The position numbers were made by a program, and so were the translations under genes. A stretch of 64,000 bases of DNA from IMG/VR virus record IMGVR_UViG_3300010352_001343; one strand, written 5' to 3'. Positions within the stretch are counted from its first letter, which is position 1; each line of letters begins with the position of its first letter. Source of the stretch: an uncultured virus (IMG/VR IMGVR_UViG_3300010352_001343) (lineage: Duplodnaviria > Heunggongvirae > Uroviricota > Caudoviricetes). The notes below the pieces were generated by a model. The model was not told the origin of the DNA. It worked only from the letters and a program-made list of their open reading frames with translations, and ran no database searches. Shown here piece by piece: positions 1 through 64,000 of the stretch.

Positions 1-11
1 GGGACTACAAC

Positions 12-416
12 GTGTCAGATGGTTATCAAGCAGCACGCTACATAACAGGTGGCGTAACACCGTTGACAATTGCAAATAACTGTACTTACATCGGAGCAAA
101 CACAAAAGCTAAAGAAAACAACGTAACCAACGAAACCGTTATAGGTGCAAATGCAGTAGGAAACGGAAGTAATACTGCAACGATAGGGCATACAGATGTA
201 ACAGATGTATATTTAAGAGGGAAAGGACATTTTACAGGAAGTGTTCAGATAGGAGACGACACAGCAGCTGCAAGTGTTGCAAATGAGTTTGCAATTAGAG
301 GAAGAAAGGGCATAAACGGAAATATTGGATTTAGTGTTACTGAAATGTGTATGCCAACAGATGTAGGTACTTGGAATTGGGTGGAGATAGTTAGAAACGA
401 ATGGATTATACCCTAA
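12..416 (+). CDS. C-terminal part of a tail fibre/adhesin-like protein (truncated by window edge)
   Basis: Gly/Asn/Thr-rich repeats (IGANT, IGANAVGNGSNTATIG) typical of beta-roll/head repeats; lies upstream of other tail genes. Confidence 0.55.
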   Translation: MSDGYQAARYITGGVTPLTIANNCTYIGANTKAKENNVTNETVIGANAVGNGSNTATIGHTDVTDVYLRGKGHFTGSVQIGDDTAAASVANEFAIRGRKGINGNIGFSVTEMCMPTDVGTWNWVEIVRNEWIIP

Positions 417-433
417 ATAATAAAAATATTTTG

Positions 434-441
434 TATATTTG
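434..441 (+). promoter_or_regulatory. Bacteroidota housekeeping-type -7 promoter box (TATATTTG)
   Basis: Exact TAnnTTTG match followed by CA, intergenic, 30 nt before an ATG. Confidence 0.6.
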
Positions 442-470
442 CATATTATTAACATAAAAACTATAACATT

Positions 471-635
471 ATGAACAAGTTTACAATTATCGAAAACGGA
501 CAAAAATTAATCGTAACCGCACAAGGTTGGAGCGTTGCTATCGGAGGTCATTATGTATTTTTTAATGACAAAAACGAAACGGTTGCAATAGCACCGCCAA
601 CGGCAATAATCGGAAATAGTAACAACATTAAATAA
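471..635 (+). CDS. 54-aa hypothetical protein, not in ORF track (MNKFTIIENGQK...NNIK)
   Basis: Translated by hand; fills the gap between neighbours, A-rich leader, promoter box upstream. Confidence 0.65.
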   Translation: MNKFTIIENGQKLIVTAQGWSVAIGGHYVFFNDKNETVAIAPPTAIIGNSNNIK

Positions 636-642
636 CAACACA

Positions 643-885
643 ATGAACATCCGAAAAGAAATTAGAGACGAAAGAAGTGATGTATTCACAATCTTTACAA
701 CCGAAAAAGGGTTGAACGAAGAAAAAACCAAGATTATTGATATTGAAAAATCAATACGAGAGAATGTTACTAAACAGATGCTTTTAAGCGAAACAGACGC
801 TTTACAATCTCAAATTAATGACCTCGAGTTAAAAAAAGAGGAACTAAATGTAATGATTTCAATGATTGATAATTTTGTGGAATAA
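643..885 (+). CDS. hypothetical coiled-coil protein
   Basis: ORF track; tight operon packing. Confidence 0.6.
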   Translation: MNIRKEIRDERSDVFTIFTTEKGLNEEKTKIIDIEKSIRENVTKQMLLSETDALQSQINDLELKKEELNVMISMIDNFVE

Positions 886-1280
886 TGAAAAAAATAATAT
901 TGATATTATTGCTCCTTTGCTCACTTACTTTGCAAGCTCAAAAGTTTGATTTTAAAGTACGTACAGCCGTTGCGCATACAGTCGATTTAACCGTACTGAC
1001 AGCCACAACAGCGTATTGGATTTATGACGATGCGCCGCAAGCGGACAAGATTATACACTTCTTGTTTGGCTATTTCAGTACGCAGGCTATGTACTACATT
1101 TTAGAGCCTTTGGACGTTCCAAAAAGTATAAAGGCTTTTACGCCCGTTTTAGTGTTTGGCGGTTTATCATTCTTTAAAGAAGTATTTTTGGACGGTAGCC
1201 CGGATTGGAATGATTTTAAAGCAGGAATGATGGGATGTGGAATTTCAGTTGTATCATTTAATTTGATTTACAGATTTTAA
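885..1280 (+). CDS. membrane protein with signal peptide (DKxxHF motif, YfiM/VanZ-like)
   Basis: MKKIILILLLLCSLTLQA signal peptide; ADKIIHFLFG and KE..D...DWND motifs; hydrophobic helices. Confidence 0.5.
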   Translation: MKKIILILLLLCSLTLQAQKFDFKVRTAVAHTVDLTVLTATTAYWIYDDAPQADKIIHFLFGYFSTQAMYYILEPLDVPKSIKAFTPVLVFGGLSFFKEVFLDGSPDWNDFKAGMMGCGISVVSFNLIYRF

Positions 1281-1292
1281 AAAAAATAAATT

Positions 1293-1607
1293 ATGAAAAT
1301 ATTTGAAGCAGATACTTTTAGAAACTTAACAGATGCAACTTACAAAGCACCGTTTGAGAAAGCATTTAATGACGTTTCAGCTAGTACATGGGTAGCAGAC
1401 ACAACCTATACTGACTATGGTTATAAATGCGAACTATCAATTATGGGCGTATTATCCACAGACTATGCAAGCGTGGTATTTGCACATGTTCAAGCTATAT
1501 CAGGAAATTATAGCCCTATATGTTTTACTTCAACAGATAAGGTTACGATTTATTCAAAAGTAAATACGTCTATAATAATTAGTAATATTATAATCAAAAG
1601 AGTATGA
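1293..1607 (+). CDS. tail fibre-associated protein
   Basis: Beta-rich small protein overlapping the start of the Gly-rich fibre gene. Confidence 0.45.
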   Translation: MKIFEADTFRNLTDATYKAPFEKAFNDVSASTWVADTTYTDYGYKCELSIMGVLSTDYASVVFAHVQAISGNYSPICFTSTDKVTIYSKVNTSIIISNIIIKRV

Positions 1608-2545
1608 TAGGTAAAACAAATGCAAGTGTTGGAGCTTCAGGTGGTGGTAGTACTGAAATCTTAAGGGAATATATATGGGGTCCACAAACTTGGAATAAAC
1701 CAGCTGGGTTAAAACACTTATTAGTTGTATGTGTTGGCGCTGGTGGTGGTGGTGGTTCTGGAAGAAGTGGCGCAGCTTCAACAAATAGGTGTGGTGGTGG
1801 TGGTGGTGCTGGAGGTAGTATTGTTAGAAGATTAATAAAAGCAACTGATTTACCAACATCAGTTACAGTAACTGTTGGTGTAGGTGGCGTAGGGGGTGCT
1901 GCTAGAACTACTGATAATACAAATGGGGCTAATGGTGGTACAGGAGGGAATACCTCCTTTGGCTCATTTGTTTTAGCAACTGGTGGTGTTGGTGGTACCG
2001 GTGGTAATGATACTACAGTATCTACTGGCGGGATGAGTGGTACATTAACTGCCTGTTACCCTAATAAAGTCTTTTTTGGGTTAGCTGGTATACCTGGTTC
2101 AAATGGAACTTCATTTAATGGCGATAATCAAACTATATATGGGGTAGGTGGACAACCTGGTGAATATATGGGTTGCCCTGGAGGAGGAGGCGGAGGAGGA
2201 ACAAACACTTCAAATCAATCTGGACTTGGTGGTAATGGGGGTGCAGTAATGTTAATAGATGGAACTTATAGCTCATTCCCAACTGGTGGTCAAGCTGTAT
2301 TTAGTAACGGGAGTAATGGGGTGTCAAATTTGGCTACTCAATTATTATTAGAATATGGTAATTTTAGTGGTGTTGGTTATGGAGTTGGTACAGGTGGTGG
2401 AGGAGGAGCATCAGGTGGAGGTATAGGTGGAAATGGTGGATATGGTGCTGGGGCTGGCGGTGGAGGTTCAAGATCTAATGGAAATCCAAGTGGTAAAGGT
2501 GGGAATGGTGGTGATGGTTTCTGTATTGTTTTAGAAATTTATTAA
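1604..2545 (+). CDS. glycine-rich tail fibre-like protein
   Basis: W.KPAG...VVCVGAGGGGGSG start, poly-Gly runs, GGDGFCIVLEIY end. Confidence 0.75.
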   Translation: MIGKTNASVGASGGGSTEILREYIWGPQTWNKPAGLKHLLVVCVGAGGGGGSGRSGAASTNRCGGGGGAGGSIVRRLIKATDLPTSVTVTVGVGGVGGAARTTDNTNGANGGTGGNTSFGSFVLATGGVGGTGGNDTTVSTGGMSGTLTACYPNKVFFGLAGIPGSNGTSFNGDNQTIYGVGGQPGEYMGCPGGGGGGGTNTSNQSGLGGNGGAVMLIDGTYSSFPTGGQAVFSNGSNGVSNLATQLLLEYGNFSGVGYGVGTGGGGGASGGGIGGNGGYGAGAGGGGSRSNGNPSGKGGNGGDGFCIVLEIY

Positions 2546-2558
2546 TTTAGATAAGCTT

Positions 2559-3008
2559 ATGACGCAAAATCACATAGAAATAATTAAGTTAATTATAGCT
2601 GGTCTTAGCTCAATAGGAGGATATGAACTATTTACCTCTTTCATTAGAAAGTATTGGAAAAGAATAAAAAAGAAAACCCCAGCTGATCTCTTCGATGATT
2701 ATAACAGGCAATTAAAAACCTATATTGAAACTCACACTGAGACCTTATCCAAACTTAATGAAGCTTTGGATGAAGTATCTGAATTAAAAACCTTGCTAAG
2801 GCAAAGAGATAGTAAACTGAATGAACTAACTCTAGAGATTTCACAATTAAATATAAAATTGAAAGAGAAAGAAGATATCATTGCAAAAGTAAAACAATCA
2901 CAGGAAGCTTCAAATGAACTCTTAAAACAATTACAAGTTATTGTAAATGATTTAAGTTGTGGAAATGTACCAACCTGTGAAAATCATAAACCAATAAAAA
3001 TAAATTAA
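2559..3008 (+). CDS. membrane-anchored coiled-coil protein of the lysis cassette (holin/spanin-like)
   Basis: N-terminal hydrophobic helix, long coiled coil, C-terminal Cys pair; adjacent to endolysin. Confidence 0.45.
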   Translation: MTQNHIEIIKLIIAGLSSIGGYELFTSFIRKYWKRIKKKTPADLFDDYNRQLKTYIETHTETLSKLNEALDEVSELKTLLRQRDSKLNELTLEISQLNIKLKEKEDIIAKVKQSQEASNELLKQLQVIVNDLSCGNVPTCENHKPIKIN

Positions 3009-3010
3009 TT

Positions 3011-3487
3011 ATGAAAGCATTAAAAGCTATTTGGAAAGTACTTAAAATAATACTACTGACTTTAGGAAAAGTTCTTTATTTTATCATTAAATACCTATGT
3101 TTAGGACTTTGGGAAATACTGAAATTCCTATTTAAAGAAATTAAAAAATACCCAGAATTGGTTGTTATACCAACCATGTTAATCTGTTGGTATGGATCCA
3201 TTAAACTACTCTATTATATTGATGGTGGTTCTGGTACTTTTGACTATGGCGTATTTCAAATAATTATATTCTCAGCCATACAGTTTTCAGTATATTTATC
3301 TCTAGCCTGGTTGCTACTAAAGATGTTTAATGGTACAGTCAGAAAATTTATTCAATTTGATTTTAAGAAAGTATTTAAAGAATTACAACCATGGGAAAAA
3401 ATAAAATTTTCATTCTGCGTATTTGGTTTTATTATCTTGTGTTATGTATTACTAGCCAGAGTGTTATTGGTAACACCTTTGAATTAA
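3011..3487 (+). CDS. putative holin
   Basis: Three to four predicted TM segments; directly upstream of and overlapping the endolysin. Confidence 0.55.
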   Translation: MKALKAIWKVLKIILLTLGKVLYFIIKYLCLGLWEILKFLFKEIKKYPELVVIPTMLICWYGSIKLLYYIDGGSGTFDYGVFQIIIFSAIQFSVYLSLAWLLLKMFNGTVRKFIQFDFKKVFKELQPWEKIKFSFCVFGFIILCYVLLARVLLVTPLN

Positions 3488-3951
3488 ACCAAAAACAATT
3501 AAAACTTAGAGAGGTTTATACTAAAGAAATAGGTGTAAAAGAAGCAACTGGTCATAATGATGGTCCTCGTATTAAAGAGTATTTAGCTAACACTGGTTTA
3601 CCTGAGGGTAATGCTTGGTGTGCAGCTTTTATAACTACTTGTTTTATTGAAGCTGGAATACCAGCTATAAGATCTGCATACTCACCAGCCTGGTTTAAAC
3701 CTCAATATTTAATATATGTAAGAGGTAAACCAAATAACAAAACTCCAACTACTGGTGATGTTGGTGGTATCTGGTTTTCTGATAAAGGTAGGATTGCCCA
3801 TGTTTTATTTATTGATGAATGGCCATTTGGAATTGCTTTTACTACTACTGTAGAAGGTAATACTAATAAAGATGGCAGTAGAGAAGGAAATCAGGTATGT
3901 CGTAAAAGAAGACCAAAAGCACAAATACATTCAGTATCAAGATATATATAA
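3391..3951 (+). CDS. endolysin, CHAP/NlpC-P60-type amidase with hydrophobic N-terminus
   Basis: EIGVKE..G.N.GP.I..YL, AWCAAF (catalytic Cys), AHV (His), VEGNT motifs. Confidence 0.85.
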   Translation: MGKNKIFILRIWFYYLVLCITSQSVIGNTFELNQKQLKLREVYTKEIGVKEATGHNDGPRIKEYLANTGLPEGNAWCAAFITTCFIEAGIPAIRSAYSPAWFKPQYLIYVRGKPNNKTPTTGDVGGIWFSDKGRIAHVLFIDEWPFGIAFTTTVEGNTNKDGSREGNQVCRKRRPKAQIHSVSRYI

Positions 3952-3952
3952 T

Positions 3953-4522
3953 ATGAGTAAGTTAACTAACATTCAAATACCTAAACTTGACACATCAAGT
4001 TTAATCCCAGAGATTAGGATTGAAGGTAAATGGAAAGAAGCTACTATACTCATAGACAATATTGAACCAATTATTTTAAAGAGTTATAACAAAGCCGTAA
4101 AATCTTTTTCAAAAGAGATTATAGGTATAGTAAAACACTGTATAATTAATGGTATTCCACCAAAAGGTGTACACTGGGCAAAACACTCTCCATTAACTAT
4201 TAAAAGGTATGGGGAACACCCACTATTAAACTTATCTGGTAAGTATGCCAGAGTTATTGGTATATATAAATATAACAAAAGAACTTACATAGGGGTACCA
4301 CTAAATTTAAAATTAGGTGGTAAAAAGAAACTAACCATGGGTGCTTTAGCTCGTATTCTAGAGTATGGTAGTAATGATGGAAAAATACCAGGTAGACCAT
4401 TATGGGCTCCAACTCTAAAAATGGTTGGTGGTAAAAAGAAAATAGCTGAACTTATAAAAACTAATATCCGGAAAGAAATTATATCTATAACCGGTCTAAA
4501 CGCTAATCAAATAAGATGGTAA
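3953..4522 (+). CDS. putative neck/head-tail joining (virion morphogenesis) protein
   Basis: W..HSP.T...G, L..SG and ARILEYGS..GKIPGRPLW motifs; ATG at 3953 follows the endolysin stop. Confidence 0.65.
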   Translation: MSKLTNIQIPKLDTSSLIPEIRIEGKWKEATILIDNIEPIILKSYNKAVKSFSKEIIGIVKHCIINGIPPKGVHWAKHSPLTIKRYGEHPLLNLSGKYARVIGIYKYNKRTYIGVPLNLKLGGKKKLTMGALARILEYGSNDGKIPGRPLWAPTLKMVGGKKKIAELIKTNIRKEIISITGLNANQIRW

Positions 4523-5184
4523 ATACCTTAGAAATTATTGAAAGATCTATATATGATGCTATATTACAGGTAGCTGTAAAAGATGGTTTATCACTAGATC
4601 CAAAAAACTATTACCCAGTAACACCAGAAACTATAAACCAATTTAATGAAGATAAGAAAGCTTTAACTAAGTATGTTCAAATCTTTGGAACTGGTAGTGC
4701 TGAATCAAAGGGTGAAAAAGTAACACCAAGAATAGTAGTTGAGAATGATACATTATTCCCAGGGGTAATTGGACTAAATGATACTTCTCTAGAGTTAAAT
4801 GAAGATAAAATGTATGTTCCAATACAAATGCCATCTAAATCTCTAGAACAGATCATAAATATTCATATCTGTGCAGGAACGCAAACTGATTATAGGATCT
4901 TACAATCTATAGTATATCGGGCTTTACCATTAAGAGGCTACATTAAAACTTACTTAAGTGAGACCTTATTAGAAAGTGGTAACATTTATCTTGAATTAGT
5001 AAATGCCTATGATGAATCAGATACCTTATCAGGTTTAATCGAAAAAGCTTTCCAATATCAAATACAGGATTTAGTATTTGAAGAATTGATAATTGAAGAT
5101 AATGATAACCTGATTCCAATGATTAATGACCTCACTTTATTGACTGACAATCAAACATTAATAACATTAAATAAAACAAATTAA
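4516..5184 (+). CDS. putative tail completion/terminator protein
   Basis: Position immediately before the sheath gene; size. Confidence 0.45.
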   Translation: MVNTLEIIERSIYDAILQVAVKDGLSLDPKNYYPVTPETINQFNEDKKALTKYVQIFGTGSAESKGEKVTPRIVVENDTLFPGVIGLNDTSLELNEDKMYVPIQMPSKSLEQIINIHICAGTQTDYRILQSIVYRALPLRGYIKTYLSETLLESGNIYLELVNAYDESDTLSGLIEKAFQYQIQDLVFEELIIEDNDNLIPMINDLTLLTDNQTLITLNKTN

Positions 5185-5196
5185 AAACAAATTAAA

Positions 5197-6972
5197 ATGA
5201 ACTCACCAAACGTAAATTTTCATTTTGAGAACAATAATGTAGCCCCAATGGTACCTTCTAAAGGGGTAACCAACGTTCTTGCAGTAACCACAAAAGGTAA
5301 TTTTGAAGAACCAACCCTTTGTGAATCATTAACACAATTTCAAAACATCTTTGGTAAAGAAGTTGTACCAGATGGTACTATTTCAAATATTGAAAGAGGT
5401 TTTAAATTAGGTTCTAAACTAAGGATTTGTAGGGTTCTCGGTGCCGGACAATCAGCTTTTGGAGAAGCTAAAAGTTATGACCCATCAACGGGTACCACTG
5501 GAGAAACCGCTACAAATATTTCTATCTTCTTGGAAGATCCAATTGATAACACTAAAAAGATTGAGATTAAGTACAAAATTACTACTAGAGAAAAAGGTTC
5601 TAATGTAGTATCCGAGTATGGTTACAATCTTAATCGTAATTTCTATCTACAATTAAAAGAAGTAATTACCAATGGTATTGCAAGAGTTTATATTACTCAG
5701 TTTAAATCTTTTAATACTGATGATTCTATCAATACCAATTCTGTAATCAACCAAGCTTTGTTATTGGCTTCTACTGCTTCTGTAACTTCTGGTGTAGAAA
5801 CAATGGTTGACCAACAATCAATTATTGATTTCTTACAAAATACTCCAAACATCACCTTAACCTATGTTTCAATTACTTCCAGTGGTACTGGAGTACCAAC
5901 ATATACTGGGCTTGATTTAGAAGGTTCAGTTAATGTTATTAAGGAACACAATGCCTGGTTGGGTTATGTAAAGATTGGAGCTGCTACTCTTGAAACACCA
6001 AGCATACAAGTAATTAATGAGGGTACTAATGGTGGAGCTTCATCATCAGCCACTTGGATTTCTGCTTACAATAAAATAAAGGGTGAAAGTGCTTACCATT
6101 TAATCTGTTCTCATATGCACCAACATATTGCTACAGATTATGTAACTACCGTTAAAAGTATAGCTGAGTCAGTAGCAAGTTTATTTGATACAGAATTCTT
6201 TGTTGAAATTCCAAAAACAAATACTGATGGTACTTTCAGAACTGCTGCTGAAACTAAATCTGCAGTTGATACAATTAAAACTACTGTTGGTTATCATAAA
6301 AACGTAGCTTACTTTGGTGGTGGTATTAAACTATACAACTCGGATGGTATTTTGAAAAAATGTGATGTATTGGGAACAGTTATTGGATTAGCCGATGTAT
6401 CTGCAGAACAATATGGTCCTTACTATTCATTTGCAAATCAAAACCGTGGTTTAGTACCAGATGGGCATGGTCCAATTATTGAAAACCTTGGAAGTCCAGC
6501 TATGGTAGAAACACTTAACCAATTTGCTACATCTCGTATTAATATCTTTGTTGTTAAAGATACTGAAACTGCTGGTAAACAAACTATGTTATGGCACAAC
6601 TACACATCACTTAATTTGGAAAGTTCTGACCGGTTCTTATCTACTATTGGTTTACAACTTTATCTAAAGAAAACATTAAAACCAAAATTAGAAAAGTATC
6701 TTGAAGAGCCAAATACATTCAGTACCTGGAAAGATATTTATCTATCTAATAAAAAGGTATTTGATGATTTGGTTGGGATTGCTATAACCGAATATACTTG
6801 GATAGGTGATCAAAATGCGAAGAACTACTCTCAATTAACATTGAACACTGAAGCTGAAGTAAGACAAGGTAAATATAAAATCAAAGTAAGTTATAAGGAT
6901 ATTGTAAGCTTACAAGAAATTAGTATTTACTTAAGTATTGATACAGCAAATGGTACAGTAAGTATTAACTAA
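5197..6972 (+). CDS. contractile tail sheath protein
   Basis: SPNV.F N-terminus, TKG.FEEPTL..S..QF..IFG, S.AN..RG.V, EPNT..TW C-terminal sheath motifs; 591 aa. Confidence 0.85.
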   Translation: MNSPNVNFHFENNNVAPMVPSKGVTNVLAVTTKGNFEEPTLCESLTQFQNIFGKEVVPDGTISNIERGFKLGSKLRICRVLGAGQSAFGEAKSYDPSTGTTGETATNISIFLEDPIDNTKKIEIKYKITTREKGSNVVSEYGYNLNRNFYLQLKEVITNGIARVYITQFKSFNTDDSINTNSVINQALLLASTASVTSGVETMVDQQSIIDFLQNTPNITLTYVSITSSGTGVPTYTGLDLEGSVNVIKEHNAWLGYVKIGAATLETPSIQVINEGTNGGASSSATWISAYNKIKGESAYHLICSHMHQHIATDYVTTVKSIAESVASLFDTEFFVEIPKTNTDGTFRTAAETKSAVDTIKTTVGYHKNVAYFGGGIKLYNSDGILKKCDVLGTVIGLADVSAEQYGPYYSFANQNRGLVPDGHGPIIENLGSPAMVETLNQFATSRINIFVVKDTETAGKQTMLWHNYTSLNLESSDRFLSTIGLQLYLKKTLKPKLEKYLEEPNTFSTWKDIYLSNKKVFDDLVGIAITEYTWIGDQNAKNYSQLTLNTEAEVRQGKYKIKVSYKDIVSLQEISIYLSIDTANGTVSIN

Positions 6973-6992
6973 TCTTTAAAATTTAAAAATAT

Positions 6993-7454
6993 ATGCCACA
7001 AGTTAAAAACCCAAGAAAAGTATTCCAATGGAGAATCCGCTTTGTAGGTTATCCAATTAATCCTTTTCTTTTTCAAAAAGTTCAATTACCAGAAATCAAA
7101 ATAGAAGAAGTATCACATGGGGATGCTAATCGCGATGTAAAAACCGCTGGTAGAATCAGCGTTGGATCTATGACTGGTAGTAAATTATCACCAACTCAAG
7201 GTTCTGATACTTGGCTATGGGATTGGATAAATAGTATCCAAGATCAACTATTAGGTGGTGGTTTAACACCAGAATCTTATTGGAAAACCTGTTTAGTTGA
7301 TGAACTGGCCGAAGATGGACAAACAGTTTTAAATACCCACTACTGTGAAGAGGTTTGGCCAATGAAAGTAAATGGGGTAACATTAGACAGATTAAGCTCT
7401 GACAACTTAATTGAAGAAATCGAGTTTTCAATAGGTATCTGTGTAAAACAATAA
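6993..7454 (+). CDS. tail tube protein (T4 gp19-like)
   Basis: NPRKVFQW, FQKVQLPEI, GR..VG, WDW, VWP.K...LD..SSD...EEIEF pattern; follows the sheath gene. Confidence 0.85.
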   Translation: MPQVKNPRKVFQWRIRFVGYPINPFLFQKVQLPEIKIEEVSHGDANRDVKTAGRISVGSMTGSKLSPTQGSDTWLWDWINSIQDQLLGGGLTPESYWKTCLVDELAEDGQTVLNTHYCEEVWPMKVNGVTLDRLSSDNLIEEIEFSIGICVKQ

Positions 7455-7460
7455 ATTGTA

Positions 7461-7488
7461 ATAGGCCGTAGAGATACGGCCTATTTTT
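7461..7488 (+). terminator. intrinsic terminator after tail tube gene
   Basis: ATAGGCCGTA-gaga-TACGGCCTAT followed by T run. Confidence 0.85.
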
Positions 7489-7514
7489 ATGTAAGAACAC
7501 AAATAACAAAAATT

Positions 7515-8264
7515 ATGGAAAAAACATTTACAGTACCATCTGGTCACAGTTACACAATACGTGAACAAAATGGGGCAGATGATGATATCTTATCATCAAA
7601 AGTTGAGTTAGAAAAACTAATGAACATCACTAATTTCATTAGTGCTATCGTAGTTAAAACTGATTACACAGAAAGTGGTAAGCTATCACCAGAAGAAGCT
7701 TATACATTACCAGTGTTAGATAGAAATGTTATCTTGATACAATCAAGAATACATTCTCTTGGTAAAGATGTAGAATTTGATTTTGAATGGAAAAAAGATT
7801 TAAAAGTCTCATATATCCAGGATTTAGAAGAATTAATCTTTACTGATTACAGTAAGGTACCAGAGAAAGAAGAAATCATGGCTAAACCAGATGCTGTACC
7901 ATATTACCCAATAAAACAATTTAAAGATTTAAAAATTACAACTACCAGCGGTAAAGTATTTTTATTTGATATCTATACTAATGACCAAGAAGTAAGATAT
8001 ATGAATTTACCATTGGCTGAACAAACCAAAAATAAAAAATTAACTTGCCGTAACCTTAGATTACTAATAGATGGTAAACCAGTAGTTGTAAGTAACTTTG
8101 ATATGTTCTCTGTACAAGAAATGAAAGAGATAAACAAAGCTATCAAGGATATGGATCCTGTTTACAGTGGTTATATTTATATCAATAACCCTGACAACCC
8201 TAATCAAAAATACCCAATTAACATTTTCTCATTGGACAGTTTTTTCTATTTAGAAGAGATTTAA
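7515..8264 (+). CDS. tail assembly chaperone (G form)
   Basis: Between tube and tape measure; PSG..Y.IRE..G.D.DIL and L.V.DR..IL...RI.SLG motifs. Confidence 0.7.
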   Translation: MEKTFTVPSGHSYTIREQNGADDDILSSKVELEKLMNITNFISAIVVKTDYTESGKLSPEEAYTLPVLDRNVILIQSRIHSLGKDVEFDFEWKKDLKVSYIQDLEELIFTDYSKVPEKEEIMAKPDAVPYYPIKQFKDLKITTTSGKVFLFDIYTNDQEVRYMNLPLAEQTKNKKLTCRNLRLLIDGKPVVVSNFDMFSVQEMKEINKAIKDMDPVYSGYIYINNPDNPNQKYPINIFSLDSFFYLEEI

Positions 8265-8404
8265 TAAATGATTTTTCCTATTTACATATATTAGGGGTGC
8301 ACATAACTCTAGCTGAGTTAAAATCATTACCTTTTAGTGATAGAGAAAAACTTATTAAATACTCTGAAGAATATTATAAACAGTATAAACCAAACTTATT
8401 TTAA
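8240..8404 (+). CDS. -1 frameshift extension of tail assembly chaperone (GT form)
   Basis: Slippery T TTT TTC at 8240-8246; -1 frame is open to TAA at 8402-8404, 2 nt before the tape measure ATG. Confidence 0.75.
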   Translation, partial: FFLFRRDLINDFSYLHILGVHITLAELKSLPFSDREKLIKYSEEYYKQYKPNLF

Positions 8405-8406
8405 TC

Positions 8407-10506
8407 ATGCCAGTATTCACAGCGGGGTCACCCAACTCAAATAACCTAGAAATTGGAATTGCCATAGTACTTAAAGATAGGTTCTCTAATCAAGCCAGAG
8501 AAGCTTCTGCTGCTATTAGACAATTACATCGAGATGCCAAGAGTGCTATTAATGCCAATTTACAAGCAGCTAATTCTGCATCAATGGTTGGTATGGCTGC
8601 CGCTGTAGGTATGGGCAACCAAATTAGAAACATAGTACAAGAAGGTGCTAACTTTGTAGATACCATGACCACTGTAAAGGTAATCAGTGGTGCTACAGCT
8701 GAACAATCAGTTATACTTGGTAAAACAGCCAAAGCCTTAGGTGAAAGTACAATGCTATATGCTAGAGATGTTGCATCCGGTATGCAGTATTTAGCTATGT
8801 CCGGTAATAAAGCTAAAGCCATTAATAATATGATCACAGCTGCATCACATATGGCAGTAGCTACTAACATGGAATTAGGTGGTAAGGGTGGTACCGCTGA
8901 CTTACTCACTAACATCATGCATATGTTTAACATAGAGGGTGAGAAGGCTGCTAATGTAGTCGGTGATCAATTAACAAAGGCAGCATTATCAGCTAACATG
9001 TCTATGATGGATTTGGCTGAAGCTATTAAATATGCTGGTAGTGATATGGTACTTTTAAAACAAAATGTACCGCAGGTAGCTGCTATGGCTGGGGTATTAG
9101 GTAATGCTGGTATTCAAGCTTCAATGGCTGGTACTGCCATGTCTAACATGGCAAGATATTTTAATAAAGCTATATCGGATACTAATTATAAAGGAAATAA
9201 GGTATTAAAGAAACTTGGTTTAGGAAAAGAAGATTTCATAGATGCTAAAGGTGATTTATTAGATTTTGGTATAATTCTTGGAAAAATCAAAGAAAGTTTA
9301 AAAGGTGCTAGTTCCACTGATGTAAACCAAGTAATGTTAAATATATTTGGAGTTAGAGGTATGAGAGCTGGGGCTGTTTTAATGAACAACCTAGATACTT
9401 ATAAACAATTACTACATGATATTACCTTTGAATCTCAAGGCTTTATGCAAAACATCGTAGCTGAGAGGATGAGTAATTTATCTGGTTCTCTAGATAGAAT
9501 GGTATCAACCTTGGAGAATATTAGAATTGCTTTCGCTGAATCATTAGGACCAGTATTTATACCAATATTTAATGCTATGTCCTGGGTATTTGGTAAAGTT
9601 AAAGCCTTATTCGAAATACCAGTACTTGGTACTGTTATAAGTACTACAATGGCTTTAGGTGTAGCTATATTAGGGGTTGGTTCTGCTATTATGTTTTTAA
9701 GAACCAAATGGCTTATTCTAAGAAATGATTCTCAAGTAAGTGGGGCCAGTATGTTCTCATTACTCATGGGTGGATGGGATGGAGCCAGACTAAAAGCCGA
9801 AAGGTATATGGCAGTTGAGAATGCCATTATTGCACAAAGAAAAGCCGGCATTATGGGTAATGTACCATATTCAGTTATGCAAACGATGCCAAGTGGAACT
9901 GTACTTAATGGGGTTAAACAAGTTACTACTAAAGCTGGTAAACAAATATATTTTCAACAAACCGAAGAAGGTGGTTGGAAAAGAGTATCGGCTGCTTTTG
10001 GAGTAGGTATGATGGCTTCAGCTAATGCAAAACAAACTACTGAAACCTTAATGGGTGGGGCCGCTGCAGATGGGGCTAAGAAAATGATCGGTGGTACTGG
10101 TATATTGAAATCTATTGGTGGAGTTTTAGGTAAAGCTCTTGGATTTTTAACTGGCCCATGGGGTATGGGTATTATGGCTGCTGCCACTATAGGTATACCT
10201 TTATTAAGATCAGCTTTAAGTGGTTTAAAGAGCTCTGTTGATAATTCAAAAGATTCTACCTTATCATTAGAAGAAACCATACAACGTGATATCCAACAAC
10301 GGCAAGCCGAGAAAGATAATCCAACTAGTGAAGATCTTTTGAAAGAAATGAGGGCTTTAGTACAATCAATTCAATATTGGTCAAAAGGTGGTAATCTAAA
10401 TAAGAAACCACAAGTAATAACAATTAATATTGATGGTAAAGGTGTTATGAAACAAGTTATAGAAGAGTATGAAAAAGATATTAATATTGACACAAACACT
10501 AAATAA
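8407..10506 (+). CDS. tail tape measure protein (TP901-type core)
   Basis: Ala/Gly/Met-rich helical protein; LAEAIKYAG, LGNAGIQASMAGTA and IFGVRG motifs. Confidence 0.9.
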   Translation: MPVFTAGSPNSNNLEIGIAIVLKDRFSNQAREASAAIRQLHRDAKSAINANLQAANSASMVGMAAAVGMGNQIRNIVQEGANFVDTMTTVKVISGATAEQSVILGKTAKALGESTMLYARDVASGMQYLAMSGNKAKAINNMITAASHMAVATNMELGGKGGTADLLTNIMHMFNIEGEKAANVVGDQLTKAALSANMSMMDLAEAIKYAGSDMVLLKQNVPQVAAMAGVLGNAGIQASMAGTAMSNMARYFNKAISDTNYKGNKVLKKLGLGKEDFIDAKGDLLDFGIILGKIKESLKGASSTDVNQVMLNIFGVRGMRAGAVLMNNLDTYKQLLHDITFESQGFMQNIVAERMSNLSGSLDRMVSTLENIRIAFAESLGPVFIPIFNAMSWVFGKVKALFEIPVLGTVISTTMALGVAILGVGSAIMFLRTKWLILRNDSQVSGASMFSLLMGGWDGARLKAERYMAVENAIIAQRKAGIMGNVPYSVMQTMPSGTVLNGVKQVTTKAGKQIYFQQTEEGGWKRVSAAFGVGMMASANAKQTTETLMGGAAADGAKKMIGGTGILKSIGGVLGKALGFLTGPWGMGIMAAATIGIPLLRSALSGLKSSVDNSKDSTLSLEETIQRDIQQRQAEKDNPTSEDLLKEMRALVQSIQYWSKGGNLNKKPQVITINIDGKGVMKQVIEEYEKDINIDTNTK

Positions 10507-10508
10507 CT

Positions 10509-11315
10509 ATGGCTACTGAATCTAATAAAAAATATGAATTATCTGGTTGGACTACCTTATTAATGCAAGGTTTAAGAGCTGGAGAGATTTCTGCAAGAAA
10601 ATCTGCTGGATTTGAAGTTGGTGATGGTATAGTAAATATTGAAGGTAGAAAAGCCGATGTATTAAATACACATAACCAACTTAATAAATCTTTGAATAGT
10701 ATTATTAATATCCCACAAATCAACCAAATACCAACTGATAGTAATATTACTGATTCCACTGATTACAAAAAATATAAACAACAAATTGTTTTAGTAAATG
10801 ATTCACAGAGTCCTGTAGTACAGGTAGCATTACAAGTTATACCAGCTGAAATTCGAGAAGATGGTAATACACAGTGGAATCAGGTAAGAGGTATGGGTAT
10901 GAACAACCCATTTCAAATCTATACTGGTAGCGAAGATACATTATCATTTGAAATTAGTTGGTTTGCTACAAATGATAAAGACCGTAGTGATGTTATCAAT
11001 AAATGCAGATTATTACAAGCCTGGTCTAAAGCGGATGGCTATAAATCATCGCCACCAGTAATTAAAGTGGTATGGGGGGATTCAGATATATTTGCGGAAG
11101 ACCAGTTTATTGTTTCTTCAGCTGGTTATAAATTAACCAATTTCCAAAAGTATTATAAAGACAGTGCTACTAAAGAGGTAGTTAACCTTGGTCTTTATCC
11201 TAACGTAGCGGTTCAACAAATTACTTTGAAGAAAGTATCATTTGATAACCAAACCCATGAAAGTATAGTTAAAGAATCAGATTTAAGAAGAACACCCGGA
11301 GTAAGATATTATTAA
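10509..11315 (+). CDS. tail tube initiator/baseplate tube-like protein
   Basis: Follows tape measure; P.EI......W..V...G.NNP...YTG and PP..V.WG pattern. Confidence 0.55.
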   Translation: MATESNKKYELSGWTTLLMQGLRAGEISARKSAGFEVGDGIVNIEGRKADVLNTHNQLNKSLNSIINIPQINQIPTDSNITDSTDYKKYKQQIVLVNDSQSPVVQVALQVIPAEIREDGNTQWNQVRGMGMNNPFQIYTGSEDTLSFEISWFATNDKDRSDVINKCRLLQAWSKADGYKSSPPVIKVVWGDSDIFAEDQFIVSSAGYKLTNFQKYYKDSATKEVVNLGLYPNVAVQQITLKKVSFDNQTHESIVKESDLRRTPGVRYY

Positions 11316-11317
11316 TT

Positions 11318-11572
11318 ATGAATAGCCCATACGATGACTCATTTGGTATTCAATACCAAGATGGGACAATAGAAATTGAAAGAAGAGTTTTTAATAAAAC
11401 AGTTTTAAAAACTAAACTACACATTGTTAAAGATGGTGAGAATCTACTTGATATATCTTACACTTATTATAAAGACAAAGGTGCTTGGCATATTATAGCT
11501 GATTATAATAACTTACAAGATATCCTAGAAGAAGTTTATGTAGGCAAAGAACTATTAATACCAATACTATAA
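11318..11572 (+). CDS. LysM/tail-X-like baseplate protein
   Basis: HIVKDGENLLDISYTYY....WHIIADYN.L......G..L.IP. Confidence 0.8.
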   Translation: MNSPYDDSFGIQYQDGTIEIERRVFNKTVLKTKLHIVKDGENLLDISYTYYKDKGAWHIIADYNNLQDILEEVYVGKELLIPIL

Positions 11573-12096
11573 TGGATGAAACTTATATTCTAAAAAAAGG
11601 TACTGGGATGCCTTATTTGGCTATTTTCGATGGGGATGGAAAACCAATCATTGATGAATTAATCAATAAACCAATAGGTCTTTTTGTAACTAAGTTTACT
11701 TATGTTTCAGATGAAGATGAAATTGATAATGGTAGTATAACCTTAAATTGTAGTAACCCAGATCTACCATCAAATAAAAAACTAATGTATAGGGCCCCAT
11801 TACAATTACAATGGGGTTGGTTATTCCCAGATAAATCAAAGTTAGTAGGACCACTAAAAAAAGTTATCATTAAGAAAAGAAAAACTTCTTTTACAAGTAC
11901 TGGTGTAGAAATGGTAATAAGCATCGCCTGTTCATCTTCATTTACTAAAAGTATGCCACCAAATTATAGTGGTATAACCTCAGATTTTGGAACTTTTGTA
12001 CAGGGATTACTAAATGGTGATCCAGCCGTAGAGATTTTAGATTACGATTTTACTACAGATTTTAATAAACCTGTTACCTATGAAAGAATTGACTAA
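11572..12096 (+). CDS. baseplate hub, N-terminal part (gpD/gp27-like)
   Basis: F.Y...E...D.G.I.L and L.LQWGW pattern; position. Confidence 0.5.
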   Translation: MDETYILKKGTGMPYLAIFDGDGKPIIDELINKPIGLFVTKFTYVSDEDEIDNGSITLNCSNPDLPSNKKLMYRAPLQLQWGWLFPDKSKLVGPLKKVIIKKRKTSFTSTGVEMVISIACSSSFTKSMPPNYSGITSDFGTFVQGLLNGDPAVEILDYDFTTDFNKPVTYERID

Positions 12097-13786
12097 TGAA
12101 CCAGATGAACCACCTGTAGAAGGTGAAGAAGAAATACCAGAAGTATATAAAACACCACAAGAACCAACTCAACAACGAGGTGTTTCTTTACCAACTAAAA
12201 GGGCTATAAAAATAGAGGTTATAACCGATGAAATTAAAAAGAGGATGCAGGAAAATCCAGATAGGTTTAGAACTTACTCCAACCCATTCACTTCGGCTAG
12301 AACTGTTTTATATGGTTTAGATAATTTAAAAAATAGTCGTTGGAAATTAATCAGAGATGTAGCCAGAAATATTCCAAGTAGTGTAGCTAAAGGTCCCTTT
12401 AATGTAATGGGCTCAGATGGAAAAATTGTTATCCACAATGGGCAACATAATCAATCGGCAATGTTAAGGTATGTATGGAATGGTGGTAATGGTGAATTAC
12501 TATCATTCGATGTATCAGATGATTTTACTGAATCAACAGTCGAAGTTGCACAACAATCTACTATAGATGGTGATACTAAAGAAGTTAAAACAACTACTGT
12601 ACAAACAACTTCAAAAGAAGTACAAACTAAAGGTGAAGAGGTTGTTTGGTTAGATAATAAATTTTTTCAAGATCCAAGGCAACAACCTAAATGGAATGAA
12701 AAAGATAAAACTATGGTAGATAGTAGGGGTTATGTAGCTTTACCAACTGAGGTTAAAAAAGCTACTACTATAACTTACAAATCAGATACTGATGCTAAAA
12801 ATCAAATAAGGGATTCATATAGAGTTACACAAGAAGATGTAGACCTATATTTATCAACATTAAAGCAAAAGTATGAAGAATTTAGTAATGCTAGTAATGG
12901 TGGTGATATAACCACTTTTATGAATTTACTACGTAAAAGTAATACACTGGATGACTATGTAATCAAAAAGAAAGTAACTGTTCAAAAACAAATAAACCCA
13001 ATTGATATTAGTGGATTGTATGATAATAAAAAATACAATAGACTAGATCCTGCCTCAACAAAGAATGTTGATATGACTACTTGGTGGTATGAAGGTTTTA
13101 AACGTATCAGGGCTGCTGGTTATACAATAGTACCAAAAAGAGAAAAATATCCAACTGCTAACAATTATGGTTATAGCGCTAGAGATTTAGATGCTATAAC
13201 AGTATTAGAAGAAATAGAAGTTGAAATCCCAATATCTGGTGCCAGAGTTTTAGCATCACCATTTATGGAAAGTTCAATGGCTGGTGTTGGTGGTGATATT
13301 GTTAAGAAAACTGAAAATGAAGTAAAAGCTACAGCACAATTACTTGGGCACCCATTAATAATGTGTTCAAGAGTTATAGAGATTGATAATGTTGGTCAAA
13401 GGTATTCTGGTGACTGGTATGTAAAGAAAGTAACACATGAAATGTCAAATGGTGATTATACTTGTAATGTTGATTTTAAAAAGAAGTCATTATTAATAAG
13501 TAAAGTAACTTATGACCAAAAGATACCAACTCAAAATATTTATACTAAAATAAATAAGACTGCCGTAGAAAGTATTAATAGTGGGGTATATCTAACTTAT
13601 CCAAGGGTAAAAGCCTATGTTGAAAAAGTAAAAGAATCATCACTTTATAAAGGTAAATCTTTGTTGGTTGATGTAGTATCTAAAGTACCTTTGGTAATTA
13701 ATATCTATGATGCTAATATCAGATTTGATGTTAGTAAACCACTAATCAATGTAAATCTTGATAAAAATGGAGAACCAAACAAATGA
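12080..13786 (+). CDS. baseplate hub, C-terminal part with large insertion
   Basis: GHP......VIEIDNVGQRYSGDWYVKKVTHEMSNGDYT matches the C-terminal pattern of gpD-like hubs. Confidence 0.6.
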   Translation: MKELTNEPDEPPVEGEEEIPEVYKTPQEPTQQRGVSLPTKRAIKIEVITDEIKKRMQENPDRFRTYSNPFTSARTVLYGLDNLKNSRWKLIRDVARNIPSSVAKGPFNVMGSDGKIVIHNGQHNQSAMLRYVWNGGNGELLSFDVSDDFTESTVEVAQQSTIDGDTKEVKTTTVQTTSKEVQTKGEEVVWLDNKFFQDPRQQPKWNEKDKTMVDSRGYVALPTEVKKATTITYKSDTDAKNQIRDSYRVTQEDVDLYLSTLKQKYEEFSNASNGGDITTFMNLLRKSNTLDDYVIKKKVTVQKQINPIDISGLYDNKKYNRLDPASTKNVDMTTWWYEGFKRIRAAGYTIVPKREKYPTANNYGYSARDLDAITVLEEIEVEIPISGARVLASPFMESSMAGVGGDIVKKTENEVKATAQLLGHPLIMCSRVIEIDNVGQRYSGDWYVKKVTHEMSNGDYTCNVDFKKKSLLISKVTYDQKIPTQNIYTKINKTAVESINSGVYLTYPRVKAYVEKVKESSLYKGKSLLVDVVSKVPLVINIYDANIRFDVSKPLINVNLDKNGEPNK

Positions 13787-14526
13787 CAATAACTGATATT
13801 ATACAAGAACGTGGGTTAGAAGGTCTAGGTAGATATTATGGTAAGTATAGGGGTGTTGTAGTGGATAATAATGACCCATCTAATCAAAATAGACTACTTG
13901 TCCAAGTACCTGGAATTCTTAATTGTGAACCCATATTAACTACATCATCCAACCAACAGGGTGGTGTAGATTTTGGGTTTAAACACCCAACTCCACAACA
14001 AGGTGAAATAGTTTGGGTAGAGTTTGAAAATGGTATTCCATTAAAAGGTATTTGGAGTTATCATGGTTGGGCTAATGGGGAAACACCAAAAGAATTCAAT
14101 AAAGATACCTTTGGTTTTAAAAGGCCAAATGGTAATAAGATTATCTGGAATGATATTGATGGTAGTTTACATATCAAAGTAATTGGAAAATCCGTTATTG
14201 AAACAGACGATGACATTTCTGTAACTTCAAAAGGTTCAGTAACTGTAACCTCCGAAAAAGAAATTACTATAAAAGGTTCTACAGTTAACCTAATTAATGG
14301 TGAAGAGGGTTTACTTAAAGCTAATAAGATGGTGACTGAATTAAATGAAGTTAAATCAACACTACGTAAGGTTTTAAGTTTCTTAAGAAGTTTTACACCA
14401 ACTGGTACTTCTGCTGATGCAGGAACATGGCAAGGTTTGATAAATACATTAATCCCACTTACTGTAACAGTTGAAGATACTCTTATAGAGACAGTAGTTA
14501 ATAACAATGTAAAACAAGAAAAATAA
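13783..14526 (+). CDS. baseplate spike (gpV/gp5 OB-fold)
   Basis: YYGKYRGVVVDNNDP....RL.V.VP and P..GE.VWVEFENG motifs. Confidence 0.85.
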   Translation: MTITDIIQERGLEGLGRYYGKYRGVVVDNNDPSNQNRLLVQVPGILNCEPILTTSSNQQGGVDFGFKHPTPQQGEIVWVEFENGIPLKGIWSYHGWANGETPKEFNKDTFGFKRPNGNKIIWNDIDGSLHIKVIGKSVIETDDDISVTSKGSVTVTSEKEITIKGSTVNLINGEEGLLKANKMVTELNEVKSTLRKVLSFLRSFTPTGTSADAGTWQGLINTLIPLTVTVEDTLIETVVNNNVKQEK

Positions 14527-14954
14527 TGGCTGAGACAAATGTAAATAAACTTTATATTGGTAGTGGTGCAGGATTCCCAATACAACTAACCGAGAATGAT
14601 GATGGTACTTTTGGTTGGAGAATTTCTGAGGGTGATATTAATTTAATCAAACAAAACTTGGTTACCTATTTTAATACACCAATCACTTCAAGGTTCAGGG
14701 ATGAAACTTTTGGTACTAGATTACACTCTATCTTAGAAGAACCTAATACTAATGTTCTTAGAAGACTAGTAAAAGATTGGGTTATCAGTGGTATAAATTC
14801 ATGGGAACCACGTTTAAAGTCTCTAGAAATTAAAACAATCGCTACCGAAATTGGTATAAAAATCATAATTAATGGTAAGATTGGTAATACCCCAGTGAAT
14901 GAGTTAACTTTTTATTACAACAAACAAAACAATCAATTCTATGCCAACACCTAA
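14526..14954 (+). CDS. baseplate wedge protein gp25/gpW-like
   Basis: G.G..FPI, IKQNL, R....FGTRL..ILEEPN, WEPR motifs. Confidence 0.85.
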   Translation: MAETNVNKLYIGSGAGFPIQLTENDDGTFGWRISEGDINLIKQNLVTYFNTPITSRFRDETFGTRLHSILEEPNTNVLRRLVKDWVISGINSWEPRLKSLEIKTIATEIGIKIIINGKIGNTPVNELTFYYNKQNNQFYANT

Positions 14955-16650
14955 CAACCCATGGCTAAATCAATATCAAAGGTCTTATACTACTATTAAA
15001 AATAAATTATTATCTAAATTAACTACTAATCTACCAGAGGTTACAGATCGTAGTGAAGGTAATATTTTTATTATGTTAATTAGTATGTTTGCTGCTATTG
15101 GAGAAGTAATTCATTACTACTTAGATAGTAAAACTAGAGAAGCTTTTATGCCAGTAGCTAAAAGATATGACTCTTTACAACTACACGCAAAAACAATAGA
15201 TTACCACATTAGAGGTGCTATACCATCTACTGTGGATATTCTGGTTTATAAAAGCAATTCGCAACCATCTAACACTGATATAACCATACCAGCTGGTACT
15301 GAGTTTACTTCAGATGAAGGCTTTAAATGGTTAAGTACAAAAACTGTTATATGGAGATCAGGACAATATTCAATAAGAGTACCAGTTAAACAATTTGAAA
15401 ATCGTTATACAGATTATACTAATATAGTAACTACTTCTAACCGTTTAAAATATATCAATATAATTGATATACCATCTAATAAATATTATGCTGATGGCAC
15501 TATGGAATGTATTATAGGTGGAGAACAATGGGAATTAGTTGAAACCTTTGCTTACTATAAATCAAACTCTAAAGTATTTATTATTGATGTATTAGAAGAT
15601 GGAACACCACAAATCAATTTTGGAGATGGTATATATGGAGCAATCCCTGGCCAAGGGCTTCAAGTAAATATAAATTTCAAAGTTACTAATGGTAGAAATA
15701 TTGTGAAAGATTCTTTTAACAATTCTATACCAACACTACTTTCTAATGTTGACTCCACTATAAAATTAAAAAACATACATGATTCATCTGGTGCTTCTAC
15801 ATCAGAAAGTTTTGATATGCTAAAAGAACACCTACCATTAAGTTTAAAAACTATGGGTACAGCCATAACTAAAGATGATTATGAGTCTTTAGCTAAATTA
15901 GCGCCTGGAGTTGATAAAGCTTATGTTAATTATATCTGTGGTAGATTTATACAAATCTATATAACCCCCGATGGTGGTGGTATAGCTGGGCAGGCTTTAT
16001 TAGACTCTACTTATCAATTCCTTTTTAAACATAAAGTTTTTATAACCTCAATAGACATCAGGCCTACTATAGTTACTAAAGCTTTTATAACTCTTACAAT
16101 TAAAGGTAAACCATCTTTCAATTCTATAACCATTACAAACCAAGTAAAGAAAGCTTTGATAGATGAGTATAATACAAATACTTCTTCAATAAATAAACCA
16201 TTAAGATTATCAGACCTGTATTCGATACTTGACCAATTATCAACTGTTGATTACTTAACCATTGATAAACTATTCTTAATGCCATACAATGAGAATAGAA
16301 ATACTGTTGTTGGACAACCAGAACTGGTAATCACAAATTTTAATGAAATTGAATTTAATGGTACCGGCGAAGAATTTTTTATTGTTAAAATAATTGATAC
16401 ATCAAATTATATTATTTATTCTTCTAGTACCACAGAGAATTTAATAAATTGTATATTTAATTCTAGTGTGTTAATACAAGGGGTAAAAGCAAAATTTTAT
16501 ATAACTATTGATGGTACTGTAGATTATCCAACTGATGCCATGTACAAATTAACAGTTCAAGGTTTAACTACTAACTTAGTACCTTATGGTTATGCCATTC
16601 CAATATTTGAATCTGACAGTATAAATGTTATAGTAGATGAGACAGTTTAA
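14941..16650 (+). CDS. baseplate J/gp6-like wedge protein
   Basis: TD.SEGN, IPAGT.F, INFGDG..G.IP, AITKDDYE.LA...PGV.KA motifs. Confidence 0.85.
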   Translation: MPTPNNPWLNQYQRSYTTIKNKLLSKLTTNLPEVTDRSEGNIFIMLISMFAAIGEVIHYYLDSKTREAFMPVAKRYDSLQLHAKTIDYHIRGAIPSTVDILVYKSNSQPSNTDITIPAGTEFTSDEGFKWLSTKTVIWRSGQYSIRVPVKQFENRYTDYTNIVTTSNRLKYINIIDIPSNKYYADGTMECIIGGEQWELVETFAYYKSNSKVFIIDVLEDGTPQINFGDGIYGAIPGQGLQVNINFKVTNGRNIVKDSFNNSIPTLLSNVDSTIKLKNIHDSSGASTSESFDMLKEHLPLSLKTMGTAITKDDYESLAKLAPGVDKAYVNYICGRFIQIYITPDGGGIAGQALLDSTYQFLFKHKVFITSIDIRPTIVTKAFITLTIKGKPSFNSITITNQVKKALIDEYNTNTSSINKPLRLSDLYSILDQLSTVDYLTIDKLFLMPYNENRNTVVGQPELVITNFNEIEFNGTGEEFFIVKIIDTSNYIIYSSSTTENLINCIFNSSVLIQGVKAKFYITIDGTVDYPTDAMYKLTVQGLTTNLVPYGYAIPIFESDSINVIVDETV

Positions 16651-17335
16651 CTACAAAAACAAACTCTTTGATATGTTCTTCACTGGCTATCATAGAGAGT
16701 ATGATTCATACAAATATACTAACCAAAAAGGTTTATTAGAAAGGTTTGTAGAAGTATGTGGTGAATACTTAGATGAAGAAATCAATCCTTTAATTGATAA
16801 TCATCTAAATATGTTAGATTTTGAAAAATGCCCAGAAGAACTACTAGTTTATTGGTGGGAGTATTTTGGATCTATACCTTACGCTTATCAAGTTCTTAAC
16901 CAATCAGAAGAGGTTGTATTACCATACCCAAATGCTAACACTAGGGATGTTTTAAAATATGCCATCTCTTTATATAAAATTAGATGTACCCATCTGTTTT
17001 ATGAAGTACTTGGTAAATTTTATAATGTAGTATTTGAGTTGATACCACAAAACTTTACTGAATTGGCTGAACCTTACTCTAAGTATGATAAGGAACACAT
17101 TAACTTTGATTCTAAATATAGTTTTGATAAAAACAACTGTCTAGAATGTTTAAAATTTAAAGTAAAAATTCATATCCCACAAGGCGTTTTTGAACACTTT
17201 GAGAATACTAATGAGTGGGATAAATTAAAAAAATCATTCTTATTAGTATTGAATAAATACCTGCCACCACATGTAGAATTAATAACTAGTGATGACATCG
17301 AGTTTATAAGTAGTACTGCAATTATTAATTTATAA
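16637..17335 (+). CDS. baseplate/tail protein I-like
   Basis: D.EKCPEELL.Y, R.VLKYAI.LYKIR, KYLPPHV; follows the J-like gene. Confidence 0.65.
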   Translation: MRQFNYKNKLFDMFFTGYHREYDSYKYTNQKGLLERFVEVCGEYLDEEINPLIDNHLNMLDFEKCPEELLVYWWEYFGSIPYAYQVLNQSEEVVLPYPNANTRDVLKYAISLYKIRCTHLFYEVLGKFYNVVFELIPQNFTELAEPYSKYDKEHINFDSKYSFDKNNCLECLKFKVKIHIPQGVFEHFENTNEWDKLKKSFLLVLNKYLPPHVELITSDDIEFISSTAIINL

Positions 17336-17345
17336 AACATAAACA

Positions 17346-18587
17346 ATGAGACAAACCACAATAGTAAACAATGTAGTTAACCCAAGGTATTATCATATCT
17401 GGGAAGATAATATTGAATCAAAAGGCGTAATGGAAGCTATAGGTACAGCTGTTGGTATAGGACCAGTTATTGGTTTTGATATAGTTGATACTACTAAAAA
17501 CTATTTATCAGTTACTGGTATTACAAATCCAAGTATAAATCCGATATCTATTGCACCAAAACAAAGTTTAGTAAAAGGTTCTTCAAAATACTTAAAGATC
17601 TCAAACAAAGCTAACCAATCAGGCTTTGTAGTAAATGCTCATATAACGCCTGATGGATTATTAAGTATAGACCCAGCAGTTATAGATATTCCATCTATGG
17701 CTATTAATTGGACAAACATTAACAATAATTCTGAATGTAAGGTAATAGCTTTAATAGCTGGACATGTTTATGAAGAAGTTGAAGATGAAGAAGGAGTTAT
17801 CTACCCAACAATTTATAACTTTAGAGCTGTTGATTTAACACCTTACTTTATTGAGAGTATCTTAACTAAACCACTATCTGCACATTGGTCACTTCAATCT
17901 GGTGCTATGACATATGCAATGTCATTAGCTTCTGGTTTTAATAGGAACACCGAAGTACTAATTGGTTTATATATTCTTGGGGATACCTCTTATCTAGAAA
18001 GTGATCAATGGTATTATGATACTTATGGTAAAGTATTTCCATTAGTAAACTACAACTCTACCTGGCCACAGTATAATAATATGGGTGACAGGTATATGAA
18101 TAAGTTATTTGAAAACTTATACTTTCAACTACCCGCATCATCTAAAGAATTAAACTGGGCCCATATCTATGCTAGTAAAGCGGCTTTAGATACTAACCCA
18201 CCAGTACCAATGGATACTGATAGCATTTGGGTTGATAAATCACACAACATACCACCAGGCCTAGTTATAAATGAGTTGGAATATAATAACTCATTTATAG
18301 TAAATGGGATAGGTTGTTTCAGGATATCATTTGAATTAATGATACCAACTACTGCTGTAAAGTTTCAAAATATACTAGAATCAACTTTAAGTTTTGAAGT
18401 TGAAGCTAGTAATACAACTGATATACCTGCCAGTGAAGTATTAGAAGTGATACATAAAAGTTGTAATTTAAAGTATCATACTCTAAGCCATATTGCATAT
18501 ATAAACTGTGATTGTTTTATTAGGGTTGGGACTTTAACCAATAACAATAAATTTCCGAAATTTAAAATATCATTTGCAAGCCTTTAA
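17346..18587 (+). CDS. putative tail/baseplate-attached structural protein
   Basis: Last gene of the tail operon; no motif recognised. Confidence 0.45.
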   Translation: MRQTTIVNNVVNPRYYHIWEDNIESKGVMEAIGTAVGIGPVIGFDIVDTTKNYLSVTGITNPSINPISIAPKQSLVKGSSKYLKISNKANQSGFVVNAHITPDGLLSIDPAVIDIPSMAINWTNINNNSECKVIALIAGHVYEEVEDEEGVIYPTIYNFRAVDLTPYFIESILTKPLSAHWSLQSGAMTYAMSLASGFNRNTEVLIGLYILGDTSYLESDQWYYDTYGKVFPLVNYNSTWPQYNNMGDRYMNKLFENLYFQLPASSKELNWAHIYASKAALDTNPPVPMDTDSIWVDKSHNIPPGLVINELEYNNSFIVNGIGCFRISFELMIPTTAVKFQNILESTLSFEVEASNTTDIPASEVLEVIHKSCNLKYHTLSHIAYINCDCFIRVGTLTNNNKFPKFKISFASL

Positions 18588-18618
18588 CCTTGTTTAGGTG
18601 TTCTTCCATGATTGTGTG

Positions 18619-18662
18619 AGGCCATCGTTTGAATTAAATACTTAATTCAACCTTGGCCTTTT
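18619..18662. terminator. hairpin between convergent genes (probably bidirectional terminator)
   Basis: AGGCCA..TTGAATTAA-atac-TTAATTCAA..TGGCCT followed by T run. Confidence 0.6.
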
Positions 18663-19290
18663 CTAGCGTGATTGCTATATTCCTCTTGATAGATGTGAAG
18701 TACTTGATGGAATCTCTAGACCTATCATATTCAAAAAAATCTATTAAATGTAGAATAGTTAACTTTCCACCAGATTCTTTTAAACGTTCTCTAAAGAATG
18801 GTGGAGGATTCAATTGGATTTGATATATTAAATATTCATCTGGTGATAAGTTTTTCAAAAGGAAATTTTCTAAGATGGTATGATACATATTAAATTCTTC
18901 AACTGGTTCAAATAATTCTAGATCTTCTTTAGAATCATCTAATAAAGTATCAAATGAAACTAGATTTTGATTATATTCTGCAGCCTCAGAATATCCAGAC
19001 CTCATTAATTTGTATGAATACTGAGTTAAAGAAACAAGTAAATGGGCTTTTAATTTTTCAAAATCCATTTTATCTTGATATTTATTAAATACAAATAAAA
19101 ATTTATCCCAGAAAAAACTCTCTATTAAATCTGGTCCAATATTTAAACGTCTGTAGTCTATCCTTTTTGTCAGTTTTCTAATTTGAGGTCTACAAAGTTT
19201 ATAAAGTTTATTAAAGATAATAGGGTTGTAAGATTTAATTTCTGTTAATCTGTGAAGTTCACTGCCTTGGACTTTGTCTTTCATAACCAT
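18634..19290 (-). CDS. sigma-70/ECF-like transcription factor
   Basis: Region-2-like FNKLYKLCRPQIRKLTKRI...DLIESFFWDKFL; VSFDTLL linker; region-4-like LSPDEYLIY...IKRNI..TLEKAK. ATG at 19290 or 19284 is more likely than the track start. Confidence 0.55.
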   Translation of the reverse strand: MVMKDKVQGSELHRLTEIKSYNPIIFNKLYKLCRPQIRKLTKRIDYRRLNIGPDLIESFFWDKFLFVFNKYQDKMDFEKLKAHLLVSLTQYSYKLMRSGYSEAAEYNQNLVSFDTLLDDSKEDLELFEPVEEFNMYHTILENFLLKNLSPDEYLIYQIQLNPPPFFRERLKESGGKLTILHLIDFFEYDRSRDSIKYFTSIKRNIAITLEKAKVELSI

Positions 19291-19320
19291 TTGATTTTGA
19301 TAAAAACTATTAATTTTTGG

Positions 19321-19328
19321 CAAAAATA
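19321..19328 (-). promoter_or_regulatory. Bacteroidota-type -7 box (TATTTTTG) for the sigma-like gene
   Basis: TAnnTTTG on the minus strand, 30 nt upstream of ATG 19290. Confidence 0.5.
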
Positions 19329-19387
19329 CAAAAAATTTTAATACAAATATACATTTTATAAAAAAAACTAAAAATTTTTAAGGTTTG

Positions 19388-20893
19388 ATGAAGATAGTTA
19401 AAAAGTTTACTAACCCAGATAGGAAACAGTTTATGTTTTCTGTGGACTACCAATTCGAGTTATTAAAGTATTTGATACATAGTAAAAAATCTCTTATTTA
19501 TATAAATAGGTTAAAAGCCAGTTACTTCTCATTAATAGATCACGCTATTATAGCTGAGGTATTATTTAAAGTAGCAAAAAAATATAAGAAGATACCAGGT
19601 GAAGTGATTTTAATAGATGAGATGGGTAAACTTTTAAATACTAAAGAGTATGTCAATACAGTTACAAAAGAAGATATACCGAATTTAAAAGATCTAATAA
19701 AAAAACTATATGCAAGCGAACTTCAGGATGAGGATATATTGGAATCTTCAATTCTGAAGTTTATAGCGTTTATAGAATTAACAGCTTTAAATGAAGTCTC
19801 AGATTTTACTGATGTAGATTCTTATGAAAGTTACTTAAATAGGATTTCATCTATAGTAAAAAATATTAAAGTTCAGCAGGAAAATACTAAACCATTAACC
19901 ATGATTGCTGATACCTCAACCAGACAATTAAAAAGAAAAATGGACCCAGATGTATGTCCAACACCATATAAACAATGGAATAGATTGACTAATGGGGGTG
20001 GATATCCAAAAGGGTCTATAGTTGTCTTTTTAGATAAAGCTAAAGCCAAGAAAACATTTAATTTAATTAATGTAGCTAGAGGTTATTTGGCAATGAAAAA
20101 GGTGGTTCTTTATATAGATACAGAAAATGGTAAATACCAAATTATGGATCGTATGGTTCAATCAACTTTAAATAAAACCAAGATGGACTTAATCTCTGGT
20201 GATTTTGATAAGTTAGAACGTAGACACATGAGAAAGTATAAAAGGCTTAAATCAGAGTTTATAGTTCAACGTATAATACCATTACATGACGATGCCAATA
20301 CTATAGAAAAGATTATTGATGATTTATTTGTAGAGTTTGGTCTAATTGTAAATGTATTGGTTGTCGATTATGCCGGTAAGATGGCTTCTATCTCTAAAGA
20401 TAAAGAGGATTTTGATAGAATTAGTAATGTTTATATAGACCTAGAGAATCTAGCAATAAAAAAGAATTTGGACATAATTATATCAGCACACCACTTAACT
20501 AGGGAAGGGTCTAAGTTTAAAGAAACTAGGTATGAAGAAAATCATATTGCTGGGTCAATTGCTATCATCAGAAATGTTCAGGTAGTTCTTGGTTTAAATA
20601 GTACAAAAGAGGAAGATGAAAATGGTATACAACGTTGGGAAATTGTAGTTCAACGTGATGGTGTACCAAAAGGTAGGGTAGTATTTAATGTGGATTTACC
20701 AAGACAAAGGATGAAAGAATTAACTAAAGAAGCTAGAGAGAAATATGATGAAACAATGGGTGTATACCTAAATGAATTAATCAATAAGGCTTACAATTCT
20801 TTTGAAGATGATAGTAAGAAAAACTCTAAACCTAAACAGGTTAATCCAGTGGCTGATAAAGATAAATATCAAAAAAGAGGTGGTGATATATGA
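19388..20893 (+). CDS. dnaB: replicative DNA helicase, DnaB/SF4
   Basis: PTPYKQWNRLT.GGG, VLYIDTEN, VLVVDY, motif-H4 region and QRDG; Walker A is atypical. Confidence 0.8.
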   Translation: MKIVKKFTNPDRKQFMFSVDYQFELLKYLIHSKKSLIYINRLKASYFSLIDHAIIAEVLFKVAKKYKKIPGEVILIDEMGKLLNTKEYVNTVTKEDIPNLKDLIKKLYASELQDEDILESSILKFIAFIELTALNEVSDFTDVDSYESYLNRISSIVKNIKVQQENTKPLTMIADTSTRQLKRKMDPDVCPTPYKQWNRLTNGGGYPKGSIVVFLDKAKAKKTFNLINVARGYLAMKKVVLYIDTENGKYQIMDRMVQSTLNKTKMDLISGDFDKLERRHMRKYKRLKSEFIVQRIIPLHDDANTIEKIIDDLFVEFGLIVNVLVVDYAGKMASISKDKEDFDRISNVYIDLENLAIKKNLDIIISAHHLTREGSKFKETRYEENHIAGSIAIIRNVQVVLGLNSTKEEDENGIQRWEIVVQRDGVPKGRVVFNVDLPRQRMKELTKEAREKYDETMGVYLNELINKAYNSFEDDSKKNSKPKQVNPVADKDKYQKRGGDI

Positions 20894-21882
20894 GTAGGTT
20901 AAGTAGAGATACCCAGAGTAAGTTACATACTTATTTTATAAAAACATTAGGTGCCACAGATTATAACCATGGTTGGTTAAAATCAGATTGTCCACATTGT
21001 GGTAAACCCCAAAAGTTTGGAATTAACCTATCACAGAATAGAACTAATTGTTTTGTATGTGGTGAAAAACTAAGTCCAATAAATTTATTAATGATGTTAG
21101 AGGGGTTTCAAACTTTTTCTGAAGCTACTCATTTTTTAAATACTGGTGATTTTTATGATCTCTCTTATAAGGAAACTACAGTACCACTTAAAACCTCCGA
21201 ATCAAGTATAAATTTACCTGAACACTTTGTATTGTTTGGGACTAGGGATAACAGTTATGTTGGTAAAGCAGCTAGGGCTACTTTAATTAAGAGAGGTTTT
21301 AATATTGATGACGTTAGAAAACTTGGTTGGGGTTATTGTAATGATGGAGAATATCTTGGTTATATGATTATACCATTTATAAATGATAATAGGTTGGTAT
21401 ATTTTAATGCAAGGCGTATTCTAGGTTCAGGACCACGATATAATAATCCAAAGAATGAAGATGATGAAATTGGTAAAAGTTATATAATATACAATGAAGA
21501 TGCTCTATACCTTTACAAAAAGGTCTATTTATGTGAAGGTGCTATAAATGCAACAACCATGGGCGAACAAGGTATATCATCTGGTGGTAAAGATATATCT
21601 AAGTATCAAATTAATAAGATTTTACAAAGTCCAGTTGAAAGAGTTGTAATTATGTTTGACTCTGAATGGTTTGCCAAATTAAAAGCTATAGAGTTAGCTT
21701 TACAATTAATACCAATGAAAAAAGTAAAAGTGGTTTTCTTTCCACCAGAAAAAGATGTAAATGATATAGGTAGGAAAAAATCTAAGATACTGGCAAGAGA
21801 AACACCATATATGAATTATAATGATTTAATTAAATTAAAAAATAGAGTAGACAATGAAAAGAATACCCTCAATCCATATTAG
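20890..21882 (+). CDS. dnaG: DNA primase (Zn finger + TOPRIM)
   Basis: CPHC...NCFVCG zinc finger; IIPF, AR, YLCEG and MFD motifs; KDVND. Confidence 0.85.
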   Translation: MSRLSRDTQSKLHTYFIKTLGATDYNHGWLKSDCPHCGKPQKFGINLSQNRTNCFVCGEKLSPINLLMMLEGFQTFSEATHFLNTGDFYDLSYKETTVPLKTSESSINLPEHFVLFGTRDNSYVGKAARATLIKRGFNIDDVRKLGWGYCNDGEYLGYMIIPFINDNRLVYFNARRILGSGPRYNNPKNEDDEIGKSYIIYNEDALYLYKKVYLCEGAINATTMGEQGISSGGKDISKYQINKILQSPVERVVIMFDSEWFAKLKAIELALQLIPMKKVKVVFFPPEKDVNDIGRKKSKILARETPYMNYNDLIKLKNRVDNEKNTLNPY

Positions 21883-22693
21883 GAAAGATGATTTAGAAAA
21901 GGTACTTAGGTTGCATGGACCAATCACTCTTGAAAACATTGATGAGATGTTAAAGGTTTGTAGAAGATACTCTCTTGAAACCAGGAGTATTTTTATTGAT
22001 TCAAAATTAGAAAGACAAAAAATAGAGAAAAGGACTGATTCACCAACTGGTGATGCTAATCTGTTAAGTGATATCATATACTCAGTAAGGGTTAGTTTAA
22101 AACATATTGGGGTAACTAAAATAAAACAGGGTGATAATCAATGGGCTTCTCTAAAAGGACTGGTATCAGTGGTTAATGAATATTGTAATAATAGAGGTAT
22201 ATCAAAGAAAGAGGGTTATACTAACTTTGTTAGAACTGGACTAGAGTTATTAAATAATGGTAAGAAAAAACCAAATTATGCTTTTATCTGTAACAACCTA
22301 TTGCAAATGGCTGATACTATAGCTTGGGAATTAGAAGCTAAATACCTCATTGCAAATGACACCGCCCCAGAAGCTACAGCAGCTTTACATAATACTTATG
22401 TAAGGATGGTATCAGATAGAACTGGTATTTATCAGACCTATAATAAAAATCCAAATGATTATATTAATTTTATTAAAGCACGAGATGTAGCCGATAGTTT
22501 AAATATTGATTATGAGGATTATATTTACTGCCACTTTAAATATCTAGAATTTTGTGGTGGTATACCAAAGATAACAGATTTACATGGTGAGAATGCGACT
22601 AAAAGGGTGATACCATATTTATCAGAAGCACCAAATGTTAAAAGAGATAGTCCAAAAATTGATTGGAGTTCATTTAAAAGTAAAAGAGGATGA
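21854..22693 (+). CDS. hypothetical replication-module protein
   Basis: 279-aa ORF coupled to primase and helicase genes. Confidence 0.6.
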   Translation: MKRIPSIHIRKDDLEKVLRLHGPITLENIDEMLKVCRRYSLETRSIFIDSKLERQKIEKRTDSPTGDANLLSDIIYSVRVSLKHIGVTKIKQGDNQWASLKGLVSVVNEYCNNRGISKKEGYTNFVRTGLELLNNGKKKPNYAFICNNLLQMADTIAWELEAKYLIANDTAPEATAALHNTYVRMVSDRTGIYQTYNKNPNDYINFIKARDVADSLNIDYEDYIYCHFKYLEFCGGIPKITDLHGENATKRVIPYLSEAPNVKRDSPKIDWSSFKSKRG

Positions 22694-24213
22694 TAAAAAT
22701 TTTAATAAAAAACTCGAACCAGTGCCAACTGGATAATTGGGATTACACTGGCCAAGAAGACAAAATAATAAGAAAACTATTTGAAGACTTCTCAATTAAA
22801 CACCCAAACGCTTATTATATAAAGCTAAAGTCAAAAGGTAATTGGGATGGGGTAGTTCATTATATTAACAAAGGTGGTTATTTTAACATTGGTTTATTAA
22901 AAACAGTTTGTAATAAACTAGATGAATACAAAGCTAAATATGTTGTAGAGGATTTAAGAAGACCAATTGGGGTAGAGATTAAAATACCAAGGAAAGTTGG
23001 TAATCTAGAATTACGTGATAGACAGTTACAAGCAGTTGAAACCATATTAAATAATAAAGTTGGTGGTATACCATTTTTGATATGTTCAGCTAACTATTCA
23101 GTTAACTTTGGTAAGTCATTGATATTTTGTGCAATACATAAGGCTTTTCAATTTAAACTAAAAACCATCCTCTTACTTAATGATGCTACACTATTTGACC
23201 AGTTTAAGAATGAAATACCACTTCTATTACCAGAAGAAAGAATCACATTTGTTCAAGGTGGTAAAGTAATGAAATGGTCAAACTTTACTGTAGCAATGGT
23301 ACAATCAGTGGCAAAGAATATTAAGACTTATGAATCAGAGTTAATATCATTTGATATAGTATTACTAGATGAAGCCGATGTCATAGATAATGATACTTAT
23401 AATACTGTAATAAAAAGGTTATACAACTCACTAATAAGGATTGGGTTAAGTGGTACACTATATGCTAATCAACTGAAGAAGTTTGTTATTCACAATATGA
23501 ATGTTAAGTCATTCATTGGCGAAATGGTTGATGAAGTAACTTTAATGGAACAAATAAAAGCTGGATATTCTACTCCGACTATTGTTAAGACAATAGAGTT
23601 ACCAGATAAGAAATATAATAAAGATGACTTATTAATACATGACTACTTAGAACAATATGAGTCAATAGTTATTAATTCTAAGGTATCTTATGATATTATC
23701 AAACAAAGGTTAGATTTTAATTTAAAATATGGGCGAAAACCTTTAATTGTAGTGGCAAAATATATAAAACATTGTGAATTAATCTATAAGTTTTGTAAAG
23801 AACACTATGACTTAAAAATTGGGGTAGTCCATGTTGATATAAATAAAAAAGTAAGGAAAAAAACTTTAGATGATTTTAGGGATGGGAACTTAGATATATT
23901 AGTAACTACTAAAATTATTTTTAGAGGTAAAAACTTACCACTATTAAGGTATGTATTAAATGTTTCATCTATGGACTCTAAAGAAGGAACCATACAATTA
24001 CTTGGTAGGTTAGTTAGGAAACATACTAAAAAAACAAAAGCCTACATAGATGATATAATCTTTCCAGGAACCTATTTAATAAGACATGGCCATCATCGGA
24101 AAAATTATTATTTGAACCAAGGACTAAAAGTTATACAGCTACCACGAAACAAGAAGAAACGGCGTAAAAAATACCTTAAAGATAATCCAAAAACTATTAA
24201 AAATAAAAAATAA
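22690..24213 (+). CDS. superfamily 2 helicase (UvsW-like)
   Basis: LRDRQ, FGKS, LLDEAD, GLSGT, RG.N.P, QLLGRLVR motifs. Confidence 0.85.
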   Translation: MIKILIKNSNQCQLDNWDYTGQEDKIIRKLFEDFSIKHPNAYYIKLKSKGNWDGVVHYINKGGYFNIGLLKTVCNKLDEYKAKYVVEDLRRPIGVEIKIPRKVGNLELRDRQLQAVETILNNKVGGIPFLICSANYSVNFGKSLIFCAIHKAFQFKLKTILLLNDATLFDQFKNEIPLLLPEERITFVQGGKVMKWSNFTVAMVQSVAKNIKTYESELISFDIVLLDEADVIDNDTYNTVIKRLYNSLIRIGLSGTLYANQLKKFVIHNMNVKSFIGEMVDEVTLMEQIKAGYSTPTIVKTIELPDKKYNKDDLLIHDYLEQYESIVINSKVSYDIIKQRLDFNLKYGRKPLIVVAKYIKHCELIYKFCKEHYDLKIGVVHVDINKKVRKKTLDDFRDGNLDILVTTKIIFRGKNLPLLRYVLNVSSMDSKEGTIQLLGRLVRKHTKKTKAYIDDIIFPGTYLIRHGHHRKNYYLNQGLKVIQLPRNKKKRRKKYLKDNPKTIKNKK

Positions 24214-24214
24214 T

Positions 24215-24571
24215 ATGAAAAACAGCGACGAAAAAGATCTACTTGAACCAGTAGATATTACTGCAATTGGTTCAGATAAAGATCCTTGCTTTGGTAAAGG
24301 GTTTGATTTAAGAACTAAAGAATGTCAATCATGTGGTGATTCAGAATTATGCGTAATGAAAACCTCACAAAAACTTGGTAAAACTAGGGAAGAACTAGAA
24401 TTGAAAAGTGAGTTCCTAGATTCTTCTATATCAGATGAAGATGGTATTAAAAAGTTTATGAGGAAATTAAAACGTAAAGAATTAACTAAGAAACAAATAC
24501 TTGATAAAACTCAAACTAAATATGAGTTAACCAGGAAAGAAGTAAGAAGACTTTATAAAACCTTAAAATAG
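24215..24571 (+). CDS. small Cys-rich protein
   Basis: PCFG......ECQSCGDSELC motif; basic C-terminus. Confidence 0.6.
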   Translation: MKNSDEKDLLEPVDITAIGSDKDPCFGKGFDLRTKECQSCGDSELCVMKTSQKLGKTREELELKSEFLDSSISDEDGIKKFMRKLKRKELTKKQILDKTQTKYELTRKEVRRLYKTLK

Positions 24572-24573
24572 TT

Positions 24574-25128
24574 ATGTTAAATATTCAATTTGTAAAAACA
24601 AGAGATGTAATCTCACCACAACGATCAAGTTTAGAAGAGGCTGGTATAGATTTCTTTATACCTACATTCTCACAAGTTTTCTTTAATGACCTTAATAAAT
24701 GTAATCCACTTCATGGGAGACATTATACTATCTTAAATAGGCCAGGCTCCGAACCAGAGATTGAATTATTAAAAGGTGGAAGGATTTTAATACCATCTGG
24801 TATCAAGGTATATTTACCATTTAAAACCTGTTTACAAGTAAATAATAAAAGTGGGGTCTCTAGTAAAGAAGGTTTAATATACACCGCACAAGTAATTGAT
24901 GCCACCTACTATGGAGAAGTCCATCTTGGAGTAGCTAATATCTCAAATAAGTCTGTATTCTTAACTAGCGGTAAAAAGTTATTACAGATGCTACATCTAC
25001 CAATATATACCTCAGAAATGCAAGAAGTTGGTATAGATGAATATGATGAATTAGTAAAACTAAGACCAACAGAGAGAGGTGATAATGGGTTTGGTTCAAA
25101 TTATGAGCAATTAAAAAATAAACAATAA
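24574..25128 (+). CDS. dut: trimeric dUTPase
   Basis: AGIDF, IPSGI, KSG, VIDATYYGE, RGDNGFGS (motifs 1-5). Confidence 0.9.
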   Translation: MLNIQFVKTRDVISPQRSSLEEAGIDFFIPTFSQVFFNDLNKCNPLHGRHYTILNRPGSEPEIELLKGGRILIPSGIKVYLPFKTCLQVNNKSGVSSKEGLIYTAQVIDATYYGEVHLGVANISNKSVFLTSGKKLLQMLHLPIYTSEMQEVGIDEYDELVKLRPTERGDNGFGSNYEQLKNKQ

Positions 25129-25139
25129 AACAACTAAAG

Positions 25140-26018
25140 ATGGATTCAAGAGACATTAAAGAAGAACCAAGAATTGATTCTCATTACTTAGAGAGTATGT
25201 TCTTAATGCAAGAAGATTTAATTAAAAGTTATTCTAGGATAGAGAATATACCTCTACCACCAATTGATGTAAACACTAAAAAATCTCAGTCAATAATTAA
25301 AGATTTTTCAGCCAGGATAATTGAAGAATTATCTGAAGGCTTTGAAAGTTATGAAGCTATTTATCAAAGCTTATCAACACACCAATTGTTCTTCAATAGA
25401 TCACCCAGGGATTTTGAAGAAGTAGTAAGAAGTTTTCAAAACTTACAAAACTTAAGTGAAGAATTGGCTGATGCTATTCATTTCTATTTAGAGTTATTGA
25501 TTTATGTAAATGTTGGCCCAGATGATATCATCAGTTATATTGAGAAGTTTGTACCAGAGGTAGTTATTGAGAAATCTCTCTTCCAAGAAACCCTTACTGA
25601 TATAATGGAGACCGGTTCTATTCTTATAAGAAGAAAATATCCAGAAGTAGATATCTTCAAACAATCAATCAATCAAGTAGATTTATACAAGGTTGCTGAG
25701 GATTTTGATTTTGGTATTACTCATCATAAATTAAAAACTTTAGGTTCAGTAATTACTATGAATGGAGAAGTACTACATAAATGTATTTTGTGGGACATTA
25801 CTCACCACATCAATATAGCTAGAAACTTTTTAAAAAATAAACCATGGAAACAAACACAAATGTTGACCCAGGAAGCTGCATTCCAAGGTGAATTAGTTAG
25901 GGGGTTTATTTTGTTAATGGGTTATTTAGCTATATTAGGTGGAGATGCAGGATTGGTATATTATATTTATTTTAAGAAGAATCTAGTAAATAGGTTTAGA
26001 ATTGAAAGTAAATACTAA
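25140..26018 (+). CDS. all-alpha dNTP pyrophosphatase (dimeric dUTPase/dCTPase, T4 gp56-like), internally duplicated
   Basis: EELSE, EELADAIHF, KPWK and YFKKNLVNRFR...Y motifs. Confidence 0.75.
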   Translation: MDSRDIKEEPRIDSHYLESMFLMQEDLIKSYSRIENIPLPPIDVNTKKSQSIIKDFSARIIEELSEGFESYEAIYQSLSTHQLFFNRSPRDFEEVVRSFQNLQNLSEELADAIHFYLELLIYVNVGPDDIISYIEKFVPEVVIEKSLFQETLTDIMETGSILIRRKYPEVDIFKQSINQVDLYKVAEDFDFGITHHKLKTLGSVITMNGEVLHKCILWDITHHINIARNFLKNKPWKQTQMLTQEAAFQGELVRGFILLMGYLAILGGDAGLVYYIYFKKNLVNRFRIESKY

Positions 26019-26019
26019 A

Positions 26020-26790
26020 ATGATTTTTTCTAATTTTATGGAGGCTTGGGAGGTTATCAATTTAATGGTAATCTCCCCTTCTCTTCTTCAAAAGAAGAGG
26101 TATCATGTGGTTGAATTACCAAAAGCTAAATATTTTTATAATGTGACCTTTGAGGTATTAGATCCTAAAGTAGACCCAAAATTTAACTTCGGCAGACATT
26201 TTAATTATACTATGTCCAAATGGACTAGTCTAGTGAAAAATTATGTTGATATAAATATTCTATCAGAATTTAAAAAAGAAATTCTAGGAAATAATAAAAA
26301 GGTCTATAATCTATCATACCAATTCACTAATAATCATAAGCACGGAAAACAATGTTTAATATCATTTACAGTAACCAAAAAGCCATTAAAAAATAGCAAA
26401 CCACAATTATCTGTTTATATGAGGGCTTCAGAAGTAACTAAAAGGTTAATATGTGACTTCTTATTAATACAGAGGATTGGTGAATACTTATTTGATGGTA
26501 GAGAATTTACAGTTGTTTTCAACATAGTTCAAATGTTTAATGATGAGACAGTTTTATTGATGTTTCATTCTTATAAAGATATCAGACCAATACTTAATGA
26601 GAAAATTAAAAAGAATGGAAATAATGCTAAATCTGAGATTGCCTTACTTAAGAATCTGAATGAGTTCGAGAAGAAGGACCCTAAAGATGTTAAATATAAA
26701 GTTCATAAAAGAGCTTTAAAAGTTTTGAGGCCAGACCTTTTCAAATACCCAAAAACACTGGCTTCAGAATGTAGACTCCCAATTAATTAA
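26020..26790 (+). CDS. divergent thymidylate-synthase-fold protein
   Basis: QCL (catalytic Cys position), L.VYMRASEVTKRLICD aligns with the TS RSxD-x7-N/D motif; ATG at 26020. Confidence 0.6.
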   Translation: MIFSNFMEAWEVINLMVISPSLLQKKRYHVVELPKAKYFYNVTFEVLDPKVDPKFNFGRHFNYTMSKWTSLVKNYVDINILSEFKKEILGNNKKVYNLSYQFTNNHKHGKQCLISFTVTKKPLKNSKPQLSVYMRASEVTKRLICDFLLIQRIGEYLFDGREFTVVFNIVQMFNDETVLLMFHSYKDIRPILNEKIKKNGNNAKSEIALLKNLNEFEKKDPKDVKYKVHKRALKVLRPDLFKYPKTLASECRLPIN

Positions 26791-26807
26791 TATTAAACTA
26801 TTATATA

Positions 26808-27023
26808 ATGAAAACAGAAGACATTAAACAAGTAAGGATAATAGATACCTTTGGTACTACTACTATGGGAGTACAAAATTCTATATTTAATGATGGTATT
26901 CTAACATTAGAAATTGATAGACATCATCATAAAATGTTTGAGCCACATAACCATACTGGCCAACCACTTACTGACCAAGAATACATTGATACATTAAAAC
27001 TAAAAACTAAAAAAGATGAGTAG
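26808..27023 (+). CDS. hypothetical protein
   Basis: ORF track; lies between the two TS paralogues. Confidence 0.55.
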   Translation: MKTEDIKQVRIIDTFGTTTMGVQNSIFNDGILTLEIDRHHHKMFEPHNHTGQPLTDQEYIDTLKLKTKKDE

Positions 27024-27747
27024 AATTTATTCAAATTGCTATGACCTTATGTCTGAAACAGGTCGTAATTTATGGGAAATGGGTGCAATAGTAACCCCAA
27101 AAACGTACCAAAACAAAGTTATCGAAGGTAATGACGATTTTATTACCAAAGAGCTAATCTGTGAACAATATATACTAACTTCACTTGAAAATGAAGAAAT
27201 GTTGTTCATTTATGACCAAGATAGTAAACCATGGGCCAAAGCTGAATTAAGAGAAAGGATTGGTATGAAACCGGTTAATCCAGGTGAAGCTTATCTTGAA
27301 AGAAAACACCTGTGGGAAGAATTTTTAAATGAGTTTAATAGATTTGATTATACTTATGCTGAGAGATTCAACCATAAAGGTAACTTTGAGAGATTAATTG
27401 ATCTCTTAAAAATGGACCCAGATACAAGACAAGGGATTCTACCAGTTTTCAGCCTTGATGATCCATTTAATGCTGGAGGCATTAAACGAATACCTTGTTC
27501 TATGTATTACAGCTTTTTAATTAGAAAAGATGCAAATGGTGAATCAATGTTACATATTAATTATCATCAACGTAGTTGTGACTTTGTTGCACACTTTGGT
27601 AATGATGTATGGTTAGCTTTTAAGATTATGGAATATGTAGCTGGGAGATTAAATATCAAACCTGGTTATTTAACACATACCATTGATAGCTTACATACTT
27701 ATAAAAGAGATTGGTTAAAACTAAAACAATCACTTAACGAAATATAA
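27016..27747 (+). CDS. thymidylate-synthase family, predicted dCMP-modifying enzyme (hydroxymethylase/methylase-like)
   Basis: DYTYAER, DPDTRQ, IPCS, QRSCDFVAHFGND, SLHTY; Asp at the E. coli ThyA Asn177 position. Confidence 0.8.
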   Translation: MSRIYSNCYDLMSETGRNLWEMGAIVTPKTYQNKVIEGNDDFITKELICEQYILTSLENEEMLFIYDQDSKPWAKAELRERIGMKPVNPGEAYLERKHLWEEFLNEFNRFDYTYAERFNHKGNFERLIDLLKMDPDTRQGILPVFSLDDPFNAGGIKRIPCSMYYSFLIRKDANGESMLHINYHQRSCDFVAHFGNDVWLAFKIMEYVAGRLNIKPGYLTHTIDSLHTYKRDWLKLKQSLNEI

Positions 27748-27748
27748 T

Positions 27749-30127
27749 ATGGCTAAAAGTAAATTATCTAAACACTATGTCATTGATAGTGATGATGATT
27801 TAGAAAGACTTATTCAGGCTTGTAAAAAAACCAGAGTTATTGCTTATGACTTTGAAACTACGGGCCTGAAGAAGTTTAATAAAGACTTCAAAGCTACACT
27901 ATTATCAATAACCTTTCAAGCTGGGAGTTCTATAATAATACCACTATGTCATCATGAAAGAACACCTAAACAACAAAAACAAGGTTTAAAATGGTTAGAA
28001 AAATTTGGTAGGGAAATATTAGAGAATCCACTAATTACTAAGTATGCTTGGAATATGAAGTATGATAACCAAGTGTTACGTCTATATAATATCTATATTA
28101 GAGGTATTTTAATTGATGGTATGTTAGCTAAATATACGCTTGATGAATCAAAGCCAAATGATTTAAAAAGTATGGTTGTTAGATATTTACCTAAAAAAGC
28201 TGGTTATCAAAAAGAATCAAATTTTGATAAATGGCCATGGGATAAAAAACCTTGGGATTTATTAAAAGCATATGCCGCCACAGATACCGATGCTACTTTC
28301 CAATTATGCACATTCTTTGAAAAGAGGTTAATAGAAGAAGGTTTCTACCCATTATTCCGTAATCTAATTATGGCAGCCTCTAAAGTACTAACTAATGTTG
28401 AATATCATGGATTACCAATTAATTGGGACTTTAATAAAGAGCTAGAAATTAAATATAGTAAACTTATAGAAGATATTAATTTAGAAATAAGATCTTTACC
28501 ACCTATTGTAAGATTTCAAAAGAGATACAATAAAGATCGGGTTAATACCTATATTTCTAAGTTAGAGTCCGATTTAGAAGATTTAGAAAATGATAGAACT
28601 TTAATGTTAAGGGCTACAAAAACAGATCAAAATGAGTTAACTAAGATTGATAAAAAGATCAAATCAATTGAGACCAGAATTTCTAATGTTTTAACTGGTG
28701 TTTATACAAATAATAAAGAAAGACTCTTACTACGACCTATTAATTTTGGTTCTACTCAAGAGATGGTTAAATTACTATATGAAGCTAAGTATGGGTTAAA
28801 ACTACCAGTATTAAAATACACTAAAAACAAAAACAAAAAGAACCGAGGTAAAAAAGAAGTTAAGAATCCAAGTACTGATGAAGAAGTTTTAGAAAAACTA
28901 ATTAAAGAAGGTTATGATAGTTCTGGGTTTATTTCTAAGCTTTTAAAACTTAGAGATTATGAACACAACATGAGCACCTTTATACTTGGTTATCAATCAT
29001 TCAAACAAGATGATGGTAAGATGCATGGGTCTTTCCACATACATGGAACAGTAACTGGTAGGTTAAGTAGTAGTGAACCAAATCTACAACAAATACCAAA
29101 AAAAGAAGTTAACCAAGATATTAAAAAACAATATATAACTCCAAAAGGTAAACTATTCTTTTCTTATGACTACTCGCAAGCTGAGTTAAGAATGATGGCT
29201 CACTTATCAGGTGATGAAACATTATTAGAAGCGTTTAGAACTGGGAAGGATCCACACTTACTCATTGCTTGTAAGAAATATGGTTTTGATTATGATAAAA
29301 TCTACCCAATCTACAAAGATGAAACCCATAAAGATTATAAGATATGGAAAGTTCGTAGGAAACAAGCTAAACAAATTGTATTTGGTACCATCTATGGTAT
29401 TGAAGCATTAAAACTATCTCAACAGTTATCAGATCCAAAGAACAATATTATTGTAACTGAATCTGAAGCTCAACAATTCTTAGATGAATTCTTCAATGAC
29501 TATCCAAAGATTAAAAGATTTATTGAAAAACAAGGTAAATATATGGAAAGACATGGTTATGTATTTTCAGTCTTTGGAAGAAAACGAAGATGTCCAACAA
29601 TTTATTCTGATAAACCATGGGAATACAATGAAGCCAAAAGACAAGCTGTAAATGCACCATGTCAATCTGCTGGTAGTGATATGGCATTATTTGCAAGTAT
29701 ATTACTTGATAGGAAGATGAGATCTGGTAAATTACCAAAAATGCCAGAGGTATCAACCGTACATGATGCTTTATATCACTTTGCTCACCCATCATACCTA
29801 AATCCATATACTATTTACAATTTCCATAAGATTTGTAAAAACCCAAACACCAAAAAATATTTTGGATTTAGTATAGATGATGTCTCAATGGAAGTTGATT
29901 TCAAAGTTGGTAGAACTCTAGAGGAAGAACTACCATATATCCCTGGTTATGACTATTCTAATTTACTAAAACCAGATTTCTCACCAGAAGAATATCTAAA
30001 ACTTTCTAATGAAACCAATGATATAAATCCTGAAGATTACCCAAAACATTATCCTCAGTATTTTACAAAAGATTTCAAAAGAGCTTTCAAAAAACAATAT
30101 ACTAAGATATTTAATAACGATGATTAA
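27749..30127 (+). CDS. polA: family A DNA polymerase with 3'-5' exonuclease domain
   Basis: DFETTG, WNMKYD, YAATD exo motifs; TGRLSSSEPNLQ, DYSQAELR, RKQAKQIVFGTIYG, VHD. Confidence 0.95.
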   Translation: MAKSKLSKHYVIDSDDDLERLIQACKKTRVIAYDFETTGLKKFNKDFKATLLSITFQAGSSIIIPLCHHERTPKQQKQGLKWLEKFGREILENPLITKYAWNMKYDNQVLRLYNIYIRGILIDGMLAKYTLDESKPNDLKSMVVRYLPKKAGYQKESNFDKWPWDKKPWDLLKAYAATDTDATFQLCTFFEKRLIEEGFYPLFRNLIMAASKVLTNVEYHGLPINWDFNKELEIKYSKLIEDINLEIRSLPPIVRFQKRYNKDRVNTYISKLESDLEDLENDRTLMLRATKTDQNELTKIDKKIKSIETRISNVLTGVYTNNKERLLLRPINFGSTQEMVKLLYEAKYGLKLPVLKYTKNKNKKNRGKKEVKNPSTDEEVLEKLIKEGYDSSGFISKLLKLRDYEHNMSTFILGYQSFKQDDGKMHGSFHIHGTVTGRLSSSEPNLQQIPKKEVNQDIKKQYITPKGKLFFSYDYSQAELRMMAHLSGDETLLEAFRTGKDPHLLIACKKYGFDYDKIYPIYKDETHKDYKIWKVRRKQAKQIVFGTIYGIEALKLSQQLSDPKNNIIVTESEAQQFLDEFFNDYPKIKRFIEKQGKYMERHGYVFSVFGRKRRCPTIYSDKPWEYNEAKRQAVNAPCQSAGSDMALFASILLDRKMRSGKLPKMPEVSTVHDALYHFAHPSYLNPYTIYNFHKICKNPNTKKYFGFSIDDVSMEVDFKVGRTLEEELPYIPGYDYSNLLKPDFSPEEYLKLSNETNDINPEDYPKHYPQYFTKDFKRAFKKQYTKIFNNDD

Positions 30128-30548
30128 AGATTTAAAAAATGATGTTATTAAACTGAAATACAAAGGTCAAATAATCACCATAAACGTAACGAAAGAATTA
30201 CAAATTTCTACTAACCAATTGAATAATGAGCTAAAAGAATCCCCCTCTAATTATGCTTTTCTTTGTCTAATTAGAGATGAATACATTTATAAAAGGGATA
30301 TACTAGAAAAAGAAAAAGACCAAGCTTATGCTGAAGCCTGGATCTCATATAAAGAAAGTAGTACTCCCCCATTAGTAAATGATATGGTAGATAAAAAGGC
30401 TATGGTAAACAGTAATTATGTTCGCATGAATGAAAAGTATATCAAAGCTGTAATGAAAGCTAACCAAATGATTTCAATATGTAGGGCTTACGAATCAAGA
30501 GAAAAATTATTACAAACTGTCTCATCAAATTTAAGAAAAAATCAATAA
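30120..30548 (+). CDS. UvsY-like recombination mediator
   Basis: Size, helical pattern, C-terminal RAYESREKLLQTVSSNLR, context. Confidence 0.55.
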   Translation: MIKDLKNDVIKLKYKGQIITINVTKELQISTNQLNNELKESPSNYAFLCLIRDEYIYKRDILEKEKDQAYAEAWISYKESSTPPLVNDMVDKKAMVNSNYVRMNEKYIKAVMKANQMISICRAYESREKLLQTVSSNLRKNQ

Positions 30549-30552
30549 AAGT

Positions 30553-30939
30553 ATGGATTACAAATTAAAATTTTTAAACAAAGAAGTATTAGCTGAAGTT
30601 AGAAAAAACTTAAGAGGTGTACCACCAGCTGACAAGGTAGTGATCATATCACCAAAAGAATACAAATCTTCTAGTGGTATAATTGTAGAACAAAAAACTG
30701 ATGCTTTACCACGTAAAGGTCAAATTATACAATTACCAAACCATGTATCAGAGTTATATGAGGCCTTTAAAAATGACTTAAATGCTGGTAATATTGTTAC
30801 TTATGGTATGTACGCTGGTAAAGAACTAGTAATGGATTATCTGGAGATACCAGATCAAAAAAATTACATTATTTCAGTGTTGAGTTTAAATGAAATTATG
30901 TATATTGAACAATTAACAAAAGACGATTATGAAAGTTAA
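30553..30939 (+). CDS. groES: co-chaperonin GroES-like
   Basis: P.ADKVVI, KSSSGIIV, G.I, G.IV.YG.YAG.E, EI pattern. Confidence 0.75.
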   Translation: MDYKLKFLNKEVLAEVRKNLRGVPPADKVVIISPKEYKSSSGIIVEQKTDALPRKGQIIQLPNHVSELYEAFKNDLNAGNIVTYGMYAGKELVMDYLEIPDQKNYIISVLSLNEIMYIEQLTKDDYES

Positions 30940-31687
30940 AAACAAAAAAGCATCAACCAGTATGACCACTCGTGAAAGGATGATGAAAAGAAAAGAAGAT
31001 TTAGCAAAAAGGAGTGGAAAGGGGTTAATTTTCCCAAAAACTGGAACTTTAAGGGTTAGAATTAAAAACCCAGGTGATGACCAGGAAATTGGTATTGAGG
31101 TAATACAATTTTACTTAAATCAAGAAATGGGTGGAATTGTATCTCCAGCTACTTTTGATGAGCCATGTCCATTTATGGAAATGTATGAAGAATTAAAAGC
31201 TTCTAAAAACTCTAAAGACAAAGCTTTAGCTGGAAAATTAGTTCCAAAACGTAAATATGTTATTGGTGGCGATGTCTATAAAGATGAAAAAGGTAAAGAG
31301 GTTGATCCAGAAAAATTAAACCGAGGTATATTAATACCCAGAGGGGTTTATCAGGATATTATTGATTTATACCTTGATGAAGATGAATGGGGGAATATGA
31401 CTGATGCCATTGAAGGATATGACATTAAGATCAATCGTTCTGGTTCAACTATGACCGATACCTCATATTCTGTTACACCATGTAGTAAAAAACCTTTACC
31501 AAAAGAACGTAATGGTAATATTGATTTGGAAGCTATCGTAAGAAAGGAGATTAAATCTTATGAGGACTTAGAAGAGATATTAAGTAAATATATGGTTACT
31601 ATTGGTGATGATTTTGATGAAGAAGAGGATGATGAACCAAAAAAGAAAAAAAATAAAGACAAAAAGAAAATCAAAATACGTCGTTAG
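30929..31687 (+). CDS. single-stranded DNA-binding protein (gp32-like)
   Basis: RVRI..P, SPATFDEPCP, D..EGYDIKI.RSG....T.YSV, acidic tail. Confidence 0.7.
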   Translation: MKVKNKKASTSMTTRERMMKRKEDLAKRSGKGLIFPKTGTLRVRIKNPGDDQEIGIEVIQFYLNQEMGGIVSPATFDEPCPFMEMYEELKASKNSKDKALAGKLVPKRKYVIGGDVYKDEKGKEVDPEKLNRGILIPRGVYQDIIDLYLDEDEWGNMTDAIEGYDIKINRSGSTMTDTSYSVTPCSKKPLPKERNGNIDLEAIVRKEIKSYEDLEEILSKYMVTIGDDFDEEEDDEPKKKKNKDKKKIKIRR

Positions 31688-31717
31688 TTGTTTAGTTAAG
31701 TTCATTTTAATTGAAAG

Positions 31718-31749
31718 AAGCTCATACCTAAAAAGTATGGGCTTTTTTT
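31718..31749 (+). terminator. intrinsic terminator after SSB gene
   Basis: AAGCTCATAC/GTATGGGCTT stem followed by T run. Confidence 0.8.
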
Positions 31750-31766
31750 ATCTTAATTTTTAAAAT

Positions 31767-32939
31767 ATGGGTAAAGTAAAGAAAAAGAGTGGTCTGAAGA
31801 TATTGTCAGTAGGACAACTCAATAAGAAATATGGTTTAGCCTTAAATATAGTGGCTTCACAAATTAAAGAGCATGGGTTACATATACCATTAAGATTCTT
31901 ATCATTTAATTATTTAGTTGGGTTTGGTTTACCTTATGGGAAAGTAATTGAACTAATTGGAATGGAGTCATCAGGTAAAACATTGGCTGCTCTAGATGCT
32001 GCTTATTGTACACAACAATTAGGTGGTCATGTAATATGGATCGATGCTGAACAATGTTGGCAAAATAAATGGTCTGAAGAGAATGGTTTAAATCTTGAAC
32101 AGGTAACCGTAATTAGTGATACCCGTATTGAGGTTATCTCAGATGCTATAGCTGATTTATCAATATATTGGAGAAGTAAATTAACTAATAATGAACCAAT
32201 ACTCTTGGTATTAGACTCCATAGCAGCCACTGATTGTGAAGATAATATTAACTCTACTATGACTGAAGGTAAAGCCGATATGGGTAATAGAGCTAAAGCT
32301 ATCTATAAAATGCTTCGTATTAGAAATGAGTTACTTTACAAACTAGGTATAACTCAAATTTACGTGAACCAGATTAGAGATAAATTAAATGTAGGATTTG
32401 GTCAAATGGATACTAATACTACACCAGGTGGTAAAGGATTAGCCTTTTATGCTGCAATAAGAATTGCTTTCTTTGGTGGTAAAACTCTAACTACTAAGTA
32501 TAAAGGTAAAGATCGTAAAACTGGAAGACTAGTAACAATTAGGGTTATAAAAAATAAAGTAGCACCACCAAGGGCTACAATATCTAAAGCACCTATGTAT
32601 AATAACCCTAAATATCATGATGTGGGGTTTGATAGATACTTTGGGTTAGAAGATGTTCTATTAGAATTGGATATTATAAACAAATCATCAGGTGGAGTTT
32701 ATAAGTATCATGGTAAAGTATTATGCAGGGGTGAAGAAAAATTTAGACAGCTTTTAGAAGATGATCCAAAAATAAGAAGAAAGCTTTTAGAAGAAGCTGG
32801 TATTAACACAATTAAAACAACCCAGAAGTTAATAGATAGTTTGGAAGAAAATAGATTTCCAGTATCAGAGGAAGATTTAGATTATGAAAAACACATTGAC
32901 GCTGATGATGAAGATTTAGAAGATGAAGAAACGGAGTAA
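31767..32939 (+). CDS. recA: RecA recombinase
   Basis: GLPYGKVIELIGMESSGKT, WIDAE, LDSIAA, NQIRDK, TTPGGKGLAFYA, KNKVAPP. Confidence 0.95.
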   Translation: MGKVKKKSGLKILSVGQLNKKYGLALNIVASQIKEHGLHIPLRFLSFNYLVGFGLPYGKVIELIGMESSGKTLAALDAAYCTQQLGGHVIWIDAEQCWQNKWSEENGLNLEQVTVISDTRIEVISDAIADLSIYWRSKLTNNEPILLVLDSIAATDCEDNINSTMTEGKADMGNRAKAIYKMLRIRNELLYKLGITQIYVNQIRDKLNVGFGQMDTNTTPGGKGLAFYAAIRIAFFGGKTLTTKYKGKDRKTGRLVTIRVIKNKVAPPRATISKAPMYNNPKYHDVGFDRYFGLEDVLLELDIINKSSGGVYKYHGKVLCRGEEKFRQLLEDDPKIRRKLLEEAGINTIKTTQKLIDSLEENRFPVSEEDLDYEKHIDADDEDLEDEETE

Positions 32940-33897
32940 AGATAATAACCTATTAATGTTGATAGATGGTAGTAACCTCGCTTATAGAGCTTATTACAGG
33001 TTTAAAAAACTAAAATTCAAAGATATACCAACTGGTTTAGTATTTGGATTCTTACGTCAATTATGGATCTATATAACTAGATTTCAACCAAATGATATTA
33101 TAGTTATATTTGATACTTCAAAATCCAAGAAAAGTAATTTCCGTAATAAACTCTTACCAGACTATAAAGGTAATAGAAAACAAGATTTATCATTTAATAT
33201 TGAAGACTTCAATGGTCAATTAATTAAAGTAAGAAAGATCTTAAGAAGACTAGGTATTAAAGTAGTTTGGGATAATGAGGGGTTAAAACATGAGACCGAT
33301 GATTACATAGCTTACTATTCACAAAAACATAAAGGAAAATGTGTTATCATATCTGGCGATAAGGATTTCTGTCAATTAATAAGCCCATCAGTTAAGATGT
33401 TAAAAGTTCAGGGTGAAAAAGACAACCTAATATATGAGTCCAATTGTAAAGAGATCATGGGCGTAGAAGCAAATCAATTTGCTGATTACCTTACTATGGT
33501 TGGTGATAATTCTGATAATATCAAGGGGTATTTTGGTATTGGTGAAGTTAAAGGTAAGCAGTTCTTTGAACAGTTCAAATCCATTAAAAGTTTTCTATTA
33601 ACACCCACAGCTACTTTCAAAGGCATTGACAAAGATGGTTTAAGAGATTTATATAACCGTAATAAATACTTAGTCAACCTGAAAAAAGCATTGAAAAAAT
33701 ACCCAATTAAAAAAGTACCACTAATAAAACCAAGACAATTCAACTATGATAAGATTATAGCTATGTTTGAAGAATATGGTTTAAAATCTTTTACGTTAGA
33801 TGATTTCTTAAAACCTTTTAAACAATTACAAAATGAAAGTAATGATGGCCGGGCCATCCGGAATAGGAAAAACAACCTTAGCAAAAATACTAAGTGA
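32923..33897 (+). CDS. 5'-3' (flap) exonuclease
   Basis: LIDGSNLAYRAY, YKGNR, ETDD, SGDKDF.QL, GDNSDNIKG..GIG. Confidence 0.9.
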   Translation: MKKRSKDNNLLMLIDGSNLAYRAYYRFKKLKFKDIPTGLVFGFLRQLWIYITRFQPNDIIVIFDTSKSKKSNFRNKLLPDYKGNRKQDLSFNIEDFNGQLIKVRKILRRLGIKVVWDNEGLKHETDDYIAYYSQKHKGKCVIISGDKDFCQLISPSVKMLKVQGEKDNLIYESNCKEIMGVEANQFADYLTMVGDNSDNIKGYFGIGEVKGKQFFEQFKSIKSFLLTPTATFKGIDKDGLRDLYNRNKYLVNLKKALKKYPIKKVPLIKPRQFNYDKIIAMFEEYGLKSFTLDDFLKPFKQLQNESNDGRAIRNRKNNLSKNTK

Positions 33898-34462
33898 AGA
33901 TCTAAACATACCATTCATATCAGGTTCATATTCTGAGCTGGTACCATCTACTAAAGATGTCAAACATGAAGATATGATAAAAAAGAATACACAAGATATA
34001 TTACAAGAAGATATAGATCTTTTTCGTAAAAGAAGAGATATCTTTAATAATGCAATAGAGTTTATATCGGATAGGTCTTTTGTAGATAATATAGCTTATC
34101 ATATTAATAAGTTATCATACCAAGTAGATGAATCAGATATAACTATCTTTATTGATGCTTGTATACAATCTCTAGCCACCATACCAACACATTTGATATT
34201 TATACCTTATAGAGCTGATATGATAGATAGTTTTAAAATTGAAGACAATCATAAAAGGATAATTAATCCATGGTATCAAATTCAAATCAGTAGTTTAATG
34301 ACTACTATTATAACACAACTTTTAAATAAAACCTTTATGACTAAAGATAATTACAAATCAATGGTATCTAAAGAAGATGGTTTAAAAGTTTTAGTGTTAT
34401 TAACAACTAACTTAGAAGAACGTGTAAATATAACTAAACAATTTTTAACTGATGAATCCTAA
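33833..34462 (+). CDS. P-loop nucleotide (dNMP-type) kinase
   Basis: GPSGIGKTT; ISDRSFVDNIAY. Confidence 0.7.
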   Translation: MKVMMAGPSGIGKTTLAKILSEDLNIPFISGSYSELVPSTKDVKHEDMIKKNTQDILQEDIDLFRKRRDIFNNAIEFISDRSFVDNIAYHINKLSYQVDESDITIFIDACIQSLATIPTHLIFIPYRADMIDSFKIEDNHKRIINPWYQIQISSLMTTIITQLLNKTFMTKDNYKSMVSKEDGLKVLVLLTTNLEERVNITKQFLTDES

Positions 34463-35432
34463 AAAAGTTATAGGTATAGCTTTTTCTGACCTACATATCC
34501 ATGATTATAGCAAATTCAATAAAAATAATAGCCGGACACTTAATCACTTTGATGTAATCACTCAGGTTACAGATCTTTGTTCTGATTATAAGTGTCCAGC
34601 TTTTTTTATTGGTGATTTATTCCACAGGCCAGAGTTTATTACACAAAGTTTATTAAAACAATCCATAGAATTTTTTAAAGACAAAGTTGGTCAATGGCCT
34701 ATCTATTGTATTAGTGGTAATCATGATACCCCTTATGTAACTACTATTGATGGTGAACAAGTAAATTATATAGATACCTTATCAAAGGTATTCCCATCTT
34801 TTATTATACCAGTACATAATAGAACTATTAAACTGAAGATTAATGGTAAGAAATTTGCTATTACTGGTTTAAATTATATTGACCATAATATTGGGGTTAA
34901 CCAATGGCTAAAAGAATATCAGCCAGTGAGAGACACTATATGTATGTTGCATACTGATTACCAAGGTGCTAAAGATACTGATGGTTCTCAAATAGATTCA
35001 GTAGAGAACTTAAATACAAATTTGTTAAAGTCTTTTAAATTAGTTTTATTAGGCCATATACACCAACCACAAAGATTAGGTAAGAAAACCTATATGGTTG
35101 GTGCACCATTACAACAAAGGCGTACTGATAAGAATTGTGAAGATTTGGGATATTTAATTATATATGATGATTTTTCTGTAGAATGGAAGAAATTTGATAA
35201 ACAATATCCACGATTTATTGATGTATCTAGTGACCAAGATATTAAAGATGATGGAAATTACTATACATTGATTGAAAAATCACTGGAGAGCTTTGAAAAA
35301 GTTGAAACTTCACATGGTATTGAAAAAAGTTTATCAAAAACAAAAATAGCTAAACGTTATTTAAAACACAGAGGCATTAAAGACGAAGGCAAGAAGAAAA
35401 TTTTAATTAAAGTTTTAAAAGACTCGGAATGA
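34452..35432 (+). CDS. sbcD: SbcD/Mre11-like nuclease
   Basis: SDLH, GDLFH, GNHD, GHIH metallophosphoesterase motifs. Confidence 0.9.
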   Translation: MNPKKVIGIAFSDLHIHDYSKFNKNNSRTLNHFDVITQVTDLCSDYKCPAFFIGDLFHRPEFITQSLLKQSIEFFKDKVGQWPIYCISGNHDTPYVTTIDGEQVNYIDTLSKVFPSFIIPVHNRTIKLKINGKKFAITGLNYIDHNIGVNQWLKEYQPVRDTICMLHTDYQGAKDTDGSQIDSVENLNTNLLKSFKLVLLGHIHQPQRLGKKTYMVGAPLQQRRTDKNCEDLGYLIIYDDFSVEWKKFDKQYPRFIDVSSDQDIKDDGNYYTLIEKSLESFEKVETSHGIEKSLSKTKIAKRYLKHRGIKDEGKKKILIKVLKDSE

Positions 35433-37138
35433 TTTCATTTGGAAACTTAATAGTAGAGGGGTTCTGTTCAATTATAACTCCAACAACCTTTAATCTAAAT
35501 AGTAATGGTATTACTGTAATACGTGGTAAAACTGGTTCAGGTAAAACCACTATATTATCAGCTTTAGTTTGGGCTTTATATGGTGTAAATCTGAAAGAGG
35601 TATCAGATGTAAATACTTGGCCCAAATATCAACCTAAAGATTATCAAGGTACTAAAGTATCAATTTATTTTAAAATTGATAATCGATTATACAGCGTAAC
35701 AAGGTGCCAGAATTATAAAGGTAAAGTACATGGGTCCAAAGGTAAGGATAACTTATTCTTCTTTGAAGAGGGGGTATTAGTAAATGTTAAAGGTAGGAAG
35801 AATATACAAAAAGAAATAGAAAAAACACTTAAGTTAAGTTACAGAGTCTTTATCAATAGTGTACTATTTGGCCAAGGGTTAAAGAGACTTATTAATGAGA
35901 CTAACAGTGATCAGAAAGCCCTTTTTGAGGAAATATTTGATGTATCTTATACTACCCAGGCTAAGACTAAAGCTATGGAAATGTATAAACTAGAGAAAGA
36001 TATATTAAATACTCTTAATGAGAAAAAGTCCGTTTTGGAAGCTAGCTTAAATGCTTATAAAGACAACTATAGAATGTCTAAGATTGAATCTAAAAAGTTT
36101 GACTCACAACAAAAAGAAGAGTTAGATAAACTTAATTCAAGATTAGAAAAGTTTAACATTAGATTAGAAGAGTTAAAAACTTCTTTTAATATAAATAATA
36201 TTAGCCGTTTAAAGTCTAAAGTTGAGAAGCTTTCAGAAAAGATTGTTGAAATAAATAAAGCTTATAAAGAGAGTATGAAGTTTGAAGATATGCCTATAAT
36301 AGACTTAGTCAGTGAGGTTATTAAACTTCTAGAAGAGAAAAAGTACAAACAGTGCATCGGCAAACTAAGAGGAATACAAGGCGCATTAGTAAATGCCCAA
36401 GAGCTTAATGAAAAAAAAGAGGCTTTACTATCAACCATATCTAAGAAAAAAACTAAATTAAACAAATTAGTCTTTAATCAAACAGAAATCACACACCATG
36501 AGAAACAGATTAAAACTATTAAGTCTGATATCTTTGAATTAAAATGTAAAAAGCCATCTAAAGTAAAAACTGAATTACTAGATAAGATAAAGAAGATTGA
36601 AGAAGAATTGGAAGAGGTAAACCTTCAATATGAACCTCAACTAAAAAAGGTTGAAGACATCAAATGGGTAATAGATGATGCTTTAAGTAATCATGGTATA
36701 AAGGCTTATTTATTTGAATCATCTTTGTCAAGTTTAAACAAAATATTGGACTCATATAGTGAAGTTCTAGAGCTTAATATTCAATATATGATTGATACTT
36801 CCACTAAGAAAAAAGATTTTACTACGATAATCAGGTTTGAGGGTCAAACCGTCTTGTATGAAGAACTATCTGGTGGACAAAAACAATTGGTTCATTTAGC
36901 TATGGCTTTTGCAGTAAATCAATTGGTAACGACAGACTTAGGTTTAAACATAGCCTTCTTAGATGAGATCTTCGAGAATTTATCTGAAGATAAAATAGAT
37001 GTAGTAGTGAATTTAATAAGGTATATCTATAAAGATAAGAGTTTGTTCATCATAACTCACCAAGATACCTTACCAATTCCTTCATCAAAGACTTTATATA
37101 CAAAGAGAAATAAAGGCCTTTCATCTTATAATTTTTAA
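35429..37138 (+). CDS. sbcC: SbcC/Rad50-like ATPase
   Basis: GKTGSGKTT, coiled coil, LSGGQ, FLDE, ITH. Confidence 0.9.
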   Translation: MISFGNLIVEGFCSIITPTTFNLNSNGITVIRGKTGSGKTTILSALVWALYGVNLKEVSDVNTWPKYQPKDYQGTKVSIYFKIDNRLYSVTRCQNYKGKVHGSKGKDNLFFFEEGVLVNVKGRKNIQKEIEKTLKLSYRVFINSVLFGQGLKRLINETNSDQKALFEEIFDVSYTTQAKTKAMEMYKLEKDILNTLNEKKSVLEASLNAYKDNYRMSKIESKKFDSQQKEELDKLNSRLEKFNIRLEELKTSFNINNISRLKSKVEKLSEKIVEINKAYKESMKFEDMPIIDLVSEVIKLLEEKKYKQCIGKLRGIQGALVNAQELNEKKEALLSTISKKKTKLNKLVFNQTEITHHEKQIKTIKSDIFELKCKKPSKVKTELLDKIKKIEEELEEVNLQYEPQLKKVEDIKWVIDDALSNHGIKAYLFESSLSSLNKILDSYSEVLELNIQYMIDTSTKKKDFTTIIRFEGQTVLYEELSGGQKQLVHLAMAFAVNQLVTTDLGLNIAFLDEIFENLSEDKIDVVVNLIRYIYKDKSLFIITHQDTLPIPSSKTLYTKRNKGLSSYNF

Positions 37139-37170
37139 ACCGACTATTATAAACTATAAAAACTAAGTAG

Positions 37171-37710
37171 ATGAGAAAGAACAGTAAGAAAAAAGGAAAT
37201 AGGTTTGAAAGAGTAGTTTGTAAGTTCTGGGAAGATTGGACTACATACGAATTTCAAAGAGTACCACAGTCTGGTGGTTTAAGGTGGAAGAATACTTCTG
37301 ATATAACTTCAGATGTTATTTGTACTGATAAGAAACATTCTAAAAGATTCCCATTCAGTATAGAATGTAAATCACACCAAGATATCAGGTTTGAACATAG
37401 TTTATTACAACTTAAGACAGCCAAAATAAATGACTTCTGGGCTCAAACCAAATCTGATGCTAGAAGAGGTAACAAACTCCCAATATTATTTATGAAATAT
37501 AATGGTATGCCAAAGGATGAGATGTTTGTATGTCTCAGCTTTAAGTCAGCTTATCCATTAACATTAACCTGTAAAAAACCATACTCCATTATAAATAACT
37601 TTGGTGAAGACAAAGAATCAGTAGTAATTATGATGGCTTCAGATATATTAGAAAATTCTGATTACTTAGAGTTTTATAAACATAATAGACAACTACTAAA
37701 AGAGAACTAA
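37171..37710 (+). CDS. Holliday junction resolvase (PD-(D/E)xK, Hjc-like)
   Basis: SKKKGNRFER, RVPQSGG, SD, IECK, FWAQ. Confidence 0.8.
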   Translation: MRKNSKKKGNRFERVVCKFWEDWTTYEFQRVPQSGGLRWKNTSDITSDVICTDKKHSKRFPFSIECKSHQDIRFEHSLLQLKTAKINDFWAQTKSDARRGNKLPILFMKYNGMPKDEMFVCLSFKSAYPLTLTCKKPYSIINNFGEDKESVVIMMASDILENSDYLEFYKHNRQLLKEN

Positions 37711-37711
37711 T

Positions 37712-38404
37712 ATGAAAAGGAAATACGTTTATATAGTTTTTAAACTAAATCAGAAGTTCTATCAGAATATAAACCATGATTTGAAAAGGTTTGGTTTCAA
37801 ATATATTACCGCTCATATTCCAGTAATTAATGTTTTATCAAAAACCATTAAAACTCAAGATGTTTATGAGAGTATACCTATGTTATTTATTTATGGCTTT
37901 TTAAGAATACCAGTTGAATTTGCTTTTGATAGATATGTATTAGAGGATATTAGAAGAACTATACCTGGTATTAATGCTTTTTTAAAGACTGTTCAATTCT
38001 TACATAACAAAAAACAAAAGAAGAGAATAGATAATTCTGATATCTTTGATGATTACACAATAGCCAATACAGTACCACGTAAGGAAGTTAAAAGACTTAT
38101 GAAGATGGCTAAGAATAATGAGATATTTAATCTTGATGATGTTACCAGGATTATCAATGGTGATTATCTTATATTAAGAGGTTATCCATTTGATGGTTTG
38201 GAAGCTATTATCCAAGATATTGATATAGAAAACCAAAAAGTAAAAGTATCAATACTTGCTGGAGAAGGTGTAATAAATACAAAAGTTGATTTCCAAAACA
38301 TCATATATTCAGTCTATAGAAGTTTTGATGAAAATAAAACAGATTTAATGCCAGTAGATAAATTAATGTATTACGATGAAAACGAACGCTCAGAAGATGA
38401 ATAA
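37712..38404 (+). CDS. NusG-family transcription factor (NGN + KOW)
   Basis: HIPV...PMLFIYGFL (NGN); GD...L.GYPFDGLEAII..ID....KVKV.I (KOW). Confidence 0.75.
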   Translation: MKRKYVYIVFKLNQKFYQNINHDLKRFGFKYITAHIPVINVLSKTIKTQDVYESIPMLFIYGFLRIPVEFAFDRYVLEDIRRTIPGINAFLKTVQFLHNKKQKKRIDNSDIFDDYTIANTVPRKEVKRLMKMAKNNEIFNLDDVTRIINGDYLILRGYPFDGLEAIIQDIDIENQKVKVSILAGEGVINTKVDFQNIIYSVYRSFDENKTDLMPVDKLMYYDENERSEDE

Positions 38405-39281
38405 AGCTCAGCAAAAAGCTTGGGCGTGTTTAAGAGACACAGAAAAACAATCATTATATTTAATACTATCAAATGGTTTATCAACTTGGGAAGCTGGAGA
38501 AGTAATAGGATTACATCACTATAAGTACTTAGAACTTAAATCTAGGTCTGAGAAATTCTTTAAAATGTTTACAGATTTTTTTAGTCTATATCCAGATCTA
38601 ATAAGGCCTGGGGTTATTAATGAAAATGTAAGAGATTACTTTGATGCAGCTATAATAAAAAGACTAGACAAAGATGAATGTGTAAATTATGCTGGTGATA
38701 ATAAATTTAGATTACTAGCAACAAGAAGATCATCAATCATAACTGCCATCTGCAAATTGAGAAGGTCAGAAAACCAATGGGACAAAGATGCTTGTAAATT
38801 GATAACTGAGTTTGATAGGTGGAATAATTTTAGAATACTACCAAGAGAATTACAAGCTCCATCGGCATACAACCGTAGAAAAGCAAAAAAAGAAAAATCT
38901 TATATAAGATACTTAAAGAATTTTCCAGAACCAACACTGGCTAAACTAATAGATCTTATTTATTATAATGGTAAACCTTTCAGAACTCTATACTTCGTAG
39001 CTTTATCAGAAACACTATCGGATGAAGGTTATATAATAGTACCATTTAAAAAATCTACAAAAAATATTAATCATCTAACTGGCCTTAAATTTTATATATT
39101 TGAGGATATCTTAGATGCCGAACTATTTGGGCAGCATATCAAGAACTATTTTGATTTGGTAACCTCATCTAAAGAGGGTCATCTATTTTGGAAAGAATAT
39201 AGAAAAATCATTGAAAAGTCCTATAATTATAAAACCATAACCAATATTGATATTTTTAATGATACTCTTGATAACTTTTAA
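38376..39281 (+). CDS. protein with N-terminal sigma-region-4-like HTH
   Basis: L...EKQSLYL....GLSTWEAGEVIGL......LKSRSEK; start may be ATG 38397. Confidence 0.5.
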   Translation: MKTNAQKMNKAQQKAWACLRDTEKQSLYLILSNGLSTWEAGEVIGLHHYKYLELKSRSEKFFKMFTDFFSLYPDLIRPGVINENVRDYFDAAIIKRLDKDECVNYAGDNKFRLLATRRSSIITAICKLRRSENQWDKDACKLITEFDRWNNFRILPRELQAPSAYNRRKAKKEKSYIRYLKNFPEPTLAKLIDLIYYNGKPFRTLYFVALSETLSDEGYIIVPFKKSTKNINHLTGLKFYIFEDILDAELFGQHIKNYFDLVTSSKEGHLFWKEYRKIIEKSYNYKTITNIDIFNDTLDNF

Positions 39282-39291
39282 TAAGCCAATT

Positions 39292-39339
39292 GAGATGGTT
39301 GAGATGTAGTTATTTTTCATTTTTTATTATATAATTTTG
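39292..39339 (+). promoter_or_regulatory. repeated phage promoter, copy 1
   Basis: GAGATGGTTGAGATGTAGTTA...TAATTTTG. Confidence 0.7.
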
Positions 39340-39418
39340 TAATGAAATTTTAAAAGAATGAAAAAACCAAATAAACTCTACAAAAACTATACATATATTA
39401 TAATAAATAAAAGCAAAC

Positions 39419-40006
39419 ATGGCTAAGAAAAAATCAAAGATTAAGATTGAGAAAATGACGGCTACTGAGAAGAAAGCTAAAAAGACTAATATATCTCAGG
39501 GTAGTCAGGTTTCTTATTCATTCCCAGAAATTAAAAAAATAGCAATAACTTTGGGGATGCCATTCCCAGATGCTACTGATTCAGATTATTGGGGATTACT
39601 TTCGTATGTAAATAATACGAATGAAAAACCAGACCCAAGTTTAGTTGAAAAATATGATAACTGGGTTGATGAACAACTCGAAAAACTAGGATATCCTAAG
39701 GATGACCCAATGAGAAGTAATCAACTTCGATTGGGTTATCTTAGTGAAGAAGCTAAAATGAGACAAACTTTGGGTATCAAAAAGAAGAAAGAAAGACCTA
39801 TTAAAGAAAAATCTGAAAAGAGGCATGAAAAAGATGAAAATAATCTCTGGAAGGGCACGAAAAAGTCTTATACATTTGAATTAACTAAAAAAGGTTATGA
39901 TCTTGAAAGAATACAACGTAGGGTTATAAAAGCTTTTCCGGAAGCTAACCATAAGTCAATAAAACAATGGCACCGTGCTGCATTAAAAAAGATTAAAAAT
40001 GGATAA
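39419..40006 (+). CDS. basic protein with possible C-terminal HTH
   Basis: Lys-rich; GTKKSYTFEL...FPEAN.KSIKQW. Confidence 0.55.
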   Translation: MAKKKSKIKIEKMTATEKKAKKTNISQGSQVSYSFPEIKKIAITLGMPFPDATDSDYWGLLSYVNNTNEKPDPSLVEKYDNWVDEQLEKLGYPKDDPMRSNQLRLGYLSEEAKMRQTLGIKKKKERPIKEKSEKRHEKDENNLWKGTKKSYTFELTKKGYDLERIQRRVIKAFPEANHKSIKQWHRAALKKIKNG

Positions 40007-40190
40007 AATGGATAAACTCAAAAGAATAACTCAGATAATTGAGTCATGTAAAACCAAGGATCAAATTGAATCATGTTACTCTTTTTCAAATACTAAAGCC
40101 ACTTTCTTCTCACAAGAAGATGATGATAGTAGATTAATCATCAATAATATGGTTAATGAAAAAGCCAAATCGATGCACCTTTTAAATTAA
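39999..40190 (+). CDS. hypothetical protein
   Basis: ORF track; overlaps upstream stop. Confidence 0.6.
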   Translation: MDKMDKLKRITQIIESCKTKDQIESCYSFSNTKATFFSQEDDDSRLIINNMVNEKAKSMHLLN

Positions 40191-40197
40191 AACAAAT

Positions 40198-41391
40198 ATG
40201 AAATTAACAGACAAAGAATTTTTCTACACCTCAGAAGGATTAGTTGATTCAAAACACATTTTGAATACCAATCCAGATAAAGAGATAGATATCAGTTATC
40301 TAGATCTTTTGGAAAAAGAGGGAGTCACATTAGAACAACTAAGAGAGTTTGAAAATGAAGGATTGGACATTTTCAGGTATAAAACTCAAATTACAATCCA
40401 TGGTATTTTCCCAACACTAAAATCAAAAAGAATTGGTGACTACAAGTCATTAATTGAAAACAAAAACAGGTCAATTGGAGTTAAATGGAGAGCTATTGAT
40501 TTGGACAAGAAAAAAGAAGTTTTTACATTATTCCAGCGTTACTACAAAGGATTTAGTATAGTAAGTTCTTCACAACATTTCTTTTTAAGAAAATATGACT
40601 TCGTAAAAGATAAAGAAGATTTTGAAAAGAAGTATGCCGAATTAAAAGAGATAGCTTGTAAGATTGATAAAAAACTATTTTATGGTAATGTAAGTATATT
40701 CACTGCCAAGTACATTGGTCAACTTTTACTGGTTATGGATATACACCTCAATGCTATAGATAAGAATAATATTCCTAAGTTTATAACTAAAGCTACTGGA
40801 GTAAAGTATCAAGATATTCTTAATGAAATCAGGTTAGAAAATGAAGCTAAAGATAAAGAGACATTGAGAATTGAAAAACAAAAAGAAGCTAACAAAGAGG
40901 CTAAAGAAAAATATATTCAAGAGAATATAATACCAAAAGGATTTATTCTAGAAAAGAATCATAAGGTTCTTAAACCTGGGGATATTATATTTGGTTTATC
41001 AACCTATATTAAACCGGATTATACCATTTCTAAGTTTTCTGAAAACTATTATTTGGTTATATCTGATAATAATAAGTTAAAGTATATAACTATCAAGGAT
41101 GAGAATGATACAGATCCAGAAATACAAAGAACTAGACCAATCAATGATTTAAACGGCAGAAACTTTTATTATAAACCAAAAATAAGGGTTGAAATGAAAG
41201 TCAATGACAAACCAAATATCAGAATAGTTGATTACTCAGAAAAAGCAGTTGCTATATATGGGGACACTAAACCATATAAAGGTGAACTAAAATCAATGGG
41301 TGGATCCTATAATTCAAGATTAAAAGAAGGCCCAGGATGGATATTCAAGGCCTCAAAAAAAGAAGAGCTAAAGAAGTTTTTTAACCTATGA
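40198..41391 (+). CDS. hypothetical protein with small conserved-looking C-terminal domain
   Basis: DYSEKAVAIYGDTKPYK..LK.MGG.YN.RL..GPGWIF, a pattern recalled from mobile-element proteins. Confidence 0.6.
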   Translation: MKLTDKEFFYTSEGLVDSKHILNTNPDKEIDISYLDLLEKEGVTLEQLREFENEGLDIFRYKTQITIHGIFPTLKSKRIGDYKSLIENKNRSIGVKWRAIDLDKKKEVFTLFQRYYKGFSIVSSSQHFFLRKYDFVKDKEDFEKKYAELKEIACKIDKKLFYGNVSIFTAKYIGQLLLVMDIHLNAIDKNNIPKFITKATGVKYQDILNEIRLENEAKDKETLRIEKQKEANKEAKEKYIQENIIPKGFILEKNHKVLKPGDIIFGLSTYIKPDYTISKFSENYYLVISDNNKLKYITIKDENDTDPEIQRTRPINDLNGRNFYYKPKIRVEMKVNDKPNIRIVDYSEKAVAIYGDTKPYKGELKSMGGSYNSRLKEGPGWIFKASKKEELKKFFNL

Positions 41392-41549
41392 AAAAAGTTT
41401 TTAAACTATTAATAAACAACTGGTTACTGGTGGTAATGTGTATTATTTTAATTCTAGTAGTTATCTATGTAAACTATAAGAACTATATTAATTTATCCGA
41501 AACTAAGAAAACTGAAATTGAACAAAATCCTTTTCCAACATGGCCCTAA
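41388..41549 (+). CDS. 53-aa single-pass membrane protein, not in ORF track
   Basis: MKKVFKLLINNWLLVVMCIILILVVIYV...; ATGA overlap with the upstream gene. Confidence 0.6.
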   Translation: MKKVFKLLINNWLLVVMCIILILVVIYVNYKNYINLSETKKTEIEQNPFPTWP

Positions 41550-42145
41550 AATATAATGAATATGACCAAGAGATCAAGAATGCTAGACGACACTTCTTAA
41601 CAGGTGAAATAGTATTATCAGATTTATCAGCTGGGGCAAAACGCTATCTAAAAAAGAAGAAGACTTTAAATCGAAAGCGGTTAGCTAAATCTTATATGTC
41701 ACGGTATGATAAGAGGTTATACTATAATAAGTGGTATCCCTGGTGTTATAAAGGTGAAATACCTACAGTTTATCCACAAGGATTTTATGACCTATGGTAT
41801 CCTAAGAAAAAATTACTTTTAACTTATGGACCTAATGCTTTAGAACATATCAGATGGATAAAAGGTATTAATGCAGTAGAAAAAGACTTTGCAATAGGTA
41901 AAAGCTTATTTATTAATGGGTCATGGACTACTGGTATTTCAAGAATATATTATCCACCAGAGATTGCTTATAACCGTAATCATAAATCTTATAGGATAAA
42001 AATAAAACAAGCACTTTGTAAGGGTAGTGCTAAAGATATAGAGAAATCTCTCGTTAAAGTATTAAAGAAATATATGGCTAATCGACCTATTTTGATTAAA
42101 AAGCCAAAAAAAGTAAAGGCCAACTTAAAGCCAACTTTATTCTAA
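41540..42145 (+). CDS. basic hypothetical protein
   Basis: ORF track. Confidence 0.6.
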   Translation: MALKYNEYDQEIKNARRHFLTGEIVLSDLSAGAKRYLKKKKTLNRKRLAKSYMSRYDKRLYYNKWYPWCYKGEIPTVYPQGFYDLWYPKKKLLLTYGPNALEHIRWIKGINAVEKDFAIGKSLFINGSWTTGISRIYYPPEIAYNRNHKSYRIKIKQALCKGSAKDIEKSLVKVLKKYMANRPILIKKPKKVKANLKPTLF

Positions 42146-42219
42146 GAACCACTTAAATTAGAGGATATCTATTTATAAATTGAAAGAACCCTATTAATAA
42201 CAATTAAAATTTTTTAAAA

Positions 42220-42738
42220 ATGGCTAAGAAAACCAAAGAAAAAAAAGAAATCGGAAGAGTTAACGTAAACGGTATCGAATTCATTAAATATGATGATGGT
42301 ACTTCAACAATGATTACAACTACCGAATTAGATGCAGATCAAACGGAAGAACTTTTAGGATCAGAATCTTCTGAAGAAGACGAAGATGAAGAAGAGGAAG
42401 AAGAAGAAGATGAAAAACCAAAAGGAAAAAAAGGTGGCAAAAAAGAAGAACCAAAAGGAAAAAAGAAACCAGTAGACGATGATGAGGATGAAGAAGAGGA
42501 AGAAGAAGAGGAAGAAGAGGAGGATGAAGAAGAGGAAGAATTAACCGGCAAACAATTGGCTGAAATGGATTTCGAAGAATGTGAAGATCTTTGTGATTCT
42601 AATGATTTGGAAACTGACCCAGACGATTTCGATGAAGATGATGTTGAAGCTCTAAGAAAAGCAATAGCTAAAGAACTTGGACTAACTCTACCAAAGTCTA
42701 AAAAAGAAGACAAAAAAGGTAAAAAAGGTAAAAAATAA
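42220..42738 (+). CDS. highly acidic/Lys-block low-complexity protein
   Basis: Poly-Glu/Asp tracts alternating with KKGKK blocks. Confidence 0.75.
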   Translation: MAKKTKEKKEIGRVNVNGIEFIKYDDGTSTMITTTELDADQTEELLGSESSEEDEDEEEEEEEDEKPKGKKGGKKEEPKGKKKPVDDDEDEEEEEEEEEEEDEEEEELTGKQLAEMDFEECEDLCDSNDLETDPDDFDEDDVEALRKAIAKELGLTLPKSKKEDKKGKKGKK

Positions 42739-42779
42739 GAGAGTAATCTCAAGTAATTAATTAAAATCATAAAAAACGT

Positions 42780-43214
42780 ATGGCAAAGGAAACCAAAAAA
42801 CCAGAAACCAAAAAAGGTAAAGTTGACGATAAAGCTGCAAAAAGAGCCGCTCGTATGGAAAAACTTAAAAATCGCCCAGAAGGTCAACGCGAAAATTCAA
42901 AACAAGTAGATGTAATCCCATTCGATGGTGGTCAAGTACAAGTATTTGCTGCTCCAGTTCGTAAATTTGGATGTATCATCACAGCTATTGCATTAAACAG
43001 TGATGGTGAACCAGTATCAGTAAGTGTAACTCCACTAGGTGGATTTAAACCAAAATCCAAAAAAGGACATGGTACCTTAGTACTTGGAATCCCTGGAGTT
43101 AAAAAATCTAAAGGTGGCGAAGAAGATGAAGAAGATGAAGATGAACAACCTGAAGAAAAACCAGTAAAAGGAAAAGCCGGCAAAGCTGGTAAAGGAAAAA
43201 AAGGCGAAGACTAA
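42780..43214 (+). CDS. Lys-rich protein with acidic patch
   Basis: ORF track; composition. Confidence 0.7.
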   Translation: MAKETKKPETKKGKVDDKAAKRAARMEKLKNRPEGQRENSKQVDVIPFDGGQVQVFAAPVRKFGCIITAIALNSDGEPVSVSVTPLGGFKPKSKKGHGTLVLGIPGVKKSKGGEEDEEDEDEQPEEKPVKGKAGKAGKGKKGED

Positions 43215-43252
43215 TCATAAGTAGTTTAGCCCCTATTTGATTATTAATTTGG

Positions 43253-43285
43253 AATTGGGGTATGGGCAACTATACCCCAATTTTT
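43253..43285 (+). terminator. intrinsic terminator
   Basis: AATTGGGGTAT/ATACCCCAATT stem followed by T run. Confidence 0.8.
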
Positions 43286-43292
43286 ATTTAAA

Positions 43293-43505
43293 ATGGATGA
43301 TTCTAGAGAAATTATTTATTTAGCACTTAGTAATTTAGTTATATTATATACTGAGTCTCTTAGATTAAATAAATTAAACCAGGAAGAAAAGGAAATGACC
43401 CAATATATCATTGAAAGATCTGAACAATTAATGAAAGGCCTTGAAGATGAAATTATAAAAGAAACCAATCAACCCATACAAAAACCTAAATGGACAGACC
43501 ACTAA
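43293..43505 (+). CDS. hypothetical protein
   Basis: ORF track. Confidence 0.6.
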   Translation: MDDSREIIYLALSNLVILYTESLRLNKLNQEEKEMTQYIIERSEQLMKGLEDEIIKETNQPIQKPKWTDH

Positions 43506-43849
43506 CCAACAGGGTTATACCAATTACTAGAGGTATATCAGAAATAACTGACTTAGCTAGAAGTATCTTAAATGAGGCTATAAATAATGCTAGAAAAGAA
43601 AAGTCAACCAAGGTACAAGAGGCTAGATTAGAATTACTACAAAATAAACAGAGTCATTTACTGAATAAACTTGATGACCTTGTTAAATCACCAGTTATGG
43701 AAGTTACCTATATGAATGAGAATCATATAAAGGTAAAAGAACTCTTTACTGCAAATGTCATAGAAATCAAAAGTTACCTGGAGTTTTACAATTATACACT
43801 ATTAACAATCACCAACATAAGAACCAATCAAGTCGAATATCAAAAATAA
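43490..43849 (+). CDS. hypothetical protein
   Basis: ORF track. Confidence 0.6.
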   Translation: MDRPLTNRVIPITRGISEITDLARSILNEAINNARKEKSTKVQEARLELLQNKQSHLLNKLDDLVKSPVMEVTYMNENHIKVKELFTANVIEIKSYLEFYNYTLLTITNIRTNQVEYQK

Positions 43850-43854
43850 ATATC

Positions 43855-44409
43855 ATGGTAAAGGTACTAAATACAAACAAAAAAGACGCATCTAAAGATG
43901 CTAAGTTAGCAACCGAAGAAAGGATTGCTTACATGAAGAAACACAAACTAAAAGAAGACAAGGACTATTCAAAAGACAAAGTTCATGGTCCAATTCTGGC
44001 TCAATTTGATAAACGTATCCAATTAGGACACATCAAAGCAACAGAAGGTATCAAGGAAGACAGAGAATCTAAGAAGAAGAACTTAAAGAAACCAGAAGTT
44101 CATAAGAAAAAGAAAGATGCTCCCGTTCCTAATACATACGAATATCCTACTCTCAATGGCAAACCTATGGGCCCAGACTCTAAACGTAAGTTTAGATCTA
44201 AAATGAGACCACTTCTCAAATCTGGAATGGCTACGGATAAAGCCTCCAAGATTGTTCTTGAAAAGTATTTCAACAACACCTTTCCAGCTAAAACTGGGTC
44301 CAAGGTAGAGGGTAAGAAAAAGGAAGAACCCAAGAAGGAAGAACCTAAGGCTAAGAAATTAGTTAAAAAGGTTGTGAAAAAGTCGACTTCCAAAAGAAGC
44401 GATGATTAA
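43855..44409 (+). CDS. Lys-rich basic protein
   Basis: Composition; YEYP...KRKFRSKMR motif. Confidence 0.7.
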   Translation: MVKVLNTNKKDASKDAKLATEERIAYMKKHKLKEDKDYSKDKVHGPILAQFDKRIQLGHIKATEGIKEDRESKKKNLKKPEVHKKKKDAPVPNTYEYPTLNGKPMGPDSKRKFRSKMRPLLKSGMATDKASKIVLEKYFNNTFPAKTGSKVEGKKKEEPKKEEPKAKKLVKKVVKKSTSKRSDD

Positions 44410-44426
44410 ATTTTTACTATGTTTGT

Positions 44427-44463
44427 AAGGGTCAGACTAATCATAAGTAGTTTGGCCCTTTTT
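44427..44463 (+). terminator. intrinsic terminator
   Basis: AAGGGTCAGACTA/TAGTTTGGCCCTT stem followed by T run. Confidence 0.75.
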
Positions 44464-44500
44464 CGTGGTCAAAAATTCAAACTTTAACTAGGCCTAATCA

Positions 44501-44548
44501 GAAGGTTGGGATGTAGTTATTTTTAATTTTATTTTATATATTTTTATT
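44501..44548 (+). promoter_or_regulatory. repeated phage promoter, copy 2
   Basis: GGTTGGGATGTAGTTA...ATTTTATATATTTTTATT. Confidence 0.7.
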
Positions 44549-44578
44549 TATATTCATTAATTAAATTAAAAAGAAACA

Positions 44579-45178
44579 ATGAAAAACCAATTTACTTTTC
44601 CAGCCTACGTGGATATCTTTTTAAAAGATCCCAAAGAATGTATTTCTTCAATAACGGGTATTAAACCTTCAAAAAATGAATCAGGTGTATTAGACCTCTA
44701 TTCATCTATCCATAAAGACAATTATAAAGTTAAAACTTTAAGAATTGAAAAAATTGAAAGTTTTTGTACTAAAACCATAAATAGTTTAACCTACGAAGAA
44801 ATTGAAATTGGTGAAGTTTATAATGCTACAAATGATGACCAGATAGATGAAGAGTCTGAAGAATATATTTTTTATAAATTCTTGGTAATTTCTAAAGATG
44901 ATAATGGAATTGGTGTTCTTTTATTAGATCTTACAAAGAATGTGTCATTAAATAATCCAAAGATTAAACTTATTAAAGACTTAATTCCATATATAAAACC
45001 CGAGTATATTAATCATGGTGAAGAAGGTCTAAGTCTTTTTATTTTTAATGAAACCTTAGATGATGATGACTTAATTGAAGAAGTAGATGAAAATGTAGTT
45101 TACTATAACCAAGACAATAATACTATCTCAGATATAAGCAGTGAATATGTTGGTACTATCTTTATTTGTAAGATTTAA
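44579..45178 (+). CDS. acidic hypothetical protein
   Basis: ORF track. Confidence 0.6.
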   Translation: MKNQFTFPAYVDIFLKDPKECISSITGIKPSKNESGVLDLYSSIHKDNYKVKTLRIEKIESFCTKTINSLTYEEIEIGEVYNATNDDQIDEESEEYIFYKFLVISKDDNGIGVLLLDLTKNVSLNNPKIKLIKDLIPYIKPEYINHGEEGLSLFIFNETLDDDDLIEEVDENVVYYNQDNNTISDISSEYVGTIFICKI

Positions 45179-45189
45179 TCATTAAAACT

Positions 45190-45624
45190 ATGTATAAATT
45201 AAAAATTAACAACCCAGCAATCTATTTCCAGAAACAAGCTATTCCAAAATTTGAATTATATACTCAAACATTTGAAAAAACTCTAGAAAAGCTTGAAAAG
45301 AAAGGGAAAATCAGTGATATTCATATAAATACCACAATGGCTAATGGAGGGTATGCTATTCACATTAGATTCAAAACTAATGATAAGCTAAAGAAGCCTT
45401 TAAAGGAAAAACTTGAGTCACTAAAGAATACAATATATTTATATCCGGGTCCATATTTCTGTGACTTAGTAGTTAATTCTAAGAGTACTATAAAACCAGT
45501 ACTGAATGCTAAGTATGGTAATGAACCAGAATATCAGATACGACTTAAGAAAGGGTATGAAGGAATGGATAAAGCAATAGAAAAGTTCTTCCAAGACTTG
45601 GAAGATTATATTAATAATTTTTAA
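45190..45624 (+). CDS. hypothetical protein
   Basis: ORF track. Confidence 0.6.
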   Translation: MYKLKINNPAIYFQKQAIPKFELYTQTFEKTLEKLEKKGKISDIHINTTMANGGYAIHIRFKTNDKLKKPLKEKLESLKNTIYLYPGPYFCDLVVNSKSTIKPVLNAKYGNEPEYQIRLKKGYEGMDKAIEKFFQDLEDYINNF

Positions 45625-45636
45625 AATCAAACCGTT

Positions 45637-46095
45637 ATGAAAAAAGTTTTATTAAAAGTGATGACCAAAGAAGGTCATATCCAAGAAGGTATTGTAGAAA
45701 TGGTATCAGGGGGTTGTAATTCTAATTGGTTACATTGTAATTGTGATGAAGGTGTTGATCGTAATTGTAATGTATTAGATGCTGAGTATGAAATACATAC
45801 TAGAGAGATTGAGATGATTAAACCATATATATTTGATACTGAAGAAGTTCCAACTCAACGGGATGAGACCCAAAAAGGTGAAAAATTCCACAGATCAGCT
45901 ATCATTAAGGATGGCGTACCTACTGTAACTACTGAAGAAAAACATATTTACACTAAGGAAGAACTTGATTCTCTTAATGAAGATGAATTGGAAAAAGTAG
46001 CTGAACTATTTGGTATTGATACCATGGAGTTATTTAACCATGAGATTATTGAAGCTATTTTAGAACTTCAAAAAGAATTAAGCCATGAAAGCTAG
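45637..46095 (+). CDS. hypothetical protein with possible Rho-N/HeH-like C-terminal domain
   Basis: EELDSLNEDELEKVAELFGI......EIIEAILE. Confidence 0.5.
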   Translation: MKKVLLKVMTKEGHIQEGIVEMVSGGCNSNWLHCNCDEGVDRNCNVLDAEYEIHTREIEMIKPYIFDTEEVPTQRDETQKGEKFHRSAIIKDGVPTVTTEEKHIYTKEELDSLNEDELEKVAELFGIDTMELFNHEIIEAILELQKELSHES

Positions 46096-46414
46096 GTCTA
46101 AATATTCATTAAGAGGGCTGGCGTTAGCCTTAATAATCATTGGTATATTATGGTTAATAATTGTATCTTTAGCTAGCTGTGATTCTAAACCGAAACAACA
46201 ATCTCTTTATACTTTTGAAATGACATTGGTTACCGGTAAAGAAATTACTGAAACCTATAGATTAGAAGGTGGTATTAATGATTTCTTCATTTTGGAAGAT
46301 AGAGGTAGTTATGCTTTAGCTTGTTATGGAACAAGTGATCATCCAGTCAATGTAAGAAATGGTGTTATAGATTTTAAACTTTTAAAAATTGAATCATGTC
46401 AAAAGCAACCATAA
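46085..46414 (+). CDS. membrane/lipoprotein-like protein
   Basis: Hydrophobic N-terminus ending in LASC lipobox. Confidence 0.55.
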   Translation: MKARSKYSLRGLALALIIIGILWLIIVSLASCDSKPKQQSLYTFEMTLVTGKEITETYRLEGGINDFFILEDRGSYALACYGTSDHPVNVRNGVIDFKLLKIESCQKQP

Positions 46415-46626
46415 GACTTGAAGTAACTGGTTCATCGAGAATTAAAAGTATCGAATATGACCCTACATCTAAAGAATTAGTTATTAACTATGTTAAAGGT
46501 GGGTCATATAGGTATTTTGAAGTTCCTCAAAAGGAATTTGATGAATTTAATAACTCAGAATCAGTTGGGGTACACTGTACATTATTCTTAGGTAGAGGCT
46601 ACAAATATGAAAAGATAGTAAAATAG
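46396..46626 (+). CDS. KTSC domain protein
   Basis: SSRIKSIEYD....L.I.Y..G..YRYFEVP...FDEF..SESVG. Confidence 0.85.
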   Translation: MSKATIRLEVTGSSRIKSIEYDPTSKELVINYVKGGSYRYFEVPQKEFDEFNNSESVGVHCTLFLGRGYKYEKIVK

Positions 46627-46950
46627 ATGTTTAGGTACTTTTTTCATATCTCGAAGAAGATACTAATCTGGATAATACTATTTTGGTTGTTATGTTATAC
46701 AATTAACTCTACAGTAGAAGATGAATGGACAGAACCAAAACCTGTCGGCAATTACTGGTTAAATGAAGACACTTCTAAAATACTACAAATTAAGGTTTTA
46801 AACTATGATACTCACTTAATTGAATATAGTGATACTTCACCAGCCCCAGATTCTATCAAAAAATCTAAGTTCAATGTTAAATCTAAAGAAACTGACCTCT
46901 TAAATGGCGATATAGACTATTATGAACTATATGAATACTACCATGATTAA
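46627..46950 (+). CDS. membrane-anchored hypothetical protein
   Basis: N-terminal TM segment. Confidence 0.55.
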   Translation: MFRYFFHISKKILIWIILFWLLCYTINSTVEDEWTEPKPVGNYWLNEDTSKILQIKVLNYDTHLIEYSDTSPAPDSIKKSKFNVKSKETDLLNGDIDYYELYEYYHD

Positions 46951-46957
46951 GCCAATT

Positions 46958-47008
46958 GAGACAGTTAGGATGTAGTTAAAATTAAAAATATTTTATATAT
47001 TTTTATTC
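46958..47008 (+). promoter_or_regulatory. repeated phage promoter, copy 3
   Basis: GAGACAGTTAGGATGTAGTTA...ATTTTATATATTTTTATT. Confidence 0.7.
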
Positions 47009-47054
47009 ATATTAATTAAATTTATTTATTCACAATTTAAAACAACCCTATCCA

Positions 47055-47360
47055 ATGAACAAAGACAAAAACAAAAAGAAGATCATCATCATCAAAAAGA
47101 CACAAGAATCTTCAAAGCCAAAGAAAACCAAAGACCCAAGCAAAAAAGATACTTCCAAAGGTATAGCTAGGGAGGTTAAATACATCTACCCAGATGATTG
47201 TACAGATATCTTATCCAGGAAGACCTTCAGAGGTAAGATTAGATCTAAAATCAAAACTTTCGAACTTGCCCTAAGCAGGATTGAAGACAAGGAATCAACA
47301 AAGTACAAAAAACTTAACCGAGAATTTAAAGATTACAAGAAAACAGTGATTAAATCATAG
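47055..47360 (+). CDS. Lys-rich basic protein
   Basis: YIYP...RKTFRGKIR motif. Confidence 0.65.
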   Translation: MNKDKNKKKIIIIKKTQESSKPKKTKDPSKKDTSKGIAREVKYIYPDDCTDILSRKTFRGKIRSKIKTFELALSRIEDKESTKYKKLNREFKDYKKTVIKS

Positions 47361-47362
47361 CT

Positions 47363-47674
47363 ATGGAATCAGAACAACTCCCTGAAAAAACCATCAAAAG
47401 GTGGAATGAAGAGTTGGTTGACTTACATAAAAAAGCTGTAGTATCTTATTTATCTATGGAAGGTGTACGGTTCCAAACTAGAAAAAAGATATTAAAATTA
47501 TATGATTGGTATATCGGTCCATCTAATATCAGAAGTTACATTGTTGTTAGACCAATGTCCATTTTTATAAATGCTCTTATAACAAACCAGTTGGGTAAGA
47601 TATCTTATTTTACTCATCACAATGGTAAAAAATTCTTAAAAAAGCAAAATCAAAAGAAACCACCAAAAACTTAA
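47363..47674 (+). CDS. hypothetical protein
   Basis: ORF track. Confidence 0.6.
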   Translation: MESEQLPEKTIKRWNEELVDLHKKAVVSYLSMEGVRFQTRKKILKLYDWYIGPSNIRSYIVVRPMSIFINALITNQLGKISYFTHHNGKKFLKKQNQKKPPKT

Positions 47675-47677
47675 ACT

Positions 47678-48037
47678 ATGGATTACTCAGAATTAATATC
47701 TACGCTACCATTAGAAATTATATCAAAAGTGAACTTCTTTGATGAAAGTGGAAATTCTTTAGATAAAGAAAAAACTTTAATTAAAGACTATGGCCACTTT
47801 ACAGAACGAAGTGGTTCACCATTTCTACCAATATTTGCTGCAAGAGGTTTTTACCAAGAGCTTAATAACTTAGAGAATATAAATTTCTACTTTGGTAATG
47901 GAAGCCATATACTGTATATCACAGTCATGCCATTGTCTATAAAAGATAATTGCAAGTTTGTTATTCCAAAATCAGCTAAGTACTACTACCAAGATACTAA
48001 ATATGGGTATCTCATTCAAATATGTGAAATCGACTAA
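47678..48037 (+). CDS. hypothetical protein
   Basis: ORF track. Confidence 0.6.
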   Translation: MDYSELISTLPLEIISKVNFFDESGNSLDKEKTLIKDYGHFTERSGSPFLPIFAARGFYQELNNLENINFYFGNGSHILYITVMPLSIKDNCKFVIPKSAKYYYQDTKYGYLIQICEID

Positions 48038-48054
48038 TTTAAAAAATCAAAACT

Positions 48055-48315
48055 ATGTTATTTGGTAACAAAGACAAAAAATCTAATTTAGTGAAAGACG
48101 CAAAAGATGCTAGAACTAGAGCTTCTATGTTTATTAGCCAAGAAATTACTGACATATTAAAACTCATAACTGGGTTATCATCAAAAGGTAAAACATCAGT
48201 TAGTATCACTAAGGAATTAGAGAATGATACTGTAGAAAATCTTAAGATGAAAAACTTTACAGTTGAAAGAGTAATAGGTAGTAACAGTGAAGAGAAATTT
48301 AAAATCAAGTGGTAA
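48055..48315 (+). CDS. hypothetical protein
   Basis: ORF track. Confidence 0.6.
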   Translation: MLFGNKDKKSNLVKDAKDARTRASMFISQEITDILKLITGLSSKGKTSVSITKELENDTVENLKMKNFTVERVIGSNSEEKFKIKW

Positions 48316-48339
48316 TTAATTTAAAACAAATCAAAAACA

Positions 48340-48903
48340 ATGAAATCGACAAAGAGTTATATTAGAGAATTTGGTCTAAATGACCTAGATAAAGCAAGAA
48401 AGTTTAACAGAGAAGAATTTCTAAAAACCTTCGGTGAAGAGTTTAATGAAAGAGTCCTTGTTACACTTCAAGCCTGCAAGAAAATGGATGTCCAGTTTAC
48501 TTATCAAAAGTTCTTAAACTTAGTTAGTGAACAACACAACAAGTTTAATGCTATTTCAAATAAGAAACTTGGAGGGGTCTTAAGCGAAGATCTATTCAAA
48601 GCGTTTTATGCAATGTATGTAGTTAAACACCGGGAAGAACTATTCCCAGAGGAACATCAAAGATTAGCACAAAAGGCTGAACAACAAAAACTAGCTGAGA
48701 TTGAAAGACAAGAAAAGATCTTAGCTGAAATTGAAAAACAAGAAGCTCAAAAGAAACAGAATGACTTTGCTAATAAACAAAAAGCTATGGCTATGGTAAG
48801 TTCAGTTAAAGGGAAACTTGAGAAGAAAGGGGTAAAAATAATAACTGAAGAAGAACAACCAAAAGTTAAGTCAAAGAGTTCCAAAAAGTCAAAAGGTTTA
48901 TAA
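48340..48903 (+). CDS. hypothetical coiled-coil protein
   Basis: ORF track. Confidence 0.65.
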   Translation: MKSTKSYIREFGLNDLDKARKFNREEFLKTFGEEFNERVLVTLQACKKMDVQFTYQKFLNLVSEQHNKFNAISNKKLGGVLSEDLFKAFYAMYVVKHREELFPEEHQRLAQKAEQQKLAEIERQEKILAEIEKQEAQKKQNDFANKQKAMAMVSSVKGKLEKKGVKIITEEEQPKVKSKSSKKSKGL

Positions 48904-48910
48904 AACAGTG

Positions 48911-48940
48911 AAAGGCTACCAAAAACGGTAGCCTTTTTTT
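48911..48940 (+). terminator. intrinsic terminator
   Basis: AAAGGCTACC/GGTAGCCTTT stem followed by T run. Confidence 0.85.
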
Positions 48941-49022
48941 CTCTTCCTAGAGATTATTTTAACTCTAAATGATTAAAATCTAATCCTAAAATCTCTATAT
49001 TACTATACAAACTTTAAATATT

Positions 49023-49898
49023 ATGGATAATATAAAACGAATACCAAGACCATTTGGATTAACACAATTAATGGTAGAATACCATCAATCTAACAATATT
49101 GATTCATTTGAAATAGCCAGGATGATGACTATACAACAATGGCTTTTAAAAAATGGAACAATATTTGGACAGAGGATGACGGTAACACAATTAGCAGAAT
49201 TTCTAAAATGCCAACCCTCAGTTATCAATGAGTTTATGATAAAGCAGATGATATCTACTAAGATCTTTAATGATGATAATCGTCAAGAATGGGTAGATAT
49301 GATAATTGCACAGCAATTAGCTTGGAACTTAGAAGATAGAATGGATGTTCAAAGTCAACATGATTTACTTTCTAAAAGTCAGGGCGATAGTTATAAACCA
49401 TTTATCAGTGCTGAAGTAGCTAAAATTTTAAGTCTTAAACAAAGTGCAACACAAAATCTAGGTGGGCTATTAGCCAAAATAACAGCCTCTCAAAAGAATA
49501 TTAATATCTTTAATCCAATGGAAAATCAGCCAAAAGAGGAAAAACCAACCTATGCTGAAGTTATTGAAATTATCCAAGAAGAGAAACATAATTTATCTCA
49601 GAAAGATGTTATATCTAACCTTGAAGAGAAATATGATTTAAAATCCTTACCAGCAGTCAATGCAAGAGAACAATCTGGTGTAGATACAGAAAAAGAAGGT
49701 CTTAGACTATCTAACCCAGATCTAAAAAGAATCACGGACGATTATAAGGGGGCTATTAAAGATGCAGATGAAACTCATCATGAACTAAGACGTGAAATTG
49801 AACTTAAAATCGAAGATGAAGAAATAATCCCAGCTGTTGACTATTCTATTATTAAGAAACTAGAAAGTAAAAGTAAAAGAAATCGTAAACCGTTTTAA
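49023..49898 (+). CDS. hypothetical protein with possible HTH
   Basis: MTVTQLAEFLKCQPSVI. Confidence 0.6.
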   Translation: MDNIKRIPRPFGLTQLMVEYHQSNNIDSFEIARMMTIQQWLLKNGTIFGQRMTVTQLAEFLKCQPSVINEFMIKQMISTKIFNDDNRQEWVDMIIAQQLAWNLEDRMDVQSQHDLLSKSQGDSYKPFISAEVAKILSLKQSATQNLGGLLAKITASQKNINIFNPMENQPKEEKPTYAEVIEIIQEEKHNLSQKDVISNLEEKYDLKSLPAVNAREQSGVDTEKEGLRLSNPDLKRITDDYKGAIKDADETHHELRREIELKIEDEEIIPAVDYSIIKKLESKSKRNRKPF

Positions 49899-49909
49899 AA
49901 CAAATCACT

Positions 49910-50188
49910 ATGGCAGTACTAATTAGATGTAATGGGAAAAACTTAGAAATTAACCCTAAAAACAATTCAAACTTTACTAAAATCGAAGTTGAAGAAATTC
50001 TTGGAACTTCATTTTTAAAAATTGACAAGGTCTCTCAAAGAAAATCAATTATTTATGATGATAGACCAAGTGGGGATGAACATTTCTTAAATCAAAAAGC
50101 TATGTCTTTACTAGAATCCAATGGTAAAAACACCCAAGTCTGGGGTGACTGTATCTATCTTAAAGATACCGAAATTTACTTTAGCTAG
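49910..50188 (+). CDS. DUF3846-like small phage protein
   Basis: P.N...FT..EVEEILG, N.KA..L, VWGD pattern. Confidence 0.5.
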   Translation: MAVLIRCNGKNLEINPKNNSNFTKIEVEEILGTSFLKIDKVSQRKSIIYDDRPSGDEHFLNQKAMSLLESNGKNTQVWGDCIYLKDTEIYFS

Positions 50189-50299
50189 GATTATCATGTC
50201 AGATACTCATCCTATCGGCAATGGGTAGGTGAAACTAACGTCTTACTATGGTTATAAATTAAAGACAAGACCAAAATTTTAATCCCTAAACTTAAAAAT

Positions 50300-50340
50300 G
50301 CCTTAGAGCCATAAAACATCTTGGTTCTAAGGCCTTTTTT
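50300..50340 (+). terminator. intrinsic terminator
   Basis: GCCTTAGAGCCA/TGGTTCTAAGGC stem followed by T run. Confidence 0.75.
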
Positions 50341-50390
50341 ATGGCCTTAAAATTGGGAGAACAAGAAAAGGCCTTTTTTAGGCCTTTTTA

Positions 50391-50438
50391 GAGAGTTGGG
50401 ATGTAGTTAAAATTAAATTTATTTTATATATTTTTATT
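50391..50438 (+). promoter_or_regulatory. repeated phage promoter, copy 4
   Basis: GAGAGTTGGGATGTAGTTA...ATTTTATATATTTTTATT. Confidence 0.7.
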
Positions 50439-50470
50439 CATATTAATTTAATAAACAAATTTTAACCGCT

Positions 50471-51199
50471 ATGACACCTATTAAAAATTTATTAATTGTA
50501 ACCAAAGATCACAAGATAACTACTTATGAAGAAGTTAACCAGATCTCTATGGTTACACCAGATGAAATACAGATTCATCATCTTGGGGAATATGAATCCC
50601 ACCAAATTAATATGATAGACTTTGTTAAACCACAGGACATCATAAGAATAGAATTCAACAGAGGTTCAGAAGATGAAGTAATCTTTAATCAATTAAATTT
50701 CCCAGAAGAAGAAATACCTATGGTTAAACCAAAGGAAATGGTAATACCAGAAGGTTTAGTTCTAATTACAAAAGATGAAGAATTAAAACTAGGTCACTTC
50801 TATTTCTTAAGTGCTGATATCTCCAAAAGAGATGAATTTGATGGTCTTGGTAATTACTGCTATATTGGTAAAAAAGAAACTACCCCAGAAAGATATTATT
50901 TCTTAGGTTTAGATCCAGAAGATGATGTAGTGTTTAATCAAAATATATTAAAATTAGCTTCAGACTTATTTGATTATGCTAAAGTATATGGTATATCTTA
51001 TAAAGATAGCTTATTAGAATTATTAACAAGATGTTTTGATAATTTTATGGGTGATGAACTTGAAATTGAGATGGTTGGGTACAACCCAAATGTAGATGGT
51101 AAAAACAAGTTTTATTTAGACAAAATGGAATTAAAATCACCAGAAATGTCGATATATGAGGACACTAATATTACTCCTATAAAGACAGTAGAGATGTAG
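50471..51199 (+). CDS. acidic hypothetical protein
   Basis: ORF track. Confidence 0.65.
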   Translation: MTPIKNLLIVTKDHKITTYEEVNQISMVTPDEIQIHHLGEYESHQINMIDFVKPQDIIRIEFNRGSEDEVIFNQLNFPEEEIPMVKPKEMVIPEGLVLITKDEELKLGHFYFLSADISKRDEFDGLGNYCYIGKKETTPERYYFLGLDPEDDVVFNQNILKLASDLFDYAKVYGISYKDSLLELLTRCFDNFMGDELEIEMVGYNPNVDGKNKFYLDKMELKSPEMSIYEDTNITPIKTVEM

Positions 51200-51230
51200 T
51201 TATTTTTAATTTTATTTTATATATTTTTGT
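51184..51230 (+). promoter_or_regulatory. repeated phage promoter, copy 5
   Basis: GACAGTAGAGATGTAGTTA...TATATATTTTTG. Confidence 0.7.
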
Positions 51231-51251
51231 ATCATATTAATTAAAGCAACA

Positions 51252-51470
51252 ATGAAAAAAACAATTTTTAACCCAGAAGACTTAAACAACAAGATAACAC
51301 CAATGGATGTATCTAATGTATCATACTTTGGACATAGTTATAAATACCAAGTAAACTGCCATGACATTAATAAAACTATCATTTTTACTAATGATACTAA
51401 ATCTGAACGAATAACTAAAATAGCTAGACCTCATGGTGCTACTTTAATAGAATTTGAACTATTTGAATAA
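51252..51470 (+). CDS. hypothetical protein
   Basis: ORF track. Confidence 0.6.
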   Translation: MKKTIFNPEDLNNKITPMDVSNVSYFGHSYKYQVNCHDINKTIIFTNDTKSERITKIARPHGATLIEFELFE

Positions 51471-51517
51471 TCGGGGTAACCCATAAATATATTATTAATT
51501 TAAAACCAATCTGTATT

Positions 51518-51895
51518 ATGAAACCAGAAATTAAAACAGTCTTAGAAATTGGTAGAGAACTTCTCCCAGAAAAACAAAGAGGTGGTCACAGAACATCTAT
51601 TTACAAACCAGAAATCCTTTCTGATGATCTTTCAAAAACTGAAAGAAACTCAGTAAGAAAACAATTCCGCAAAAAACTTGAAAGTTTTATCGAAGCCGGT
51701 CAAACTTACAAATCAGATGAAGGAAAATTGAAAGAACTCAAAAGAGCTTGGAAACAATATTCAGTGGCTGTCTACAACAATCCATTGGTAGTACTTGAAC
51801 CAAATGCGGCTGATGACAAACAAAAAGCTGCAAAAGAATTCTTATCACTAATGGGTGGAGAAAAAAAGGCAATCATTATCCCATCCAAAAAGTAA
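51518..51895 (+). CDS. hypothetical protein, paralogue of 58859..59245
   Basis: End-to-end alignment by eye. Confidence 0.7.
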   Translation: MKPEIKTVLEIGRELLPEKQRGGHRTSIYKPEILSDDLSKTERNSVRKQFRKKLESFIEAGQTYKSDEGKLKELKRAWKQYSVAVYNNPLVVLEPNAADDKQKAAKEFLSLMGGEKKAIIIPSKK

Positions 51896-51905
51896 TCAAC
51901 CAACC

Positions 51906-51935
51906 ATGGGGTAATCTACTTAATGGTTACCCCAT
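51906..51935 (+). terminator. stem-loop after gene
   Basis: ATGGGGTAATC/GGTTACCCCAT. Confidence 0.6.
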
Positions 51936-52020
51936 ATTATTTCTAATACACAGCAGAGAGTGTAATAAGAATATCTTGACATGATCCATAATGTTTAAAT
52001 GTTTATATAAAGTGTTTGTT

Positions 52021-52072
52021 AAAAGGCCAACCCCATTAAGTTTATTTGCTTTTACTTGGTGGGGTCCCTTTT
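52021..52072 (+). terminator. imperfect hairpin terminator
   Basis: ACCCCATTAAG/CTTGGTGGGGT stem followed by T run. Confidence 0.55.
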
Positions 52073-52081
52073 TAATCCATT

Positions 52082-52132
52082 AGAGATGGTAGAGATGTAG
52101 TTAAAATTAAATTTATTTTATATATTTTTATT
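52082..52132 (+). promoter_or_regulatory. repeated phage promoter, copy 6
   Basis: AGAGATGGTAGAGATGTAGTTA...ATTTTATATATTTTTATT. Confidence 0.7.
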
Positions 52133-52162
52133 CATATTCATTAATAATTAAATAATAAACCA

Positions 52163-52558
52163 ATGAACCAAAAACCTAAACCAATTATTTACACTGGGTG
52201 GGCATACAGCTATACATCCACTGAGTTTTACAAAGATGAATTACTATCTGGTAAAACTAATTTTATTAAACCCGGCCAACCATTATTTACCAATGGAAGT
52301 GATCTTTGTAATTACCTTATTCAAACTAAACAGAATTGGGTACTTACAGCGGTACTTTTACCAATGGAAGTAATCTCAGTTATTGATAAAATCCATGGTC
52401 AATTAATGGTTATTACACCACAGGCTACTATAGATTTAAGTATGTATCAAAAAATCTTTACAGCAGCAGTTGGACCTAACGCCTATGAGATAGACTTCAA
52501 ATATGATTCACAATCAAATAATCACTTTGACCAATTAATAACAAACCAATTACCTTAA
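52163..52558 (+). CDS. hypothetical protein
   Basis: ORF track. Confidence 0.6.
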   Translation: MNQKPKPIIYTGWAYSYTSTEFYKDELLSGKTNFIKPGQPLFTNGSDLCNYLIQTKQNWVLTAVLLPMEVISVIDKIHGQLMVITPQATIDLSMYQKIFTAAVGPNAYEIDFKYDSQSNNHFDQLITNQLP

Positions 52559-52576
52559 TTTAAACCTTTAAACCTT

Positions 52577-53191
52577 ATGAAAAAGAACTTTCAAATCATC
52601 CCTGTATTTTTACCAATCGAAGTTCTTGGTGACGATACTCCAACTTATCTTTACATCAAAAGCACAGACCATAAAGATGAAGATAAATGTAAACTAGAAG
52701 TTAAACTATGTAAAGAAAGACCAGAAGACCCATTATTCGAAGGTAAATTAGCACTCTTCGTATCAAATGAAGTTGAAGAACTAAAAGCTGGTGATTTACT
52801 ATTTAATAGAAATGCTGATTACGATGAAGATCCAATCATTAAATTAGGGAGAGATCAAACAGTATTAGAATCTAACCTATTGTTTTGCCAAGGTAAACTA
52901 TTAATAGTAGATACTTCAATAGAACATCAACCAGGTGACTCCTTCTTTTCATTATTAAGATATTGGTTTGATAAAATAGCTGAACCCCATGATGAGGGAG
53001 ATATCTCTGTACCTTTTATGAAATTAAACCCAGTAATTGAGGGTCTAATTCAAGCACTAAGAGCTGATGATACTATAACACCCGAAAGAAAGGAAGAAGC
53101 TATAGAACAGATAGCTACTTTAGCTGCATTAATGGATACCATTGGAGACATAGATAATCTTAAACATAATGGTTTTCCTAACCATGAATAA
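52577..53191 (+). CDS. acidic hypothetical protein
   Basis: ORF track. Confidence 0.65.
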   Translation: MKKNFQIIPVFLPIEVLGDDTPTYLYIKSTDHKDEDKCKLEVKLCKERPEDPLFEGKLALFVSNEVEELKAGDLLFNRNADYDEDPIIKLGRDQTVLESNLLFCQGKLLIVDTSIEHQPGDSFFSLLRYWFDKIAEPHDEGDISVPFMKLNPVIEGLIQALRADDTITPERKEEAIEQIATLAALMDTIGDIDNLKHNGFPNHE

Positions 53192-53201
53192 ATTAACAAC
53201 C

Positions 53202-53263
53202 TTCTAGAGATTTTTCTTATTAATCTAATATTTCTTATATTAATAATGTAAAAATCTCTAGAA
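53202..53263. repeat. inverted repeat (14-bp perfect arms plus inner 8-bp arms)
   Basis: TTCTAGAGATTTTT ... AAAAATCTCTAGAA; inner TTATTAAT/ATTAATAA. Confidence 0.8.
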
Positions 53264-53400
53264 TCTATGTAAAAGTAACCAAATTTACAATTTTTTTATC
53301 TATAATAATCAATGAATAAACAATGGTAAATAAAATCCAAGAAAAGAAACAAGGTTCGATAACTCCATAATGTTATCAGGTTTATTAAATGAATGTTTGG

Positions 53401-53433
53401 AAAGTACCTGGGTGAAATATCTCGGGTACTTTT
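53401..53433 (+). terminator. intrinsic terminator
   Basis: AAAGTACCTGGG/CTCGGGTACTTT stem followed by T. Confidence 0.75.
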
Positions 53434-53531
53434 GTGTTTACACCTATCGGCAATGGCACATAGTAAAAGCCGCCTAAGTACTAAAGGCCATGGGTAAACC
53501 TTAACTTTAAGGCTATCTATTTTAATCCTTT

Positions 53532-53582
53532 AGAGATGGTTGGGATGTGGTTATTTTTTATTTTATTTTATGTATATTTATA
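53532..53582 (+). promoter_or_regulatory. repeated phage promoter, copy 7
   Basis: AGAGATGGTTGGGATGTGGTTA...ATTTTATGTATATTTAT. Confidence 0.65.
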
Positions 53583-53613
53583 TTAATTCATTTAATAATA
53601 AAAGCAAATGTAT

Positions 53614-53641
53614 AACCTTAAACCTTAAACCTTAAACCTTA
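53614..53641 (+). repeat. tandem AACCTTA x4 in gene leader
   Basis: aaccttaaaccttaaaccttaaacctta ending at the A of the ATG. Confidence 0.85.
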
Positions 53642-54126
53642 TGAAACCAAATGAAGCAACAATCGCCAATCTTAAACAGGAGCTACAACAAGCCTTGGAC
53701 ACACTCATTAATAACAATGATTCTGGTATTATCATAGTTGATATACTACATATAGTACGTAAGTATATCTCTGATGAATGGGTGTTACCAGCTAATGAAT
53801 TTGATGAACTTATGGATCAAGTCTCAGAATCAAATATTCATAATGAGGTACCTGGCCTAAATATCCTAATGACCAATGGTAAATTTGATGAATTAAGTAA
53901 ACAACACGTTAACCCTTATGAAGGTGACAATATCTATATAACCTTTGATGGTTACTCTTCAAATGAAAATAACTACATTACTGAAATCGATGATGAATTA
54001 CTAAATATCATCGCTTTTATAATGTTACATGACTGCACCCATTGTTGCAATGCACTAAAATTCATAAACTTATCACGAAGAGGGCTATTCGCTGCTGGAG
54101 ACATATCAATGACTTATCATTCATAA
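53641..54126 (+). CDS. acidic hypothetical protein
   Basis: ORF track. Confidence 0.65.
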   Translation: MKPNEATIANLKQELQQALDTLINNNDSGIIIVDILHIVRKYISDEWVLPANEFDELMDQVSESNIHNEVPGLNILMTNGKFDELSKQHVNPYEGDNIYITFDGYSSNENNYITEIDDELLNIIAFIMLHDCTHCCNALKFINLSRRGLFAAGDISMTYHS

Positions 54127-54145
54127 ACCTTAAAACTTTAAACAA

Positions 54146-54577
54146 ATGAAAACTGAATTAACAGAACTTTTAGACTATTTATTAAGTATAATACCAGAGG
54201 ATATCACTAGACACTTTGCTTTCTCAACCCATACTGAATTAATAATACTTGAAAAACCAGATGAACAACGCTGTCCAAATATAAAATTATTCTTCCATAA
54301 CGAGCTATCAAAGATAGCTGAAGAGGGGTTCACAAGTATATTTCAAACTGTAGGTTATCTAACAGATACTAAATCAAGTGAAAAACTTTGGACTGATACC
54401 GATATATGTGCATTTAAAGTCGACACTACTGCATTTATTATGCACTCTTGGTACCAAGATGACCAACAATTTGAAAATCAAATGAAAGATCTTCTAACTA
54501 TGGCTATCTTCAATCACATAGATGATTACAATAGGCTTGGTTGTATCTCTATTGAATTAACAGACTATTATTCATAA
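54146..54577 (+). CDS. acidic hypothetical protein
   Basis: ORF track. Confidence 0.65.
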   Translation: MKTELTELLDYLLSIIPEDITRHFAFSTHTELIILEKPDEQRCPNIKLFFHNELSKIAEEGFTSIFQTVGYLTDTKSSEKLWTDTDICAFKVDTTAFIMHSWYQDDQQFENQMKDLLTMAIFNHIDDYNRLGCISIELTDYYS

Positions 54578-54597
54578 ACCTTTAAATAAACAATATT

Positions 54598-55395
54598 ATG
54601 AAACCAATCTTTAAATGTGAAAGATCTATTAATTATGATCTACTTTACAATCAATTAGAATCCCTTAGAGAAAGAATCAGAAACACTCCAAGAGAAACAG
54701 ATGAACAAATTGAATCTCTTAATCCACTTATAGATCAAGAGAAAACCATTGTACACAAAATGGTACAACTCATCGACTATGAAATCAATGATGTAAAATC
54801 ATCAACCATCCTTCATCAACCACACAAAGTTGAAGACATTAACAAATTACTATTTCAACATACTACCGAAATCAAAGCTCTAGAGGAATGTAAACTTGAA
54901 TTACTTAGTTCTATCTTTGAAAACTCTCAATTTCTTGGAAGCTGTCAATATAAATCTATTGAGGATTACTACTTTATGTGTAAATCTCTTTATGAACAAA
55001 TTGAACTATTTAACAGCCCATCTACTAAGGAAAATAACTTAAACTTCCTATTCAAATTATTGGGCTTCGCAACTATTAATCTAAAATATGATACTGAAGA
55101 AGAATATCTTAACCACCTATGTAATATAGTTGATGAATACTTGGAAGACACTGATATTGTTAATGATGGCAGTAACTCTTTCTTACCAATAGAATCCATT
55201 ACAAAATTCTGTGACTTCGGTAGAAATGAATCATGGGACCTCTGGGGGGTAACAGAACCACCATTTAATATAATGGATAATCACCAGGTATTACCAAACA
55301 CTTATTATGACTGTGAACAGGTTGCATTAACAATCTTATGTTGTCAGGTACTATATGGAACAGATCCATCCATATTTGCAGACTTTGACACTTAA
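54598..55395 (+). CDS. acidic hypothetical protein
   Basis: ORF track. Confidence 0.65.
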   Translation: MKPIFKCERSINYDLLYNQLESLRERIRNTPRETDEQIESLNPLIDQEKTIVHKMVQLIDYEINDVKSSTILHQPHKVEDINKLLFQHTTEIKALEECKLELLSSIFENSQFLGSCQYKSIEDYYFMCKSLYEQIELFNSPSTKENNLNFLFKLLGFATINLKYDTEEEYLNHLCNIVDEYLEDTDIVNDGSNSFLPIESITKFCDFGRNESWDLWGVTEPPFNIMDNHQVLPNTYYDCEQVALTILCCQVLYGTDPSIFADFDT

Positions 55396-55422
55396 TAAAT
55401 AACCTTAAAAACATATATCGCT

Positions 55423-55683
55423 ATGGCCCAGGACAAATACAAAATCCAAATAAAGTTTAAAGGCTTTAAGAATGATGGAACCTACAAAAATGTTGAACCA
55501 TTAGAATTCTCTGTTAAAACCAAAAAAGACTTAATCAAAGAATTAACTGAACTAGACATTGACAATGATGAAACTATATCCCATGTAATAATCTATGATG
55601 TTGCACAACGTATAGAAGCCCATTACCCTATATGGAATGGGACAAACCTTTCAAATATCAAAAAAGACTTTAACATTAAATGA
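55423..55683 (+). CDS. hypothetical protein
   Basis: ORF track. Confidence 0.6.
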   Translation: MAQDKYKIQIKFKGFKNDGTYKNVEPLEFSVKTKKDLIKELTELDIDNDETISHVIIYDVAQRIEAHYPIWNGTNLSNIKKDFNIK

Positions 55684-55775
55684 GAAAGCTGACCAATAAA
55701 CAAATTAAACAATTATATACCTCACCAGCTGACGTATATGAATATCTAAGATTAAGAACCTTAAACATTAAATAA
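55680..55775 (+). CDS. 31-aa peptide, not in ORF track (MRKLTNKQIKQLY...)
   Basis: ATGA overlap upstream; stop 1 nt before the next ATG. Confidence 0.45.
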   Translation: MRKLTNKQIKQLYTSPADVYEYLRLRTLNIK

Positions 55776-55776
55776 C

Positions 55777-56334
55777 ATGAACAGACCATTATTAGAAACC
55801 ATTATCGAAATCATTGATAAGAATGACTTCAAACAGATCAATCAAGATTACAAAGCTATCATCCATGTAGATGAATCAATCGCTTTATTAGTAACTCAGG
55901 ATGAACGCTTTAACATGATAAGATTTAAAATAAATCTATTAGTCAGAAAAGAAAACTTCTACTATAATCTACCAGAGATCATCTATCCAATAACCACTAA
56001 AATCCACAAGAAAACTGGATATGAAGGTAAATTCAAAATCTTCGAAACCTCTATCTGTTATAAATATGTAAAAAGCTATATCTATGATCTAGAGGAAATC
56101 GATTCTGAACTTATACACAATGAAGAACCTTTTACATTACTGGCTAGCTATGAAACTACATATACTAGGCCAATCGAAATCAAAGACTGGGTTAAAGAAA
56201 ACAACTACTGGGTAAAACAAAAGAAAAACATTTTCTCAGAAACAGAAATACCATATTGGAAAAACTTTCTGAATGATCTAGAAGATGATGATGACTTAGT
56301 AGGAATCTTTATTAACTTAACTTTAGAACAATAG
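55777..56334 (+). CDS. hypothetical protein
   Basis: ORF track. Confidence 0.65.
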   Translation: MNRPLLETIIEIIDKNDFKQINQDYKAIIHVDESIALLVTQDERFNMIRFKINLLVRKENFYYNLPEIIYPITTKIHKKTGYEGKFKIFETSICYKYVKSYIYDLEEIDSELIHNEEPFTLLASYETTYTRPIEIKDWVKENNYWVKQKKNIFSETEIPYWKNFLNDLEDDDDLVGIFINLTLEQ

Positions 56335-56357
56335 GACAATATATAACCAATACCCAT

Positions 56358-56386
56358 AAGGCCTTAACTAAACACTAAGGCCTTTT
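56358..56386 (+). terminator. intrinsic terminator
   Basis: AAGGCCTTA/TAAGGCCTT stem followed by T. Confidence 0.7.
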
Positions 56387-57380
56387 CTCTGTGACAAAAT
56401 CTCGAAACCTAGGTAGCCCAGAACTAAACGCTACCGCACCCCGCTCACCAATAATTCAAATAAATTAATAATTAATCTAATACTAATAATACTACACTAT
56501 ACTATACTACATCCATAATTCCCCAACTTAATACCCTCTACCTATACCCAAACCCATCACAGTCTGAAAAATAAAACCATCTCAGAGAAGAAAATCAAGG
56601 TAGAGTAAAAATCCAAATCAAGGAGTCATAAGTCAAGCAGTTAACATAATGGGAATACTATCAAAGTGATCGTTGTTTATTACCGAGATGCTGCGAGGAG
56701 CTAGTGGAGGGGTTCTGACGTGTCGGACGACGGCCCTCCTTTCTAGTACTCCACAGGCATCAAATGCTCTTAAGGCCATCTCAGTTTTGCGTTTTTCTAG
56801 CCCCTGTCCGCGATGGGTTCAGGCCCCGTTCGTCGATCGTAAAAATCCCAAAATTAGGGCCTAAATGAAGGCCCAGAGGCCTAAATTAAGCGTTTTTAGG
56901 CCTTCAAAATGGCTCAAATTAAGGCCCAAAGGCCCTCAAAAAAGAGTATTTTAAGGCCCATTTTGGATCATTTTAAGGCCCAAAATGAAGGATTTTAGAG
57001 GCCTCCAAGGCCATTCTAAAGGCCCCAAGGCACATTCGGCATTTAGGCCCAAGGAGCTCTCTAAAAAGACAAATACTTAACAGTTACTATATAGTATAGT
57101 AATAACTAATACTTAAATGAGAATATTAATTTCCTGACGATCTAGAGATTCTTTTTACCTTAAAGTATAAATATAACCCCTAAATTAACTAAAGTTCTAA
57201 CGAATTCCCCGGGCCCATCGGCAATGTGGGCCTTAATAAACGCGAATACCACCAAGGCCTCACCCTTGGGCCTAATTGTTAAGGCCCTAAAGTTAAATAC
57301 CATAAAGGCCCAGCTAAAGGCCCAAACAAAACTATAATTTAAAACCTCCAATTGAAGGCCCATAAATTAAGGCCCATAAA

Positions 57381-57440
57381 GATGGTTGAGATAAGGGTGG
57401 GATGTATATGATAATTAAATTATTTTATGTATATTTATAT
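57381..57440 (+). promoter_or_regulatory. repeated phage promoter, degenerate copy 8
   Basis: GATGGTTGAGAT...GGGATGTA...ATTTTATGTATATTTAT. Confidence 0.55.
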
Positions 57441-57513
57441 AATTGCGTGTACATATTAAATAATGTATATACACCGACTAACCCATATTAATAACCTTTT
57501 AAAAATAAACATT

Positions 57514-57945
57514 ATGAAAACCGAAATCGAAGCCTTATTAACTGCAATTGAAACTATCAATGCAATTACACCAGAAACACCAACCATCAATGGATTCCAT
57601 ATTATCTATCGAATCAAAAATCTCTTTATCGATGAGAACAATGATGACGATCACAATATGTATGTAATCAAACTTGAGAACAGGGCCCATTCACTACTCA
57701 TTAGTACTGACAGTGATGATGATGATTCTATCTATTATAACCAAGATGAAAAACTAGGTAACCAAATAATGAAACTTGACCCTAATGTTTTATTACCAAC
57801 TTACGGGCCATGGAAACTAATTGAACAGGGTAACACTCCTTATTCTATCCCAACCATTTATGTAACCTCTAATCAAGACTCATTCACTATTAATGTAACT
57901 GACTACCATATTATAATTACCGTTATACTAAGCGGTATGTACTAA
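57514..57945 (+). CDS. acidic hypothetical protein
   Basis: ORF track; ATG 57514 has the typical A-rich leader. Confidence 0.6.
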   Translation: MKTEIEALLTAIETINAITPETPTINGFHIIYRIKNLFIDENNDDDHNMYVIKLENRAHSLLISTDSDDDDSIYYNQDEKLGNQIMKLDPNVLLPTYGPWKLIEQGNTPYSIPTIYVTSNQDSFTINVTDYHIIITVILSGMY

Positions 57946-57969
57946 TATCTCTAATCCGTTTTAAATACT

Positions 57970-57994
57970 AAGGGCTCTAACCAAGCCCTTTTTT
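57970..57994 (+). terminator. intrinsic terminator
   Basis: AAGGGCT/AGCCCTT stem followed by T run. Confidence 0.7.
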
Positions 57995-58392
57995 CGTGTG
58001 TGCCTACTCCGTTTCAGCGTTTACCATACCTATCGGCAATTGCTAAGGCCTCTATGGGCCATACTGGGGTACCTTAATCCAGTATCAGGCCTAAGATCTA
58101 TCCAGGTACCCATCAACAAGCCATAAAGGCCTCTCTAAAGGCCCAGGCCCAACAGATTAGTAAACTAAATAGTAATGGTAGTATAAGGCCTAGTTGTTAT
58201 TACCCATCTAGCAGGCCAATATGGGTAAAAGCCACAAGGCCATCTAGCAGGTGCCTGTGGGGAATAAGTTAAGGCCCATGAGGCCATGAAGGCCTCTCAA
58301 AAGGCCCAAACCCATCTAGCACGAGGGCCTGCCCATCGGCAATATACCATCTATCTCCCACCTACCAACCCTATCATGTATAAATGTTATTT

Positions 58393-58504
58393 TTAACATT
58401 TATTAACATTTATTAACATTTTTTAACAAAATAATTGATTTTTGTATATATAATATATAAGTATCATTTTTAACATTTTTTAACAAAATAATTGATTTTT
58501 GTAT
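58393..58504 (+). repeat. 10-bp-spaced TTAACA units and a perfect 35-bp direct repeat
   Basis: TTAACATTTTTTAACAAAATAATTGATTTTTGTAT at 58413-58447 and 58470-58504. Confidence 0.9.
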
Positions 58505-58560
58505 TAAAAAAAATATGATATTTGCAGCATAAAACAAACACAATTTAAATTTTTACAACA

Positions 58561-58815
58561 ATGGAAAAAATTAAAAAAAATGAAATTCAAAAAATGATTG
58601 AAAAAACAAACATTTTATTATTGGAGCATGATACAATAAAAAAGCAAATTCAAAACAATTTTGATGAATTAAAAATTGAATTGAATAAACAAAAAAGTGA
58701 AATTGATGTATTCATTTTATTTGAATTAACATATATTAAAACAACGTTATACAAGCAAATTAATCAAAAAATTCGCTTTTATATTCAATCAATAAAACAA
58801 GCGGCAAACAATTAA
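58561..58815 (+). CDS. hypothetical protein (island)
   Basis: ORF track; leader identical to that of the next gene. Confidence 0.65.
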   Translation: MEKIKKNEIQKMIEKTNILLLEHDTIKKQIQNNFDELKIELNKQKSEIDVFILFELTYIKTTLYKQINQKIRFYIQSIKQAANN

Positions 58816-58858
58816 TAAACAAACACAATTTTTTAAAACAATTTAAATTTTTACAACA

Positions 58859-59245
58859 ATGGAACAAAGCAACAACAAAAACAGTAAAAAAATGGAAATT
58901 AATTCTATTTTATCGATAGGAAATGATTTATTGAAATCAAATTCAAATAATCATAAACAGGGCATTTATAAAAATGAATTGTTTATTGATATGAATGATA
59001 GGGAAAAAAAATCGCTTCGCATTAAAAGAAATAAATTATCTTATTTTGTTGAAACGATGTTTGAATATGATAAAACAAAAAACATTGACAAATGTAAGGC
59101 ATTAGCGCAATCATTTGTACAATATTCTACCAATGTATATAACAATATTAATTTATTGTACGAAAATAACACATCATTTCAAAAAGCTTCAAAAATTGAT
59201 GAATTTCGTAAATTGTGCGAACAATATACAAAAGCAAGTAAATAA
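58859..59245 (+). CDS. hypothetical protein (island), paralogue of 51518..51895
   Basis: End-to-end alignment by eye. Confidence 0.7.
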   Translation: MEQSNNKNSKKMEINSILSIGNDLLKSNSNNHKQGIYKNELFIDMNDREKKSLRIKRNKLSYFVETMFEYDKTKNIDKCKALAQSFVQYSTNVYNNINLLYENNTSFQKASKIDEFRKLCEQYTKASK

Positions 59246-59285
59246 GTAAGTATATTTTTGCCGCTAATATACTTTATTTTAATTT

Positions 59286-59317
59286 TAGGGTACAATGTAA
59301 TGTTGTACCCTATTTTT
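59286..59317 (+). terminator. intrinsic terminator
   Basis: TAGGGTACAA/TTGTACCCTA stem followed by T run. Confidence 0.8.
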
Positions 59318-59489
59318 ATATCAAAAATTTATTATATACATGATACCGTCCCCCTTTTTCATTTCCAGGACTTTTTTTAAGCTCTAATATAAGCGGATCC
59401 CCGACTGGTACTACCCACTATCCGACTAATGACTACCTGACTAATGACTACCGAGAGCCCAAAATCCAAAGAATCCAGACCTTTACCTC

Positions 59490-59736
59490 CAAGGCCTTAA
59501 AATCTAACAACCATACATACCACAATGGCCCAAATGGCCCAATAAAATCGAGGATTTCAAGATGAAAAAATTCCTAGATATCTTAGGCCCTAACCATCAA
59601 AATAATCTAAGCCTCAATGGCCCTGAAACCTTGAGCACAAAGAAAGGGCCTTGGGAAGGTAAATGGATACTAAACCCTCCCATTAGGCCCTGGGAAATCC
59701 TAGACCATTAATGCACCTCTATATTAAGGGCCTTAG
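59490..59736. repeat. GGCC repeat field, right block
   Basis: 8 GGCC in about 245 non-coding nt. Confidence 0.75.
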
Positions 59737-59738
59737 GA

Positions 59739-59954
59739 TTATTCTAATATATCAACACCCTTAGGTATTTTTTCTTTGGTACAATCTGGATGAGAACAGG
59801 TAAATATTATACTAATCAACCTACCATGAAAATCAGATGAATAGTCTTCATCTGAAGAAAACTTACAATGGTATCTACACCCATTAGACCCCATCATTCT
59901 ACCATTCATAAATGGGCAATCTTTGAGATTGTCTTTATAAACTTCTAACCTCAT
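59739..59954 (-). CDS. small Cys-rich protein
   Basis: CP......G...C..C...C.H..C pattern. Confidence 0.65.
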   Translation of the reverse strand: MRLEVYKDNLKDCPFMNGRMMGSNGCRYHCKFSSDEDYSSDFHGRLISIIFTCSHPDCTKEKIPKGVDILE

Positions 59955-60184
59955 TTTATTATAGATATTTGTTTAGGTAAAGTATTTTCTGAACATAATT
60001 CATGGTCACAACTTATAATTAAGGCTGTAATACTATTATCACCTTTGGTTGAATAAATATACTCAACACCTTTAGAATATTCACAGAAATGAATACAACT
60101 CCATAAACCTATTGTTCTTTTTTCTTCATAAGGACATTTACTCAATGTTCCTTGACCATTCTTTACTAATAACTTCTTAATCAT
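59951..60184 (-). CDS. small Cys-rich protein, tandem paralogue of 59739..59954
   Basis: Same Cys/His spacing and PK near the C-terminus. Confidence 0.65.
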   Translation of the reverse strand: MIKKLLVKNGQGTLSKCPYEEKRTIGLWSCIHFCEYSKGVEYIYSTKGDNSITALIISCDHELCSENTLPKQISIIK

Positions 60185-60318
60185 GGGCTATTATGTTTTG
60201 TATTACCACAGTATTTACACTCATAGTATGATTCATTTGGGTCTTCAGTATTAACTAAATACATTTCATATTTCCCACAACTATCACAGTATTTTCCATT
60301 TCCAATCTCTTCACTCAT
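60181..60318 (-). CDS. 45-aa zinc-ribbon protein, not in ORF track
   Basis: MSEEIGNGKYCDSCGK...YECKYCGN; two CxxC; coupled to neighbours. Confidence 0.65.
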   Translation of the reverse strand: MSEEIGNGKYCDSCGKYEMYLVNTEDPNESYYECKYCGNTKHNSP

Positions 60319-60500
60319 TATTTTTGTTTTTTAGATATACCTATAAGGTAGATAACTATTGCTATACATAGAACAAAAATAGTCAATATAGAAAATCCTA
60401 ACCTATCATCATGAGACCAATTAATTGGATTAAGCTGTAAGGCCCAGAATGAGATTACTAAATACATTATAACTTCAAATAGGATGTAGCCTATAGCCAC
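60318..60500 (-). CDS. small two-TM membrane protein (start uncertain)
   Basis: Two hydrophobic helices around NPINWS..DR. Confidence 0.55.
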   Translation of the reverse strand: MAIGYILFEVIMYLVISFWALQLNPINWSHDDRLGFSILTIFVLCIAIVIYLIGISKKQK

Positions 60501-60524
60501 TTTAATAAAATCTTACTCATAGTT

Positions 60525-61022
60525 TTATATTGATAATGCGTTAGGGATAACTAAATGTCTAAACCTTTTTGGGATTACACCTTGATACCATAAATTTTTT
60601 GTTACTACCTCGGTACCATCAAGCTTTTGAATATTGAATTGTCTACCACCAAAGCCTTTAAAACCTGGCCCATTACTATCCGGTGAAATAGTATATCTTT
60701 CATAAGTGGTTGTTATAATGGTTGACTTATTATTTTTACTTATCAAGCCTAACCAGATAGAACAGTGTATACAAGTTTCATTATTTAATAGGTTATTAAA
60801 CCTACGTGATGAAATCTGCCCACACTCTTTACAAATAAATAGATCTTCATCTTTAACCAAGTCATCTAATTTATTATAACCAAGACCACATGAAGTTACA
60901 TCATAACCCATTTTATTAAGATACCTATCTTTTATTTCTATACTTTTTGAAATTCTGATCTTAGTGTAAGATTCACCATCTTTTCTAGATCTGAAGGTTA
61001 TTAAATAATAAATCTTACTCAT
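60525..61022 (-). CDS. hypothetical protein with CxxC pairs
   Basis: CKECG..CIHC..W; GFGGRQF; T.NLWYQG.IP. Confidence 0.65.
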   Translation of the reverse strand: MSKIYYLITFRSRKDGESYTKIRISKSIEIKDRYLNKMGYDVTSCGLGYNKLDDLVKDEDLFICKECGQISSRRFNNLLNNETCIHCSIWLGLISKNNKSTIITTTYERYTISPDSNGPGFKGFGGRQFNIQKLDGTEVVTKNLWYQGVIPKRFRHLVIPNALSI

Positions 61023-61480
61023 AGTGTTTTTTCTTTTTCAAAAAGTGTAACATACAGAATACCATTATACTGGTCATGTTTTGGGTACTCTTTTAAACCT
61101 TCATAATTTGGATTAGGGTCATGGACAATGTTAAAATCTTTATCAATTACCACTGCATGAAGAACTCCATTAAATTCACCTTCTTGGTTATATTTTGGAC
61201 TGAAAACAGTGGCGAAGAAGAATCCATTTATTCCTTCTGAAGATTTTATTGTTTCTAATGATAAATCTTCTGGAGTAGTATTAAATTTGATTAAATTATA
61301 TCTAATGCCTCTAAAGAGATAACCTTTATTAGATGTGTAGTTTAGAAATTCTTGCCACCAATCTTTTAACTCTATAAAATTAGGTACATTTTTAATATCA
61401 TCTTCAAATAATGAAGCAACCACTGCCCTCATACAATCACCATGGCCTTTGGTTGTATTTTGTTGGAAAACTTTTTTCAT
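61019..61480 (-). CDS. putative papain-fold (C39-like) peptidase
   Basis: Q......GDCMRAVVASL ... HAVV......VHDP. Confidence 0.55.
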   Translation of the reverse strand: MKKVFQQNTTKGHGDCMRAVVASLFEDDIKNVPNFIELKDWWQEFLNYTSNKGYLFRGIRYNLIKFNTTPEDLSLETIKSSEGINGFFFATVFSPKYNQEGEFNGVLHAVVIDKDFNIVHDPNPNYEGLKEYPKHDQYNGILYVTLFEKEKTL

Positions 61481-61893
61481 TATTGTAATGGAATTGGTTT
61501 GAAATCACCATCATCAACTTGACTAATTTTCTCTTTATTCTTCACATCCATTTGTTTAAAAATAACCTCTTTAATCTCTAGTAACTTAGTTATCTCAGAA
61601 GTGATATAGTTATCATATTTAATAGTTTCCTGTATTTCCCTCTCTAAAGAGAGGATATAAGATTCATTTTCTAACCTTACAGCATCCATCCTATAAATAT
61701 TACCCTCAAGAATACCAATTATATTGGTTTTGGCATAAATAACTTCTAATGGTATCAAAGGAATTTGAGAAATACATTTTGACTTGGCGTCATCATAAAC
61801 TTTGTCTAATTCATTATTAGAAACTTTAGGGATTACAAATTCACCTTTTTCGTTTAAAACTTCATCTAATTGTTTTGGTCTTTCAATTTTCAT
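61480..61893 (-). CDS. hypothetical protein
   Basis: ORF track. Confidence 0.6.
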   Translation of the reverse strand: MKIERPKQLDEVLNEKGEFVIPKVSNNELDKVYDDAKSKCISQIPLIPLEVIYAKTNIIGILEGNIYRMDAVRLENESYILSLEREIQETIKYDNYITSEITKLLEIKEVIFKQMDVKNKEKISQVDDGDFKPIPLQ

Positions 61894-61912
61894 AATTTTA
61901 TTTTTTTAATTG

Positions 61913-62188
61913 TTAATCACCTACCGGTATATTTTTAACACTGACAATATCAGAGCACTCAATATGATAAATTTTATCTTCACCTATGGCTTTTATAATA
62001 TAAAAATCAACAAAAGCTTGTTGTCTACAATCTCTGGTTCCAACCTTTGAATCTGGAAATTCATTATAAATTTGTTTATTACTCATACCCCTATACTTAT
62101 CAAGTATACAACCAGTTTTTAATCCACCATAACCATCTTTAAATGTTACTATCATGGTTTTAATATTTAAACCGTTTACTTCAATCAT
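61913..62188 (-). CDS. hypothetical protein
   Basis: ORF track; ATG at 62188 preferred. Confidence 0.6.
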   Translation of the reverse strand: MIEVNGLNIKTMIVTFKDGYGGLKTGCILDKYRGMSNKQIYNEFPDSKVGTRDCRQQAFVDFYIIKAIGEDKIYHIECSDIVSVKNIPVGD

Positions 62189-62204
62189 AATTTTAAAATT
62201 TAAA

Positions 62205-62289
62205 AACAAGCCAAACGCTGCTTCCTAACATTTACCAAACACCTATGGTGCTGTCGCCTTGGCTTCTACAGTCGAATTACTGGCTTGTT
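62205..62289 (-). other. candidate structured intergenic element
   Basis: 9-bp terminal inverted repeat AACAAGCCA/TGGCTTGTT enclosing two small hairpins; GC-richer than flanks. Confidence 0.4.
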
Positions 62290-62299
62290 ATGTTATTAA

Positions 62300-62641
62300 C
62301 TATTTTTTATTCTGTCTATTTCTTTCGATAGTTATCATCTCAGCACCAGATAAACTATGGTGATTATCAATTTTAGATGCAATATGTTTCTGTAAAATAG
62401 CTTTTTCTATTACTGATATCATATCAGAAACCGTTGATGAACTTAAGAATAGATTTTCTAAGTATAAACCTTCTAAGTTTAGATTAAAAAAGTTTTCTAG
62501 ATTAAGCATTACCTCCACTTTATCAAGTGAATCTAAACCTAAATTATCTAAGGTTGATTCCAAAGGAATGTCTATATCATTTGGTAATTCAATACCTAAT
62601 TTCTTTTTAATCTCTATTAATACTGCTGCTGTTGTGTCCAT
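62300..62641 (-). CDS. acyl carrier protein-like
   Basis: LDNLGLDSLDKVEVMLNLENFF (phosphopantetheine Ser in DSL) and TVSDMI. Confidence 0.8.
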   Translation of the reverse strand: MDTTAAVLIEIKKKLGIELPNDIDIPLESTLDNLGLDSLDKVEVMLNLENFFNLNLEGLYLENLFLSSSTVSDMISVIEKAILQKHIASKIDNHHSLSGAEMITIERNRQNKK

Positions 62642-62650
62642 TATTCCTTT

Positions 62651-62806
62651 TTAAATAAATTTCCAATGACTGGTGTGATAACCACATTTTTTACATCTCA
62701 TATATACCTTAGTACCTGATTTTACTTCAAAATCAGTGTATTGTTCTTCTACTACAAAGTCATGTTTACAAAAAACTTGTCGTATGTAATTTATTATTGC
62801 TCTCAT
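62651..62806 (-). CDS. 51-aa zinc-binding protein, not in ORF track
   Basis: FCKHDF...RCKKCG. Confidence 0.65.
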   Translation of the reverse strand: MRAIINYIRQVFCKHDFVVEEQYTDFEVKSGTKVYMRCKKCGYHTSHWKFI

Positions 62807-62812
62807 AATTTT

Positions 62813-63094
62813 TTATTTAGTACAATTAAGTTCTCTTATAGTATAAGTTGATAACGTTGTCCAGCCACTATGTTCATCGTAGTACCTAATACTACCATTA
62901 TCTAAATAGATAATTTCTTCTGTAGTACGACAAGCCCCATCTGGCCAGATATTTTCATTAAAAATAACATACTTATAAGGTTTACCATTAGAATCATGGC
63001 ATTCATCACAACTAACTGTACTGACTAATATTATAATTAAGAGTATTAAAATTTTAACTCTAGTTAATTTTTGTTTTTTGTTATATTTATTCAT
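62813..63094 (-). CDS. putative lipoprotein
   Basis: Basic N-terminus, hydrophobic core, VSC lipobox. Confidence 0.6.
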   Translation of the reverse strand: MNKYNKKQKLTRVKILILLIIILVSTVSCDECHDSNGKPYKYVIFNENIWPDGACRTTEEIIYLDNGSIRYYDEHSGWTTLSTYTIRELNCTK

Positions 63095-63136
63095 ATTTTA
63101 ATAAAATTAAGTTCTAGAAATTGATAAAATAGCTAT

Positions 63137-63379
63137 TTAATAATCACCATTTGGTGGATTAGATGTATCTAAATTATCTAAAGGCTGATATCCAGATAGT
63201 ATTATTGTTTTTGGTTTTATGGGCTCCGGTTTATTAACTAGAGTCAAATTAGTGCCATCTTTAGGAATATAATTCTCAAAAGCATCTTCAACAATTAATT
63301 CAGTTGCGACATCTTCATAACCTTCCCAAACATCTAAATCAATCTGTAGTAGTAATGGTATTTGTATAAAATGGCTCAT
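63137..63379 (-). CDS. acidic hypothetical protein
   Basis: ORF track. Confidence 0.55.
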   Translation of the reverse strand: MSHFIQIPLLLQIDLDVWEGYEDVATELIVEDAFENYIPKDGTNLTLVNKPEPIKPKTIILSGYQPLDNLDTSNPPNGDY

Positions 63380-63381
63380 AA

Positions 63382-63885
63382 TTACCTAGTTTTATTTAAA
63401 CCATTAATAGCTACCCATCTCTCATCCAATTCTTTAGCTTTATCCAAATACCATTTTTCTTTAGCTAGATCCTGATTAAAATCATCTTTAAGACCAAGTC
63501 TTAAACGATATTTCATAGCTGTCATAATACAAAAGTCAATAGTTTTTTCTAAACCAAAAATCCCAATTAACATATCAATAACTTCGATGGGGTATTGGTT
63601 ATAATGTGCTGGATGGTTTACTTGTTCTTTATCAGTTTTTAATTCATTAAAAGCTTCTCCAAGTTTTTTAATGCTTTTAACCGGTGATGTTATACTTGGT
63701 GGAATCGAATTAGTTGAACCCATACCAACTGAAGTTGGTGTATGTGGTATACTTTGAACTGATTTACCTCTTTCACCACCTAACCGTTGGTCTACCTTAG
63801 TTATTTTTTCTTCTAAAATGACTGGTTTTTGATTTCTCTTAGAACCTGGTTGTGGTCCTCTTTTCTTTTTTACTGGTGTTTCCAT
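63382..63885 (-). CDS. DUF3310-family protein (T7 gp1.7 nucleotide-kinase-like)
   Basis: VNHPAHY....IEVID...FC...AMKY..R.G.K....QDL.K..WYL. Confidence 0.8.
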   Translation of the reverse strand: METPVKKKRGPQPGSKRNQKPVILEEKITKVDQRLGGERGKSVQSIPHTPTSVGMGSTNSIPPSITSPVKSIKKLGEAFNELKTDKEQVNHPAHYNQYPIEVIDMLIGIFGLEKTIDFCIMTAMKYRLRLGLKDDFNQDLAKEKWYLDKAKELDERWVAINGLNKTR

Positions 63886-64000
63886 TTTACTGTTGTTTAA
63901 TTCTTTTTTAAAAATCTCTATAGCTCTGTCTAATTTTAGTAATTGAACACTGTTACTGATATCAATCTGTTTGTAACAACCAAATTTACCCTTAATTACT

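Follow-up and report, generated by a model that had tools for sequence, protein, structure and literature searches.

A conserved phage gene cassette with two thymidylate synthase-like proteins and its possible role in cytosine modification ahead of replication

Gene Content of the Region

The window, the whole stretch of 64,000 nucleotides analyzed here from an uncultured member of the Caudoviricetes (IMG/VR IMGVR_UViG_3300010352_001343), harbors a run of plus-strand genes that begins with a trimeric-type dUTPase (24574-25128; PF00692, E 2.8e-10; phrog_135 dUTPase, E 1.7e-25), which matches 65 PDB dUTPase sequences at E<=0.01 and is found in 78 of 80 related loci. It is followed by an all-alpha NTP pyrophosphatase (NTP-PPase) of the dimeric-dUTPase/MazG-like type (25140-26018; PF08761, E 2.8e-5; phrog_12184/173, nucleotide pyrophosphohydrolase), whose Pfam match is barely over the cut-off (24.9 vs. 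22.9 bits), which has no PDB sequence match and which gives a weak C-terminal BLASTP match to gp56 of phage T4 (E 0.013). By its likeness to gp56 it can be regarded as a candidate dCTPase, dCTP being the putative substrate. Two genes of thymidylate synthase (TS) type come next, namely gene A (26020-26790, ORF start at 26002 or 26020; phrog_34294-like), recognized by structure model and hhalign, and gene B (27016-27747). The small ORF between them (26808-27023, plus strand, 71 amino acids) overlaps the start of B with its 3' end, matches no family in Pfam or phrog, is confined to 3 of the 80 related loci, all of the window's own lineage, and probably lies outside the cassette. Directly downstream of B is a family A DNA polymerase (PolA) with a 3'-5' exonuclease (27749-30127; PF00476, E 8.6e-75; PF01612, E 5.2e-23); it contains no UDG domain, whereas one is present in CPAS-15, PMBT14, L090, L092, L094, and MW202455.

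Further downstream on the plus strand, a P-loop nucleotide kinase (33833-34462; phrog_2107/761 'thymidylate kinase', E 9e-8 and 9e-7), the best NCBIfam match of which is an archaeal (d)CMP kinase far under the cut-off (E 2.1e-6), is a candidate for the dNMP kinase of the pathway; a kinase gene adjoins that of the NTP-PPase in CPAS-15, PMBT14, GTE2, P744, and MW202455. The other of the two kinases named in the sequence-only reading is a DUF3310/'nucleotide kinase' type protein on the minus strand (63382-63885; phrog_236, E 7.8e-19; PF11753, E 3.6e-13). The gene positions and motifs which that reading gave for A and B agree with the ORFs and the sequence, and its statement that the window holds neither a canonical ThyA nor a glycosyltransferase is borne out among the scanned ORFs (outside the region, those of at least 90 amino acids), where no further TS, no ThyX and no deaminase match was found either.

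Gene B

Judged by its sequence, B is a true member of the TS family (PF00303, E 8.1e-14) and is annotated as 'thymidylate synthase' in public records, although the NCBIfam thymidylate synthase cut-offs all lie far above it (best 39.9 vs. 174.55 bits). Its motif stretch, quoted identically in the earlier reading, is ...YHQRSCDFVAHFGNDVW..., and its key positions, tabulated against E. coli ThyA, T4 gp42 and the Xp12 TS, are C161, R186-S187-x-D189, and D197, the last at the position of E. coli Asn177. In ungapped HMM and MAFFT alignments, D197 pairs with N177 of E. coli, D179 of T4 and the corresponding Asp of Xp12, MilA and AfhB, and all of the B sequences compared, 35 close and 8 distant, have Asp rather than Asn at this position. 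The AF2 model of B (pLDDT 94.5) has as its top Foldseek matches MilA (E 3.6e-16, TMq 0.79) and AfhB (E 8.1e-15), while BLASTP against three characterized enzymes ranks the Xp12 TS (E 3.7e-10) ahead of T4 gp42 (E 4.9e-7) and ThyA (E 2.8e-6).

The nearest likeness for B is that of a dCMP hydroxymethylase, which B most resembles. T4 gp42, which is such an enzyme (PDB 1B5D, 6A9A, 6L18) acting alongside the dCTPase gp56 and the dNMP kinase gp1, shares with B the catalytic Cys, the equivalents of Glu58, Trp80, Tyr94, Arg126, Arg166-Ser167, Asp169, Asn176-Asp177, Ser205, and His207/Tyr209, and a small polar residue at 147. The T4 gene set of NTP-PPase, TS homolog, kinase and polymerase is analogous to that of the window; however, B and gp42 are only 23% identical over 157 residues, T4 has no counterpart of A, and no glucosyltransferase was found in the window. 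At the position of E. coli L143, where T4 has Asp145, B has Arg, which is neither the Asp/Glu of the hydroxymethylases and hydroxylases nor hydrophobic, hence the product rule of the literature does not fit B cleanly. The second Arg of the Arg-Arg loop, R127, is likewise lost, being Q or K among B proteins and Gln in B itself.

MilA, the CMP 5-hydroxymethylase of the mildiomycin pathway (PDB 5JNH, 5B6D), is the best Foldseek match of B, but it is a bacterial enzyme of antibiotic synthesis with a ribonucleotide substrate, exceeds B in length by about 80 residues and carries Asp where E. coli has L143. In the PDB, B finds its best sequence match in AfhB of phage HY126 (PDB 9iqu/9iqc; E 7e-6 for B alone, 1.4e-12 with the profile), which is, like RB69 gp48 and DLP3 gp80, a flavin-dependent 5-hydroxy-dCMP synthase. 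These synthases resemble B in their Asp at position 177 and short C-terminus, but carry Glu at the L143 position (Arg in B, Gly in A), and their phages differ from the window, in which no arabinose or glycosyl genes were found. Their signature, as described in PMC13326640, is D169N; B keeps Asp169 and A has Glu, so that B lacks this signature.

The C-terminus of B is truncated relative to ThyA, with 14 residues after the HxY motif (8 in distant orthologs) compared with 55 in E. coli ThyA and, by hand counts from the alignment, about 61 in the Xp12 TS and 28 in T4 gp42. B and gp42 are thus alike in lacking the TS tail, that of B being even shorter. According to PMC6400193, this tail seals the active site of TS for methylation and is missing from the T4 enzyme.

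Gene A

No family above cut-off in Pfam or NCBIfam and no PDB sequence match was obtained for A, the motif stretch of which, ...VYMRASEVTKRLICDFLL..., likewise matches the earlier quotation. That A has a TS fold, as the sequence-only reading proposed, was upheld by structure search: with the AF2 model (pLDDT 90.3), VIA-align against 48,161 chains returned 7 chains at Z>=8, all of the TS superfamily and the next at 5.3, with Z-scores of 13.6 for AfhB (9iqc, the best match), 11.8 for MilA (the second best), about 10 for ThyA, and 8.9 for T4 dCH. Foldseek placed T4 dCH and AfhB on top (E 1.5e-5). In an hhalign comparison of the broad A family with B orthologs (probability 78.6%, E 1.7e-5, 106 columns), C112, R135, E138, and D146 of A are paired with C161, R186, D189, and D197 of B; the same comparison of two close alignments (A1 and A2) found nothing. 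The predicted residue equivalences of A are based on this one profile comparison at 78.6% probability together with the fold. Sequence and profile alignment agree with the earlier claim that both proteins carry Asp at the specificity position.

Among 42 diverse members of the A family, K67, L71, Y75, F102, C112, R135, and D146 are invariant, the Cys, Arg and Asp remaining unchanged down to 17% identity. The family, which comprises 234 representatives in 1.84 billion proteins, forms a phage-specific branch of the TS superfamily that had not been described before. A has neither the Arg-Arg loop nor the HxY contacts to deoxyribose, hence it may not bind dNMP as TS does. The missing Ser of RSxD, in contrast, which had been counted against A, does not disqualify it, as MilA, a CMP hydroxymethylase of solved structure, has R-A-x-D there as well, resembling R-A-S-E of A. 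We regard A as a second TS-fold enzyme that is probably catalytic.

Conservation of Gene Order

A gene-neighborhood survey, proposed earlier as a check, covered 80 related IMG/VR loci, and in 79 of these the NTP-PPase is followed by one or two copies of A and then by B. All 6 loci of a distant A subfamily show this order, as does CPAS-15, the one Clostridium perfringens phage whose locus was inspected. Of the 80 close loci, 79 have B after A, the 80th being cut off, and 79 have an NTP-PPase immediately before A, as do L089-L094 and CPAS-15. Two A paralogs are present in 74 of the 80 loci, the window's lineage with its single A being an exception. The 10 C. perfringens phage records matched by B are also matched by A, at adjacent coordinates (adjacency inspected in CPAS-15), and four further cultured phages, of Pseudomonas, Gordonia, Brevundimonas and Yersinia, have an A-like gene directly upstream of a TS-like gene. 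By hhalign the upstream gene is A-like at 97.5% in PMBT14, 95.5% in GTE2 and 96.9% in Polewnik, and in MW202455 and Yersinia phage P744 it is annotated as 'pyrimidine hmase synthase'. Overlap of the two genes, either of stop and start or of the annotated ORFs, is seen in PMBT14, GTE2, Polewnik, MW202455, L090, L091, and P744. MW202455 also carries ThyX beside the pair, so that this phage does not depend on A and B for its dTMP. A dCMP-deaminase-family gene adjoins B in L090-L092, PMBT14, GTE2, and P744, as a deaminase adjoins the TS homolog in Xp12. The preservation of the order across very different phages and the presence of the A-B pair in cultured phages argue for one functional unit.

Possible Function of the Cassette

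Since the widely conserved TS-like pair looks cytosine- rather than uracil-type, it is probable that the phage supplies its DNA with an altered cytosine, along a route understood only in part. On balance, and some way short of certainty, we favor a conserved cassette by which the pool of cytosine nucleotides is altered ahead of replication, with B hydroxymethylating and A as a second enzyme. The claim of the sequence-only reading that cytosine is modified before replication is supported in part, by the Asp in two TS-superfamily proteins, the T4-like gene set and the conserved order; the nearby dUTPase, NTP-PPase, PolA and P-loop kinase are consistent with a T4-like pre-replicative scheme. The NTP-PPase and the dUTPase would convert dCTP and dUTP to monophosphates, and B, as a folate-type enzyme, would place a one-carbon unit on C5 of dCMP via Cys161. 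The likeliest product would be 5-hydroxymethyl-dCMP rather than 5-methyl-dCMP, because B lacks the C-terminal tail with which the active site would be closed off for hydride transfer. Phosphorylation of the product to the triphosphate could fall to the P-loop kinase together with host enzymes, and the adjacent PolA would incorporate it. For A, a second catalyst is predicted with Cys112 as nucleophile, Arg135 binding phosphate, Glu138 as acid and Asp146 as the cytosine-type residue. A always accompanies this clade of B, and its most likely role is a covalent reaction on a cytosine nucleotide that follows that of B or runs parallel to it, possibly in complex with B.

TS enzymes work only as dimers, whose active sites are shared between the subunits, and A and B could tentatively be seen as subunits of one heterodimeric enzyme with a single product, A providing binding or regulatory elements. 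Their strict co-occurrence, the frequent stop/start overlap and the loss from B of the partner-donated second Arg of the Arg-Arg loop would fit, as would a comparison of 13 pairs, in every one of which A is the more basic partner (pI 6.1-9.5 for A, 5.1-6.1 for B). However, Cys, Arg and Asp are retained in each of the two proteins, which speaks for two functional sites, and the two A paralogs of most close loci would fit an A/A' pair equally well.

It is unlikely that B is instead a dCMP methyltransferase as in Xanthomonas phage Xp12, with cytosine replaced by 5-methylcytosine, A as an accessory and, in the deaminase-bearing relatives, dTTP derived from deamination of 5-methyl-dCTP. The Xp12 enzyme shares Asp at 177, Asp169 and a neighboring NTP-PPase with B and is its best match among the three characterized enzymes. 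As reported in a preprint (10.1101/2024.12.05.627091), 5 of 7 deaminase-linked Asp-type TS homologs made 5-methyl-dCMP, which, with the deaminase-family gene next to B in several cassette phages, favors methylation. The window, however, has no deaminase match in its scanned ORFs, and the Xp12 TS, unlike B, is full length with a ThyA-like C-terminal region (PF00303, E 3.2e-40, residues 14-251), the part that PMC6400193 describes as required to close the active site when a methyl group is made. Methylation by B would also leave A unexplained. At the position immediately upstream of its TS homolog, Xp12 has a PRA-PH-type pyrophosphatase and not an A-like gene.

Action of A on the phage DNA after replication, by TS-type Cys addition at C6 of (modified) cytosine, is improbable. 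The A protein of the window is strongly basic (pI 9.7, net charge +19), like the window's DNA-binding replication proteins (pI >= 9), whereas its nucleotide enzymes have a pI of 5.3-6.9 and ThyA, gp42 and the Xp12 TS one of 5.6-6.4; A paralogs also bear Lys-rich C-terminal tails, and the missing HxY contacts are those of dNMP-binding TS enzymes. Yet 6 of the 13 A-like proteins have a pI under 8, a DNA-binding domain was not detected in A, and the known TS-superfamily enzymes all act on mononucleotides.

An ordinary thymidylate supply, with B as a divergent dTMP synthase and A as a decaying paralog, would agree with the Pfam match and public annotation of B and with the lack of another TS in the window's scanned ORFs, but it is very improbable in view of the invariant Asp at 177 in close and distant B sequences, the missing C-terminal tail, the NCBIfam cut-offs and the ThyX of MW202455, and the catalytic residues of A, unchanged in even its most divergent relatives, do not point to decay.

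Gene content of the block

The window, with a GC content of about 30%, belongs to a tailed phage and carries genes for sheath, tube and baseplate as well as a replication block. At the nucleotide level it is closest to three records of uncultured phages (66-68% identity), with no close cultured relative, and near-identical DNA was found, at the level of contigs only, in 20 sequencing runs from 12 studies of activated sludge, wastewater, feces and soil metagenomes, with no RNA run among those listed. Re-reading of the ORFs reproduced the coordinates and peptide strings of the sequence-only reading. The block opens with a trimeric-type dUTPase (24574-25128, +; PF00692, E 2.8e-10; 65 PDB dUTPases at E<=0.01), followed by an all-alpha NTP pyrophosphatase (NTP-PPase; 25140-26018, +), which scores slightly over the PF08761 cut-off, matches PHROG pyrophosphohydrolase families and has 0 matches among PDB sequences. 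Two genes of the thymidylate synthase (TS) fold come next, namely A (26020-26790, +), whose sole match is the unnamed PHROG phrog_34294, and B (27016-27747, +; PF00303, E 8.1e-14), and then a family A polymerase recognized by Pfam (PolA; 27749-30127, +). A kinase that is weakly (d)CMP/thymidylate-kinase-like lies further downstream (33833-34462, +). The window thus holds two tightly linked TS-fold genes with the cytosine-type Asp, together with an NTP pyrophosphatase, before the polymerase.

Gene B is a predicted dCMP-type thymidylate synthase homolog with an open C-terminus

Of 946 candidate relatives of B, 843 reached E<=1e-3, and PF00303 was present in all 120 matches listed. The AF2 model (pLDDT 94.5) is structurally most similar to two cytosine-specific members, MilA (E 3.6e-16, TMq 0.79) and AfhB. 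The latter, a dCMP hydroxylase of the 5-hydroxy-dCMP synthase type, is also the first PDB sequence match (E 7e-6, or 1.4e-12 using the family profile). In E. coli ThyA numbering, position 177 is reported to set dUMP versus dCMP (PMC13326640), and in metaviromes positions 147 and 177 are described as the two with the strongest association with modification (PMC8670742). The Asp that had been proposed for B at the Asn177 position is confirmed, since in an ungapped alignment from R-S-x-D through the next helix D197 of B shares a column with N177 of E. coli, D179 of T4 and the corresponding Asp in Xp12 TS, MilA and AfhB, and every one of the 35 + 8 relatives aligned with B likewise has Asp there. 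A position table of B and five distant orthologs shows E58, W80, Y94, R126, C146, R166, S167, D169, H207 and Y209 to be kept, and Gln/Lys 127, Arg 143, Ser 147, His 173, Asn 176, Asp 177 and Ser 205 to be changed.

B departs from canonical ThyA (EC 2.1.1.45) in carrying Asp197 instead of Asn177 and in lacking the folate-closing C-terminal tail. Only 14 residues follow the HxY motif in B and 8 in the distant orthologs, compared with 55 in E. coli ThyA, ~61 in Xp12 TS and 28 in T4 gp42 (scripted for B and E. coli, hand-counted from the alignment for Xp12 and T4, where the script caught a later HxY). Against the NCBIfam TS equivalogs, B reaches at best 39.9 bits for a cut-off of 174.55, and 35.1 for a cut-off of 327 in another; T4 gp42 itself likewise falls far under every NCBIfam thymidylate synthase cut-off. 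The likeness to gp42-type dCMP hydroxymethylase (dCH) is closer, as D197, C161 and E46 of B align to T4 D179, C148 and E60, residues 176, 177 and 205 are the same, and position 147 is small polar in both. The two differ at position 143 (Leu in ThyA), where B has Arg158, invariant in its family, and not an acidic residue. Xp12-type dCMP methyltransferase shares Asp177, but Xp12 TS, a proven dCMP methylase, retains the ThyA-like C-terminal region that is missing from B. Arg 143, Asp 177 and the short C-terminus recur in the B-like genes of Pseudomonas phage PMBT14 and of the uncultured phage record MW202455.

Judged by these residues, B is predicted to be a dCMP-type, folate-type enzyme, and its product would more readily be of the hydroxymethyl type because the C-terminus is open: the C-terminal tail of TS is described as closing the site for methylation and as absent from T4 dCH (PMC6400193). 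A rival reading is a methyl product. A preprint on deaminase-linked Asp-type TS homologs, in which 5 of 7 made 5-methyl-dCMP (10.1101/2024.12.05.627091), counts against the hydroxymethyl product, as does the deaminase carried by several cassette relatives. Methyl-forming enzymes are reported to have a hydrophobic residue at position 143, and both hydroxymethylases and 5-hydroxy-dCMP synthases an Asp or Glu (PMC13326640); in T4 dCH Asp145 is described as assisting activation of the substrate water (PMC6400193). The Arg of B fits none of the published rules for this position; the rule is itself soft, because the Xp12 methylase carries Asn there. By the published signature B is not a 5-hydroxy-dCMP synthase, as the flavin-dependent members are marked by D169N (PMC13326640) and B has Asp189.

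Gene A is a divergent member of the thymidylate synthase superfamily

The proteins related to A form a family of their own, in which 211 of 760 candidates reach E<=1e-3, with a Pfam domain in none of the 120 matches listed, and 234 representatives in a profile search of 1.84 billion proteins. No family match to A was obtained in Pfam, NCBIfam or PDB sequences, phmmer against the PDB giving only 2 irrelevant matches at E<=10. PF00303, the curated TS model, matched neither A, nor any of 46 distant members, nor the A-like proteins of PMBT14 and MW202455, and the A family is therefore a separate sequence family inside the TS fold.

The fold itself, which the sequence-only reading had staked on structure searches, was borne out by both that were made with the AF2 model of A (pLDDT 90.3, pTM 0.89). 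In a VIA-align comparison with 48,161 chains, 7/7 chains at Z>=8 belong to the TS superfamily, namely the AfhB structure 9iqc (Z 13.6, rmsd 3.2, 172 aligned), MilA (11.8), T4 dCH (8.9), and three ThyA and one DHFR-TS (9.7-10.5), and the next match has Z 5.3. Foldseek gave 16 matches at E<=1e-3, every listed one being TS, dCH, MilA or AfhB, with a modest similarity (E 1.5e-5, TM 0.40-0.47). In a viral model library A matched two uncharacterized proteins, a PMBT14 protein (E 6e-9, TMq 0.67) and then annotated TS/dCH, and in a language-model atlas it fell in viral 'hypothetical' clusters, in one of which 10% of members carry PF00303.

Among 42 members down to 17% identity, K67, L71, Y75, F102, C112, R135 and D146 are invariant and N14, Y63, W68, L113 and E138 are conserved to at least 90%; A thus keeps the catalytic Cys, as had been read from the window alone. 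hhalign of this broad alignment against the B orthologs (probability 78.6%, E 1.7e-5, 106 columns) pairs C112 with C161, R135 with R186, E138 with D189, D146 with D197 and W68 with W100, while narrow alignments of close relatives gave no meaningful match. This one profile alignment also upholds the earlier claim of an Asp eight residues after the acid of A, and together with the fold it places the Cys, Arg166 and acid 169 in register. The R-A-S-E of A has a precedent in the R-A-x-D of MilA, and Glu138 stands where 5-hydroxy-dCMP synthases carry the D169N signature. In the family alignments neither the HxY motif of the His207/Tyr209 deoxyribose contacts nor the Arg126-Arg127 loop can be made out. 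A is hence a real, divergent TS-superfamily protein with strong constraint on its nucleophile, its phosphate Arg, its acid and its specificity Asp, a pattern that fits an enzyme and not a decaying copy.

The A of the window has a pI of 9.7 and a charge of +19 and clusters with the window's DNA-binding proteins, which suggested a polynucleotide substrate, but this trait is not general (pI 6.1-9.5). Strongly basic charge was rejected as a trait of the family after a check of 13 pairs, in which A is basic only relative to B.

A and B are linked across uncultured and cultured phages

The gene-neighborhood survey proposed with the sequence-only reading supports the A-B linkage in 79/80 IMG/VR loci, in 6/6 loci of a distant A subfamily and in cultured phages. 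In the best 80 of 516 A-encoding IMG/VR stretches, B lies downstream of A in all but one locus, which ends before that point; NTP-PPase is present in 79, dUTPase in 78 and PolA in 76, and the small ORF at 26808-27023 in only 3. A second A paralog of 329-351 aa, with 32-33% identity to the window A, lies between NTP-PPase and A in 74/80 loci, and the window's own lineage (L003-L005) has a single A. The stop of A overlaps the start of B in several lineages. In the six distant loci, a PF08761 NTP-PPase, one or two A genes and a PF00303 gene follow in the same order throughout, accompanied by a ligase, a dCMP-deaminase-family gene and a PolA with an N-terminal uracil-DNA glycosylase (UDG) domain in L090-L092, by UDG-PolA alone in L094 and by a Pol III alpha replicase in L093.

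Ten C. perfringens phage records were matched by both A and B at adjacent coordinates; the one inspected, CPAS-15, has the order kinase, PF08761, A-like (BLASTP E 5e-12), B-like (40% identity) and UDG-PolA. By hhalign, an A-like gene is also present in PMBT14 (97.5%, E 5.3e-12), Gordonia phage GTE2 (95.5%) and Brevundimonas phage Polewnik (96.9%). In Yersinia phage P744 and MW202455, which encodes ThyX too, a pipeline annotates it as 'pyrimidine hmase synthase'. Of the 161 phage records on the tblastn list for B, 68 are from Gordonia phages, and seven of the 161 were inspected: MT121960, CPAS-15, MW202455, GTE2, Polewnik, P744 and PMBT14 (the last by accession). A profile scan of genome contigs for A gave 6 loci, five on MAG contigs (four full-length) and one on a 573-base Streptomyces contig; these loci give no host assignment.

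Public annotation of two CPAS-15 genes looks wrong. The A-like gene (L002:5205-5954) is annotated 'colanic acid biosynthesis glycosyltransferase WcaC', with no Pfam match and a match to phrog_34294, and the 'shikimate kinase' (L002:3988-4521) matches phrog_761 thymidylate kinase (E 2.8e-22).

A possible division of labor between A and B

By analogy with gp56 in T4, the pyrophosphatases of the block would provide dCMP and drain dCTP. B would then move a one-carbon unit onto C5 of dCMP and, having no sealing tail, would release a hydroxymethyl-type product, which the candidate kinase at 33833-34462 and host enzymes could take to the triphosphate. For A, two active sites, with A serving a second or parallel step, are favored over a dead partner because A and B both keep complete-looking catalytic sets. 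A heteromer of the two is also plausible from their genes and residues, given the strict linkage, the stop/start overlap and the loss of Arg127 in B, and the finding that A is more basic than its own B partner in 13/13 pairs speaks for it; prediction of the A-B complex scored 0.00 in two runs without controls and carries no weight either way. Beyond this, it is conceivable, although on balance doubtful, that A with its obligate partner clade makes a pyrimidine new to DNA. One possible route would be that neither hydride nor water but another nucleophile captures the exocyclic methylene intermediate, and another that Cys addition at C6 alters a different position of the cytosine nucleotide or of DNA cytosine.

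Relation to known modification systems

Pre-replicative pyrimidine modification via TS homologs is well known and is the entry to most known phage DNA hypermodifications, and its branches 5hmC, 5hmU, 5mC and 5hoC (the last in 2025-26) have each given new chemistry, restriction-evasion biology and tools. The novelty here is twofold: the A family itself, and its place as the obligate partner of a separate TS clade marked by Arg143, Asp177 and the missing tail. A second TS-fold family, unseen by Pfam and NCBIfam, is tied to one Asp-type TS clade, and the pairing spans uncultured wastewater and gut phages and phages of C. perfringens, Pseudomonas, Gordonia, Brevundimonas and Yersinia. In Xp12 the gene directly upstream of the TS homolog encodes a PRA-PH-type pyrophosphatase and not an A-like protein. 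No description of the A family, or of a TS-fold partner of any TS homolog, was found in a literature search that mostly did not extend to subscription journals and supplements, nor was DNA modification found to be reported for PMBT14, for P744 or for phages of the CPAS-15 type. The terms restriction, modif, thymidylate, digest and hmase do not occur in the P744 paper, the available part of the Dolk21 literature has nothing on DNA modification, and the AXL3 and dU-DNA papers have nothing bearing on the cassette.

The pairing raises the questions of why one clade has two or three TS-fold proteins and which base is made, both of which can be addressed in cultured phages. It would also correct current annotation, under which A appears as 'hypothetical', 'colanic acid glycosyltransferase' or 'pyrimidine hmase synthase', and B as 'thymidylate synthase'. 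If a new pyrimidine were made, an unrecognized base would be present in perhaps well over 100 cultured phages annotated 'thymidylate synthase + hypothetical protein', an estimate for which seven of the 161 records were inspected.

Further features of the cassette phages and the window

Homing-endonuclease-like genes interrupt the block in relatives, including L036, L001 (7438-11703) and many others, and several loci have a partial PolA match. L036 has an HNH gene between A and B (L036:7144-7653; phrog_59, E 1.2e-35) and a PolA split around a DUF559 endonuclease-like ORF (L036:9250-11794), and the 'DNA polymerase 1' of MT121960, annotated at 1421 aa, may contain an intein or insertion. An N-terminal UDG domain is found on the family A polymerase of most inspected distant cassette phages (L002:7329-9770; L100:30815-33319, -; L098:5941-8355; L090:8642-11173; L092:9116-11617; L094:8021-10474), and the PolA of the window is without it. 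A 2026 paper connects T-modified genomes with another group of UDG-PolA proteins, which are longer.

Two further genes lie between B and PolA in 12/80 loci, namely L016 (7955-9575), L010, L015, L018-L024, L026 and L029: one for a cytidylyltransferase resembling IspD (PF01128, E 1.8e-25), the other for a phosphotransferase of the LicD family (PF04991, E 7.9e-39). Enzymes of the LicD family use CDP donors to attach phospho-alcohols to hydroxyl acceptors. The position of the pair in the modification and replication block raises the idea that hydroxymethylated DNA might be decorated with a phospho-alcohol, for which no phage DNA precedent was found in the literature; the two genes could equally be host-surface morons.

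In the window itself, about 30 consecutive ORFs (37712-60000) could not be assigned to a Pfam or PHROG family with the thresholds applied, and a divergent glycosyltransferase or other DNA-modifying enzyme beyond the reach of these databases could lie there. A 113-aa acyl-carrier-protein-like ORF with a phosphopantetheine attachment site (62300-62641, -; PF00550, E 3.6e-5; phrog_5934, E 1.5e-7) is unusual for a phage, and no partner enzymes were recognized nearby by Pfam or PHROG. The replication block also includes a GroES-like co-chaperonin gene (30553-30939, +; PF00166, E 1e-4; phrog_3188, E 8.5e-8).
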